From: Octopus bimaculoides
Lineage: Eukaryota
Length of the DNA stretch: 60,275 nt
Reading direction: 5' to 3'
NCBI RefSeq assembly: GCF_001194135.2
Contig: NC_068986.1
Span: 79,688,817 to 79,749,091 of the forward strand
In this document: one piece after another, positions 1 through 60,275 of the stretch
Numbering within the stretch: the first letter of the stretch is position 1
Layout of the letters: every line of letters begins with the position of its first letter
The notes under the pieces: generated by a model
What the model saw: only the letters and a program-made list of their open reading frames with translations
What the model was told of the DNA's origin: nothing
Database searches by the model: none
Position numbers and translations under genes: made by a program

Positions 1-1520
1 TATATATATATATATATATAGGTATATATGCATATACATATATGAATACAAATACACTTGCATGTATGCATGTGTATATATGTGCGTTTGTATATATATA
101 TCTATCTATATATATATACGTAAATGCATACATACACATACATACAGTATTGGAATATTTAAATTTTCACTGCGTCATTATGTTGAGTGACTCTCACGCA
201 ATCTCCAGATCAGACATTAATCAGCAGAATGTGGTATGACCATGATGATGGCGACAGCTGTTGTGCTGTAATGATAATAATGGTGTTTGCGTTGGTGATC
301 GTAGTTTCGGTTGTGATGGTGGTGGTGGTGGCGGTAGTGGTGTTGGTGATGGTGGTGGTGGTGGTGGTGATGGTGATGCTGTTGCTGCTACTGCTGCTGT
401 TGCTGCTGCTGCTGGTTAGTAGTGGTGGAAACAACCACAAGAACGAACATCCCAAAATAGTGTGTAGGAAGTCTGAAAAGAAGCGAATGGTTTTAAAAGC
501 GTTTTGTTTTCGTTGATAGTAATAGCGACATGACATGGCGTAAATTACGAGTTATAACATTACTGTAACATGTTTAACCTGATATACATTACAGGTTAAA
601 CATGTTTTAACATTCACTCTGAATCCCACCCCTCACATCTCCGACCGCAGCCACTTGGCTGAAACACATAAATAAATAAATATATATATATATATATATA
701 TCATCATAAATATACAGGGATTAGCATTGAGTTGCTTCCCTGCCCTTATTCTTGTATATATATATATATATGAATNNNNNNNNNNNNNNNNNNNNNNNNN
801 NNNNNNNNNNNNNNNNNNNNNNNNNNNNNNNNNNNNNNNNNNNNNNNNNNNNNNNNNNNNNNNNNNNNNNNNNNNNNNNNNNNNNNNNNNNNNNNNNNNN
901 NNNNNNNNNNNNNNNNNNNNNNNNNNNNNNNNNNNNNNNNNNNNNNNNNNNNNNNNNNNNNNNNNNNNNNNNNNNNNNNNNNNNNNNNNNNNNNNNNNNN
1001 NNNNNNNNNNNNNNNNNNNNNNNNNNNNNNNNNNNNNNNNNNNNNNNNNNNNNNNNNNNNNNNNNNNNNNNNNNNNNNNNNNNNNNNNNNNNNNNNNNNN
1101 NNNNNNNNNNNNNNNNNNNNNNNNNNNNNNNNNNNNNNNNNNNNNNNNNNNNNNNNNNNNNNNNNNNNNNNNNNNNNNNNNNNNNNNNNNNNNNNNNNNN
1201 NNNNNNNNNNNNNNNNNNNNNNNNNNNNNNNNNNNNNNNNNNNNNNNNNNNNNNNNNNNNNNNNNNNNNNNNNNNNNNNNNNNNNNNNNNNNNNNNNNNN
1301 NNNNNNNNNNNNNNNNNNNNNNNNNNNNNNNNNNNNNNNNNNNNNNNNNNNNNNNNNNNNNNNNNNNNNNNNNNNNNNNNNNNNNNNNNNNNNNNNNNNN
1401 NNNNNNNNNNNNNNNNNNNNNNNNNNNNNNNNNNNNNNNNNNNNNNNNNNNNNNNNNNNNNNNNNNNNNNNNNNNNNNNNNNNNNNNNNNNNNNNNNNNN
1501 NNNNNNNNNNNNNNNNNNNN

Positions 1521-1557
<37 letters not shown>

Positions 1558-1576
1558 ACATGTGACAATTAGCTGG

Positions 1577-1651
1577 TTGTCATAATAAAACTCAGAGTTT
1601 CGGATACCGGGGACAAAGTCTGTTCAAGCATCTCATCAGCTATTAAGACAA
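1577..1651 (-). ncRNA. Type I hammerhead ribozyme (left arm of palindrome)
   Basis: The reverse complement reads TTGTCTTAATAG-CTGATGA-GATGCTTG...CCGGTATC-C-GAAA-CTC-T-GAG-TT-TTATTATGACAA. It has the canonical GAAAC and the same stems as the plus-strand copy. Confidence 0.8.
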
Positions 1652-1659
1652 AACGCGCG

Positions 1660-1734
1660 TTGTCTTAATAGCTGATGAGATGTTGGAACAGACTTCATCC
1701 CCGGCATCCGAAATTCTGAGTTTTATTATGACAA
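1660..1734 (+). ncRNA. Type I hammerhead ribozyme (right arm of palindrome)
   Basis: Stem I TTGTCTTAATAG(1660-1671) pairs with TTATTATGACAA(1723-1734), 11 of 12 positions. Core CTGATGA at 1672-1678. Stem II GATGTTGG/CCGGCATC with one extra C. GAAA at 1710-1713. Short palindromic stem III TTC-T-GAG. Predicted cleavage triplet GUU, cutting after 1722. Confidence 0.8.
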
Positions 1735-2180
1735 CCAACTAACTGTCACATATCATATTTATAGATAAATTCTTCTATTTTACATAATATCCAGGTCTCA
1801 TTTATTCTTCTGTTGTCATATTATTATTATTAATATATATATATATATGTATACTACAAATATAAGGATAAAATTTTATTAAAATATTTTATCAGTGGTC
1901 AGCATAGGAAAACTACCTTTTAAGGTGAAAATTAAAAATACAATTATAAATAAGGGCAAAAAAGAGATCGTCTAACCACATAAAATCTTCACTTATATTA
2001 TTGCACCACTTGTCAAAACGAGGAAAGCTAGCCAACAGAAATTCATGACCGACGACATTGTGTCGAGGCTTGCTACGGAATTTCTATTTGGATATATTTG
2101 GGGTACTTAAATGTATACATGACTGTGTACCTGCTTTTTCATGTGTATATCTAAGTATTTCAATTATTTTCATTATGTGT

Positions 2181-2242
2181 TCCTCGCTGATGAAAGAAGA
2201 GTCCTTTATGGATTAATCCAGAAATCGGTACGGATTCGGGGA
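2181..2242 (+). ncRNA. Degenerate type I hammerhead ribozyme
   Basis: Stem I TCCTCG/CGGGGA; CTGATGA 2187-2193; GAAA 2221-2224; near-palindromic stem III TCGGTACGGA; AUU triplet. The base of stem II does not pair. Confidence 0.5.
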
Positions 2243-2249
2243 TAACTAT

Positions 2250-3075
2250 ATTTTTATGAATTTCTGTTAGCTTGCTTTCCTCGTTTCGACACATGTTGTA
2301 ATAATATACGTGATGTTTTATGGGATTAGACGATTAACCGTCTATTCTTCAGCATATTGGCAAAGAAAATTTTTCTTTGATTGGTATTTAGGCAGTGTGT
2401 TACATATCCCGGCGCCCAAATAGTTATAGGTATAAACCTGAACTTGTAATCAGGATAGAGTAACTGCAGATATTTCAATAGTTCAGCGTAGGTATTCTCT
2501 TTTTCACTGATCTTCAGCTTTATGTCAACATCCACTGGGCAGCTGATTTCCTCAACTGTGCACGGTTTCTGTTTTCTATTCCAAATCATTTTATCAAGCC
2601 TACTGTATTTACATTTTATTGAGGTCTTCACTGGGACATTCCACTAGTACTTCTCTTTAATATGAATGGTTATGGACTCCACCATACTGTGAGTTTTTAT
2701 TTCTTTGTCCTCAGGTTATCCTTTCGATGGATCTCGTTATACAGTGTCGTAGCTACATCATGTCTCATTGGCAGATAATACTGTGATGAAACTTTTAGAT
2801 AACTGCTTATGATGTGAGTGATATCTTCGGTGTTAACTCCGCAAAGTCTGCATCGGTTGTCATATTTTACTGTTTTTCCTTCATCTCTGTCCCTTTTGTG
2901 CATCAGGTATTTGGTTGATATTTCCTGTTCTTCGATAGCAAACGCATACCCTTCAAAGTGATCAATATTACTATCATCTCTGAGCTTTCTACTAACATAT
3001 CCATGCAAGGTCTTCTGCTTATATATGCTCTTTTCATCTGGTGATATGTTGCAGTAGAGTCGTGCGACTTCTTTG
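2250..3075 (-). mobile_element. 3' fragment of RLE-type non-LTR retrotransposon (R4/Dong/NeSL-like), frameshifted
   Basis: [14 protein letters not shown](C>Y) zinc knuckle, RHD motif, and the endonuclease region EISCP..LQLLYPDYKFRFIPI in ORFs 2697-3080 and 2326-2631. Confidence 0.85.
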
Positions 3076-3191
3076 GGCATGTATGTATGTATGTATGTAT
3101 GTATGTATGTATGTATGTATGTATGTATGTATGTATGTATGCATGTATGTATGTATGTATGTATGTAAGTATGTATGCATGTACGTATGTA

Positions 3192-3274
<83 letters not shown>

Positions 3275-3394
3275 GTATTCACAAATCGATCCAGGCTGTC
3301 CGTCGTCTTTTCAATCTACAGGAAATTAGTTAATTTTACCATGTTTGTATGTGTATTATGTAACTGGTACTCCGTCAGTTACGACAGCCAGGAT

Positions 3395-3678
3395 TTCAGT
3401 TCATCCGATCAACAGAACAGCCTGCTCTCATTAATGTGAAAGTGGCTGAGCACACCACAGATACGTGTACTCTTTACATAGTTCTCATAGAGATTCAGCA
3501 TGACAGAATATGACAAGGCTGACCTTTTGAATTACACGAAATTCCCATTTTCGCCTGCACAGTGAGCTGCAGCAATGTGAAATAAAGTGGCATGTACAAG
3601 GACACAACGTACCGCCGGTTTTCGAACTCACAACCTTACAATCGTGAGCCAAGTACCCTAACCATCAGGCCACGCGCT
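3395..3678 (-). mobile_element. tRNA-derived SINE with CORE-like domain (family C), decayed
   Basis: The minus strand has an A/B-box-like head followed by the TGTGTCCTTGTAC..CACTTTATTTCACATTGC CORE-like block. Confidence 0.65.
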
Positions 3679-3850
3679 CTAGAATTAAATGCCACATATA
3701 TGAATTACAAGAAAAAGAGTCTTGAACTGGACATGCCATTCTCTATGCATATAGGGATGGTGTTTGGCCAGTATTAATGCTCCTTCATTGTAAAACGAGG
3801 GAAGGTATACATATTTGTACAGATGTGTACATACATAAATACACACACAT

Positions 3851-3883
<33 letters not shown>

Positions 3884-4068
3884 CAGACATATATGCATAT
3901 TTATATATANNNNNNNNNNTATTAATGCTCCTTCATTGTAAAACGAGGGAAGGTATACATATTTGTACAGATGTGTACATACATAAATACACACACATAC
4001 ATATATAATATATATGTATATGTACATATACATATATATTATATATGTATGTGTGTGTATATATTTAT

Positions 4069-4493
4069 ACTCTTTACTCTCTTTTACTCTTTTATTTGTT
4101 TCAGTCATTTGACTGCGGCCATGCTGGAGCACCACTTTCTTTAGTCGAGCAAATCGACCCCAGGATTTATTCTTTGGAAGCCTAGTACTTATTCTATCGG
4201 TCTCTTTTGCCGAACCGCTAAGTTACGGGGACGTAAACACACCAGCATCGGTTGTCAAGCGATGTTGAGGGGACGAACACAGACACAAACATATAGACGC
4301 ACATACACACACATATATATATACGCACATATATGACGGGCTTCTTTCAGTTTCCGTCTACCAAATCCACTCACAAGGCTTTGGTCGGCCCGAGGCTATA
4401 GTAGAAGACACTTGTCCAAGGTGCCACGCAGTGGGAATGAACCCGGAACCATGTGGTTGGTAAGCAAGCTACTTACCACACAGCTACTCCTGC
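4069..4493 (-). mobile_element. Full-length composite tRNA/CORE-like SINE (family A)
   Basis: A-box TAGCTGTGTGG, B-box GGTTCATTCCC, CCTTGGACAAGTGTCTTCT core, internal CA/TA microsatellite, 3' hairpin and (TAAAAGAG)n tail. Near-identical to 56123-56530. Confidence 0.9.
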
Positions 4494-4709
4494 ATATATG
4501 TATATATGCATACGCACACGTACTTACATAAACATGTGCATGCATATATACATAGTGTAAGCATCTGTTTGATATCTAAATTCCAATAAAAGAGCTTTGT
4601 TTCAAAGTTAAGAATTTCATTGGTTAGAAATATAAAATATACAAATAGAAGAACACATGTAAGCAAATACATACACATAGACACTGCAAGCAAGTCTCAA
4701 GTCCATCAC

Positions 4710-5060
4710 TTGCAGAAATGCTGCTGGAATTGAAGTGCAATATATGTGGACGATTTCTTCTGTCAAGAGCTGGATTAGTTAATCAGCTGACCTCACATGA
4801 ATGAGAGGTAAATGAAGCAGCTTGTGAGATAGTTGTGTCGACATGCCTTCGGCGGCACATGTCTAATGAATGTGGCTTAATTTGCGTATCTTGGGGCAAA
4901 CTGAACTGACAAGACATAGAAAAACATACGAGGTCACAACTCAGACAGTGATGAAAGGACACAGTTCAGATATTAAATTTGAGAACGTGCTCACAGAACG
5001 GAAGCAGGAATGAAGAGGCACGTGCATGTACATAGTCTTGCAAAGTTCAAGGAAGGAATA
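4710..5060 (+). mobile_element. Decayed C2H2-like zinc-finger tail, probably the C-terminus of a LINE
   Basis: Translates as LKCNICGRFLLSRAGLVNQLTSH and RTEAGMKRHVHVH, with stops. Resembles the C-terminal zinc fingers of CR1/RTE-group LINE ORF2. Confidence 0.4.
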
Positions 5061-6239
5061 CCACTCCTCTGGCAAGAAGCAATCAACATATGCACACGCA
5101 TAAGCACACACACACACATACACGCACACATATATAAGTATACATATGTATATATGTATATGTATATGCATATATATATATATATATATATATANNNNNN
5201 NNNNNNNNNNNNNNNNNNNNNNNNNNNNNNNNNNNNNNNNNNNNNNNNNNNNNNNNNNNNNNNNNNNNNNNNNNNNNNNNNNNNNNNNNNNNNNNNNNNN
5301 NNNNNNNNNNNNNNNNNNNNNNNNNNNNNNNNNNNNNNNNNNNNNNNNNNNNNNNNNNNNNNNNNNNNNNNNNNNNNNNNNNNNNNNNNNNNNNNNNNNN
5401 NNNNNNNNNNNNNNNNNNNNNNNNNNNNNNNNNNNNNNNNNNNNNNNNNNNNNNNNNNNNNNNNNNNNNNNNNNNNNNNNNNNNNNNNNNNNNNNNNNNN
5501 NNNNNNNNNNNNNNNNNNNNNNNNNNNNNNNNNNNNNNNNNNNNNNNNNNNNNNNNNNNNNNNNNNNNNNNNNNNNNNNNNNNNNNNNNNNNNNNNNNNN
5601 NNNNNNNNNNNNNNNNNNNNNNNNNNNNNNNNNNNNNNNNNNNNNNNNNNNNNNNNNNNNNNNNNNNNNNNNNNNNNNNNNNNNNNNNNNNNNNNNNNNN
5701 NNNNNNNNNNNNNNNNNNNNNNNNNNNNNNNNNNNNNNNNNNNNNNNNNNNNNNNNNNNNNNNNNNNNNNNNNNNNNNNNNNNNNNNNNNNNNNNNNNNN
5801 NNNNNNNNNNNNNNNNNNNNNNNNNNNNNNNNNNNNNNNNNNNNNNNNNNNNNNNNNNNNNNNNNNNNNATATATATATATATATATACATGTATGCATG
5901 TATGTATGTATATAGATACATATGCATGTATGTCTGAGTGTTGGTGTGCGTGTGTGCGTGTGTGCATAAGTGTGTTTGAGTGTGTGTGAGTATGTGGGGA
6001 TGGTGTCAGTCTATGTCAGTGTGTGTGTGCACATACGAACACATATGAGATGTCAATAAAACAAGACGATTGTCTTAATTTAACTGTGACATTATCTTTA
6101 TGCTTACAAGAAACGGGTTTATCTAAATTGTAGTTTTCTATGCATTACATACAAGAATATAATTTTGTATATGTACATATGAGTGCATATGCATAGTATG
6201 TTATGCTCAGCGAAAGAACGATATCGATGGCAGCAATTA

Positions 6240-6458
6240 AAATACTAAAAAAAAAAAAAAAGGAAAAGTGCCCTGGCAGCCATCTTCTTATTTTCGTTCG
6301 TTTTTGAGTATATATTATTTTATCTGTCTACATGCGAACTCTGTTAGATAAGGGATGCTGCGTATCTGAACAGGTGTAGAAAACACCTTTTATTACATAT
6401 TGCTAACAATAAATAGTGCAACACAATTAAATCTTTTGTTTATAATACAATCACTACA
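6240..6458 (+). repeat. Unclassified ~220-bp dispersed repeat, copy 1
   Basis: Alignable by eye to 10428-10632 (TTCGTTTTTGAGTATA..CTACATGCGAACTCT..ACAGGTGTAGAAAA..ATCACTAC). Confidence 0.8.
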
Positions 6459-7160
6459 GCGATAAATTTACCTGTTTTTTTTTCTTTCTTTATTATTTGC
6501 GTATGAGTGTCGGACGACTGGTTTTGTGAATATATACACTCTGTGTGGGAGTAGAACATAGTAGGATAGCGGTGGGGTCCATTGGTGTAGTAGTGATGTG
6601 AAGGTGCGGATGTTTAAATTTACACTCCTGTGTATATGTATATTTATGCGTGTAAGTGTTTGTATGAAGATGTGGCTGAGAGTGTATTGGTATTGCTTAG
6701 CGTTTGGTTCTAATGCCGGAATTGTATGTGTATAAAATCACAATAAACAAAAAGTATCCAAGTATAAAAATAAAAAAGCGAATATCACAATCAAGGTAAA
6801 CAGACCAGATGCATTGGCTTCCTGTGGCTAGAAAGTACAAAGAGATAAGGATGATCTTATTATCAAAGACGTAAAGTAACCAGATCTGGCTGAGGAAAAA
6901 TCTACAAGACAAATAAAAATTTCAATAATAGAAAAAGAATTACTGAATTCCAGCTGTTAAGTTGACGTTTTACACATGCGCGCGCCCGCGTACACAAACA
7001 CACGCACAGACACACACAGACGCACACACACAGACGCACACACACATACGCACACACTCACACATATACACAAAGATATATATATAAACATGCATACATA
7101 TATAAACATATATATTTATACATGCATATATATATACATGTGTGTGTGAGTGTGAGTGTG

Positions 7161-7194
<34 letters not shown>

Positions 7195-8132
7195 TGTGCA
7201 TATTTATGTGTGTATGTAACTAAGAACTAAATTTTTTAGTATGTTTCTGTACCAAAAGCTTAATGTAATATAAATATCCTGTCATCTCATATGAAGAGTC
7301 CCAAATTTACTCAAATTACACGCACACACACACACACAAACATACATACACTCACACACATACATACACATACGCACACACTACATCTACACAAACATAC
7401 ATGTACATACAAATGCATATATACGTATATATATATAAATATAAATATAAATATATATAAATATAAATAAATAAATNNNNNNNNNNNNNNNNNNNNNNNN
7501 NNNNNNNNNNNNNNNNNNNNNNNNNNNNNNNNNNNNNNNNNNNNNNNNNNNNNNNNNNNNNNNNNNNNNNNNNNNNNNNNNNNNNNNNNNNNNNNNNNNN
7601 NNNNNNNNNNNNNNNNNNNNNNNNNNNNNNNNNNNNNNNNNNNNNNNNNNNNNNNNNNNNNNNNNNNNNNNNNNNNNNNNNNNNNNNNNNNNNNNNNNNN
7701 NNNNNNNNNNNNNNNNNNNNNNNNNNNNNNNNNNNNNNNNNNNNNNNNNNNNNNNNNNNNNNNNNNNNNNNNNNNNNNNNNNNNNNNNNNNNNNNNNNNN
7801 NNNNNNNNNNNNNNNNNNNNNNNNNNNNNNNNNNNNNNNNNNNNNNNNNNNNNNNATACATGAGAATAGGTACATGAATAATTTATTAAATGTAAGACAA
7901 TATTCCAACCTTAGCTCTAAAATAATTTTCGTCTGTTGCAGCATAGAATCTGATATGATCCAGTTCAATGCATACCATGCCTCTTGAGCTGATTCTCCGA
8001 CATGTTCTTTCATGCGGTTATAAACCAGAGATTGACTTTTTTACATCTAGGTCTCTTAGTTTGTTCTCTGTCACTTTGATCTAGACATACACACAGATAC
8101 GTATATACACAAATATGCACAGGTTTATGTCT

Positions 8133-8208
<76 letters not shown>

Positions 8209-8975
8209 GCACACACAAGCACTCACAGACGCACACGCACACATGCACGCACACACACACAAATATATACGAGTATGTGTGGGGGGGGGGAGAGTAAGGG
8301 AGGGAGAAAGAGGGAGAGATATTAAACCAAACGTGAATGCAGTCGATCAAATCTTCCGATTGAGAAGTCATGACACTAACGTCACTCTTACTAACTTGCA
8401 GTGATAACTATTATCAAGAACAGAAGACAAATAGCTTTGTTCAATATCTAGGACTTGCTCCACTAGTAGACCATACAGCCGCCTACCATTAATTTACAAT
8501 TAAACTAAAAGACCTTATCTTCGAGTCTACTGATGACTGATCAATGATTAATTTTCAGAATAAATACAGGCAGTGAGCGTATATATATATTTCCACACTC
8601 ATACATACTCATACACATACACCTGCTGATATATATATTAGATTCGCGTTTGGCCGTACGGATTTTTTATGTTGCTTTTACTGTCGAATTTTTCCTGTCT
8701 TGGTTTACGTTTGCCACCTTGGAATCCTCTGTTTAGTGGGTTGATCCACTACTCAGGAAGAGACTATTCTAGAGTACGTTCTGCCTTATCTTCGAAACGT
8801 CTAGTTAGAATAGAGGCAGCTGATGAATAATTCCAAGCGGCTTTCTGTTTTCCTATGTGTTCGTTCCGTTGTCTGTAGTTCATTGTTCTAACGTCATGTA
8901 CCCTGATATGCATCTATATACACATGTAGATGTAAGTATATACATATATGTGTGTATACATGCATATATAGTCTT

Positions 8976-9012
<37 letters not shown>

Positions 9013-9049
9013 GGGCTGAGTGTTTGTGAGTGTGTGTGCGTGTGTACGA

Positions 9050-9760
9050 AAGTCTTTCAGGCAATTATCACGTACAAAATTCCAGTTAGAATGTGTTGGT
9101 CAACTTCAGTGTATGCTAGAAGGTACCCACTCACACAAGTTACTGTGTTGTGAAATCGAACTTACAACTGCCTGCTTCCGTAATGGACTTCTTAAGCATG
9201 CCACATTTCCATGCCAACGTTGGATTCACTCTTCGAGACTTGTTTGTCACAGAATTCTGGCTAAACTTGTAGATTTTAATCTTTCGCGTTAGTGTCAAAG
9301 ACAACACAGCTATATAAATAAAATAAATAATTTCTAATCGAAAATCGTAATTTGGTAGTGGAATCCGATAGCATAATATTCTTGCAGAACTTCTTGGGTA
9401 TTTTATTGTGTACAATACTGGCAATATTTGGAGTTTTCTAATATACACAAATTACAAAACCTAAACGGATTTTAGTGTTATAGGAAATGGCAAGTGTTCT
9501 CCTCATGCAATTCCCCAATGGTTATAGTGCTCTTTAAGGAACAGAAATAGCTCCAACTGATAATTGTTAAAGTATTAGGAATCTCTGCGAGCCGGAAGAT
9601 TACATTTTTCTTTATGAGCTCACTAAGAGAAAGGCCGAGGTTAAGGAGGCAAGCTCACGGATAGACAATGTGTCTGTGATTGGTGATATTTTACTCTACA
9701 TATGTTGACAATTCTATTATGAAACTTGGAAACATAACTCGAAAACTTGAAGAAAGGTGT
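9050..9760 (-). mobile_element. Possible highly decayed mariner transposase relic
   Basis: Only fragmentary resemblance on the minus strand to mariner segments (RK..ARWVP region and a PAY.PDL-like region); many stops. Confidence 0.3.
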
Positions 9761-9944
9761 AAAAAAAAAAAATTAATATAGAAAACAGAACTACAAAACA
9801 GTATTTTTTTTTTTTTAGGTTGTTACAAATTAAATTTCAAAGCATAATTTTATCCTGTTATATAAATGTAACAAAACACACCTCGGCAGTGATCTACGAT
9901 ATTGCAGCGATGCTTTGCTATATTTCTGTGGTGGGATTATACAG

Positions 9945-10099
9945 ACAGACAAACAGACAAACAGAGTGACAGAGAGATAGACAGACAGGTAGAGGGAAAG
10001 ACATGTAGTTAGACATACTGACAGAAAGACAGGCAGACAGACAGACAGGCGGACAGACAGGCAGGCAGACAGGTAGGCAGACAGACAGACAGGCAGACA

Positions 10100-10132
<33 letters not shown>

Positions 10133-10314
10133 ACAGGCAGACAGGCAGGCAGACAGGCAGACAGGCAGTTAGACAGACATACTGACTGACAGTCAGAAAG
10201 ACAGGCAGACAGACAGACAGACAGATAGATAGGTAGATAGATAGATAACTTTCTTTTATTAGCCACACAGGGCTGCACACAGAGGGGACAAATACAACTG
10301 TAGAGCTTTTCTTT

Positions 10315-10365
<51 letters not shown>
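9945..10365 (+). repeat. Compound (GACA/GGCA)n and (GATA)n microsatellite
   Basis: Read directly. Confidence 0.95.
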
Positions 10366-10367
<2 letters not shown>

Positions 10368-10427
10368 GGTGGTTTCGATTTTTGTAAGAGTGATCCATTG
10401 TGTCCTTGAGCAGGGTACTTCATTTAA

Positions 10428-10632
10428 AATACTAAAACTGAAAAAGCGATCCGGCAGCCCTTTATGTTCATTCGTTTTTGAGTATACGTTATTTTATCTA
10501 TCTACATGCGAACTCTATTAGATAATGGATGTTCTGTATCTGGACAGGTGTAGAAAATATCTTTTATTGCATATTACTAACAATAAATAACGCAACACTA
10601 TTAAATATTTTGTTTATAATAAAATCACTACT
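10428..10632 (+). repeat. Unclassified ~220-bp dispersed repeat, copy 2
   Basis: Direct-orientation homolog of 6240-6458. Confidence 0.8.
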
Positions 10633-10669
10633 TTAATCTAAAGAACAACCAACAGATTGTTGATACAGC

Positions 10670-10774
<105 letters not shown>

Positions 10775-11029
10775 TGGACTGTCTTATCCTGGAAGTTCCA
10801 TGGGAACAAGTGTGGAACGACCAAGAATATGTCAGTGTTTGCTCGTTTCAGCAAAGATTATATTGAAGAAAACCAAGTAATGTATTTTTACAATACGCAA
10901 TTAACCTGAAAAATTGTTTACTAAGTTACAAATATCAATATCATACTTCCAGACACAATATTGTGAAGTTCCATCTCAATGTTAAAAATGGGAGAGTGTT
11001 GTCGTGTTCTTTATTTACATTATGTTATT

Positions 11030-11235
11030 ATCTACCAAATCGTTAGAACGACGGCCACAATGCATTGCGGCATTTAGCTGCCTTTACGTTCTATGTTTAA
11101 ATTCCGCTGTGGTTGACTTTGACTTTCGTGCTTTCGGAGTCGATGAAATAAGTACCAGTTGAGCACTGGGATCGATGTAAGCAACTTTCCCCCCTCACCC
11201 ACAATTGCTGGCCTAGTGACAAAATTTGAAACCAA
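11030..11235 (+). mobile_element. SINE family B (tRNA-like head plus conserved GCCTTTCATCC..GTCGAT..AAGTACCAG central domain), decayed
   Basis: Alignable to the family B copy at 14354-14570. Confidence 0.75.
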
Positions 11236-11305
11236 CATGTTATCTTCTAAGGCGGTGATCTGTCAAAATCGTTAGCACGCTAGTCATAGTGCATAGTAGG
11301 ACGAA

Positions 11306-11357
<52 letters not shown>

Positions 11358-11694
11358 CACACACATATTCAACGGACTTCCTTCAGTTTCCGTCTGCCAA
11401 ATCCACTCACAAGGCTTTGGTCGGCCCAGTGTTCATGCCCCATAACTTAACGATAACGGTTCTGCAAAAGAGTCCGATAGAATAAACAGCAGACTTTAAA
11501 AAATAAGTTCTGGGAGTCGATTCATATAACTGACACAAGTAAAACACAAAAGATATTGTCTCACTTATCAGGATCGACAGTTGTGAGCTATATTTCCTAT
11601 CACATTTGTTGACATGGAAGAGCTCTAGTGCTTAATGGTCGTAAGTTTAAATAAATGAAGGAGTTACGTCATGTTGCTTATAATTTCTACGATA

Positions 11695-11874
11695 GGTGCA
11701 GGTGTGGCTGAGTGGTAATAAGCTGGCTTCTTAACCACATGGTTTCTGGTTCAGTCCCACTTCGTAGCATCTTAGAAAACTGGCTTCTTCTCTAGCCTCT
11801 GGCTGACCAAACCCTTGTGAGTGGATTTGGTAGACGGAGTCTGAAAGAAACCCGTCGTATATGTGTGTGTGTGT

Positions 11875-11911
<37 letters not shown>

Positions 11912-12121
11912 TGTCTGTCTGTCTTTGAGTCTGTTTGTCTCCACCACCACTTGACAACCGAAGTTGGTGTGTTTACGTCCCCACATACTAGTAGTTCTGC
12001 CAAAGTGACCGATAGAATAAGTACCAGACTTTAAAAAATTAAGTACTGGGGTCAATTCGTTCGACTAAAAATTCTTCAGTGCGGTGCCCCAGCATGGCCA
12101 CAGTCTAATGACTAAAACAAG
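11695..12121 (+). mobile_element. Full-length family A SINE
   Basis: Head GGTGCAGGTGTGGCTGAGTGG, core, internal (TG)n, and 3' half ending CAGTCTAATGACTAAAAC. Confidence 0.85.
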
Positions 12122-12261
12122 CTAGAACAAGTGGAAATTAAAACAAGGATATAGCAATAACTAGAAGAGGAAACGAACGTTTGGGCCAGTACACAATATT
12201 TCCTCTCATGCTTAGATGGATAGAATTTGCTAGGAGTTGGATGCTTTCCATACCTTTTAAC

Positions 12262-12475
12262 TTTTATTTGTTCCATTCAATAGACTGCAGCCACGCTGGA
12301 GCACAGAGAAATTGTTTGGACGAATGAAGAGATCCCTGTACTAATATACATATTTTTTAACCTAGTACTTGTATTATCGGTTCTTTTGCCGAACAGCTAA
12401 GTTAGGGGGACGTAAACAGACTAACACCAGTTGTCAAGCCGTGGTGGGGGGAAACACAGACACAAAGTCACACAG
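12262..12475 (-). mobile_element. Family A SINE 3' half
   Basis: GGACGTAAACA..CCAGTTGTCAAGC homology. Confidence 0.75.
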
Positions 12476-12658
12476 ACACCACACAGACACGTGGATGTAT
12501 GTATTTATATGTATATGCGTGTGTGTTTGTGTATGTATATGCGTGTGCGTATGTATATGTGTTTGTGTGTGTATGTATATGTGTTTGTGTGTGTGTGTGT
12601 ATGTGCGTTTCGTTTTTGTATTTCGTTTGCAAGATTCTTTACATGAATTCGTGTGTTG

Positions 12659-12909
12659 AAACATATTTTATTTTGTGTCTGAAGAGTCATTCTCCTTTAG
12701 TGCTTTATTACTTTTAACACACTCACCTGTTCGATTTCCACTCATTTACTTTTTTTAATTTTTTCTAAAAGTTTCGTTGCGTCTTGCAGCCTCTTCAATA
12801 GTCAGACTATTGAAGGAGTTGCAAGACGCAACGAAATCGAACCAGTGAGTGTGTTAAGTAATAAAGCACTAAAAGAGAATGACCTCCCCAGACACAATAA
12901 TATATATTT
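12659..12909. repeat. Long palindrome with 1-nt loop (axis 12804); right arm lacks ~37 bp
   Basis: AATAGTC-A-GACTATT centre. Arms align out to TTGTGTCTG/CAGACACAA. The deletion is bounded by GAAA microhomology. Confidence 0.9.
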
Positions 12910-13574
12910 GTGTGTGAGTGTGTATTTGTATATGTGTGTTTGTATGTATATTCACACTGGTGAATGTTTATTCACACGCTTATATGTTTATTCAGTTCCC
13001 TTATATATAAACAACTAGTCAAGCCTTTGCAACGCCATATTTGTGTGCGTGTGAGTGTGCGTGTGTATGTGTGTGTGTGTGTGTGTGTGAGTGTGTGTTT
13101 GTGCGTGCGCGCGGTTGAGTGTGTGTGTGTCTATGTGTGTGTAGATATAAATAACTTAATCACGACACAAATACATATAAAATATAAAGTCACGTGATAA
13201 AATATATACCTAGTTACAAGCGTGGGAGTACGCCGAGGTCATTGTATGAAAGTTAGAGCAAAATGTTAATATGGGGAAATGTAAGCATGTCTTCATATCA
13301 ACGTAGGTGAGTTACCAGGTGCTTGAAAGAAGCGCATATCGTTTCCATATGGGAGCCAACGTCGTTCTGGGTATATGGTTATGCGTCAGAACTTGCGAGT
13401 ACATGTGATATATACATATAAAGACACAGAGTAAGAGATAGATAAACACATGCACGCACACACACGCACAAAAATACACACGCGCGCTTACACACATACA
13501 CATACACACACACACACAGAAAGAGAAGAACATAGAAAAAGTAACTGGTACTTTTAGTCTTATATAATCCTTTC

Positions 13575-13780
13575 TAATATAGGTACAAAGCCTGAAATTT
13601 TATGGGGAGTGGGCTAGATGATTACATCGATCCCAGTTCTCGACTGGTATTTATTTTTATCGACTCCGAAAGGATGAAAGGCAAAGTCGACCTCGGTAGA
13701 ATTTGAACTCAGAACGGAGGAACGAGCGAAATAATGTGAAGCATTTTATCCAGCCTGCTAATGATTCTGCCAGCTCACCC
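13575..13780 (-). mobile_element. Family B SINE
   Basis: CGAAAGGATGAAAGGCAAAGTCGACCTCGG on the plus strand. Confidence 0.85.
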
Positions 13781-14147
13781 CCTCATGCTCTTATAGAATG
13801 TGCACATGTTTCAGAGACCGGCGTAGATTACATGGATCAAAGGTCCCTGCTAGGCAATAAAAGTCATTCTGTTCCTGTGTTCCTTTGTTTTACGATGCGT
13901 GGACTTCGCTTATTGACCTACCTGGAGTTATGAAGCTTGTTGGACAGCTTGAGCAAAGGTGTAGAGTGTGGAATTTAGTTACTGTTCCATCAAATTTTGG
14001 CAACGTATAGCGTTTTCCAGCGCATTTAGAGATCTTTCTCTCCCTTTCTCGCTTTCTCTCTCTCTCTCTCCATACATATATATATATATATATATACATG
14101 TATGTATATATTATTACATATATACAGAGAAAGACAGACAGACAGAC

Positions 14148-14315
<168 letters not shown>

Positions 14316-14353
14316 GCACATATACATGTGTCCATACATGCGAATATACATAC

Positions 14354-14570
14354 GGTGAACTGGCAGAATCGTTAGCACGCCGGGCGAAATGCTTAGCGGT
14401 ATTTCGTTTGCCGTAACGTTTTGAGTTCAAATTCTGCCGTGGTCGACTTCGCCTTTCATCCTTTCGGGGTCGATTAAATAAGTACCGGTTACGCACTGGG
14501 GTCGATGTAATTGACTTAATCCCTTTGTCTGTCCTCTCTGTGCTTAGCCCCCTGTGGGTAATAAAGAAAT
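14354..14570 (+). mobile_element. Family B SINE with target-site duplication
   Basis: Near-consensus copy flanked by ATATACATAC at 14344-14353 and 14571-14580. Confidence 0.9.
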
Positions 14571-15454
14571 ATATACATACATTACATTCATAGATAAATG
14601 TGGAGGTGTGTATTTGCTCATTTGGATGTATAAATGTACGCACTTAAACATGGCTGTATTTATATGTGCATTCTTCAAGTATGTATATGCTGGTGTATTC
14701 CAATGAATCATCCATGTAATTAAGCGCGTTGTTTAAAGAATAGCACCTCTTTTGGGAAGGTTGTTTAAATTTATATTCATAATTACTACTTATTTTCTTT
14801 GGGTTTTTTTATCACTAGCAATGTACATACACATGCATATGTTTAGGTAATATGAGTAAATATAACTCTTACACACACGCTTATACAAACATATACATAC
14901 ACACAGGTGTATTGCATATATACTGAGACAGCCCCAGCTGTCTCGACACAAAACATTGCTTGTGGACACGATTCGATCATGTGATGTTTTTCACGCCCAG
15001 AATCGTTGATTATTTAAGCTTACGTCGATTCATTCGGAAGGAAACGATCACATTATGGACTCTCACACTCTCACAGGTACATATACATCGACTCATTGTT
15101 GTGCATTGACTCTTTTTCGCCTTAACACACTTACTGTGGTAACAGACAGCCCATTTCTGCCTCGTGGGAAAATTGAAGTTACAATTCGTCACTTCGTACT
15201 TCAGTTACGAATTGTTGCAATATTTAGTTCGTTCGTTATATTCTGAGTATAATATTGTTTGTCTTATGTAATAACATGTATAGACACGTGCCAGTCGTGT
15301 AGCCCAATGCTCTAATGACTGTCAATCTACTGCTCTTCAAGTATCAGTAATGATGATTTGTAATTTAGGCATAAAGCCAAACCATCCCTTTCCAAAATAT
15401 TTATAGAACAAAACACAGGCAGCCGTCACACTCAGGTGACGTATAGCTTCGCAA

Positions 15455-15763
15455 CAGGTAATGAATGAAGACTCCCTTCGCTCGTGAATGACCATGGGAT
15501 TGCACCTAGAAAGTTCCCCTCCGAGGCACAAGTCACCCATGCCTCCTCTCCCCATGCCACCAATGTTTTCTAAGGGAAAGGCAAAAGCTGATAGAGCTTA
15601 GCACCGGTGACGTCACAACTCTTTTCTACAGCTGAGTGAACTGGAGCATCGTGAAGTAATGTGTTTTGTTCAAGAACGCAACACACTGAACAGTCCAAGA
15701 ATCGAAATCACTACATCATGATTGCGAGCCCGACGCTCTAACCACTGACCCACGCGCCTTCAC
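15455..15763 (-). mobile_element. tRNA/CORE-like SINE family C with LINE-like 3' tail
   Basis: Minus-strand head GTGAAGGCGCGTGGGTCAGTGGTTAGAGCG..TTCGATTC followed by a CORE-like block and a long tail. Confidence 0.8.
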
Positions 15764-15914
15764 TATATGTAACATGTGTCACGCTTTTTCTAATTGTTTT
15801 AAGTGGCTTTGAAGTTACGAGCAGACACAGACACTCTCTCGCCTCCCAAACACTTGACCCAGTCGATGTAATGAAAAGTAAGAGGGCTACGCAAGTATCC
15901 GATTGACATGACAT

Positions 15915-16121
15915 TCATTACAACTGAGCAGACTGAAGCTATTTAAAATGGAATGCCTTGCTCAAGGACACAATGTGCAACCCAGCTCTCACTGGCTAAA
16001 CGTGCAATCTCATCTTTAACGAGTCTACAAATCCACCAGGTAATCTTTTATCTTTTATTTTTTACTTACTTTAGTCATGATTACAAGCCACACATCTTAA
16101 CCACCACACCACGCGCTTTCA
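15915..16121 (-). mobile_element. Decayed family C SINE interrupted by a short insert
   Basis: CCTTGCTCAAGGACACAA core and ACCACCACACCACGCGCTTTCAC head end. Confidence 0.55.
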
Positions 16122-16139
16122 CGTACACAGGCTAAGCAA

Positions 16140-16335
16140 TCTTTTCTACTAAAGGCACAAAACCTGAAACTTAGGGGGAAAAGACTAGTCAATTACGTCG
16201 ACCCCAGGGTTCCACTGGTACTTAATTTATCAGCCTCGAAAGGATGAAAGGCAAAGTCGACCTCGGCGGAATTTGAACTCAGAATGTAGCGACGGGCGAA
16301 ATACCGCTAAGAATTTTGTCCAACGCTAACGAATC
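16140..16335 (-). mobile_element. Family B SINE
   Basis: AAGGATGAAAGGCAAAGTCGACCTCGGCGGAATTTGAACTCAGAA. Confidence 0.85.
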
Positions 16336-16569
16336 AGACTTACATATGCTAAATAATATGAAATGAGATTCTTCGAGTCGAGAATAGAATAGAATTATTA
16401 CTACCACTATCACCACCACTGCTACCATTATCATCACCACTATGGTAACTAATACAGTCATCACAACGACGGCGATTACAACGATGATAGTAACTTTCAT
16501 ATGAAGCAATATCTCGGTCCATTTTATGAAACCCATTATTACACATATCTATCGTAATTTATTACTAAC

Positions 16570-16638
<69 letters not shown>

Positions 16639-16686
16639 GGTGGTGGTGGTGGTGGTGGTGGTGGCGGCGGTGACTACTACTACTAC

Positions 16687-16718
<32 letters not shown>
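16570..16718 (+). repeat. (GTA)n/(GTG)n/(CTA)n compound trinucleotide microsatellite
   Basis: Read directly. Confidence 0.95.
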
Positions 16719-17072
16719 TGGGAATTATGTTAATAGAGAGCAATTAATTAGAATGAGGCAAATAAATTGAGAAATTTAGTACAGAGGGAAAAAGTACGGC
16801 AAATGGAGCTGACAGGAGGTAAATTAACAGGAATAAATATCCCAGATATAATTTTCAAAGACCATTAAGTCAAAAAAATAGGATCGGCATATCACTCCCA
16901 ACTGACGATTGTTCATCTCTGAAAGAACGGGGAAAATTATCGAAATAAAAATGCCTGGAAATAAGAGCTAGAGAATAACGGTTGGTTTGGGAATAAGAAA
17001 CGCAGAAATGCATAACCAAAACTGCAAGACTTTATACTTATACAACATATAAAAAAAATACAACTAGGCAAT

Positions 17073-17124
<52 letters not shown>

Positions 17125-17582
17125 TATTTAGAGCTCTAACAGTACAATAAAAAGACGAAAGCAAAACACAGCTCATATCCGAGACATATGAGATTGTGGT
17201 CGTTTATGTAGCTGAAGCACGCTAACATAATATAAAATTTATAATTATTTCTAACGTAAAACTTCTGACAATGTCACGCATTTCTGAAGAGGGTGCAGTC
17301 GTCAAATATGCAATATTTGATGAGAAAGAAAGGGGTGCACCAGCATCATGCCCAGCATTAGCATCTGACTGATGCACATTTGCCAATCTCTGAAAGAATG
17401 AAAGGCAAATTTAAGTCTGGTAGGATTTCAACAGATGTCTTTGTTAACCTTAAGCATATATATATCTTTTTATAAGAAAGATATATTTCGTGTATCTTAA
17501 TTTTTCTTTTAAAGGCAACTTAATTCAAGTAGCTGGTTTTAAAATCCCTGAAAGAGGTTCAAGTAGTAACGATCTTAAACAA

Positions 17583-17860
17583 TAATGTTTATTGCCACTT
17601 CTGCGTGGCTGTTTCATGCAGAACTTTGTTACTACATTTTAACCCCAAGAAAACATGTTTTCCAGCTGGTTAACGACACATCACCTATGTCATATATATT
17701 GCAAGTAAAGGCGCGAGTGGAGCGGTTCGCTTCCTTACTCGTAATATATATGACACAGGTTGTGTGTCGTTAACCAGCTGGAAAAGATATTTTCCTGGAG
17801 TTAAAATGCAGTAACAAAGTTCTGCATGGAACAGTCAGGCAGAAGTGGCAACAAACATTA
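17583..17860. repeat. Long imperfect palindrome (~128-bp arms), MITE-like, unclassified
   Basis: TAATGTTTATTGCCACTTCTGC... matches ...GCAGAAGTGGCAACAAACATTA throughout, with a GC-rich central spacer. Confidence 0.9.
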
Positions 17861-17924
17861 CTGCAACTTAATACATTTTCTACTAAACGAATCTTGCCCT
17901 ATGACTTAACGCTGAAAAGCAAAG

Positions 17925-18322
17925 ATAATTATTTCCAATTTAGGCAACAGGCCAGCAAATTTTCTGGTAGAGGTTTCAGCGTAATTCATTGAGCCCCATA
18001 ATTGACTGAAGCTTAATTTTGTTGATACCGGAAGGATGAAAGGCAACGTTGACGTCGGCGGTAGAGTTTGAGCCACAACATCTTTAACGAGTCTACAAAT
18101 CCACCAGGTAATCTTTTACCTCTTATCTTTTACTTGCTTTAGGCATTAGACTGCGGCAATGCTGGGGCACCATCTTTGTGAATTTTGGTCGAATAGCTGG
18201 CCCCAGTATTTACTTTTTAGTAAAGCCTGGTACTTACTCTATCTTTCTCTTGTGCCAAACCACTACGTTACGGGGACGTAAACATACCAACACCGGTTGT
18301 CAAGTGGTGGTAGGGGACAAGC
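17925..18322 (-). mobile_element. Decayed family B SINE abutting a family A 3' half
   Basis: GGAAGGATGAAAGGCAACGTTGACGTCGGCGG at about 18030-18060; family A 3' half at 18119-18322. Confidence 0.7.
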
Positions 18323-19251
18323 GGCGGCGGCCTAAATTGGAAATTATACTCGAGAGAGAAGAACGAAGCTAAAGTGAATGCTCAAAAGAGCTCAAAAGCT
18401 CGGGGGGAGAAGCACAACTTATTTTTGTCTTAAATTCATTAAACAAAACAAGTAAAACAAGGGTTAACACCAAGTGTGACTTTACATCTTCTACAATGAG
18501 ACAACTTATCATATCATTTTTGGCTTCTCATTCCTTTTATAGTACTATTATATCCGCAAATACGATTGATTTGTTGTAATAATGCCCATTGCACTGGACA
18601 CTATGACGATAACAAACTTGATACATGACAACTACCTCTCTGGCCACTTCCAATTGTGACATGCTCGTACCGTACAAGGGGATCAAAGCAAGTCGTGGAA
18701 GTATACTTAAATTAGGTATAAACAATATGATCACTTTTTGACAGATCACAAGAAAGGGGGTAAATAACATAATAGGTTACTTTAATAAAGAACAAGAAAC
18801 TTGAAATTCGAACTAATGAAACTGTAAGGCATGCAAGAGACATGACGGTAGCAATAACAAATTGGAATGGTAGACATGGTAAGGATACAAATAGATGACA
18901 ATAAGAAAGAGTTGGTACGAGAATATAAAAGCCATACAGGACAGCTCTACAAACCAAACACACCAAAGGTTACGCAAAAACATTTTCAATACAAAAGGAC
19001 AGGCCATATTGTAACATCGCTAAGAAATTCATACAAAACATTTTATATCACCGACAACTAAACTTCTCGTACCTAAATGTAACTTTAGGCCTCCAATAGA
19101 TTATCCGAACAAGAAAACTATTTCTGAAACCTAACAAATATCAGTTACCGAACTAGATCATTTGGAAGAAAGACTACAGATGGAAAACACAAACAAAATA
19201 GCGTATAATCACTGAAATAGCGTATAATCACACAACTAAAATAACTAAATA

Positions 19252-19642
19252 GACGCAGGTGTGGCTGTGTGGTAAGAAGCTTCCTTCCCAATCACATGGT
19301 TCCGGGTTCAATCTCACTGCCTGGCACTTTGAGCAAGTGTCTTCTACTATAGCCTCGGACCCACCAAAGCCTTGTGAGTAGATTTAGTCGACGGAAACTT
19401 AAAGAAGCCCGTCCTATATATATGTATATATTTGTGTGCCTGTGCTTTCCCTCCCCACCATCGCTTGACAACCGCTGTTGGTGTGTTTACTTCCCCGTTA
19501 ATTAGCGGTTCGGCAAAAGAGACCGATAGAATAAGTACTAGCCTTACAAAGAATAAGTCCTGGAATTGATTTGTTCTACTAAAGCGGTGCTCCAACATGG
19601 CCGCGCTCAAATGACTGAAAGAAGTATTAAGAGTAAAAAGAG
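19252..19642 (+). mobile_element. Full-length family A SINE
   Basis: Head, core, internal TA/TG tract and 3' hairpin tail all present. Confidence 0.9.
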
Positions 19643-19740
19643 AAAATGCTAAGACACGACCAAGTTAACATCTAAAACATCTACTGATTACTGACTGGCA
19701 AAAATCGAATCAAACTTAAACTTTAAAAAATAGGAATAAA

Positions 19741-20142
19741 ATCTTTTCTACTCTAGGTACATAGCCTGAAATTTGATGGGGAGGGGGCCAGTCGATTAGA
19801 CCGATCCCAGTACGCAACTGGTACTTAATCTATCGATCCCGAAAGGATGAAAAGCAAAGTCGACCGCGGCGGAATTTGAACTCATAACTTAGACAGACGA
19901 AATACCTATTTCGTTACTGCCCACAAGGGGCTAAACATAGAGGGAACAAACAAGAACAGGCGAACGGATTAAGTCGATTACATCGACCCCACTGCGTAAC
20001 TGGTACTTTAATTTATCGACCCCGAAAGGATGAAAAGCAAAGTCGACCGCGGCGGAATTTGAACTCAGAACGTAGCGGCAGACGAAATACCGCTAAGCAT
20101 TTCGCCCGGCGTGCTAACGATTCTGCCAGCTCGCCGCCTTAC
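19741..20142 (-). mobile_element. Family B SINE dimer flanked by 15-bp direct repeat
   Basis: Two tandem units, with AAAAATAGGAATAAA at 19726-19740 and 20143-20157. Confidence 0.9.
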
Positions 20143-20251
20143 AAAAATAGGAATAAATTGAAACATTGGGAAGATTTGAGATTGGGAAATTCTAAAGGAA
20201 GAAATTATTTATGTCACAGAACACACAATTAAGGAGTAATTGAAGATAAGG

Positions 20252-20570
20252 ACAGGCATAGTTGTGCGGTTAAGAAGCTCACTTTGCAACCACGTAGTTT
20301 CAGGTTCAATCCCAGAAAATTTAACAAGTCTATTATTGTATAGTTCCGGGCCAACCAGTTACTTGAGTGTACTTGGTAGACGAAAACTGTGTGGAAAACT
20401 GTGGTATATGTATCCACTTAACAACCGCTTTTGGCTTGTTTATGTCTACGTGACTTAGTGGTTCATTAAAAATGATTTCAAGGATAAGTACACGAGTTAA
20501 TTTGTTTGACTAATCCTTAAAGTCAATGCTCCACCATAGCTGTTGTTCAATGAATGAATCAAGTAAAGGG
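20252..20570 (+). mobile_element. Old family A SINE
   Basis: Diverged head, core and 3' half. Confidence 0.7.
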
Positions 20571-20599
20571 GGGAAGATAAAACGATATCCCTATAGAAC

Positions 20600-21190
20600 G
20601 CCGAAAGTACATCTCAAGGTTAAAGCTACGAGATAAAATAGCTACCAGAACAAAATATAGCAAAAATGGGCATCACATATTTAAAGAGAATAGACTTAAA
20701 GTGAACATTTATGATGCAATTTTAAATGAAATTATACATCCAGTAACTACGATAGTTACAAAGAATAGTAAGTGCATCCATTCTCAGATTTGCTCACACA
20801 GAAATAGCAAAACCTGAACAAACAATATAGAATGCAAATATACAGAAAATTAGAAGATATCTCAATTCTTAATAGAACTAGTAATGAAGCGATCCAGCTG
20901 AGAAAAAAAGAGGAGAATTAAATACTACAAAATTATGACATAGCAGCTAATGTATTCAAAATCAAAGCCCATGTGGAACACTACACTAAATCCTCGCCAA
21001 ATCTCAAATACTTTGCTGGTATATAATACAAACCGTTCAATTTGAACTCCAAACGATCTTATCAAGAGCAACGGATAATAAAATAGAAACCAACAAGTGA
21101 TGTGAAAAATTTTGGGAACTATGTTCGGACGGTCAGAACTCGTATATCTTTTGTCTGCTCAATCGGATCGAACCTTAGGCCGAACAACAA
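20600..21190 (+). mobile_element. Probable decayed RTE-type LINE 3' region
   Basis: NRLKVNIYDAIL-like segment with A-rich coding-like bias; many stops. Confidence 0.3.
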
Positions 21191-21683
21191 CATATATAAT
21201 TTTGGCTGCTTTGCAAATACCAAATTTAGTTGACAATGATGTTATCTATGTTTTAGAAGTAGGGTATTAAATGCCATCCATAATGTTGTAAAACAACTTT
21301 ATATACGTTTAATTGAATCGATCAATAACTTGTGTACTTTCTATAATGCCCCAAGCGAAATCTCCAAAGAACGAACACATGCACAGACATGCACACTCAC
21401 ACATGCATATGTACGTACATACACTGACACGCACGCATGTACTAACACACACGTACATACATAATACATAAATACATACATACATATATACATACAGACA
21501 TACATACATGGACATATATCAGTGAGAGTAGGGATGGAGAGCAAAAACACGAGCTGTACACGTTTCTATGTACCTATGCTCCAGGCTAACTAACTGTCTT
21601 TACCACGATTATTTTGGATTTTACTACTTTATTATTTAGTTCCTACATATTTAATATATATGTATTCATGTATATATATATAT

Positions 21684-21747
<64 letters not shown>

Positions 21748-22602
21748 GTGTGTATGTATATATCTATATATGTATGTTGATATTTTTTATAGAGTATGTC
21801 AAAGAAATTTAACATCGAACAAAGGTGTTAAGTTTGCCGTTAATCACTACCAAATATATTTGCATTAAAAACAAGCCTCTAAAGTGTTTTATAACTGCGA
21901 GGAAAATATTCCTCACTATTATCATTTTTATTATTTCATATCAACGTAGCTTTCGTCTTCATCGGCGGCATTGCTGTTATTGTTGTTGCTGTTGCTACAT
22001 TGTTTTGTATTACGAAACTTTCGCTCGAAATATTGACCCACATTCAGCTTGAAGAATGAAATTATGGTTGCCGCAGGCAGATTTATTCAGTCAGTATTTT
22101 TCAATCTCGAATGATAGACGGGCGATAAACTGCATGTTCATATTAACTCACGTTGAAATATTGAGAACTCAATGACCGGCTATAAGAAAGGCAGTGTAGC
22201 CTGCTTAACAGATTCGAGATGATGCGAGAAAGTTGAATGGTACCAGTATTCACACAGCCGGAAGGCAAAAGCAGAGGTCTATCTGATCTACTAAGCTGAA
22301 GTAATAATTTTGAGAGACAGAGAACGAGTAATTAAAAAGAGAGAGAAAGAGATACATCTACACAGTGTTATAGAGAGAGAAACAAAATGATATGGAGAAA
22401 GAAAAAGCAGTTGCATGAAGGAGAGAAAAAAGATAGAGAGATCTAATTATAAATCTAAGCATAGAGTTTCATGAAAAACCTCTTGCATGAGAGCAACACG
22501 CAAAACTAAATGTTTAGATAGGGAAAGAGTGACTTGGGTATATGACAGAAGAATGGAAACTTATAAATATAGACAGATATACAGAGAATTCAATAGACTG
22601 AT

Positions 22603-22649
<47 letters not shown>

Positions 22650-23704
22650 TAAACAGTATATTTATATATGAATAAATGCATATATAAATTTATGCATAGA
22701 TATATATATATTATATATATATATATATATNNNNNNNNNNNNNNNNNNNNNNNNNNNNNNNNNNNNNNNNNNNNNNNNNNNNNNNNNNNNNNNNNNNNNN
22801 NNNNNNNNNNNNNNNNNNNNNNNNNNNNNNNNNNNNNNNNNNNNNNNNNNNNNNNNNNNNNNNNNNNNNNNNNNNNNNNNNNNNNNNNNNNNNNNNNNNN
22901 NNNNNNNNNNNNNNNNNNNNNNNNNNNNNNNNNNNNNNNNNNNNNNNNNNNNNNNNNNNNNNNNNNNNNNNNNNNNNNNNNNNNNNNNNNNNNNNNNNNN
23001 NNNNNNNNNNNNNNNNNNNNNNNNNNNNNNNNNNNNNNNNNNNNNNNNNNNNNNNNNNNNNNNNNNNNNNNNNNNNNNNACGTGCGAGCTTGGTGATTCC
23101 AAGAACGAAAAGAAATAGCAGCCGCACACACGTGACCAAGGCTGTATGAAGAGAAAGAGTAGCAGAGGGAAAAGGAGGGGAGGAAGTAGAATAAAAGTGA
23201 GCAACGAGAGGTAGAGAGAGAGAGAGAGAGAAGTAGTGACAGGTAGAGGCGAAGAACAGTAGAGGGAAGAATGAGAGGGGGAGATAGAAATAGAGAGAGT
23301 CGCGTTAGAGAAATATATATATATATATATATGAATACACACACAAGCATACAAACACACAAACACACACACACACACAAGCACACACATACAAGCAAAC
23401 ACACACATGCAAGCAAACACACACACACACACATATATATGTACATAAACACAATAATTCGGCTGATTTGTATAACATGCCTTGTTTCAAGCAATCTTTT
23501 AGTCTCAACACACATGGTTGGTTTTATTTGTAAAATAGGACTCTTGTCTACGAGAAAACACAAGAAAACAAAAACGAAAAGAGGGTTGATGCAACGGGTG
23601 GAACGAGAAATCATAAGGTGAATAAAAACGGAAAAAGAAAAGAAAACCGAAACAGGTGTTTCATCTGTCCGTTGAAATCATAATTAATCTAGCTGGAGTC
23701 GAAT

Positions 23705-24195
23705 GATTCAGCTACTCAATCTGGAAACGATGGTGTTTTTCACTTCGACCAATGGAATGTGTCCATGTGCTTGCATTTGCTAAAAGTTTCGGATCTGGAA
23801 TTAAGAAGTGTCGTTGAATTCCATCTAAAAAGAATAAGTGACTTGTCAGCTACACATACCTTGCATCTCTTTTATCTATCTACATACCACGTAGATTTCT
23901 CCACGGTACTCGACTTTTTGTATGAAGTACGCAGTTAGTCTTTAGATCCCATACATAGCTAGCCAATATAGTGGTCTTATTTTCGTTGCTGTATCGAAAA
24001 TGATGCTAGTGGTTTGTATATCGTCGTCTTTTAAAATTGCCTTCGCATAAAAGTACATGATTTTTTTTTTCAATTGCTTATTTTGAACAGTGCTGACTCT
24101 TCGGCTTCATAAACGACTAAGTTTATCATACACGCCTGATCAAATGAGCGAGGATCTGGGTCTCGAAGGTTACAACAGTAGGCTCTGTGACTTAT
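23705..24195 (-). mobile_element. Penelope-like element relic, GIY-YIG endonuclease C-terminus
   Basis: The minus strand translates as CNLR..QAC.INLVVYEA, CEGNFKRR, TILASYVWDLK, RCKVCVADK..LLNSRSETFSKCKH. This matches the PLE GIY-YIG signature with the CCHH/C-terminal motif. Confidence 0.75.
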
Positions 24196-24263
24196 GATAC
24201 ATGTATATATGTAATATGTGTGTATGTGCATATGAATATATGCATATATATATATATAAATAA

Positions 24264-24302
<39 letters not shown>

Positions 24303-24883
24303 NNNNNNNNNNNNNNNNNNNNNNNNNNNNNNNNNNNNNNNNNNNNNNNNNNNNNNNNNNNNNNNNNNNNNNNNNNNNNNNNNNNNNNNNNNNNNNNNNN
24401 NNNNNNNNNNNNNNNNNNNNNNNNNNNNNNNNNNNNNNNNNNNNNNNNNNNNNNNNNNNNNNNNNNNNNNNNNNNNNNNNNNNNNNNNNNNNNNNNNNNN
24501 NNNNNNNNNNNNNNNNNNNNNNNNNNNNNNNNNNNNNNNNNNNNNNNNNNNNNNNNNNNNNNNNNNNNNNNNNNNNNNNNNNNNNNNNNNNNNNNNNNNN
24601 NNNNNNNNNNNNNNNNNNNNNNNNNNNNNNNNNNNNNNNNNNNNNNNNNNNNNNNNNNNNNNNNNNNNNNNNNNNNNNNNNNNNNNNNNNNNNNNNNNNN
24701 NNNNNNNNNNNNNNNNNNNNNNNNNNNNNNNNNNNNNNNNNNNNNNNNNNNNNNNNNNNNNNNNNNNNNNNNNNNNNNNNNNNNNNNNNNNNNNNNNNNN
24801 NNNNNNNNNNNNNNNNNNNNNNNNNNNNNNNNNNNNNNNNNNNNNNNNNNNNNNNNNNNNNNNNNNNNNNNNNNNNNNNNNNN

Positions 24884-24921
<38 letters not shown>

Positions 24922-25334
24922 TGTGTCTGTGTGCATCGTCGGTGTTGTTGTTATTGCAGCCATGATTGTGTTTTCAAAATCCCACATGGTAGAAGGCACA
25001 TTTTAAATATGGGAATAACGCTGCATTAGTAAGTAAAAGGTGTTTCACTTAATTATAATTAGAGAAATAAAGTTTCTGATTTAGTTTGGAGGAGTTGACG
25101 TAAAAGTAGAAGAAAACATTCAAAAAGGAATCTATGTATAATATATATATATATACTTACATGCACAAGCACAAGCATATATATTATTTATCTGTTCTAC
25201 AATTGTGTCACCTCTTCTTTCAGGAAAGACTACTTCTCTATTCTACTTCTTCAGTCGGCCATTTTCCATCGGTCCAGTAGCGCTTGTAAACCTATTTTCC
25301 TACGCTTTTAGTGATAACTTTCTTGCAGATTTTA

Positions 25335-25367
<33 letters not shown>

Positions 25368-26294
25368 CTTTTTTTTTTTTGGACTACCACCCAATTCTCA
25401 GACTTCATCTTTTTGGACTTTTAATGCTCACTCGGAATTTTATTTTCATCTTCAAATTTTTTACCATCTCTGTGTTTAACATCTCGTTTTTACCCTGAAT
25501 TTTTTAAACTTTAACACCTTGTTTCATAGTCCTTCACTAGAGAAAAAAAATCCAAAGCACACACCATTTTACAGCAATTCCTCAACAACTTTAATTACAC
25601 ACTCGTTCACGCAACATAAATTGTACACATTCAATTCATTGACGACATCAAATTTACATATATCTCGACACGATCATATATCCAACAATATACACACCTG
25701 CACCATATCTTTTAAGTCAATTTCCAAACACTCGCTGACACATGAACCTACTAACCTGCTCCTAACATAATCTTGTCTCTCAACATAGAGTGTAAATCCT
25801 TCAGGTTTTCAACTCTTCACATTCCCACCTCACCCACGCGTCCCTACCCCTAATTCATATTTTTACATTATTTCTTACATTTTTCTGTAATTTTAATTGT
25901 GCTTTTATTTTCATTATACTCTCCGCTTCTCTTTATCTTTCTGAAATCTAATCCCTATTTCAAATTCCCAAGCGTTAACATACTACTATATTCGTTATAC
26001 TTTCTTATTGTGTTGTGCTTTGTCTTATGATTGTACATTTTGCACTATGTGTATGTGTATGTGCGAGCATGTACACAAGCAGTACCTCCAGCACTGTCAT
26101 CCTAGCACCGCAGAGGCAGTCGAAATATACTGGCTTAAAATCACCTCGTAACACATGTATCTGTCAGCGTGTGCTTGTATACGCGTATGTCTAAATACAC
26201 GTATGTCTAAATACGCGTATGTCTAAATATATCTGTATACCTCAAGGACATTTTTCCCATTATTTTAATATGGAAAGCTTACTAAACAATTCCT

Positions 26295-26346
<52 letters not shown>

Positions 26347-28721
26347 NNNNNNNNNNNNNNNNNNNNNNNNNNNNNNNNNNNNNNNNNNNNNNNNNNNNNN
26401 NNNNNNNNNNNNNNNNNNNNNNNNNNNNNNNNNNNNNNNNNNNNNNNNNNNNNNNNNNNNNNNNNNNNNNNNNNNNNNNNNNNNNNNNNNNNNNNNNNNN
26501 NNNNNNNNNNNNNNNNNNNNNNNNNNNNNNNNNNNNNNNNNNNNNNNNNNNNNNNNNNNNNNNNNNNNNNNNNNNNNNNNNNNNNNNNNNNNNNNNNNNN
26601 NNNNNNNNNNNNNNNNNNNNNNNNNNNNNNNNNNNNNNNNNNNNNNNNNNNNNNNNNNNNNNNNNNNNNNNNNNNNNNNNNNNNNNNNNNNNNNNNNNNN
26701 NNNNNNNNNNNGAGTGGGAGGGAGGAAAAGAGAGAGTGTGATGGAAAGGGAGAAAGAGAGAGATGACTAAATTGGACGGGCAGATGAATGAATGTTTTGA
26801 TGGATCGCCGGATGGATGCGGTTAATTCTGTTTGAAGCTATGTAATTAAAATTCTCGTAAGATGACTTTGCAGTGCACTTCAATCTCAGACCCACAGATT
26901 TTCAGTGTCCTTATACTACATTCTCTATAATTACCAGAGTATATTCTGCTACTCAGAACCAGCGGCATAGCCAGTGGATTCGAGGGTTACAGTCCGCTTC
27001 AGGCGAAGCTTTTATATGAGTGATTCTCTTGGGTCTACTATATAATCTGCATAGGCTTTAGAATCCGGGTGAGGTGAAAACTCATAGACTGCCCCGGACG
27101 GTACATACTACCTCGTTCTATACCGCCTGCTCCTAAGCCCTCCGGACTCTCTCCTCCTCTATTCACATAGTAATGTACCAAGTTACATCAGCATTTATTT
27201 CCACTCCTACTTTCCTTGAAAGCCTTCTCAAGAATATCCTCGTTACCCATGTATTTCATGCAGTCGTTAGGCTGCAGTTGTTTGTTTTTTTTTAAAAGCA
27301 CTTATACAATCAATCACACCAGTCTAAGAAGAACTGTGAAGTCAAGATGCGCAGTTGCTTCCTCGAAAACAAAACATAAGACAAAACAAATATATCAATG
27401 ACACAAAAAAAATAACTATTGCACCGTGTAGACAAAGTAACACACGATGCAGTAATCAGTAATACACCTGTTTCCTAAAGACCTTGATTTAATGTCTGAT
27501 ATATTATCAAAGTGCAGGCTTTTAGACGATAAGTTAACAGTCTTTCAATATTCAGCTCCGTCATAAACTAAATGTAAGAGTTAAATACTTAACAACTCTT
27601 AATCTCATTTTTTTTTTTTTTTTGTAAGTAATATGACCGTTGAATATGCGCTAATAATCATACTAATAATATATTACATTCCAATGAGGGATCTGAAACG
27701 TTTTATCAAAATGTCAAAACGATATATTTTATTTCTCTTCAACGTAGTTGAGCGTCAGAGAAAATGGGTGATTTCTTAGTGCTTCATGTCCGATAAGGAG
27801 GAGAATAATAAATATTGCATTAGAGTTATGGGAAGAATAGTTTGCGTGAACCTGTAGTCATGGTATATCACATATCAACAAGATGGTGGTATTAAATTAC
27901 TGATATCAAGGTAGCGAACGCCGAATACGCAAACAGTCTTTATGAGCTGAACTGTTAGCGTGCATTTCAATTCCAAACTGAAATCTCTTCCTTTATCACA
28001 GCCAAGGCCAATGAAATAAGGCCAAACACTTCACAAAGTCTTTCTCCCAAGTGAAAAGGAATGTAAACAAGAAAATTATTTTCTTTTTAGACCTTAATGC
28101 CATGTGTCCTTTTCCTTCCAAAAACAGTATGATAAGATAACATGGAAAGTTAGCACTTATTTTTCTGAGTTGAGCGAGTACATAGAGGCACTTCAATGAA
28201 TGTTTATGCTGTTGCTGTTGTTCTTTCTGATAAGCATGATGATTTTTAACTGCAGGTAAGTACTTATCCATGAGACATATGATCAAACCATTATAGCCAT
28301 AACAAACCTGTCGTCATTTTAGAGCTATTTCGAATTACAATATCTCATGACTCCTTCCTTTTCATAAGATGATAGGATATGATTTAGAGGATATATACCT
28401 GCTATCTTTAGCACGTCGATCCTAAAGGACCTATCAAGTGTAATGGGAAAGTTATGTTAATTTTAAGGTTCAGGAATGAAAGTACATTAGTTCTTGCTAT
28501 GCTTAGAGCAAACCTATTTTCAACCAAAACTATTTATTACCACAGCGTTTTGCTCTAACGTACCTAAAATTACACAAGTCAACGTATCCTTACTTTCTTT
28601 CCTCGGGCTGCAGGTTGGGATTCAGAGAGGTTTTATTTATATATCTTAACTCTATCATATGTTGTGAACAATTGTTTCATCGGTTGTTGATTCCCAATCA
28701 ATCACTTGTTCACTTCATTTT

Positions 28722-28905
28722 ATCTTTTACTTGTTTCAGTCATTAGACTTCGGCCATGCTGGGATACCGCCTTGAAGGATTTTTAGTCGAATGTATCTAC
28801 TCCAGTACTTGTTTTTTTTTTTTTTTTTAGCCTGGTACTTATTCTATCAACTTGTTTTGCCGAACCGGCTGTCATGCGGTGGTGGGGAAAAACACTGACA
28901 CAAAG
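28722..28905 (-). mobile_element. Family A SINE 3' half
   Basis: TTTCAGTCATTAGACTTCGGCCATGCTGG..TACTTATTCTATC. Confidence 0.8.
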
Positions 28906-28961
28906 ACACACAGATACACACACATACATACATGCATACATACATACATACATACATACAT

Positions 28962-29030
<69 letters not shown>

Positions 29031-29107
29031 TAATATATATATATATATATTTATTTATTTATTTATGTGTTTCAGCCAAGTGGCTGCGGTCATGCTGGTG
29101 CACCACC

Positions 29108-29176
<69 letters not shown>

Positions 29177-30039
29177 CGTCTTACCTTTATGCATAGTTAT
29201 ATACTTAAATATGTATATATAAAAGACAAGAGTTAAATTGAAGGGTTACACAATATCTTTCAGTAGAGTATAATATTTACTTCATTTTTTTTACAAAGGT
29301 TGAAAGTTAATTCGAAGTTTCTGGTTAGTAGCCTTCATTTGATAGTTTTATATATGTCTCTGAATGTCCGAATAGTTGATTTTGTGTTTTATCACGTCTA
29401 TGAACCTTTAAGTTACATGAGAAGCTATGTCAACCTGTTACTCAATAAATACAACCCCAGCTATATGCGTTGTATGCAACTTCCGCTCGTTTCTTCACTC
29501 AAAAACACAACTCAAATACAATTATATGTTAGTTGGTGGTGCCTTAATATGGCCACAGTCTTTAGGTTAAGACACATGAAAGAATAAAATATACGCATTC
29601 ACTACACGCATCTTAATAAGCACTTACATGCATTATACATTTTAATGGTTCCAAGGACGGTGTAAGTCGCTGCACAAGCTCAGTTCTTCTTACATCAGAA
29701 ACAGCTGTAAGGTAGCGACGGTGACTACGTAACTCTTGCCCTTTTGTCATTCATAAATTGATATTGTGCTTTGTATTCTCATAACGCTTTGCACAAGGCA
29801 TAAGTATACTGATATTAGTATCGGTATTAGTATCGCTATGCCTAAGCGAAACCATTACACAGACACACATATGTATATTACCGTTTTTTTATGTATGTCT
29901 CCTCTGTATTCAATCATTTAAATTCTTCCTCTGAAGAAAGATCTCGTTTATAACAAAGATACAAAGCTCTATCGTTGGAATGGAGAGTACGAAAGCAATG
30001 TCACATTTAACATGATAAAAGTCTTGCATAGTTTTACTG

Positions 30040-30470
30040 TTCCGCTCACAAGTTGCATTTGTAATGTGCGAATCATTTGGTTGATCTCGTTTTTTTTTTT
30101 TTGTTTTTGTTTTTTGAAAATCCAAGCTTATCTAGACTGACAATTAGGCATTTACTTATAAAACCAAGTGCTCCAATTATTATTGGTATAAATGTAAATT
30201 TGTAATCCGGATAAAGAAGCTGAAGGTTTCGAAGCAGTTGCCCAGAGTTAACTTCTTTGTCTTTGATTTTCAGAGAGATATTGACATCAGCAGGACAGCT
30301 GAACTGAATCACGGTACATACTTTTTCTTGTCTGTCTCAAACAAAAATATCCGGCCTGTTATGTTTACACTTGACAGATGTTTCGATGGGAATGTTCTAC
30401 CAGTATTCCTTGTGCTGGTATTTGTGTATGTATTCAATAACAGGGGTATTCTCGATATTATTCTAGGATA
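30040..30470 (-). mobile_element. Second RLE-type LINE 3' fragment (same family as 2250-3075)
   Basis: KPDIFVWDRQEK.CTVIQFSCP..LQLLYPDYKFTFIPIIIGALG. Confidence 0.85.
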
Positions 30471-31336
30471 GTATGTATGTATGTATGTATGTATGTATGT
30501 ATGTATGAATATTTTTGTGGAGTTTATACTTACTTTTCACGCACAAGTCATTGATCACGTATCCTGAAGATACCGAACCCGGAGCCATGTAACTGTGAAA
30601 TGAATTTCTTAGCCATACAATCATAAAGCCCTCGTTCTAGAGGGTTTTCTCACAGCTTCAACAAAGATTTTCTAATATTCAAGAATAGTAGTGAAGGTTT
30701 TTATAGTAAAGTACCTTTGTTGTGAAGATTGATTCACTAAACACTCAGTCCCTTCCGTTAACAATTGTAGCAAAAATAATTGAACTTGCTTTTGTAGAGC
30801 CGAAATAATTCAAAACATGACAAGTAAATTCGAAATTGAAGACTATCACGCGAGAAGCGGGTAGGAGAGAATAAAATATTGGTTTGTAAGTAAGAGAAGT
30901 TATTTTCACTTAGAGGGTAATCAAATGTAAAACAATGTTGACATATTTCCTTTATATCTATAATGTATTATATTAATAATTTCATATCTAGTTGTATTTT
31001 GTTCACTGCGTGTGACTGCGTTATGATTATACACATATGTAAACATTAAACATACTTCTGTACATGTATCTGCATATGTATAAAAGCTTGGCAAGGCTGG
31101 TATAGCGAACGATAAGAGCCTGACAAATCGATTCCTCGACGCATTTTAGATTTCCTGTTCAAGTCACTTCAGTTTTACTGATTGTACATTTAGGAAAACC
31201 ATCACCATAACATATTTCCGTTCTGTTTTTACCTAAATTACAAGGCCTGTATATCTAGTAAAGAAAAAAACAGCATCACTATCTCATCAACACACATGTG
31301 GGAGTGTGTGTGAAAGAGTATGTGAAAGTGCGTGCG

Positions 31337-31392
<56 letters not shown>

Positions 31393-32112
31393 TGTGTTAT
31401 ATTGCAAACACGATTTGGCTAATGTTTTATCCTTATCAAAGAATTTTTTTATTCTTATNNNNNNNNNNNNNNNNNNNNNNNNNNNNNNNNNNNNNNNNNN
31501 NNNNNNNNNNNNNNNNNNNNNNNNNNNNNNNNNNNNNNNNNNNNNNNNNNNNNNNNNNNNNNNNNNNNNNNNNNNNNNNNNNNNNNNNNNNNNNNNNNNN
31601 NNNNNNNNNNNNNNNNNNNNNNNNNNNNNNNNNNNNNNNNNNNNNNNNNNNNNNNNNNNNNNNNNNNNNNNNNNNNNNNNNNNNNNNNNNNNNNNNNNNN
31701 NNNNNNNNNNNNNNNNNNNNNNNNNNNNNNNNNNNNNNNNNNNNNNNNNNNNNNNNNNNNNNNNNNNNNNNNNNNNNNNNNNNNNNNNNNNNNNNNNNNN
31801 NNNNNNNNNNNNNNNNNNNNNNNNNNNNNNNNNNNNNNNNNNNNNNNNNNNNNNNNNNNNNNNNNNNNNNNNNNNNNNNNNNNNNNNNNNNNNNNNNNNN
31901 NNNNNNNNNNNNNNNNNNNNNNNNNNNNNNNNNNNNNNNNNNNNNNNNNNNNNNNNNNNNNNNNNNNNNNNNNNNNNNNNNNNNNNNNNNNNNNNNNNNN
32001 NNNNNNNNNNNNNNNNNNNNNNNNNNNNNNNNNNNNNNNNNNNNNNNNNNNNNNNNNNNNNNNNNNNNNNNNNNNNNNNNNNNNNNNNNNNNNNNNNNNN
32101 NNNNNNNNNNNN

Positions 32113-32149
<37 letters not shown>

Positions 32150-33496
32150 TACTCTATTTCCTAATTTGGGATATATATAAATATATATCCTTGATTCTGT
32201 CACCTCGGTGAAGTTGTGAGAAACCTAAAATAATACATACACACTTACTACTTCTTTTACATTAATATTACTTCGAAAAACAATATGTTTTATTAGGTAC
32301 CAAGTGTTTTGCCATACATTTTCGTTACAGTCACTTTGCAGTATCCTTCGTAATAAAGATAAAATGTATAACGATATATTCTAAAGCCACATAATATATA
32401 TATATCATTGTTACAATATATGAATGAGGTAAATGTTAAAGATAAGATTTTTTGTTTTCTTTTATGTCTCATCTACAACGGTATTCATTTAGTCACAAAA
32501 TACGGCCCCGGATCAAATCACGTATCAAGCTTAAGCATATACATACATATATGAATATATATGTATGTATGTTCATGTGTGTGTGTGTGTGTGTGCATGT
32601 GTGTGTGTTTATGTGTGTGTGTGTATGGTATATGTGTGTGTATATATATATATATGTATAAATATATATATATATATATATANNNNNNNNNNNNNNNNNN
32701 NNNNNNNNNNNNNNNNNNNNNNNNNNNNNNNNNNNNNNNNNNNNNNNNNNNNNNNNNNNNNNNNNNNNNNNNNNNNNNNNNNNNNNNNNNNNNNNNNNNN
32801 NNNNNNNNNNNNNNNNNNNNNNNNNNNNNNNNNNNNNNNNNNNNNNNNNNNNNNNNNNATATATGTCCATATATATATTATCCTTTTTTTATAGAATACA
32901 TGATCAATAAATACGAGTTCTGCAATAATAGTATAATACAGTATACCTGCAAAAATTTACCGACCTGCTTAAGAATGCTTTTAAACAATTTTTTCTTTCT
33001 GCATTTGATCGCACAAAGAATCAAATGCTGTTATTGCACGACATGTATATATCATTGTTTCTACGTATAAAGCATTGTTCTGCTTAGTAGCAGGGAAGAG
33101 TACGTTCCGAGGCTAGTAGTATTATTATATTTTCATTCGTGTAAATACGAGACGAAGTTTTTGTTGTTAATGAAAAGATTCTTTGGCAATGAGGTAATTT
33201 TGTATGCATACCTCAAGCCGTCTGGTAACATATGATTGCCGAAATGCAAATACACATTCACTATACAGCCATTTGTCTTCCTTTTGCTAGTGGATATATG
33301 TGAGCTGAACGAATCTTCAAAATTTTCGATAAGAGGTAAATTACACTCTGTATTTTTTAATATAAATATACTCCAGTTTATTTTTGCATATTTGAGCGAT
33401 TATGCTATTATTAGGGCCCATGCAATTATTGAATACCGTGTATTCTATAATAAAGGAACATCTATCGGGGTACGTTTTAAAAGATATTTATTGGTG

Positions 33497-33690
33497 CAAG
33501 CATGACTGTGTGGTTAAGATGTTTGCTTCGCAAAACTGTTAGTTTAGGTTTCATCCCACTTCGTGGCACCTTAGGTAAGTGCCATGTGAGTGAACATGAT
33601 AGACTGTGGAAGACTAGATATATCTATATATATGAGCATGCGTGTTTTTTTATGATTCCCTTACGCCATGACAACCCGTCTTAATTTGGT
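33497..33690 (+). mobile_element. Decayed tRNA/CORE-like SINE, locally duplicated at 35360-35528
   Basis: Head TGACTGTGTGGTTAAG and core GTGGCACCTTAGGTAAGTG. Confidence 0.7.
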
Positions 33691-33809
33691 TTCCGTAAGC
33701 TAGCAGTGATATAAAAGAAAACGTGAAAATAATAATCAGATTTAAAATGAATACTCGTTTCTATTTTTTCAGTCCATTTCCTAATGTCGTCGTCGTCGTC
33801 GTCGTCGTC

Positions 33810-34220
33810 ATTGTCATGTATCGTTCGCCTGCAGCGCATTGATAACACTACAACAAAAGACTTCTCGATAAAGCGGGAGTTCTCCAACTGCCTTTCCACT
33901 CTTGTCTATCTCTTGCATTCTTTGCCTACCTCTTAATTTACTACTCTCTATTCTTCCTTTCATAATAATATTTTCCACAACTCTGCTTCTTCGAATATGG
34001 CCATAATAGATAAGCTTTTGCTTTTTGACAATGTTCAGGAGTTGTTGTCTTTCAACTACTTGTTCTATCACTCATTCCTTTGTCCGATGATCCTTGTGAA
34101 ATACTCGTAGCATTCGCCTATATACCCATACATCAATTGATTATATTCTCTTCAAAGTTTTTCAGAGTCCATGCTTCGCAACCCTAAATGCGTATTGGTC
34201 AAATGAGTGCTCGCTCTAAT
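33810..34220 (-). mobile_element. RTE-clade LINE ORF2 C-terminal fragment
   Basis: GCEAWTLK..EENI, then LLNIVKKQKLIYYGHIRR..ENIIMKGRIE..RGRQR. Confidence 0.8.
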
Positions 34221-34595
34221 CCCTAATATAAAAGCATTGTTTCATATTTAGAAACAATTATATATTCATCACCCGTCGTAAATGTGTAAGTATTATATTC
34301 TTTGATCTTACAAATATCAATTTCTTTATAAAGATTTTGTGGTTGCATGATAAAATTGAGTTCACAACCCAGGCTGTTGATAATATAGGAACGCTTGAAT
34401 ATATATACTGATAACAAACGGATATGTAAACCATCTCCAAATACAACCAACTGCTTTTCTATAAACATGGTCTATCGAGCTATTCAAAACCTACAGATCT
34501 TTAGGTATGACGTAAATGAATATCTATGTTAATTTCAATATTTCAAAATTTGATTTTACTGCGCATTGTTGCATTTGCAGTATATCTACACACGC

Positions 34596-34628
<33 letters not shown>

Positions 34629-34730
34629 TATGGTAAGGGCTTGTGTATATTTACATAGAGAGAAAGGTTGGAAGGTAAAAAGGTTTCTTTCCTACCCTCA
34701 GTCTACCCGATAGTAATACCTTCCGTTGAA

Positions 34731-35232
34731 TACAGTTCTATATTTAAGAGATGAGGAATTACGTACATTATTCGACGGATATTTGTCATCATTTTGTTTC
34801 AGCCTTCTTCAGGTGTCTTGAGGAAATTTCGAACCTGGGTTCTCATTCCTAAGGCATTTTTCGGTGTTATTATTATTATTGTTCAAGTCACTGCTTGGAA
34901 TCAAACTCGGAATCTTGGGGTTAGTAGCCCGCTCTCTTAACCACTACGAGGGCAATTATTGAGTGAATTTTAGGGCTTATAGATCTAATACTTTTCCTAT
35001 CCTTCCTTAATACTGGTTCCCATATGCTGCTCATATCTGCACAGTATTAAGGAAGGACAGAAAAATATTCGATTGATAAGACCTAAAATTCACTCCATAA
35101 TTACCTACTGGCATATGGCGTAGTGGTTAAGAGCCCTGGCTACTAACCCCAATATTCCGAGTTCGATTCCAAGCAATAATAATAACACCGGGAATGAGAA
35201 TTCAGATTCCCCTGAAGAAGGCTGGAGAGTAA
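34731..35232. mobile_element. Head-to-head palindromic element; each arm is a tRNA-like head plus hammerhead-like tail
   Basis: The arms align from CAGTATTAAGGAAGG outward. tRNA-like boxes at 35110-35175(+) and 34891-34948(-). CTGAAGA-AGGCTG motifs at 35212(+) and 34812(-). Confidence 0.8.
35110..35175 (+). promoter_or_regulatory. tRNA-derived Pol III internal promoter (A and B boxes)
   Basis: TGGCGTAGTGG (A box), CTACTAA anticodon-like loop, GAGTTCGATTCC (B box). No complete acceptor stem. Confidence 0.7.
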
Positions 35233-35684
35233 CATGATATAAAAATTCATGTTATTTCATTCACCCACAGCAAGTTGAGCCTTTATAGCATAAGTCATGT
35301 TACCCGCGAAGTATTCCTACATTAAGCATATTTATGTATATTCTGAGTTATTTAATACACGCTGTTAGCTTAGGTTTCATCCCAGTTCGTGGCACCTTAG
35401 GTAAGTGCCATGTGAGTGAACGTGATAGACTGTGGAAGACTAGATATATCTATATCTATATATATGAGCATGCGTGTTTTTTTTATGATTCCCCTACACC
35501 ATGACAACCCGTCTTAATTTGGTTCCCGTTGTTATAACATGTCCTAGATGGACTACTTGGAATTTAAATTCTCATTTGGTATGTATACAAAGCTTGCTTT
35601 AACACAAAGACTATCGCTTTCTGAATGGTACGTATATATAGCAGTAGGATAGCAGTAGAAGAAGAATCGACTCTAGTACTGAAT

Positions 35685-35790
35685 TTTAATATTGTTTGTC
35701 GACTGCGAAAGGATGAAAAGTAAAGTTCACCTCGGCGCTGTTTGAACGCCGAGTACAAACAGCTGAAACGTTTCTCTGTACTTCGATTGT
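35685..35790 (-). mobile_element. Family B SINE fragment
   Basis: CGAAAGGATGAAAAGTAAAGTTCACCTCGGCG. Confidence 0.6.
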
Positions 35791-36088
35791 CAAATGTATT
35801 CTATTTTAGAGAACGCTACACGCTGTTTCCCTACATCGGCGGTGATCACTGTAAAATTCTCGATTCCTCCTGCATATCGTTGGGTATCATATTCGTTCGG
35901 AATCATTTCACTTGCTTGTATATGTAAATTAAATGTAAGCCATTTATCTAACAACGTCTTGCTGTTTCTTTCATCCACCTTTACCAAAAAATGAAGCCGT
36001 TTATCTGTATCAGGAATCAGAATTGTTCTTTCGTTTAATTTCCTTTATATCTACATTTATTAATATACATAGTAGCTGAAAGGCGTAA

Positions 36089-36156
<68 letters not shown>

Positions 36157-36345
36157 AAAGAGAGTGAGTGCATGTAAGTGAGCAAACACGTACGTGCATG
36201 TGTGCGTGTGATCGATGTACAAATTTTAATAAGTGTAATTTATTTTCATTTATTCGAAGCCACAGTGGCTTTTGTCTGCCTCTACTCTGAGTCATTCGTT
36301 TTCATCACGTTCCTTTCAGCCTCACAGACACACAGACACACAGAC

Positions 36346-36412
<67 letters not shown>

Positions 36413-36507
36413 AGTCTTACATGTTTGTATATATGCTCGGGAGGTTATTTTATCAGCATGTGCATATAAATGAGCGTCAATATTATGTTGTATGTTTAAT
36501 GTAGGTC

Positions 36508-36567
36508 GTCATATGTCATATGTCATATGTCATATGTCATATGTCATATGTCATATGTCATATGTCA
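36508..36567 (+). repeat. (GTCATAT)n heptamer tandem repeat, ~8.5 copies
   Basis: Read directly; perfect units. Confidence 0.95.
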
Positions 36568-36789
36568 GGTGAATGTCACTTATATTCATTGCAGTATCTC
36601 GATGATGGCTGACATAGTTTCAGTATCGGTCTTTCAAGGAAAAACATATTCAAACGTTTGTTGTTGCATGCCATTTTGTACGGCTCCGCATGAGAATTTT
36701 AAAAAAAGAAAGCCAATGAAACATTTGATTGTAAAGTTCTCTTGCAGCTTTCAATAGAATGCTGCAGCTGCCTTGTGCTAATATTGATT

Positions 36790-37231
36790 TTAAATTTTTG
36801 AACAAGGTCAGCATGTTTGAGGGGCGGGGCTAGTCGATTTCATCGACCCCAGTGTTTAACCACTACTTATTTTATTGACTCCGAAAAGACGAAAGGCAAA
36901 GTCGACCTCAGCGGAATTTGAAGTCAGAATGTAAAAACGGACGAAATTCTGGTAAGCATTTTGTCCGGCATGCTAACGATTCTGTCAGTTCACCGGCATA
37001 CATTCACTTTTAAATAGCGGTTTCGAATTTTAGCACAAGGCCAGAAATTTCGAGGGTGGGAGGTAAATCGATTACATCGACCCCAGTACTCAACTAGTAA
37101 TAGTCATATCGACCCCGAAATATAAGATATGGTCGACCTCGGTGGAATTTGAAATCAGTGTATAATGACGGACGAAATGTCGCTAAGCATTTTCTCCCTG
37201 GCGTGCTAACAAATCTGCCAGTTCGTTACCT
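36790..37231 (-). mobile_element. Two adjacent family B SINEs; second copy has a 19-bp TSD
   Basis: TACATTCACTT(T/C)TAAATAG at 36999-37017 and 37232-37250 flanks the second copy. Confidence 0.85.
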
Positions 37232-37707
37232 TACATTCACTTCTAAATAGTAAAATGTGATACTCTTGCGTTAGCGCGATTTAGTGCATGTTAAGTGTCT
37301 TGGTCACGGAAGTTTTATTGTGCCTTCCTGGTAACGGTAGTTCAGACCATTTCTTCTCAGCTATCCGCAGATTCCACTGTATATAATTCAAATAATTCTC
37401 GCATCTTTGTCTTTCATAGGTGTTATGTCATTTAAATTCAGACTTTATTTCAACATTTTAAATCAATCTTCATTTATATCTTACATTAAATTACAAAATA
37501 TATTAATATCGTGATGTAATTTACATAAATAAATTTGTTAGATAACACTTAATTTTTATCTTCAACATAGATAAAGGACCACTAGAAGTAGACTAGCAAT
37601 TAAAATGGACATTCTAAATATTTACTGTAATTGAAAAGCTGTTATTTTTTTCATTTCAATAGTTTTCCTTCTTCCTCATTTTTAATAATAATAATAATGA
37701 TTTCTTT

Positions 37708-37761
<54 letters not shown>

Positions 37762-37785
37762 CCTTTCTACCAGCTCACCATCTTA

Positions 37786-37832
<47 letters not shown>

Positions 37833-37833
37833 G

Positions 37834-37895
<62 letters not shown>

Positions 37896-37896
<1 letters not shown>

Positions 37897-38425
37897 GAAT
37901 AACAACAGAAAAAAGATGGTATAAACACACGCCAGAAAAGGTCACAGAAAACGAGAAAGCAACCATACTCTGGGATATGCCAATACACACAGATAGAGAA
38001 ATTAAGGCAAATAGACCAGATATAGTTGTCAAAGATCATGAAGAAAAAAAAATGCTTTCTAATTGATGTATCAATACCAGCAGATGACAACGTTTCTCTA
38101 AAAGAAATGGAAAAACTTTCAAAATACAAAGACCTGGAAATAGAGATAACTCGAATATGGAATCTAAAAACAGAAACAATTCCTATCATAGTAGGTGCCT
38201 TAGGTATAATAAAAAAATATTCAGACAAATACATAACAAGAATACCAGGACTTACAAATATATATAACATACAGAAAATTGCACTACTGGGTACTGCACA
38301 CATTCTACGCAAAACACTTTCAATACAGTAAACATAAGAGCACCACAGCAAACCACAGCACATACCCAAGGCGCACAGAGCTGCGCTCGGTAGTGAAGTG
38401 AAAGCACGTTATAAAAATAAAACTA

Positions 38426-38478
<53 letters not shown>

Positions 38479-38491
38479 TAATAATAATAAT
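37896..38491 (+). mobile_element. Young 5'-truncated R4/Dong-like RLE LINE with 3' UTR and (TAA)n tail
   Basis: WYKHTPEKV..ILWD..REIKANRPDIVVKD..CFLIDVSIP..EKLSKYKDLE..IPIIVGALG (PD-(D/E)xK endonuclease). One frameshift in an A9 run; stop at 38329-38331; embedded in (AAT)n. Confidence 0.92.
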
Positions 38492-38876
38492 AGACAATAC
38501 GAAGAGTACCATGCGATTGCAATAGATATTTTATTGGTTTGAACAATATTTCGACAACTTGCTTTTCTTTGTCTAGTTCAAAATGAAAAGCAATACATAG
38601 CAATTCAAAATTATAGAAATTCAAATTCAAAAATTTGAACGAGGGAAATCTGCGTTCCAACGTTAACAGAATGACATCATCAGTTTTCAATTATCAAGTT
38701 TACAACTGGCAAAAAGAAAAAGAAAGAAAAAAGAAGAAAGGTAAAACCAAATGTTCTAATTCTTATTCGGTGTAACGCTTTCCATATTGAACTCGATAAA
38801 AACAGGCAACCTGTCGAAATATTGTTCAAACCAATAAAATATCTATTGCAGTCGCATCGCGCTCTACGTATTGTCT
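38492..38876. repeat. Inverted repeat, ~100-bp arms around a ~175-bp spacer
   Basis: AGACAATACG..TGCAATAGATATTTTATTGGTTTGAACAATATTTCGACA.. matches the reverse complement of about 38775-38876. Confidence 0.9.
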
Positions 38877-38891
38877 CTTTACCTTTGTGAG

Positions 38892-38951
<60 letters not shown>

Positions 38952-38952
<1 letters not shown>

Positions 38953-39058
38953 TACATCGACCCCGAAAGGATGATAGGCAAAATCGATCTTGGCGGAATT
39001 TGAACTCAGAACGTAGCGACAGACGAAATACTGCTAACGATTCTCCAGCTGGCCGCCT
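38952..39058 (-). mobile_element. Family B SINE with internal deletions
   Basis: Collapsed between the two ATCGACCCC repeats and within the head. Confidence 0.8.
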
Positions 39059-39343
39059 GAAGAAGAAGAAGAAGAAGAAGAAGAAGAAGAAAAAGAAGAA
39101 GAAGAAGAAGAAGAAGGAGGAGGAGGAGGAGGAGGAGGAGAAGAGGAAGAAGAAGAAGAAGAAGAAGAAGAAGGAGGAGGAGGAGGAGGAGAAGAAGAGG
39201 AGGAAGAAGAAGAAGAAGGAGGAGGAGGAGAAGAAGAAGAAGAAGAAGAAGAAGAAGAAGAAAAAGAAGAAGAAGAAGAAGGAGGAGGAGGAGGAGGAGG
39301 GGAAGAAGAAGAAGAAGAAGAAGAAGAAGAAGAAGAAGAAGAA
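39059..39343 (+). repeat. 285-bp pure-purine (GAA)n/(GAG)n tract
   Basis: Read directly; the poly-K/E ORF is an artefact of this tract. Confidence 0.95.
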
Positions 39344-39519
39344 TGGTAATAATAATAAACTAGCGGGACCTGTAGAAATTCCACGGCGTAAGTCTGCATA
39401 TTTTAATATCCCTTATTTATCCCTTCTCTCCCACACTCTTTCTCTTGTGTTTTGTCTTTCTGTTTTTTTCACAGATACCTCTATTACCATTTCCCTCTTT
39501 TCTCTCTTTCTTCTATTCC

Positions 39520-40212
39520 CGTCATATTCACAATGGAGTTTAATCCCAAAGAACTTTCCTTTCTAGATATCCTAATCAAAAACCAAGATGGGGAAATTGA
39601 AACGGACATATTCTACAAATCCACTGACTCCAAACAGTACCTTCTTTTCACATTATGTCACACGAAACACACCAAACTCAGCATTCCTTTCAACCTGGCA
39701 AAATGAATTGTACCATAGTATCAGGACCATCCAACTGTGAATAAAGACTAGAGGAACTGAAGGACACACTTATCCAAAGAGCCTTCCTTCCTAGCATAAT
39801 CACCAACGGAATAAACAAGGCGAAACAAATTGATGTCAATGAATTTGGAAAAACGAAAAACAAGAGAAAGAAAAAGGTCCATTCGTGTCAACCTTCAATC
39901 CCAGAAACACCGAAATATTTGATCGCATCCACAAAAATCTCCCCATCTTATTTTCCGATGAAAAAAATTAGAAAAATCTTAGAAAAATCTTAGAAAAATA
40001 ACAAATCATCAAAAGCAAAAGGCAGCCCCAAACACTGAAACTCATTCTCACTGGAGTAAAAACATATAAAAATAAAATAACCTTCAACCCAGCAGTCACA
40101 AAATACAGGAGAACAAACTGTGGCACTTGCCTTTACTTTACTGAGGGATCAGAATTTAAATTCAAAGATAGTAAAGCCTTCAAAAACAAGTCCAACTTCA
40201 CCTGCAACACGG
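39520..40212 (+). mobile_element. Penelope-like element relic (RT thumb to start of endonuclease)
   Basis: FTME..ELSFLDILIK..ETDIFYKSTDSKQYL..CH.KHTK.SIPFNLA, then CGTC..SEFKF..FTCNT. Confidence 0.85.
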
Positions 40213-41067
40213 AAAATAGTAGAGCTAATCGACTGGCCCCCTCCCCAAAAATATTGGGCCTTGTGCCTAGAGTAGAAAAAATATATAAGAAGAAACACTT
40301 AGAAATAATTTTATACATATCATCATTTTTAGAAAATACTTCCCATCATCTAAATCTTTTTTCAATATGCATATATGCCAGCACACACAAACACACACAT
40401 ATACACTCACATACACACAGCTGGTGACCACACACATACACACAGGGGAAGATACTCAAAAGAATGCATCTAACCCAAGGAAAAATCCTAATTCTGTGGT
40501 CAACAAGAGAAATTCTTCACAGCATACACACCCATCAACTCACAGCTGGTCATTTTTCAAAACATATTGAAAGTGCATTCAACACAACACACACAGACAC
40601 ACACACAAACAAACAAGCTAATACACACACACACAAACAAGCAAACACACACACTCACAAACACACACACACAGGTAGACATAAAACTTATTCAATAAAT
40701 GCTTTTTAGCCACTCCCTTGACAGGAACACACAAAGATTTCTTTTAGACAGTAGACACCCTTTCACTCACTCTCTAGCACTTTAAATTCTACACTAAACT
40801 ATATTTAAAGAAGTCTTCAACGAAAAATCTCCAGACATGTTCTTGGTAACCAGACAGAAGATAGACTGTTTTTACTTCAAATTATTCAAATTTTTAAAAA
40901 TTTTTACTAATATTTAATAAGCTAAAATACATCGAAACTAGTAATATTAATATTTTTATTCATATAATCTTTTNNNNNNNNNNNNNNNNNNNNNNNNNNN
41001 NNNNNNNNNNNNNNNNNNNNNNNNNNNNNNNNNNNNNNNNNNNNNNNNNNNNNNNNNNNNNNNNNNN

Positions 41068-41190
41068 ATACTCTTTTACTCTTTCACTTGTTTCAGTCAT
41101 GTGACTCTGGCCATGCTGGAACACCGCCATTATTCGAGAAAATTGACTCCAGGACTTATTCTTTGTAAGCCTACTATTTATTCTATCTTT
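41068..41190 (-). mobile_element. Family A SINE 3' end next to gap
   Basis: CTCTTTTACTC tail, TTTCAGTCATGTGACT, GGCCATGCTGG. Confidence 0.8.
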
Positions 41191-41699
41191 TGGCTTCTTA
41201 GAAACTGGAGATAAATATTCTTAAAAGAAACCATACTGACTGAATTAATAAAAGGGACAAGAGCCACCAGAAAGGAAAACACCTCGTAGTTATTCGACTT
41301 AAGTCTAAGTTAACTTGTCAATTTTTACACTAAAGTTTTTTATTAAAAGGTCATATTAAATAAGTTAGTCTTAGATACACTACTTCTGAGTAGAGGATAG
41401 TTTGGTCAAGCGTGGAGGACTTTTGATCATAAATCTTCCTGTCTGAGTAGAACTGAGGATAATCAACAACAGCAACAACAAGCATACATTGAACAGTGGG
41501 GTTGTCACGGCTGGAACACCTTTGAAGTGTAGGTTTGTTTGATGTGGCTTAAAGTAGGCCTAAGCCACAACAACTGGTACAAATACGCACCAGAAGGTTG
41601 AGAGACAAAAATATTTGAAGCTGACTTAACAAGAAAATGTTAATGCACTGAATAAGATATTGGGAAACATGTCAGACAGGTTATTGCTAACGCAACCAT

Positions 41700-42460
41700 T
41701 TAAATATTGTCGTTTTAATAATAACTTTTGAGGTTGACACAAGACCTGAACATTTTTATAACCAGGCGGACTTACTCCGATGGATGCCAAATATGTATTA
41801 TTTTAGAGGCCATTTAGGTAGAGAATTTCAAATATTGGTGAAACTTAAAATTACTATCGGTAGCAGAAAAATAAGATATTCAGAGACACTTAGCTCGTGA
41901 CCTTACTGTTTCATTATAGATTTCTGCTCATAAATCTTGAATTCACTTCTACCCAATACCAAAGATTAGTTATGTTTGACTTTTTTGTTCTTTGAATAGT
42001 TTTAAATATTGGACCGCAGACATTCTGGGGCAACACTTTCGGAGGTTATAATCAGTTGCATTAACACAAGTACTTTGCCTGGTAATTATTTTCATTCCTG
42101 TCTTTGAAGATAATCAAAACCGGATAATAATGATTGTTCGCTGTATGTATTAAGTTCTGGTCGAGCAGCTCTTTTATAAGTAGCGCTGCAACTATCAAAA
42201 AATAAGACCATATTGGTATTTTAGAAGCCTCTAGGTCAACATTATCCAACGTGGTCTTTCCGTCTTCAAAATGCCTATGTATGATTTGAGGACAATTTAG
42301 CTCCTGTTTCGAGGAGGTGTAGCGATTGCATAGAAGCCGCTTGTTTGGTTGTAGCCACATAAACAGCAAAAATTTAGATGACTGGGTGCGAACCACTGAT
42401 GCTTTGACCTCTACAAATCACTTCCTTGCAACTCTGCGACGAAAACTAGAATGTCCACAT
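41700..42460 (-). mobile_element. Decayed mariner transposase relic
   Basis: RHFEDGKTTLDN (HTH-linker region) and a degenerate RKV..RWVP..EQK segment near 41985-42040. Confidence 0.45.
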
Positions 42461-43138
42461 GTATCGCATAATGTTTGCTAGTTTAAAAGCTGTTTAATAA
42501 TGCCCACCAATCTTGATCCGCATTATATTATGTCACGTGAATTCTATTGAGACTCACGTGAACAATAGAAAAAACCTATTGTTATTAGATTCTACCTGCA
42601 GCCATTTTTTTCGTTTTCTATTGATTTGCTGTTCGTGTTTAGGTTTCTTAAAATCTATCCAGAACGATTTACGTCGACCATCCAATGCTATTGCCTCTAG
42701 ATAATAAATAGTGGCAATAGTAATTTAATCTGTGGAGATGAGCAGCGGTGACAATTGCAGCTATAAGAGCTGATTGTGGTTAAAAGGAGTTCTGCCGCTG
42801 GCGAAATGCTATTAAATGATAACAACTGTTTATTTGTCATTTTATTTCTAGTCGAAATAAAATCCCGGTTAGAATATATTTGAAAAGAAATTTCTGATTT
42901 GTCTCCTGTTAAATGTCCTTATTGAAATATTATCAAACTATTCATACGCCTTCATCAAATACATTTACCTCAGTCATCTGGCACACTTGCCTTTCAAACA
43001 TTGCTATTCTTCCGACTATGTACGCTATTACTGTTGAAGCTGTCTTCCCCTTACAGCCTATCTGTTTTCCATTCATAAACCAGAAATGCTAACACTTTCT
43101 TGATATCTCTATTGTTCATAGATATTGCCTTGCATATA

Positions 43139-44120
43139 CAGGGTGTCTACAAAGATTTTAGACAATTTCAAAAAGTCATTACGAAAACCTTAGGAAATGC
43201 GTATTAAAGTTTTTTTTTAAATATCAATAGTTTTATGAACGTCATGATTTTATATTTCAGACCACAATTAATGTTGCTTTGTGTTTCAGACAGTGAGTAC
43301 TCCACATGAAAAGGCACAATTTGTGGTCTTGGTTTAACGGAACAATGTCAGATATTCGAACACGAAGAAATTACACAGCTAAACATGGACAAGCTCAGGC
43401 ACATTAGTTGATTCTTATCTTGCATAAGCAATTTATGGAAACGGTGATGGTGCTACATAAACAGGAAACTGAAAGGCTAAGAACATCTGAAGAAGATATT
43501 GATCGTATCCGTCAATCATTTCAACGCTCCCCATCTAAGTCCACCCGTACTACTTCCGCTCAGATGCAATTACCGAGATCACCAATTCATAAAGTGCTGC
43601 ATAAGAATCTGAGATTTTATGCATATAAAAGTCAGTTATTAGACATAATTAAGTTAAATGACAGACCACAACGAAAAAAATTTGTTATTACGATCCTGCA
43701 AAAATCGAAGAAGATAACCTCTTTAATCACATTCACTTTACCGATCAGGTAACCTTCCGTGTGTCTGGAAAACAGCAAATATCGTGCAAAAATTTGGAAA
43801 TCGGAAAATCCCCACATTACTGAGGAAATCGAACGTGACAGTTGGAGGTCAATGCGTGGTGCGGGATTTTATGCAACAAAGTTATAGATCAGGTCTTCCC
43901 ATTAGAAAAGACAATAACAGCTGATGTTTACCTTGGTATTCTAAATGAATATGTTGTGCCACAACTAGATTCCCATCCAAATGTCATCTTTCGGTAATCG
44001 CTTCATCGGGGAATAAACGTATGCGGATTTTTAAATGAAAGGTTTCCAGATCGCTGGAAGAAAAGGTGGCCTGATTCTTTGCCCCTCCCCCATCCCCAAA
44101 TATAACAACCATGGGCTTTA
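43139..44120 (+). mobile_element. Tc1/mariner DD37D (maT-like) transposon relic, right end missing
   Basis: TA followed by CAGGGTGTC terminus. IRQSFQRSPSKSTR..VLHKNL..YK.QL, then degenerate F.VSGK..IW.SENPH, V.AWCG, FLNERFPDRW segments. Confidence 0.85.
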
Positions 44121-44149
44121 TGCCCCATCCCACCCCTCACCGTGAAATT

Positions 44150-44528
44150 AGTGTTTCAGCAAAAAGGGATGATAGAATAAGTGCCATGGTTAAAAAGTAA
44201 ATACTGAGGTCGATTTGTTCGATTAAAATCATTCAAGTCGATGCTCCAGCTTGACCGCAATTCAGTGACTGAAACAAGTAAAAGATAAAAGATAAAGCAC
44301 TGAAAAGGACAAAGGCGGTAAACTGGCAGAATCGTTAGCAAGCCGGGCAAAGTGCTTAGCGACATTTCGTCTGTCTTGGCGTTCTGAGTTCAAATTCAGC
44401 CGGAGTTGATTTCGACGTTCATTCTCTCGAGGTCGGTAAAATAAGTACCAGTTGAATACTGGGGGCGATGTAATCGATATTTCCCCTCCCCCGAAATTGG
44501 TGGCCTTGTGTCAAAATTTGAAAACAAT
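44150..44528 (+). mobile_element. Family A 3' half followed by full family B SINE
   Basis: GATAGAATAAGT..CAGTGACTGAAACAAGTAAAAGATAAAAG, then AAGGCGGTAAACTGGCAGAATCGTTAGC. Confidence 0.85.
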
Positions 44529-45327
44529 ATATAAAAACACAAACTTAAAAAGCGACACGGAGCTTACTTGCAGAATAATAATCTCAACATTTTCAAGTCA
44601 GTGAGTGAAATGTTGAGCAGGAGCAGAAAACAGATACAGTGTGATCGAATATAAAAGCAAGAACGTACATGTAAATAGAACTGAATTACTTCAAGGCTGG
44701 AAAAGCTATTTTGTATAAAATCTTAACACTAAATTCCAACGCAAACCGGGAGCAATATAAAATATGCAGGATGATCCTTCAGAGTGCATACTAATGCAAA
44801 ATTAGAAAAAGGAAATGTAGAAAAGTAACAAAATGCTTGAAAGACCATGAAACCCTTCATACAGTTGTTATAGACAACAGAGGAACACAGGTTTTATGTT
44901 ATAGGTAATATTGAACATAGTGCGAAAAATAGAAAACACACCGAATGACTTAAACCGCTTGATAATAGCACCAATTAATGAACGAGGTGACATGCAAATA
45001 TCGAAAACTCCAGAGCGATTTCTTCCTGGGGAAACATGTTCAGTAAAACTTTTCACAATAGAATATAAAAGGAAATCGAAGAACCGACATGAGAAAGTGA
45101 TTATAGATTTAGACTTACGAGATGCACCGTTGGTGCAATTTTATAAAGTCGGAAAGCTTGTTGACAAGCTGACCAAAAGGAACATCAAATATTCTTGCAC
45201 TTGAACTTCATCGATAAGCGACTGACTTCGACACGACTTGGAGCAAGTCTTTTAGGAAGTGATGACAGTAATGTATATGTGTATGTATGTAGGTAGGCAG
45301 GTAGGTACGTACGTATGTATGTACGTA

Positions 45328-45712
45328 TCTTTTATCTTTTGTCTTTTACTTGTTTCAATCATTTTTGACTTCAGTCATGCTGGAGCACCGTCTTAGAGGG
45401 TTTTAGTCGAACAAATCGACCTCAGGACTTAGTTTTTAAAGCCTGGTACTTATTCTATCGTTCTCTTCTTTTGCTGAACCGCTATATTACGGGGGCGTAA
45501 ATACACCAGCACCGGTTATCGAGCGGTGGGTGGGGACAAACACTGGCACAAAGACGCTCACATTAAGAAGCTTGCTTCCCAACCACATGGTTCTGCGTTC
45601 AGTCCCACAGCGTGGCGACTTGGGCAAGTATCTTCTACTATAATCTCGGGCTAACCAAAGCCTTGCGAGTGGATTTCGTAGACGGAAACTGAAAGAATCC
45701 CGTCCTGTGTGT

Positions 45713-45757
<45 letters not shown>

Positions 45758-45893
45758 CGTGCGTGTGTGTGTGTGTGTGTGCGTGCGTGCGTGTGTGTTT
45801 GTGTTTGTGCCCCCAACCATCGCTTGACAACCGATGTTAGTGTGTCTACGTCCCCGTAACTTAGCGATCCGGCAAAATAGACCGATACAATAA
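45328..45893. mobile_element. Two family A SINEs back to back (3' half on - at 45328-45545; near-full on + at 45560-45893)
   Basis: Family A homology in opposite orientations. Confidence 0.85.
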
Positions 45894-45976
45894 NNNNNNN
45901 NNNNNNNNNNNNNNNNNNNNNNNNNNNNNNNNNNNNNNNNNNNNNNNNNNNNNNNNNNNNNNNNNNNNNNNNNNNN

Positions 45977-46016
<40 letters not shown>

Positions 46017-46614
46017 GACGGTCTTCTTTTCAGTTTCCGTCTGTGTATGCATATGTATACATGTATGTATGTATATATGTATGTATGTATGTATTTATGT
46101 ATGTGTGTTCTCTTTCCTTTTTTTCATTTTAAGTTAGAGTAAATTCTGACCGGCCACCTACTTCGTAGCACGGTTGTGAAGGAAAGTATCTTGCTTTAAC
46201 CAATATCTTTTAAATCTTAAGAAGGGCTTGCTGATTTTTATAGTACCAGATAACGTCCCTCGTTCTATAATCAAATATGAACACTTATGTATGTATGTAT
46301 GTATGTATGTATGTATGTATGCATGTAGGTATTTATGTATATATAAATGTATATATTGATGTCTCTCTGCCTCGTAACTTCGCGGTTCTACAAAGAGGGA
46401 ATGATGAAACCAGTAGCTGATCGTCATGAGCAGCTAAAATACTAATGGTAATGTACAGCATGGGCGTTGTTCAATTACACAAACCAATCAAGGTATAATT
46501 GAATTTACACCAACAAAAAACTGCTTATATACACACATGCACGAACACAGAAACACGTGTGTGTGTGTGTGTGTGTGTGTAGATTTATATACATACATAT
46601 ACAAACAGATAGGC

Positions 46615-46677
<63 letters not shown>

Positions 46678-47689
46678 CAACCCAGTCTGTCCTGTCAATG
46701 AATCAAACCTATGAAAACACCTGTTCTTTATAAATTTAAGTCTTTGACGACTCTTTTATTCGTTGTTTCTTTTGTAATTAAGAAACCGATACTAAAAATA
46801 TATGAGCAGCATTATTGCTACACTATTCTATTTACTCCTTTTATTTGTGTATTTTATTTTATTTTGATAATATGTTCGATATTTTATTTATTTTTGTCTA
46901 TACCTAATCAAATATGTCCTCAACGTAGATTTAACTGCATTTCAGCCGAACAAGAAATGTCGTTATCGTTTGTAACATTCCAGCTTACAAACAATGACAT
47001 ACTTCAATCGTTTCATCTAAACAGTTTTCTTCTCCCGCCATCGTGTAGCGCTATAAATATAAATAGACGAATGCGTTAGTATTAACCAATATAAATAACA
47101 TCAAATAGAAAATGCTGTGGATTAGACGCTCTAGACACAAATGTGCTATTGAATTCTCTTCACATTGTTTGTTCCTCTGGAGAGAAACAATCTCTTTGAT
47201 TGTTTTCTTAAGAAAAGAGAAAAAAATCTTGCATGCGAAGTAAAATAGAGAGAGTACGTAATGCGCCAACATAACTTTCTTGTCCGTTCCTCTTGTTAAA
47301 TCGGAATCTTCGATGACACCTATGTCTTTTTTATTCTACTCTAAAAAAATTAATGATCTGGAAATTAAAAGTAGAGAGAGAGAGTGAAAGAATACCAAAA
47401 ATTTAAAAAAAACAAGATGATCAAAATTGCCGGCTTGGCTCTCAAAGAAATAGAGAGAGTTAATGGTGAAGTTTCAGGTGCCGTACTTCTTTGAAGTTAG
47501 ATGTCAAGGAGAAAGCAAGTGAAAGACGGGGGAAACTGAAAAACGTAAAAGGAGCAGGCAACACGAAAATGTCTGACGTGTGCTTGTCGACATACATGCC
47601 TATACATATCGTTCAAAATTGCTCAAAACCTCAAAATAACAAAAGACAGAGACAGGTAAGGGAACGGACATTCAAATAAAATGGAAGAG

Positions 47690-47727
47690 TCTGTAACGTT
47701 CCGAGCCTACACTTTTCGACAGAAAGG
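47690..47727 (-). ncRNA. Relic Penelope-type minimal hammerhead
   Basis: The minus strand reads CCTTT-CTGTCGA-AAAGT-GTAG-GCTC-GGAA-CGTT, versus the canonical CTGANGA-..GAGC-loop-GCTC-GAAA-CGT. The core is mutated. Confidence 0.4.
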
Positions 47728-48129
47728 AATGAGGAGAGAAAACAGATTGAGAGAAGAAAAAAACGGAGAGAGAAAATGGTAGCATATGTGCATACTTACA
47801 CAACACACACACACACGCACGCACACACACACACACACACAAACACACACATACATACATACATACATACATACATACATACATAGGCAATAAGAGACAT
47901 GAGATACGTGAAGTGATTATATATTTATTTATAGACGTGACATCCTTAGGATTACGGCCGTTTTGCAATATTCATTATCTTGTATCAATTTCGGTGTGGA
48001 AGAAATTATGCTTACATATTTGAGATATCATTCAACTACGGCAATTTACTCATACGCAGCACCTTTCAGAGCTTGCCGCTATTTCAGTTCTTAATCAAAT
48101 TGAAAACTGCTTTTGAAGAGGACTGGTCC

Positions 48130-49730
48130 CTAGCTACGCTTTGGCATACAAAAGTATACATTATAATTAAAGAGCAGTACGTGAAGTACGAGAGTACGTA
48201 ACAGGCTGAGAGAGACAGTCATGCCTTTACTGGTTTTACTAAGTATACTGTATATCGAAGCGGGTGTTGTAACAATCAAACGTTGTAAGGAATGTAACAG
48301 TGGCAACGAGGATTTAAACAACTCACGAAGAATAAACTTGACGAGGATTTTAACAACTCGCGACTAATTAACAACTCGCGAGGAGTTAACAAACTCACAA
48401 AAGCTTTCGTTGTGTGAATTTTACGAAAAAAAAAGCGTAAAATTATGGAAAATTTGTTGGTCGGTTTGTTTGAGTTGCAAAAATTGCAACAACAGCAACT
48501 GAAAGAACAACAACAGCAGTAGTAGCTACAACTGCAAGAACAACAGCTGGAGCAACGACAACACCATCAACAACAACTGATATAACAACAGCATCAACAA
48601 CAACAACAAATAATATTACAGCAACAAATGCTGCAATTACAGAAGTCATCAGGAAAGTTAGAAAAAGTGTTTTCGACATACTATATCGCGAACTCCACAA
48701 CAGAGTTCAAATACGAACCTGACGAAGGAGTTAACTTTGAAGCATACTACAGAAGTTATGAGCAAATCTTCGAGAAAGAATGTAAAGATTGTAACGACGA
48801 GATGAAAACCACGCTTAATCTTAAGGAAACTGGTGGTAACAAAACATGAACGATATAGTAGTTATGTACTCCCAAGAAAACCTTCGAACATAAACTTTTA
48901 TAGCACAATAGATATATTGTGTAAAATTCTCAGTGAAAAAAGTTCATTGTTCAATACATATTGGAAGTGTCTGAACACAGAAAAACAACGATGAGGACAA
49001 CATCACATATGCTGGTAGAGTAAACAGAGAACGCTAGTTTAAGCTGGACTAATTAACGCCAGATATGTTCAAATGCCTGATTTTTACACAGAGACTTACA
49101 GCTGAAAACTACGCAGAAGTTAGAAATAGAATTCTCGTAAAGCTGAAACAAAACCAGGATGTAACCCTACAGCAAGTGTCAGGAGAAAGTGAAAGTATAG
49201 TCAAATTAAGACACGACACAGAGAAAATCGAATGGAAAGATTGTTTCCAAGTAAAACAAGTGCGAAATATTCAGAATAAATATAAGTGTTTTCTAAAACA
49301 CGAGAACAATCAGGAAATAAACACATGTCCTGCATGAGAAAGTATACACCTGAGAAAAAATTGTCGATTTAAAAAGCGGAATGCTTTCATTGTGGAAATA
49401 TAGGACATATAAAGGCGCACTGTAGAAGGAAGATGACAAAACGTCAGAACAAAGGAGAAAGAATAAATAGTATGTCATCGGAAGAAATTGGTAATATAAC
49501 GATGAGGAAATTCGTGAAGGTGAAAATCAGAAACACAAGTGTTAAAATGCAGTCGGACACTGGTAGTAATATCACCATTATAAATGAAAAAAAAAACATG
49601 GAAATATGTCAGTATGCCGAAATTAATTAAATCGAAAAAGGTAGCACTTGGTGTTACGGGAAAAAGATTATATTTTTTCGGTGAATTCATATGTAATGTA
49701 ACATTTCTAAGTCAAACGAGAAAGTTCGCT
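48130..49730 (+). mobile_element. Gypsy LTR retrotransposon relic (LTR end, PBS, gag, CCHC knuckle, protease)
   Basis: LTR end ..GTAACA at 48299; PBS TGGCAACGAGGAT 48301-48313; ATG at 48445; IANSTTEFKYEPDEGVNFEAYYR; CFHCGNIGHIKAHC; MQSDTGS. Confidence 0.88.
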
Positions 49731-49854
49731 CCATGTGAGTTATTTGCTATTACCTTGTTTAATTGCTGAATTGTTGAATTATTGTAATTACTTGAATTTG
49801 TTGCAATTTTTATTTGTTTTCCCCATTTACGGGCGAAGTTGTGAAGAACATTAT

Positions 49855-50400
49855 TATGGAGAATAGACAAGTGCAAACAGGCAGTTATACTGCAGTCACT
49901 GGCAAAAGACTGTCAGTGGAGCTACCACAAGTCCGGTAATTAGAAGTCAAAGACAAGGACTTCAAGAAATACAACACCTTGCTAAAAAAAAAGGAGGGAG
50001 ACTGTCTAAGGCTGACTCCTCCCAAAGAAGTTATCTAGAATACGGAAAAGAGAACTATCATATATAGAACGCTAAACATAGCATCGAAGAAGGTAGAAAT
50101 AGCAGCCGTAGAAGCAGTTGAGGAGTGTTGGAAAGAAATAAAAGAATCATCCACGTTCTACACCAGAGGACGGAAGTTCGGCTCGGTGGAAGTGTGCTTC
50201 GTAAACGAGAATGAAGCAAAGAAGTACTCCACTATAGACTTGAAATCAGCGGAGTGGGCACCACTACCTACTTAATGTGTCAAACGTGTAGCCAGAGTAA
50301 GTATAGGTAGAGTGCTCCCTGAAATTGACAAGGCATGGCTGGTGCCAGCTATTCTCTGTCATACAGAGGAAGATACGGAAGTTTTTTAAATGTCGAAGAA
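49855..50400 (+). mobile_element. Possible L1/Tx1-like ORF1 fragment
   Basis: Coding-like relic RTIIYRTL..FYTRGRKFGSVEVCF..KRVARVSIGRV.PEID.AWL. The assignment is by loose resemblance only. Confidence 0.35.
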
Positions 50401-50599
50401 GGAAGCACTTGCCAGATACTTTGAGCATTTGTCATTTACTTTCATCTGTAAATAAGCGTCAGACAGATCCAATTTGAAGAAAATTTTTTCACCATTTAAT
50501 TTTGCGAAAATGTCCTCTGGAATCGGGAATGGATGGTAGCATGTCTTTAAGCAGTCGTTCAATCCTGTAGAGAAATCGACACACAGGCCAATCTTACTA

Positions 50600-52036
50600 T
50601 TTTTTTTTTAATACATACCGTAGATTCCACTCTTTTCCAGTCTGTTCATTTCTTTATTTACGATTTCAATTGCCGCGAACGGTACTTTTCTATTAGATTT
50701 AAATAGAGGCACAGCATTTTCACTTACTTGAAAACAGGCTTCACCCTTTTTGCATAGGTTTAAGTCCTCCGATAGTACTTGAGGAAACATCTTTTTCAAT
50801 TTTCACTTAAATTCCTCAAACGATATATTTTTAACGGGACAACTATTTATGTTTTTGCAGTAGAGACTTGTGGGAAGATACCATAAGTCAAATAACTCCA
50901 ACCAATCTGCAGCAAATAGATTGACTGTATTCTCCACAATCAATATTTTTGCTTCGCGTGTTTCTCCTCGAAATGTGATGTCTATACGCATTTCGCCCAT
51001 GAAATGTAATTTATCGCCCGTAGCGCCATACGTAATATACGCTATTTTACGTAACCTCGGTTTCACGATTATTCTCCATGTATCCGTATTTATGATTAAA
51101 ATATCACTACCCATATCCAACTGTAGATTAATATTTGCACCATTTATTTTTACGTGAACGAATTTTCTTGTTTTTGTGTCGCATTCACTTTCTGCTGAAA
51201 ACACCTTAGAGCTTTCTGCGTTCGAGCTTCGTAATCTTGTCCTGCAGAGTGAGCTTTTGTGACCAAGTTTCTGACAACTTTAGCATTTAGGGTTTTTAAA
51301 CGGACAGTCTTTACTGAAGTGTAGGCCTTCACATCCGTAACATGGATTGGGGCCTGGCACTCTTTTTTGGTTGTACTTTCCGGGTCGACACATCTGTATT
51401 TTTTAGGAATCTTTCTCTTGAATTTTTTTCACGTCGTGCTTCAGGTTTACTGTTGTTTACATTCTTCTGTAACGGTCTGTAGGGTTAAATCTTAGTCCGC
51501 TCGCTCAATTTTTGAGAGAATACTTGCCCGAATTTCTCTATCATCGGTTGCCGTAAGCCCTTCTACGAAGATAAAGGATTTAAACATATCCTGAGTGAGT
51601 TCCTGAAGCTTACATTTTTCACACATACGTTTGACTACTCCGGCGTATGTGATAAAGTCATCATCGTCATTTTTTGTTCAGCTCCAACACTCCATTACAG
51701 TGACAAATAACGAACATTTGTCACAAAAGATCTTTGATAATAATGCAATAGTTTCTTGGAAACACAATTCTCTCGACTTTTGGGGCAATATAAAGTTACA
51801 GTAGCATTCATGCTCGGCGGAAGCTACCTTGTGTAATAATAGCCTCACTTTCTCCTCATCCGACCATGACTTGCTATTTTTGTCAAAAATTTCCTCGTAC
51901 CTTCTATAGTACGCAGGAAACGTAATACCCTCCTCCGGATTACCAGTGAATTCAGAAATCGAGTTCGCCAAGCCTTTTGGCGTAAACAAACTTACCGAAT
52001 TTTCGAACTTCTTTGACTGTAACTCAATTAACAGTT

Positions 52037-52110
<74 letters not shown>

Positions 52111-52500
52111 TGTTGTGGTTGTAATATTTGCCTCTGCAACTTCTGTAGTTGTTCCTGTTGCTTCACTTAGAGCTATATTACTGCAGCTTATAGGTTCTCC
52201 ATAATTTAACAAATGGCATGATGCACACATTGTCAAATAACCTACGTGAGCTTCGAAAAATCCTCGTCACCAGACGCCTCCAATATCGTAGTACAGTTGA
52301 TATTGTCGACGATAGATAAAGAACACACTGTAACAATGTTATAACAATACAAAATAGAAACAGCGGCAATAACAAACACACAACGAACCAACAATCTTTT
52401 ACGAAACAGCAATCAATATTTCTATCACACTAACTCTAACTGTAAACTGTATGTGGACTTCAAAGACCAAACTACGAACGTTTTCTTTATTCGCCACACA
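50600..52500 (-). mobile_element. Second Gypsy relic of related family (probable LTR, PBS, gag, protease, start of pol)
   Basis: PBS TGGTGACGAGGAT 52272-52260; ATG at 52202; LANSISEFTGNPEEGITFPAYYRRYEEIF; LQLDMGSD; VPFAAIEIVNKEMNRLEKSGI. Confidence 0.9.
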
Positions 52501-52649
52501 GGCTGTTACATAGAGAGGACGGTTTGGTCGGATGGCTGGGCTCAGTCGGCTCCATCCATCCTCGACTTTTTTCCCACATTCAGCCATCTTTTTCGAAACA
52601 TACTGTGTGACAGGTATCTCTTTTCCAGCCTGATCTTACTTCTGAGGTG

Positions 52650-54172
52650 ATAGTTAAAATAATTAACTAGACCTCAGCTGGAAATAAAGTTACCTGTCGC
52701 GATCCCTTTCCCCCGTGCCCTCCATACTGTTTCTTTTAGTATGGATACTATGCAGAAAAACTGTCCTTCCTCTCCCTGTTGAGGGAAGAGGGCGGAACAA
52801 TCTTGATAATCGATTCCGCCGATAGCTGTACTCTTCCTGTCGTTGACAACAGCTGCTCGACATGGGCTATCAGTCCTTTTATCTACGCACACTGCACGAA
52901 GGCGTGCTGGACAGTTTCACTGCCCTGCTCGCACCTCAGGCATGTCAGTGGGATAGCATAACTATGCCTCGATAGTCTCTCTCGAACAAGTAATTATCCA
53001 GGTACCGCTGGTCTGAAAATCCTCCCGAAAATGGTGACCAACTGATTTCTATCGAAGCCCAGTGTCTCCCCCATGATATCGTCTGACATATGCTCTACTA
53101 ACTCGCCATAGAAGTCCTCGGTGGAACTCCAGCTGCTAGCATTGGCCATCCGGGGAGCAGCGTGAGTGCCTGTCGGCACTGTAATTGCCAATCACCCAGC
53201 CTAGGTCTTCGCATGACCCAATGGCCTAAATCCCGAAAGGAGGTCAACAGTGGAACGAAGAATTTCATGAGCGGTGATCACACGGCTCACCATCCAGGTG
53301 ATACCTAAGGTGCCTAAGCTTCAGCGCAAACTTGCGCATCTTCAGCCACGGCATCCCTAGCCCACTGTTTAACGGTTTTTGACAGCAGACAGAGTGTTTT
53401 ACAAGTGATCTTCCCATCCACTAAAAATGAAAAAGGGGTCCTTCTAACTTGCTCAGCCACGAATCAGGACAAGGCACGACGCTCGTGCGGTAGGTGATAA
53501 CGGATGCAATAAACACCCGCGTCACCGCCCTTCCTAGCAGCGACAACGTCCTCCCAGACCAGATCTGGGTTAGAGCAGCTACCTTGCTTGTTACCTCACT
53601 CCAATTCTTCTCCATCCGGATCTAGACCAAACTAGCATCTTAACAGGACCTTCCGTCCAACGTCCCACGAAGTTATTGGGTGGCATTGACTTGCCCCTCC
53701 AGGTGCCGAGCTGCAAGCCGACCGACTTATCCTGATTAATTCTTGCTCCTGCCACCGCTTCGTATCTTCTGATGGTGTTTTCTACACAAGGTAGCTGCCA
53801 TTCATCAGACACGATGATGGTGATGTCATCCGCGTACCCGGCCGCCGTCTTGCCATCACTCAGATCACGCGGGTTGCCCCCTATAGCCTCCAGCCTTCGC
53901 AGCAATGGCTCAAGAGCCAAAAAATGCAAAAGCGGAGACAGGGTACATCCCTGGCGAACGCAGCGCTTTATCTCGAATGGTTTTGAGAGGAAGCCCTTGA
54001 CTCGGAAGACAGACTCGAGGCTGCTGTACATAGCAGCGATCCAGTCGCAGAAAGTCGGGCCCAGCACGGCCGCCCCAAGAACCGACGCCAGGTACCGATG
54101 GTCGACGATATCGAATGCTTTACTCTGGTCTAAATGCACCAGTGCCTCACCTTTGCCGGTAATTTTACCCAC
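52650..54172 (-). mobile_element. L1/Tx1-clade LINE reverse transcriptase fragment
   Basis: LDQSKAFDIVDH, VRQGCTLSP, YADD, INQDKS, and downstream W.GR.LSLLGR and GLGMP segments. Confidence 0.92.
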
Positions 54173-54960
54173 CCGCAGCCAAACTACAAACAGCCGACTA
54201 CGTCAGACCTCTAATATTTATATGTAGTAGCCACGTCTATTCTCGTCAGAGGGTGTCGTACTCTCGCCACAACAATGATTATAGTAAATGATTTATGTAT
54301 TTATCTACTTATGAATTGTACACTACATTTTTTGCGCTAATATATATGTATATTGTGTATGTGTCTGTGTCTGTGTGTGTAAATGAGGGTTTCCTTATGC
54401 ACGACACATGTACATGTATGTATACATGAGCTAGTGTATACATGTAAATGCGGGGTTGATTTCATAAATATCAAAATATCCTTAGACTTGAAGTATGGAC
54501 AAAGAAAAATAATGTTCGAATATACATAACTGTGTGTGTATGTGTTTGCGTGTATATATATATATATATATATCCTTATGTATATTTGAACATTATATAT
54601 ATATACATACATGGACTCAGAACGAGAGAGAGAGAGAAAAGATATTTAAGTATAAAGCAGCAGAACTGTTATAGATTCGTGATAAAACTGCAAACAGCTC
54701 CTAAATGGTAAACGTTTATAGATAAAAACAATAGATTTCCCTTAGAACTGAAAATCCATCGTTTTGACTATTTTACTTCTCTAGAGAGTATTTGTGTCCG
54801 TCTGTTGATTTATGAATTTGTTAAATGTTTCATGATTTATGGTGGCTTTGTTGTTTGTATTATGACATATATTGATATTGCATGATCGTCTCCATTGTTA
54901 ATCTTATTTTGCTAGGTTTATACTTAATTAAGGGTTTCTAGCTTTTGCAGTTTCCGTGGC

Positions 54961-55057
<97 letters not shown>

Positions 55058-56122
55058 TATATATATATATATATACATACACTGTGTATATGTGCGTGTG
55101 TTTATGTGTGTGTATGTGTGTATTATTTATGCATTTATAATTGTATGTGCATGTTATATACTTGAAAAGTTCTTAGCAACTATTGTCGATGTACTCACTA
55201 TATTTGCAGATAGATTTCTCTAAATAAAAATTTTTAATCACTTAAGAAAATATTTAAAAAACACAGTTGAACACAGACTTTATGTAAGGAAAATTTTGTG
55301 TGAAGTGCTTTTCTTTGTTTCCAGCTTTTCAAGCGCACGTATAATCTGTATAGGAGTCTGTTTTTTTTTAGTATATGTGCGTGTACGTTTACACGAATAG
55401 TAACAATCAGTACGTTAAATGGGAGAGCAATGTTGGGAGAAAGAGAATGAGGGAATGATCAATATAATGAGAGGGGTATGGGAAGTGATGCGAGGTAATA
55501 AAGTGAAGTTATGAAATGGCGAAACTTAGTTGTTGCAAAAGTCATGTCAATTACAACGGAGAGCAAGATTGAGTAAGAGCTTTTATAAGCTCGGCAAATA
55601 ATTACACCTAAAGTGATTATTGACCCTGAAAAATGCCGAGTCATACAGTAGCGTTAATGGAAAATTGATTTGATGTTGTATTTTAACCCCAGGTTGACTC
55701 TGACATAGAAGGCCCTTTACCATAACCATTTTAACACTGGCCATGCTTGTTTGTATATCAGGAAATACATTATCCAATACTTACCACTCTTTCATTAGGA
55801 TGATAGAGTATGAAGTAGATTTTCCTACTATTTCACTTTGGCCGACTAAGATTGAGGAAACATCGTATTTGGGGTTAATTTGTAGTGCTCACTTGAACTA
55901 TTCTTACGCAAATTTGCTTAAGAGGCACGAACTCCTTCAAACTGACTTTTCTATTCAAAACTACAGAATTCTGAATCATACTCCCACGACCAAACAGATT
56001 ATTCAATTTATCACGCACACGCGCGCGCGCACACACATACAAACACATACACACATACACACACACAAACTTGTATGTATGTATGTATGTATGTGCGGGT
56101 GTGCGGGAGTGTTGGTTAGATA

Positions 56123-56530
56123 CTCTTTTACTCTTTTACTTGTTTCAATCTTTTGACTGTGGCCATGCTGGAGCACCGCCTTTAGTCGAGCAAATCGACC
56201 CCACGACTTATTATTTGGAAGCCTAGTACTTATTCTATCGGTCTCTTTTGCCGAACCGCTAAGTTACGGGGACATAAACACACCAGCATCGGTTGTCAAG
56301 CGAAGTTGGGGGGACAAACACAGACATACAGACACATACACACATACATATATATATATACATATATACGATAGGCTTCTTTCAGTTTCCGTCTACCAAA
56401 TCCACTCACAAGGCTTTGGTCGGCCCGAGGCTATAGTAGAAGACACTTGCCCAAGATGCCACGCAGTGGGACTGAACCCGGGACCATGTGGTTGGTAAGC
56501 AAGCTACTTACCACACAGCCACTCCTACGC
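56123..56530 (-). mobile_element. Full-length young family A SINE
   Basis: Nearly identical to 4069-4493 apart from the internal microsatellite. Confidence 0.92.
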
Positions 56531-56548
56531 AGATGTGTATATAAGTGT

Positions 56549-56632
56549 GTTTATATCTGTTTATATCTGTTTATATATGTTTATATATGTTTATATATGT
56601 TTATATCTGTTTATATATGTTTATATATGTTA
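56549..56632 (+). repeat. (GTTTATAT[A/C]T)n decamer tandem repeat
   Basis: Read directly. Confidence 0.9.
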
Positions 56633-56699
56633 TTTTGGCAACGTGCGATGTTGATTGTCTGTGTGCGAATGTATCTTTACGCAAATGTATTTGTTTGTC

Positions 56700-56738
<39 letters not shown>

Positions 56739-59700
56739 ATAGTAGTAGTAGCAGCAGCAGTAATAGTAGCAGTAGTAGTAGTCATTTTTGACATAGATTA
56801 CCATTATTTCGTTTAGAATTAAAATTGAAGAGAAATGGGATGTTGTGAAGTTCATGCTTTCCCGAAATGTGTCCACGTTATGACGTCAACAGATAATGTT
56901 TAGACAAATCCACTGTTTTTTTTACTCTAACGTAACATCAAACTCCACCACATTTTTAACCAATATCAACATAACAGATGCTTTGAATACCTGAATGTAT
57001 ATGATGCATTACTATCATTTTCCCTTCCTAGCATTCAACATATCCAAATCCAGTTAGTATTCTTGGTTATTTGTTTAAGTCGACATTGTTATTTCAGAAA
57101 TTACTTAGGCAAAAAAAGAAAAGAAAAGAAAGATAATAATAACAGAAAACAGAAAATAGAAAATCCAAATTTTCTCTCAGCGATTACACAGAATAACGAT
57201 ATGAAATGTTTGTTTACCTTCATTTTTTCGTATCATCTTTTTTTCTTCTTGTCTTTGAAATGTGTTCTTTAAGCAAGTTTCTCGTATATAGCCGCGAGAA
57301 GAAATGAGTTATATGACAAACGAAATACAATTAAGAAACGAATTGTTATAAAAAGAAATATGTTATATGTAATATGCAAATGTTTGTAACTGTGCAGTGC
57401 GTTCGCTATTAGAAATGAATTCGTGTATGCGAATGCTTCTAGGCGTGGATGTGTGTTTGCGTGATGCGTGTGCCTGTAAATTTGATACGCATGTTTTTTT
57501 CTAAGAGAGTAAGTCTTGTGTGCAGTAGAATTGGCGGAGTCAAACATAACGCTTCGTGGTATCAATTCCAGTCTCTGCGCTCTTACTTCAAATCGCACCA
57601 AAGTCAACTTGGTTGCTCATCCTTTCGAAGTCGATGAAAACATACCAATCCAAAGTATTGGATTGATGGAGCTGTTAGAACATCGTAGTGGATGCCTTGC
57701 GGTATTTTTTCCAGTTCTTCGAATCCTAACTTGTTCAAATCCCGCCAAGCCTACCTAGACGGTACACTTATTCCGTCACCTACTTTAAAAACCCCACCAC
57801 CTCGAACATTGGGGTGGCTTCAGTGGAGTTCACACTGTTGTACGCATTCAGGCTAGATTGCAAATTAAAGTATACCTTCCTCTCTTTTTCACACCTTCTC
57901 AGAGACCTGGTAAAGAATCATGGGCGCTGCATCCCCTCCTGACTGTTCAAATAACAGTTCAGATTTTCAATTATATATAAACATTAAATTAGATCCATTA
58001 CAACACGAAATGGCGAAACTTCGCACGGTTGACCTGTTTATGATCAATATAAGATACAATTCTGATGGACGGTTTTGTTCGCATTTTTCTACCTTGGGCT
58101 TCAAGATATTAGATTGGTTTTTCATCTTGAACAAAGAAATGCAATAGAAATATGTTCATATATATATCGATAGACAGCAGCAATGTCGTTTTTTAATATT
58201 TTCGTGACTAATTACTTTCAGATAATAATTTCTCAAAATCATAAGGATGACAGAGATAGATTTCGAAATTATAATATAAACAAAGAAGCGTCTGCATGTA
58301 TATGTACATGTATGCGCACGCATATGCGTGTATGAATACATTTACGGATGCGCGTGAGTATGCATGTGTATATATGCATGTGTATGCATGGGCGTATGTA
58401 TATGTCTGCATATATATATGTGTGTAAGTGTGTGTGTGTGTGTGTGTATATATGTATGCATAAATACATATTCGCACATATATATGTATGTGAACGCATG
58501 CGTACGTATGTCATTATACCTTCTTTCCTCCTCTCTGATTCCTAACTATCACTAACCTGTTACATACTGTCTCCACGTGAGCCTTTATATATTTTCGAAA
58601 TACCGGTAGAATAGCCTCTCTTGTCTTCATGTAAGCCTCTATTCATTCATAATCCCAATCTGGAATACTCATCTATATAAGTCTAAATAACTGGGTAACA
58701 CATTAAACACACCAATAGTCACTCCACAAACCCACTCGCCCAAAACATTCCATAATAATACACTTTGCAAATACATAGGGCCCCGCCTAGCACTAAGAAC
58801 TTCCTAAACTCTAGCAATAAGACAATCATTAGCCATAACACATTTTCAAAACCACCCAAATATTTGGTATGAGTTAGCTCCCTTTTCACCCTGTTAGAGT
58901 TATCCCATTTCACTTACACCGCCGGTGTTACTAATCGTAAAACGGAATACACGCGTGGGAAAAAAATGTACTTAATTAAACTAGGAAAACCGCACCTAAA
59001 TAATACTCACCCCACCCTAGTTACCCAACGAAACTAACCAATCTACAAGCAAACCTCTACCCAGTGAATTTACCAGCACAAGAACAAAAATTTAATGTAA
59101 GAATTACTACTTTGTTTACATTACCATCACATATGTATCAATTATTTTCGCATCCTAACCGATGCATCCATCTATATTCGCATTCTGAAGAAATTTACTT
59201 AAACCAGTAAATTGAAACGATCGTAAATGCTACCCTCATCTCTACTTCTTCCTTCTTTGTTATCTATTTACTTAAAGACATACCAGCGAAAACCACGAGT
59301 TTCCCATTGTTATTATATCCATTNNNNNNNNNNNNNNNNNNNNNNNNNNNNNNNNNNNNNNNNNNNNNNNNNNNNNNNNNNNNNNNNNNNNNNNNNNNNN
59401 NNNNNNNNNNNNNNNNNNNNNNNNNNNNNNNNNNNNNNNNNNNNNNNNNNNNNNNNNNNNNNNNNNNTATATATATATCAACTAATGTATACAGCCAGGC
59501 ACAATGTGATATCACAAAGGAAAAATTCAATCGTTACTAAGTGTGACTAAGGATGACGGAGCACGTACATTGCTAGAAATAAGAGTTAAAATACTCTTAA
59601 TTCTGTGAGAGGATCGCATAAAGTATGCACACGTGTTGACAAGGGAGGCAACTGCCCTATGACCGACTCGAGGGTACTCAGACTCGATCTAGTTTCACCT

Positions 59701-59792
59701 ATGACTATTATGCACATACACACATATGTATGTGTGCAAACATATATACTTGTATGGGTGTGCATATACTTGTGCACACTAACGTACATATG

Positions 59793-59828
<36 letters not shown>

Positions 59829-60275
59829 AATCTATACATATATATTCGTGCGTACGTGCGTGCATGTATGTATTTGCGCGTGTGCGTGCACGTGTGTGTG
59901 TATGTGTAAATAGAAATAAATTAGCTATTTCTTCCATGTCAATTTTCTTTTTCATTTAACTTTTTTTATTTTATCGCATGTAATGTTCTCTACCCTGTAT
60001 ATCGCTGTTTCATAAGGCCTGTAAAGTGTGATTTGACTGGGGTTTAGTTTCAATTTCTAGCAGGTTGCGCGACAACGTAAAGCTTCCTTAGCTGGATCAT
60101 AAAACCTTCTATTTAAATTGAACGATTCATTACCTATTCATGCCTTGCTTGGTCCATAAACATCGCTTGCCAATATGTAATGTTTTATAGTCTTGTGACA
60201 AGCGCTCGAGCCAAATACAGACGATTTGGAAGTTCACAGAACGGTCAACAGAGCATATATATATATATATATATA

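Follow-up and report, generated by a model that had tools for sequence, protein, structure and literature searches.

How a chromosome of Octopus bimaculoides came to carry a palindrome with a hammerhead ribozyme motif in each of its two arms is the question raised by positions 1560-1751 of the window, by which is meant the whole 60,275-nt stretch of DNA that was analysed. An inverted repeat of about 190 bp had been described here, and a blastn comparison of the element with itself bears this out, returning a 192-nt inverted match (E 4e-71) with the arms 89.6% identical as reverse complements. Self-blastn, the repeat search and the sequence place a palindrome without a spacer at 1560-1751. Its axis is the self-complementary hexamer CGCGCG (1654-1659), which may be the junction or annealing site of two copies, and a 2-nt asymmetry, the unmatched AA at 1652-1653, stands just before the hexamer. 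The repeat search also gave wider arms (1541-1651 and 1660-1770, 87%), in which a weaker, TA-rich symmetry reaches 1541-1770 and 1560-1751 is the solid part. The true ends cannot be fixed, because both outermost stretches of ∼19 nt are TA-rich and a (TA)n repeat is complementary to itself. An assembly artefact was considered as the source of the palindrome and was ruled out, since the arms differ by about 10%.

Read outward from the axis, each arm contains 13 of the 13 invariant core positions of the hammerhead ribozyme, as found by sequence and descriptor scan, and both arms have type I topology, with helix I open and holding the 5' and 3' ends. CUGAUGA, GAAA, an A15.1-U16.1 pair and U17 are present in both; uridine as H17 is permitted in hammerheads and is uncommon. 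The right-arm motif spans 1660-1734 on the plus strand, with helix I formed by 1660-1671 and 1723-1734, CUGAUGA at 1672-1678, helix II by 1679-1686 with 1701-1707 plus 1709 (C1708 bulged), loop 2 at 1687-1700, GAAA at 1710-1713, helix III at 1713-1721 and U17 at 1722, so placed that the predicted cut falls between 1722 and 1723. Its counterpart in the left arm occupies 1577-1651 on the minus strand, with helix I at 1651-1640 and 1588-1577, CUGAUGA at 1639-1633, helix II at 1632-1625 and 1610-1602 (C1603 bulged, one U·C mismatch), GAAA at 1601-1598, helix III at 1598-1590, U17 at 1589 and the predicted cut between 1589 and 1588. The earlier note had put the right-arm cut after 1722, which is the correct predicted site; its description of the helices needs correcting. 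Helix II has 8 bp provided that one C is bulged in each arm; without the bulge, one C is left unpaired between helix II and G12 and the pair G10.1-C11.1 is absent. If C1709 is taken as C11.1 paired to G10.1, with C1708 bulged, the core junction stays canonical. The other stems differ as well: helix I consists of 6 bp, a U·U and 5 bp, that is, 11 pairs over 12 positions, and its pair 1.1-2.1 beside the cleavage site is a U·G wobble, while helix III is an odd-length quasi-palindrome, AYUCUGAGU, of 2-3 bp. Under the rule by which Perreault et al. 2011 accept hammerheads, the pairs flanking the core at 10.1-11.1 and 1.1-2.1 must be proper ones (PMC3088659). Standard pairs fill 43 of the 44 pair cells over both arms; sliding the partners by 1-3 columns lowers the proportion to 32-52%. 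Outside the motifs lie the outer 3' tail of the right copy (1735-1751, plus strand; CCAACUAACUGUCACAU) and the mirror tail of the left copy (1560-1576, minus strand). The right tail, together with GACA at 1730-1733, can form a small AC-rich GACA/UGUC stem-loop, which may parallel the stem-loop at which reverse transcription by Penelope-type elements (PLEs) starts (PMC11167929). The type I hammerhead-like motif of each arm, whose helix III is weak and self-complementary, is, as had been proposed, in the PLE/retrozyme style of metazoan hammerhead (PMC4209133).

The arm motif is far above chance. A relaxed hammerhead descriptor run on 1500 dinucleotide-shuffled windows gave an expectation of 0.036 per window, and none of the 1500 contained two or more loci; the real window contains two independent ones, the palindrome and 59180-59230. 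A strict, strong descriptor found nothing in 200 shuffled windows. The second locus, on the plus strand, is a min-hammerhead motif identified in the descriptor scan, cleaner than and unrelated to those of the palindrome. It reads GCAUU, CUGAAGA, helix II, GAAA, a palindromic CGAUCG, U16.1, A17 (at 59225) and AAUGC, with a helix II of 8 bp (59192-59199 with 59206-59213). At the level of predicted structure, this candidate shows that the octopus genome carries PLE-style hammerheads, and two independent loci in a single window speak for a genuine enrichment of hammerheads in that genome. It lies outside the palindrome and is absent from the earlier note.

Rfam gave no hammerhead match for the whole window at gathering score, nor for 1511-1800 or an isolated arm at E ≤ 10; Hammerhead_1 (RF00163), the model that had been put forward as a check, and its clan thus matched neither arm even at this loose threshold. 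This negative result has little power, because the textbook-looking motif at 59180-59230 had no match either. Between the arms there are three one-sided pair-preserving changes, one broken pair and no compensatory changes, a comparison that yields no covariation signal because the arms are just two sequences. A covariance model built on both arms found no further arm copies in the window, its 10.5 bits at 59177-59234 being within noise. These points could be read as favouring a palindromic MITE, a foldback DNA element or an old inverted repeat without ribozyme ancestry, whose likeness to a hammerhead is fortuitous or degenerate. Palindromic repeats are common in the window, TA-rich DNA is a target of Tc1/mariner-type MITEs as well, and in the isolated right arm the hammerhead fold lies 9-12 kcal/mol above the minimum free energy. 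Against this origin stands the fact that all 13 core nucleotides and an NUH site coincide with three correctly registered helices, a combination rarely matched in shuffled windows, as well as the second independent motif. No recognisable TIR/TSD signature is definable at the palindrome, and no TSD is readable because its ends merge into TA repeats. An element without ribozyme ancestry is accordingly improbable.

The same letters invite two other readings as RNA genes. A box C/D snoRNA-like gene in each arm would use the CUGAUGA at 1672-1678 as box C, CUGA at 1715-1718 as box D and helix I as the terminal stem, and it is on exactly these boxes and this stem that Rfam weakly matches SNORD30 (16.6 bits) and SNORD69 (13.8 bits). 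Both scores are far under gathering (40 and 37, respectively), box C begins with C rather than a purine, and a 12-bp terminal stem is atypical. This reading, to which next to no credence can be given, was rejected for its wrong K-turn register, with three unpaired nucleotides after box D, at a point where a terminal stem ought to begin immediately, and just two on the box C side, and for the absence of any C' or D' box in 1679-1714. The other takes the palindrome as a hairpin small-RNA locus, in which a ∼95-bp duplex, if transcribed, would be a substrate for Dicer or ADAR (hpRNA, endo-siRNA or miRNA-like) and the hammerheads would be irrelevant. The hairpin is indeed very stable and matches many microRNA-precursor models, the best being MIR166 at 36.5 bits, but the gathering score of that model is 60 bits and the matches are spread over unrelated families, as with any long hairpin. 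MIR166 is a plant family. A microRNA precursor, of this or another such family, was rejected, the matches being sub-gathering and generic to hairpins with ∼95-bp arms. A small-RNA locus is very unlikely as the explanation, and it describes a consequence of the structure, compatible with the origin favoured below, rather than an origin.

Computed folding bears on whether the twin arrangement could have been selected. A read-through RNA is predicted to form the hairpin at -139/-152 kcal/mol, compared with -7 to -11 kcal/mol for the ribozyme fold, so the ∼95-bp hairpin would prevent ribozyme folding, in line with the hairpin lock of read-through transcripts that had been suggested. The functional reading is a hairpin-gated bidirectional ribozyme cassette, in which transcripts starting near the axis self-cleave and read-through is silenced. 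The gating is real in the thermodynamic model, and both cores are intact despite the ∼10% divergence of the arms. By a simple estimate (0.9^14), however, 14 core positions would stay intact by chance about one time in four at 10% divergence, and what changes there are include none that compensate and one that breaks a helix II pair in the left arm. Each transcript would hold one sense copy and no dimeric helix III, and as monomers the hammerheads of PLEs show almost no activity (PMC4209133). With one sense copy per strand, no intramolecular hammerhead dimer is therefore possible. The locus, moreover, sits in DNA rich in transposable elements and simple repeats with no gene nearby. A cassette under selection is thus a highly improbable reading, and the switchable cassette of the earlier note is not upheld for a single locus whose arms differ by 10% without compensatory changes. 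Equally remote is the broader proposal that the palindrome is not debris and is either such a selected bidirectional hairpin/hammerhead switch or the DNA copy of a minimal, rod-shaped RNA unit of ∼190 nt whose two polarities each contain a type I hammerhead. If such an RNA did exist, it would represent a chromosomally encoded animal equivalent of viroid-like double-hammerhead domains.

The surroundings of the palindrome are those of repeat DNA. A (TA)18 microsatellite (1521-1556), the likely insertion target, adjoins its left end and runs on into an assembly gap of 745 N (776-1520) that has (TA)n on its far side too. The right flank is degenerate and TA-rich at 1752-1770, followed by (ATT)n(TA)n at about 1820-1853, and beyond it a LINE-like ORF remnant lies on the minus strand at 2326-3080. 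The palindrome is present once in the window, and no direct repeat or tandem copy of an arm was found there; because (TA)n flanks the gap on both sides, a tandem copy hidden inside it is unlikely. Searches for further copies of the arm were negative in the window, in two metagenome pattern scans (one with no matches, the other with a chance 21-mer in a phage-like gene), in one viral scan (two chance matches, both inside coding sequence) and in two small octopus contigs. Contigs coding for relatives of the neighbouring LINE ORF have nothing but its coding part in common with this locus and lack the palindrome. Pfam searches of ORFs and a motif regex over the whole window found no ORF or remnant with a PLE reverse transcriptase (RT) or GIY-YIG domain, the only RT fragments being LINE-like. 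Three further palindromes, unrelated in sequence and spacer-less or nearly so, occur within the same 56 kb (12659-12909, 17580-17863 and 34892-35175).

Taken together, the palindrome is probably a decayed head-to-head pair of strongly 5'-truncated 3' ends, about 96 nt each and of PLE pLTR or non-LTR-retrozyme type, set in (TA)n. Each copy would represent the hammerhead-bearing 3'-terminal part of a parent retroelement; the 3' ends of the copies face the TA-rich flanks and their 5' truncation points meet at CGCGCG. In the parent element, the hammerhead may process multimeric transcripts, acting as a dimer through its quasi-palindromic helix III or aided by a protein of the element. Integration may have begun with a staggered break in a TA tract, at which both 3'-OH ends would prime reverse transcription of the same RNA; alternatively, a single cDNA could have snapped back on itself. 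Since two identical cDNAs can anneal to each other only where the sequence is palindromic, a join at CGCGCG would leave arms of equal length with no spacer between them. PLE families have been reported in Octopus species, and PLE insertions are often accompanied by an inverted, 5'-truncated copy next to them, favour (TA)n and disrupt short-read assemblies (PMC8557442). A PLE protein studied in purified form cuts both target strands and extends them, and it begins reverse transcription ∼90 nt downstream (3') of the site of hammerhead cleavage (PMC11167929), so that even very short 5'-truncated copies can still hold the hammerhead. This published biology, with inverted truncated copies, targeting of (TA)n, both strands cut and extended, and hammerhead pairs on opposite strands, is enough to explain the arrangement. 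The corresponding features here are head-to-head copies with their 3' ends outward, flanked by (TA)18 and the gap to the left and by TA-rich DNA to the right. Inverted copies, a (TA)n target and an assembly break are suggestive of PLEs and not exclusive to them.

The three unrelated palindromes nearby leave room for palindrome formation here being a general DNA-level process rather than one specific to PLEs. Under that reading, a single truncated hammerhead copy was inserted and was later duplicated in inverted orientation at CGCGCG, for example by replication template switching or fold-back repair, in an event independent of retrotransposition. The symmetry of the arms seems to continue for ∼19 nt into the TA-rich flanks, as it would if flanking DNA had been duplicated, but this symmetry is uninformative because (TA)n is self-complementary. 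With precisely such an inverted arrangement on record as an outcome of PLE integration (PMC8557442, PMC11167929), a later duplication is rather unlikely. The favoured reading, a PLE-type pair formed at integration, agrees with the fold-back product of Penelope-type integration proposed in the earlier note, given the adjoining (TA)n and gap and the inverted truncated copies known from such insertions (PMC8557442). The description of the head-to-head twin as unusual, in contrast, is not well supported: opposite-strand min-hammerhead pairs have been known since 2014 (PMC4209133), an inverted 5'-truncated neighbour is common in PLE insertions (PMC8557442), and the window contains the three additional palindromes. 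Most likely, no function of the pair is under selection at this locus, and the palindrome is a known kind of structure rather than a new ribozyme class or form of regulation. If the family assignment is confirmed, the locus would be a compact natural record of Penelope-type integration making a palindrome, in which two minimal 3'-end copies of equal length meet at a self-complementary hexamer within (TA)n target DNA, and would bear on how the inverted repeats of PLE insertions arise. The locus would then also place min-hammerhead motifs on record for a cephalopod; a literature search found no paper on hammerheads in octopus.

Among the known systems closest in kind are the min-HHRs of PLE pLTRs (Cervera & de la Pena 2014, PMC4209133), which share with the arms a metazoan host, type I topology, a CUGANGA/GAAA core, a long helix II (7-8 bp, compared with 8 bp here) and a weak helix III, self-complementary at 15.2-16.2, that implies action as a dimer. 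They too occur mostly as dispersed solo or truncated copies, with opposite-strand pairs reported, and their parent elements likewise favour AT-rich or (TA)n targets and leave inverted 5'-truncated copies. The differences are in detail and context. PLE min-HHRs have an unpaired nucleotide between A9 and 10.1, whereas the arms have the bulged C1708 in the 3' strand of helix II; helix I has 4-5 bp in the former and 12 positions in the arms, which also carry the rare U at H17 and a G·U at 1.1-2.1. PLE opposite-strand pairs lie 100-700 bp apart, while the copies here are joined without a spacer, and PLE min-HHRs sit in the pLTR of an element with RT/GIY-YIG coding capacity, a context not seen for the palindrome.

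Metazoan non-LTR retrozymes and satellites (newt satellite 2, Schistosoma Sm-alpha, mussel, coral and axolotl; PMC7229834) resemble the arms in their type I topology, a 6-bp proximal segment of helix I, a helix III that is short and closed by a small loop, and a setting in AT-rich repeat DNA, and retrozymes self-cleave as dimers. Unlike the single inverted pair seen here, which has no tandem copy, retrozymes are head-to-tail tandem units of 170-400 bp that give rise to circular RNAs. Helix II of the palindrome is twice as long as theirs, and loop 1/loop 2 contacts are not recognisable. In the Avsunviroidae, hammerheads of both polarities lie within self-complementary domains. Delta-like circular RNAs (PMC7761336) similarly have one hammerhead per polarity in a self-complementary region, with a rod or hairpin fold of greater stability competing with that of the ribozyme. 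These viroid-like and delta-like RNAs replicate and carry type III hammerheads, whereas the palindrome is a single chromosomal locus with type I motifs and a TA flank that shows no sign of being an RNA replicon. In LINE-1, twin priming or snap-back during target-primed reverse transcription also produces an inverted 5'-truncated pair from one integration, with the junction at microhomology. Twin priming usually inverts different parts of one element, not two equal 3'-end copies. In the origin favoured here, the enzyme would be not that of LINE-1 but the RT/GIY-YIG protein of a PLE (PMC11167929).

The inverted repeat of ~190 bp claimed at 1560-1751 proved to be a true palindrome. A repeat search of the window returned arms at 1541-1651 and 1660-1770 (111 nt, 87% complementary) with 8 nt between them, and a blastn comparison of the element with itself gave a 192-nt inverted match of 89.6% identity (E 4e-71). 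The axis is a self-complementary hexamer, CGCGCG, at 1654-1659, with two unmatched A residues just before it. The arms differ at ~10% of positions, which rules out a simple assembly artefact. Exactly one such element is present in the 60-kb window, where a search with a covariance model of both arms revealed no further copies.

Read outward from the axis, the right arm (+ strand) carries a helix I 5′ strand UUGUCUUAAUAG (1660-1671), CUGAUGA (1672-1678), a helix II strand GAUGUUGG (1679-1686) with partners CCGGCAU (1701-1707) and C1709, a 14-nt loop 2, GAAA (1710-1713), helix III A-UUCUGAG-U (1713-1721), U17 (the nucleotide 5′ of the predicted cut) at 1722, and the helix I 3′ strand UUAUUAUGACAA (1723-1734). 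The left arm repeats this layout on the − strand (CUGAUGA 1639-1633, GAAA 1601-1598, U17 at 1589). These placements agree with the coordinates of the earlier note and with its predicted cut after 1722, while its three stems hold with qualifications. The 8-bp stem II exists only if one of the two Cs before GAAA stays unpaired: either this is the last C, between helix II and G12, which is non-canonical, or it is C1708, a 1-nt bulge beside the pair of C1709 and G10.1. We prefer the latter, since the conserved junction G10.1-C11.1 is then maintained. The 12-position stem I is present as a helix, built of 6 bp, a U·U and 5 bp, and opening with a G·U wobble beside the cleavage site. The self-complementary stem III is near-palindromic, but its odd length makes it a quasi-palindrome; in a monomer it amounts to at most 3 bp and a triloop, and between two molecules to 8 pairs flanking a U·U (computed at -5.7 kcal/mol for one arm and -10.3 kcal/mol for the other). 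Standard pairs fill 43 of the 44 pair cells over both arms, as against 32-52% when the partners are slid by 1-3 columns. Both arms have the core and topology of the hammerhead class, with a G10.1-C11.1 junction pair that depends on the bulged C and a G·U at 1.1-2.1. By their core, the motifs look like type I hammerheads in the style of the minimal hammerheads (min-HHRs) of Penelope-like elements (PLEs).

Chance matches were counted with a descriptor requiring CUGANGA, GAA, A15.1-U16.1, an H17 that is not G, and helices directly beside the core. Its strict form (helix I ≥ 5 bp, helix II ≥ 6 bp) had 0 matches in 200 dinucleotide-shuffled versions of the window; relaxed to permit one helix II bulge, it gave 0.036 matches per shuffled window, with two loci in 0 of 1500 shuffles. 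The real window holds two independent loci, the palindrome and a second motif at 59180-59230 (+) that the earlier note had not flagged. This motif reads GCAUU / CUGAAGA / AAUUUACU-UAAACC-AGUAAAUU / GAAA / CGAUCG / U / A / AAUGC, giving helix I GCAUU/AAUGC, an 8-bp helix II with perfect pairing, a helix III that is perfectly palindromic (CGAUCG), U16.1-A17 and a predicted cut after 59225; it is a clean putative min-hammerhead, cleaner than the palindrome arms. Upstream of it, 58700-59180 is markedly A/C-rich (+ strand), and downstream of the predicted cut an ORF from an ATG at 59227 enters an N gap at 59324. The likeness of the arms to hammerheads very probably reflects real ancestry rather than coincidence. 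That the palindrome is instead a MITE, a foldback element or an old inverted repeat whose hammerhead appearance is fortuitous is distinctly unlikely, being countered by both the shuffle statistics and the second motif.

The Rfam check proposed earlier produced no hammerhead family match for the palindrome, whether at the gathering score or at E ≤ 10 on 1511-1800 and an isolated arm. Rfam also returned nothing on the clean motif at 59180-59230, even at E ≤ 10; the models are therefore insensitive to the minimal long-helix-II style, and the negative for the arms weighs little. SNORD30 (16.6 bits) and SNORD69 (13.8 bits) aligned to cUGAUGA, CUGA and the terminal stem, as for a box C/D snoRNA in each arm, but the K-turn register is wrong and C′/D′ boxes are absent, and this reading is barely credible. 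The Rfam model of the plant miRNA MIR166 scores 36.5 bits on 1603-1708, against a gathering score of 60, and UUGGAACAGACUUCAUCCCC agrees at 16 of 21 positions with what we take to be mature miR166. We judge this likeness coincidental, the hairpin being generic and the genome that of an animal. A small-RNA hairpin locus, which would be compatible with the other readings, is very unlikely, as the MIR166 score and those of four unrelated miRNA models are generic long-hairpin matches.

For the right arm in isolation, the hammerhead fold lies at -7.5 to -10.9 kcal/mol, 9-12 above the MFE fold, in which helix I runs on into the core; a hammerhead fold above the MFE is common among real hammerheads and is not decisive. 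The proposal that read-through RNA would be silenced by the long hairpin is borne out by computed folds of -139 (+) and -152 (−) kcal/mol that exclude the ribozyme fold. This thermodynamic gating is real, but the switchable ribozyme cassette built upon it finds no indication of selection. Comparison of the two arms (two sequences only) gave 3 one-sided pair-keeping changes, 1 broken left-arm helix II pair and 0 compensatory changes; all core positions are identical, which is expected by chance about 1 time in 4 at 10% divergence (an estimate) and is thus no sign of selection. We therefore consider a hairpin-gated switch extremely unlikely. Also extremely improbable, in our view, is that the palindrome is a minimal double-polarity hammerhead RNA copied into DNA, or a bidirectional switch under selection. 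There is one sense copy per strand, so a dimeric helix III requires a second molecule. U17, the G·U at 1.1-2.1 and the helix II bulge argue for poor predicted activity, and the palindrome most likely has no function at present.

The window is eukaryotic, with 36.6% GC and abundant microsatellites and N gaps. Immediately left of the palindrome, (TA)18 at 1521-1556 enters a 745-nt gap with (TA)n also on its far side; on the right, degenerate TA-rich DNA is followed by (ATT)n(TA)n at ~1820-1853 and the 3′ end of a LINE-like ORF (2326-3080, −), a C-terminal piece with no Pfam match. Relatives of this ORF, ~70% identical in DNA, occur in marine metagenome and Logan contigs; they have only the coding part in common, and the palindrome is absent from them. 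Just 3′ of the ORF, an inverted repeat at 1967-2046 / 2256-2334 (80 nt, 85%, 210-nt spacer) may represent a MITE or belong to the LINE 3′ UTR, and comparable pairs are present at 38489-38597/38771-38879 and 11305-11426/11801-11922. There are 12 N runs (4255 N in all, one at 776-1520), and those inspected have the same microsatellite, such as (TA)n or (CA)n, on either side, so the gaps represent long SSR tracts rather than lost unique sequence. Like the LINE-like ORF at 2326-3080, two further features are non-LTR retrotransposon remnants: a C-terminal ORF piece without a Pfam match (38026-38331, +) and an RVT_1 reverse-transcriptase fragment (53591-54172, −; Pfam E 2.5e-18); no Penelope-type RT/GIY-YIG ORF was found in the window. 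A gag-like DUF7083 ORF (51678-52166, −) has its best protein relatives in Octopus sinensis (62% identity) and O. bimaculoides (57%), which assigns the window to a cephalopod, and beside it lies an ORF with no Pfam match (50803-51204, −). Interspersed repeats in the window share 83-92% identity with those of an O. sinensis contig, and the host is thus an octopus or a near relative of one. One ~430-bp family has at least 8 full or partial copies (e.g. 4073-4506, 11697-12121, 19246-19646, 45564-45893 and 56123-56543) and 83-88% identity to two copies on that contig; this and a ~200-bp family (11038-11238, 13560-13783, 14353-14571, 16138-16335, 19772-20143, 36780-37250 and 44313-44536) are probably SINE-like.

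Three further palindromes of unrelated sequence, 250-285 bp each, lie at 12659-12909, 17580-17863 and 34892-35175 (arm identities 64%, 84.5% and 79%), so palindromic repeats are common in this genome region. To the eye, the arms of the last are tRNA-like (GGCGTAGTGGTTAAGAGC...TTCGATTCC), with (AAT)n beyond them on the outer side; ARAGORN called no tRNA in the whole window. As palindrome formation may therefore be general in this genome, the same hammerhead-bearing element could have become palindromic through a later DNA-level inverted duplication, although we think this unlikely.

We consider it probable that the palindrome is a head-to-head pair of ~96-nt 5′-truncated, hammerhead-bearing 3′ ends of PLE or retrozyme type, set in (TA)n. 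The sense strand of both motifs runs from axis to flank with the junction at CGCGCG, and the 3′ ends therefore face TA-rich target on both sides. Both 3′-OH ends of a cut target may have primed cDNA on the same RNA, or a single cDNA may have snapped back. Annealing between two identical cDNAs would require a self-complementary stretch; paired at CGCGCG and extending each other, they would yield equal arms and zero spacer. A retrozyme array was rejected for the palindrome, and for the family of PLE pseudo-LTRs the insertion signature alone fits.

Precedents exist for much of this arrangement. Metazoan genomes harbour minimal hammerheads of type I in their thousands (Cervera and de la Pena 2014, PMC4209133), with a large helix II (7-8 bp), self-complementary 15.2-16.2, implied dimeric action and low in vitro activity; most are dispersed single motifs regarded as truncated PLEs (PMC4209133). 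PLE insertions are strongly 5′-truncated (Craig et al. 2021, PMC8557442), and an inverted 5′-truncated copy often directly adjoins them, giving inverted repeats that disrupt short-read assemblies; Naiad PLEs prefer a (TA)n target, a similar bias is hypothesised for Neptune, and cephalopods, Octopus among them, have PLE families (PMC8557442). In vitro, the Anolis Poseidon PLE protein cleaves an AT-rich target on both strands and extends them, its hammerhead is protein-assisted and dispensable for in vitro insertion, and its reverse transcription begins in an AC-rich stem-loop ~90 nt 3′ of the hammerhead cut (PMC11167929). The outer end of each arm here has a small AC-rich stem-loop, GACA-ACCAACUAAC-UGUC (1730-1747), which recalls that start site as a resemblance only. 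Opposite-strand hammerhead pairs and inverted PLE copies are thus already published, and what is new is a small twist on them, a palindrome centred on a palindromic hexamer: the dual min-HHR motifs explicitly noted on opposite strands are ~100-700 bp apart (PMC4209133), whereas those of the octopus palindrome have no spacer.
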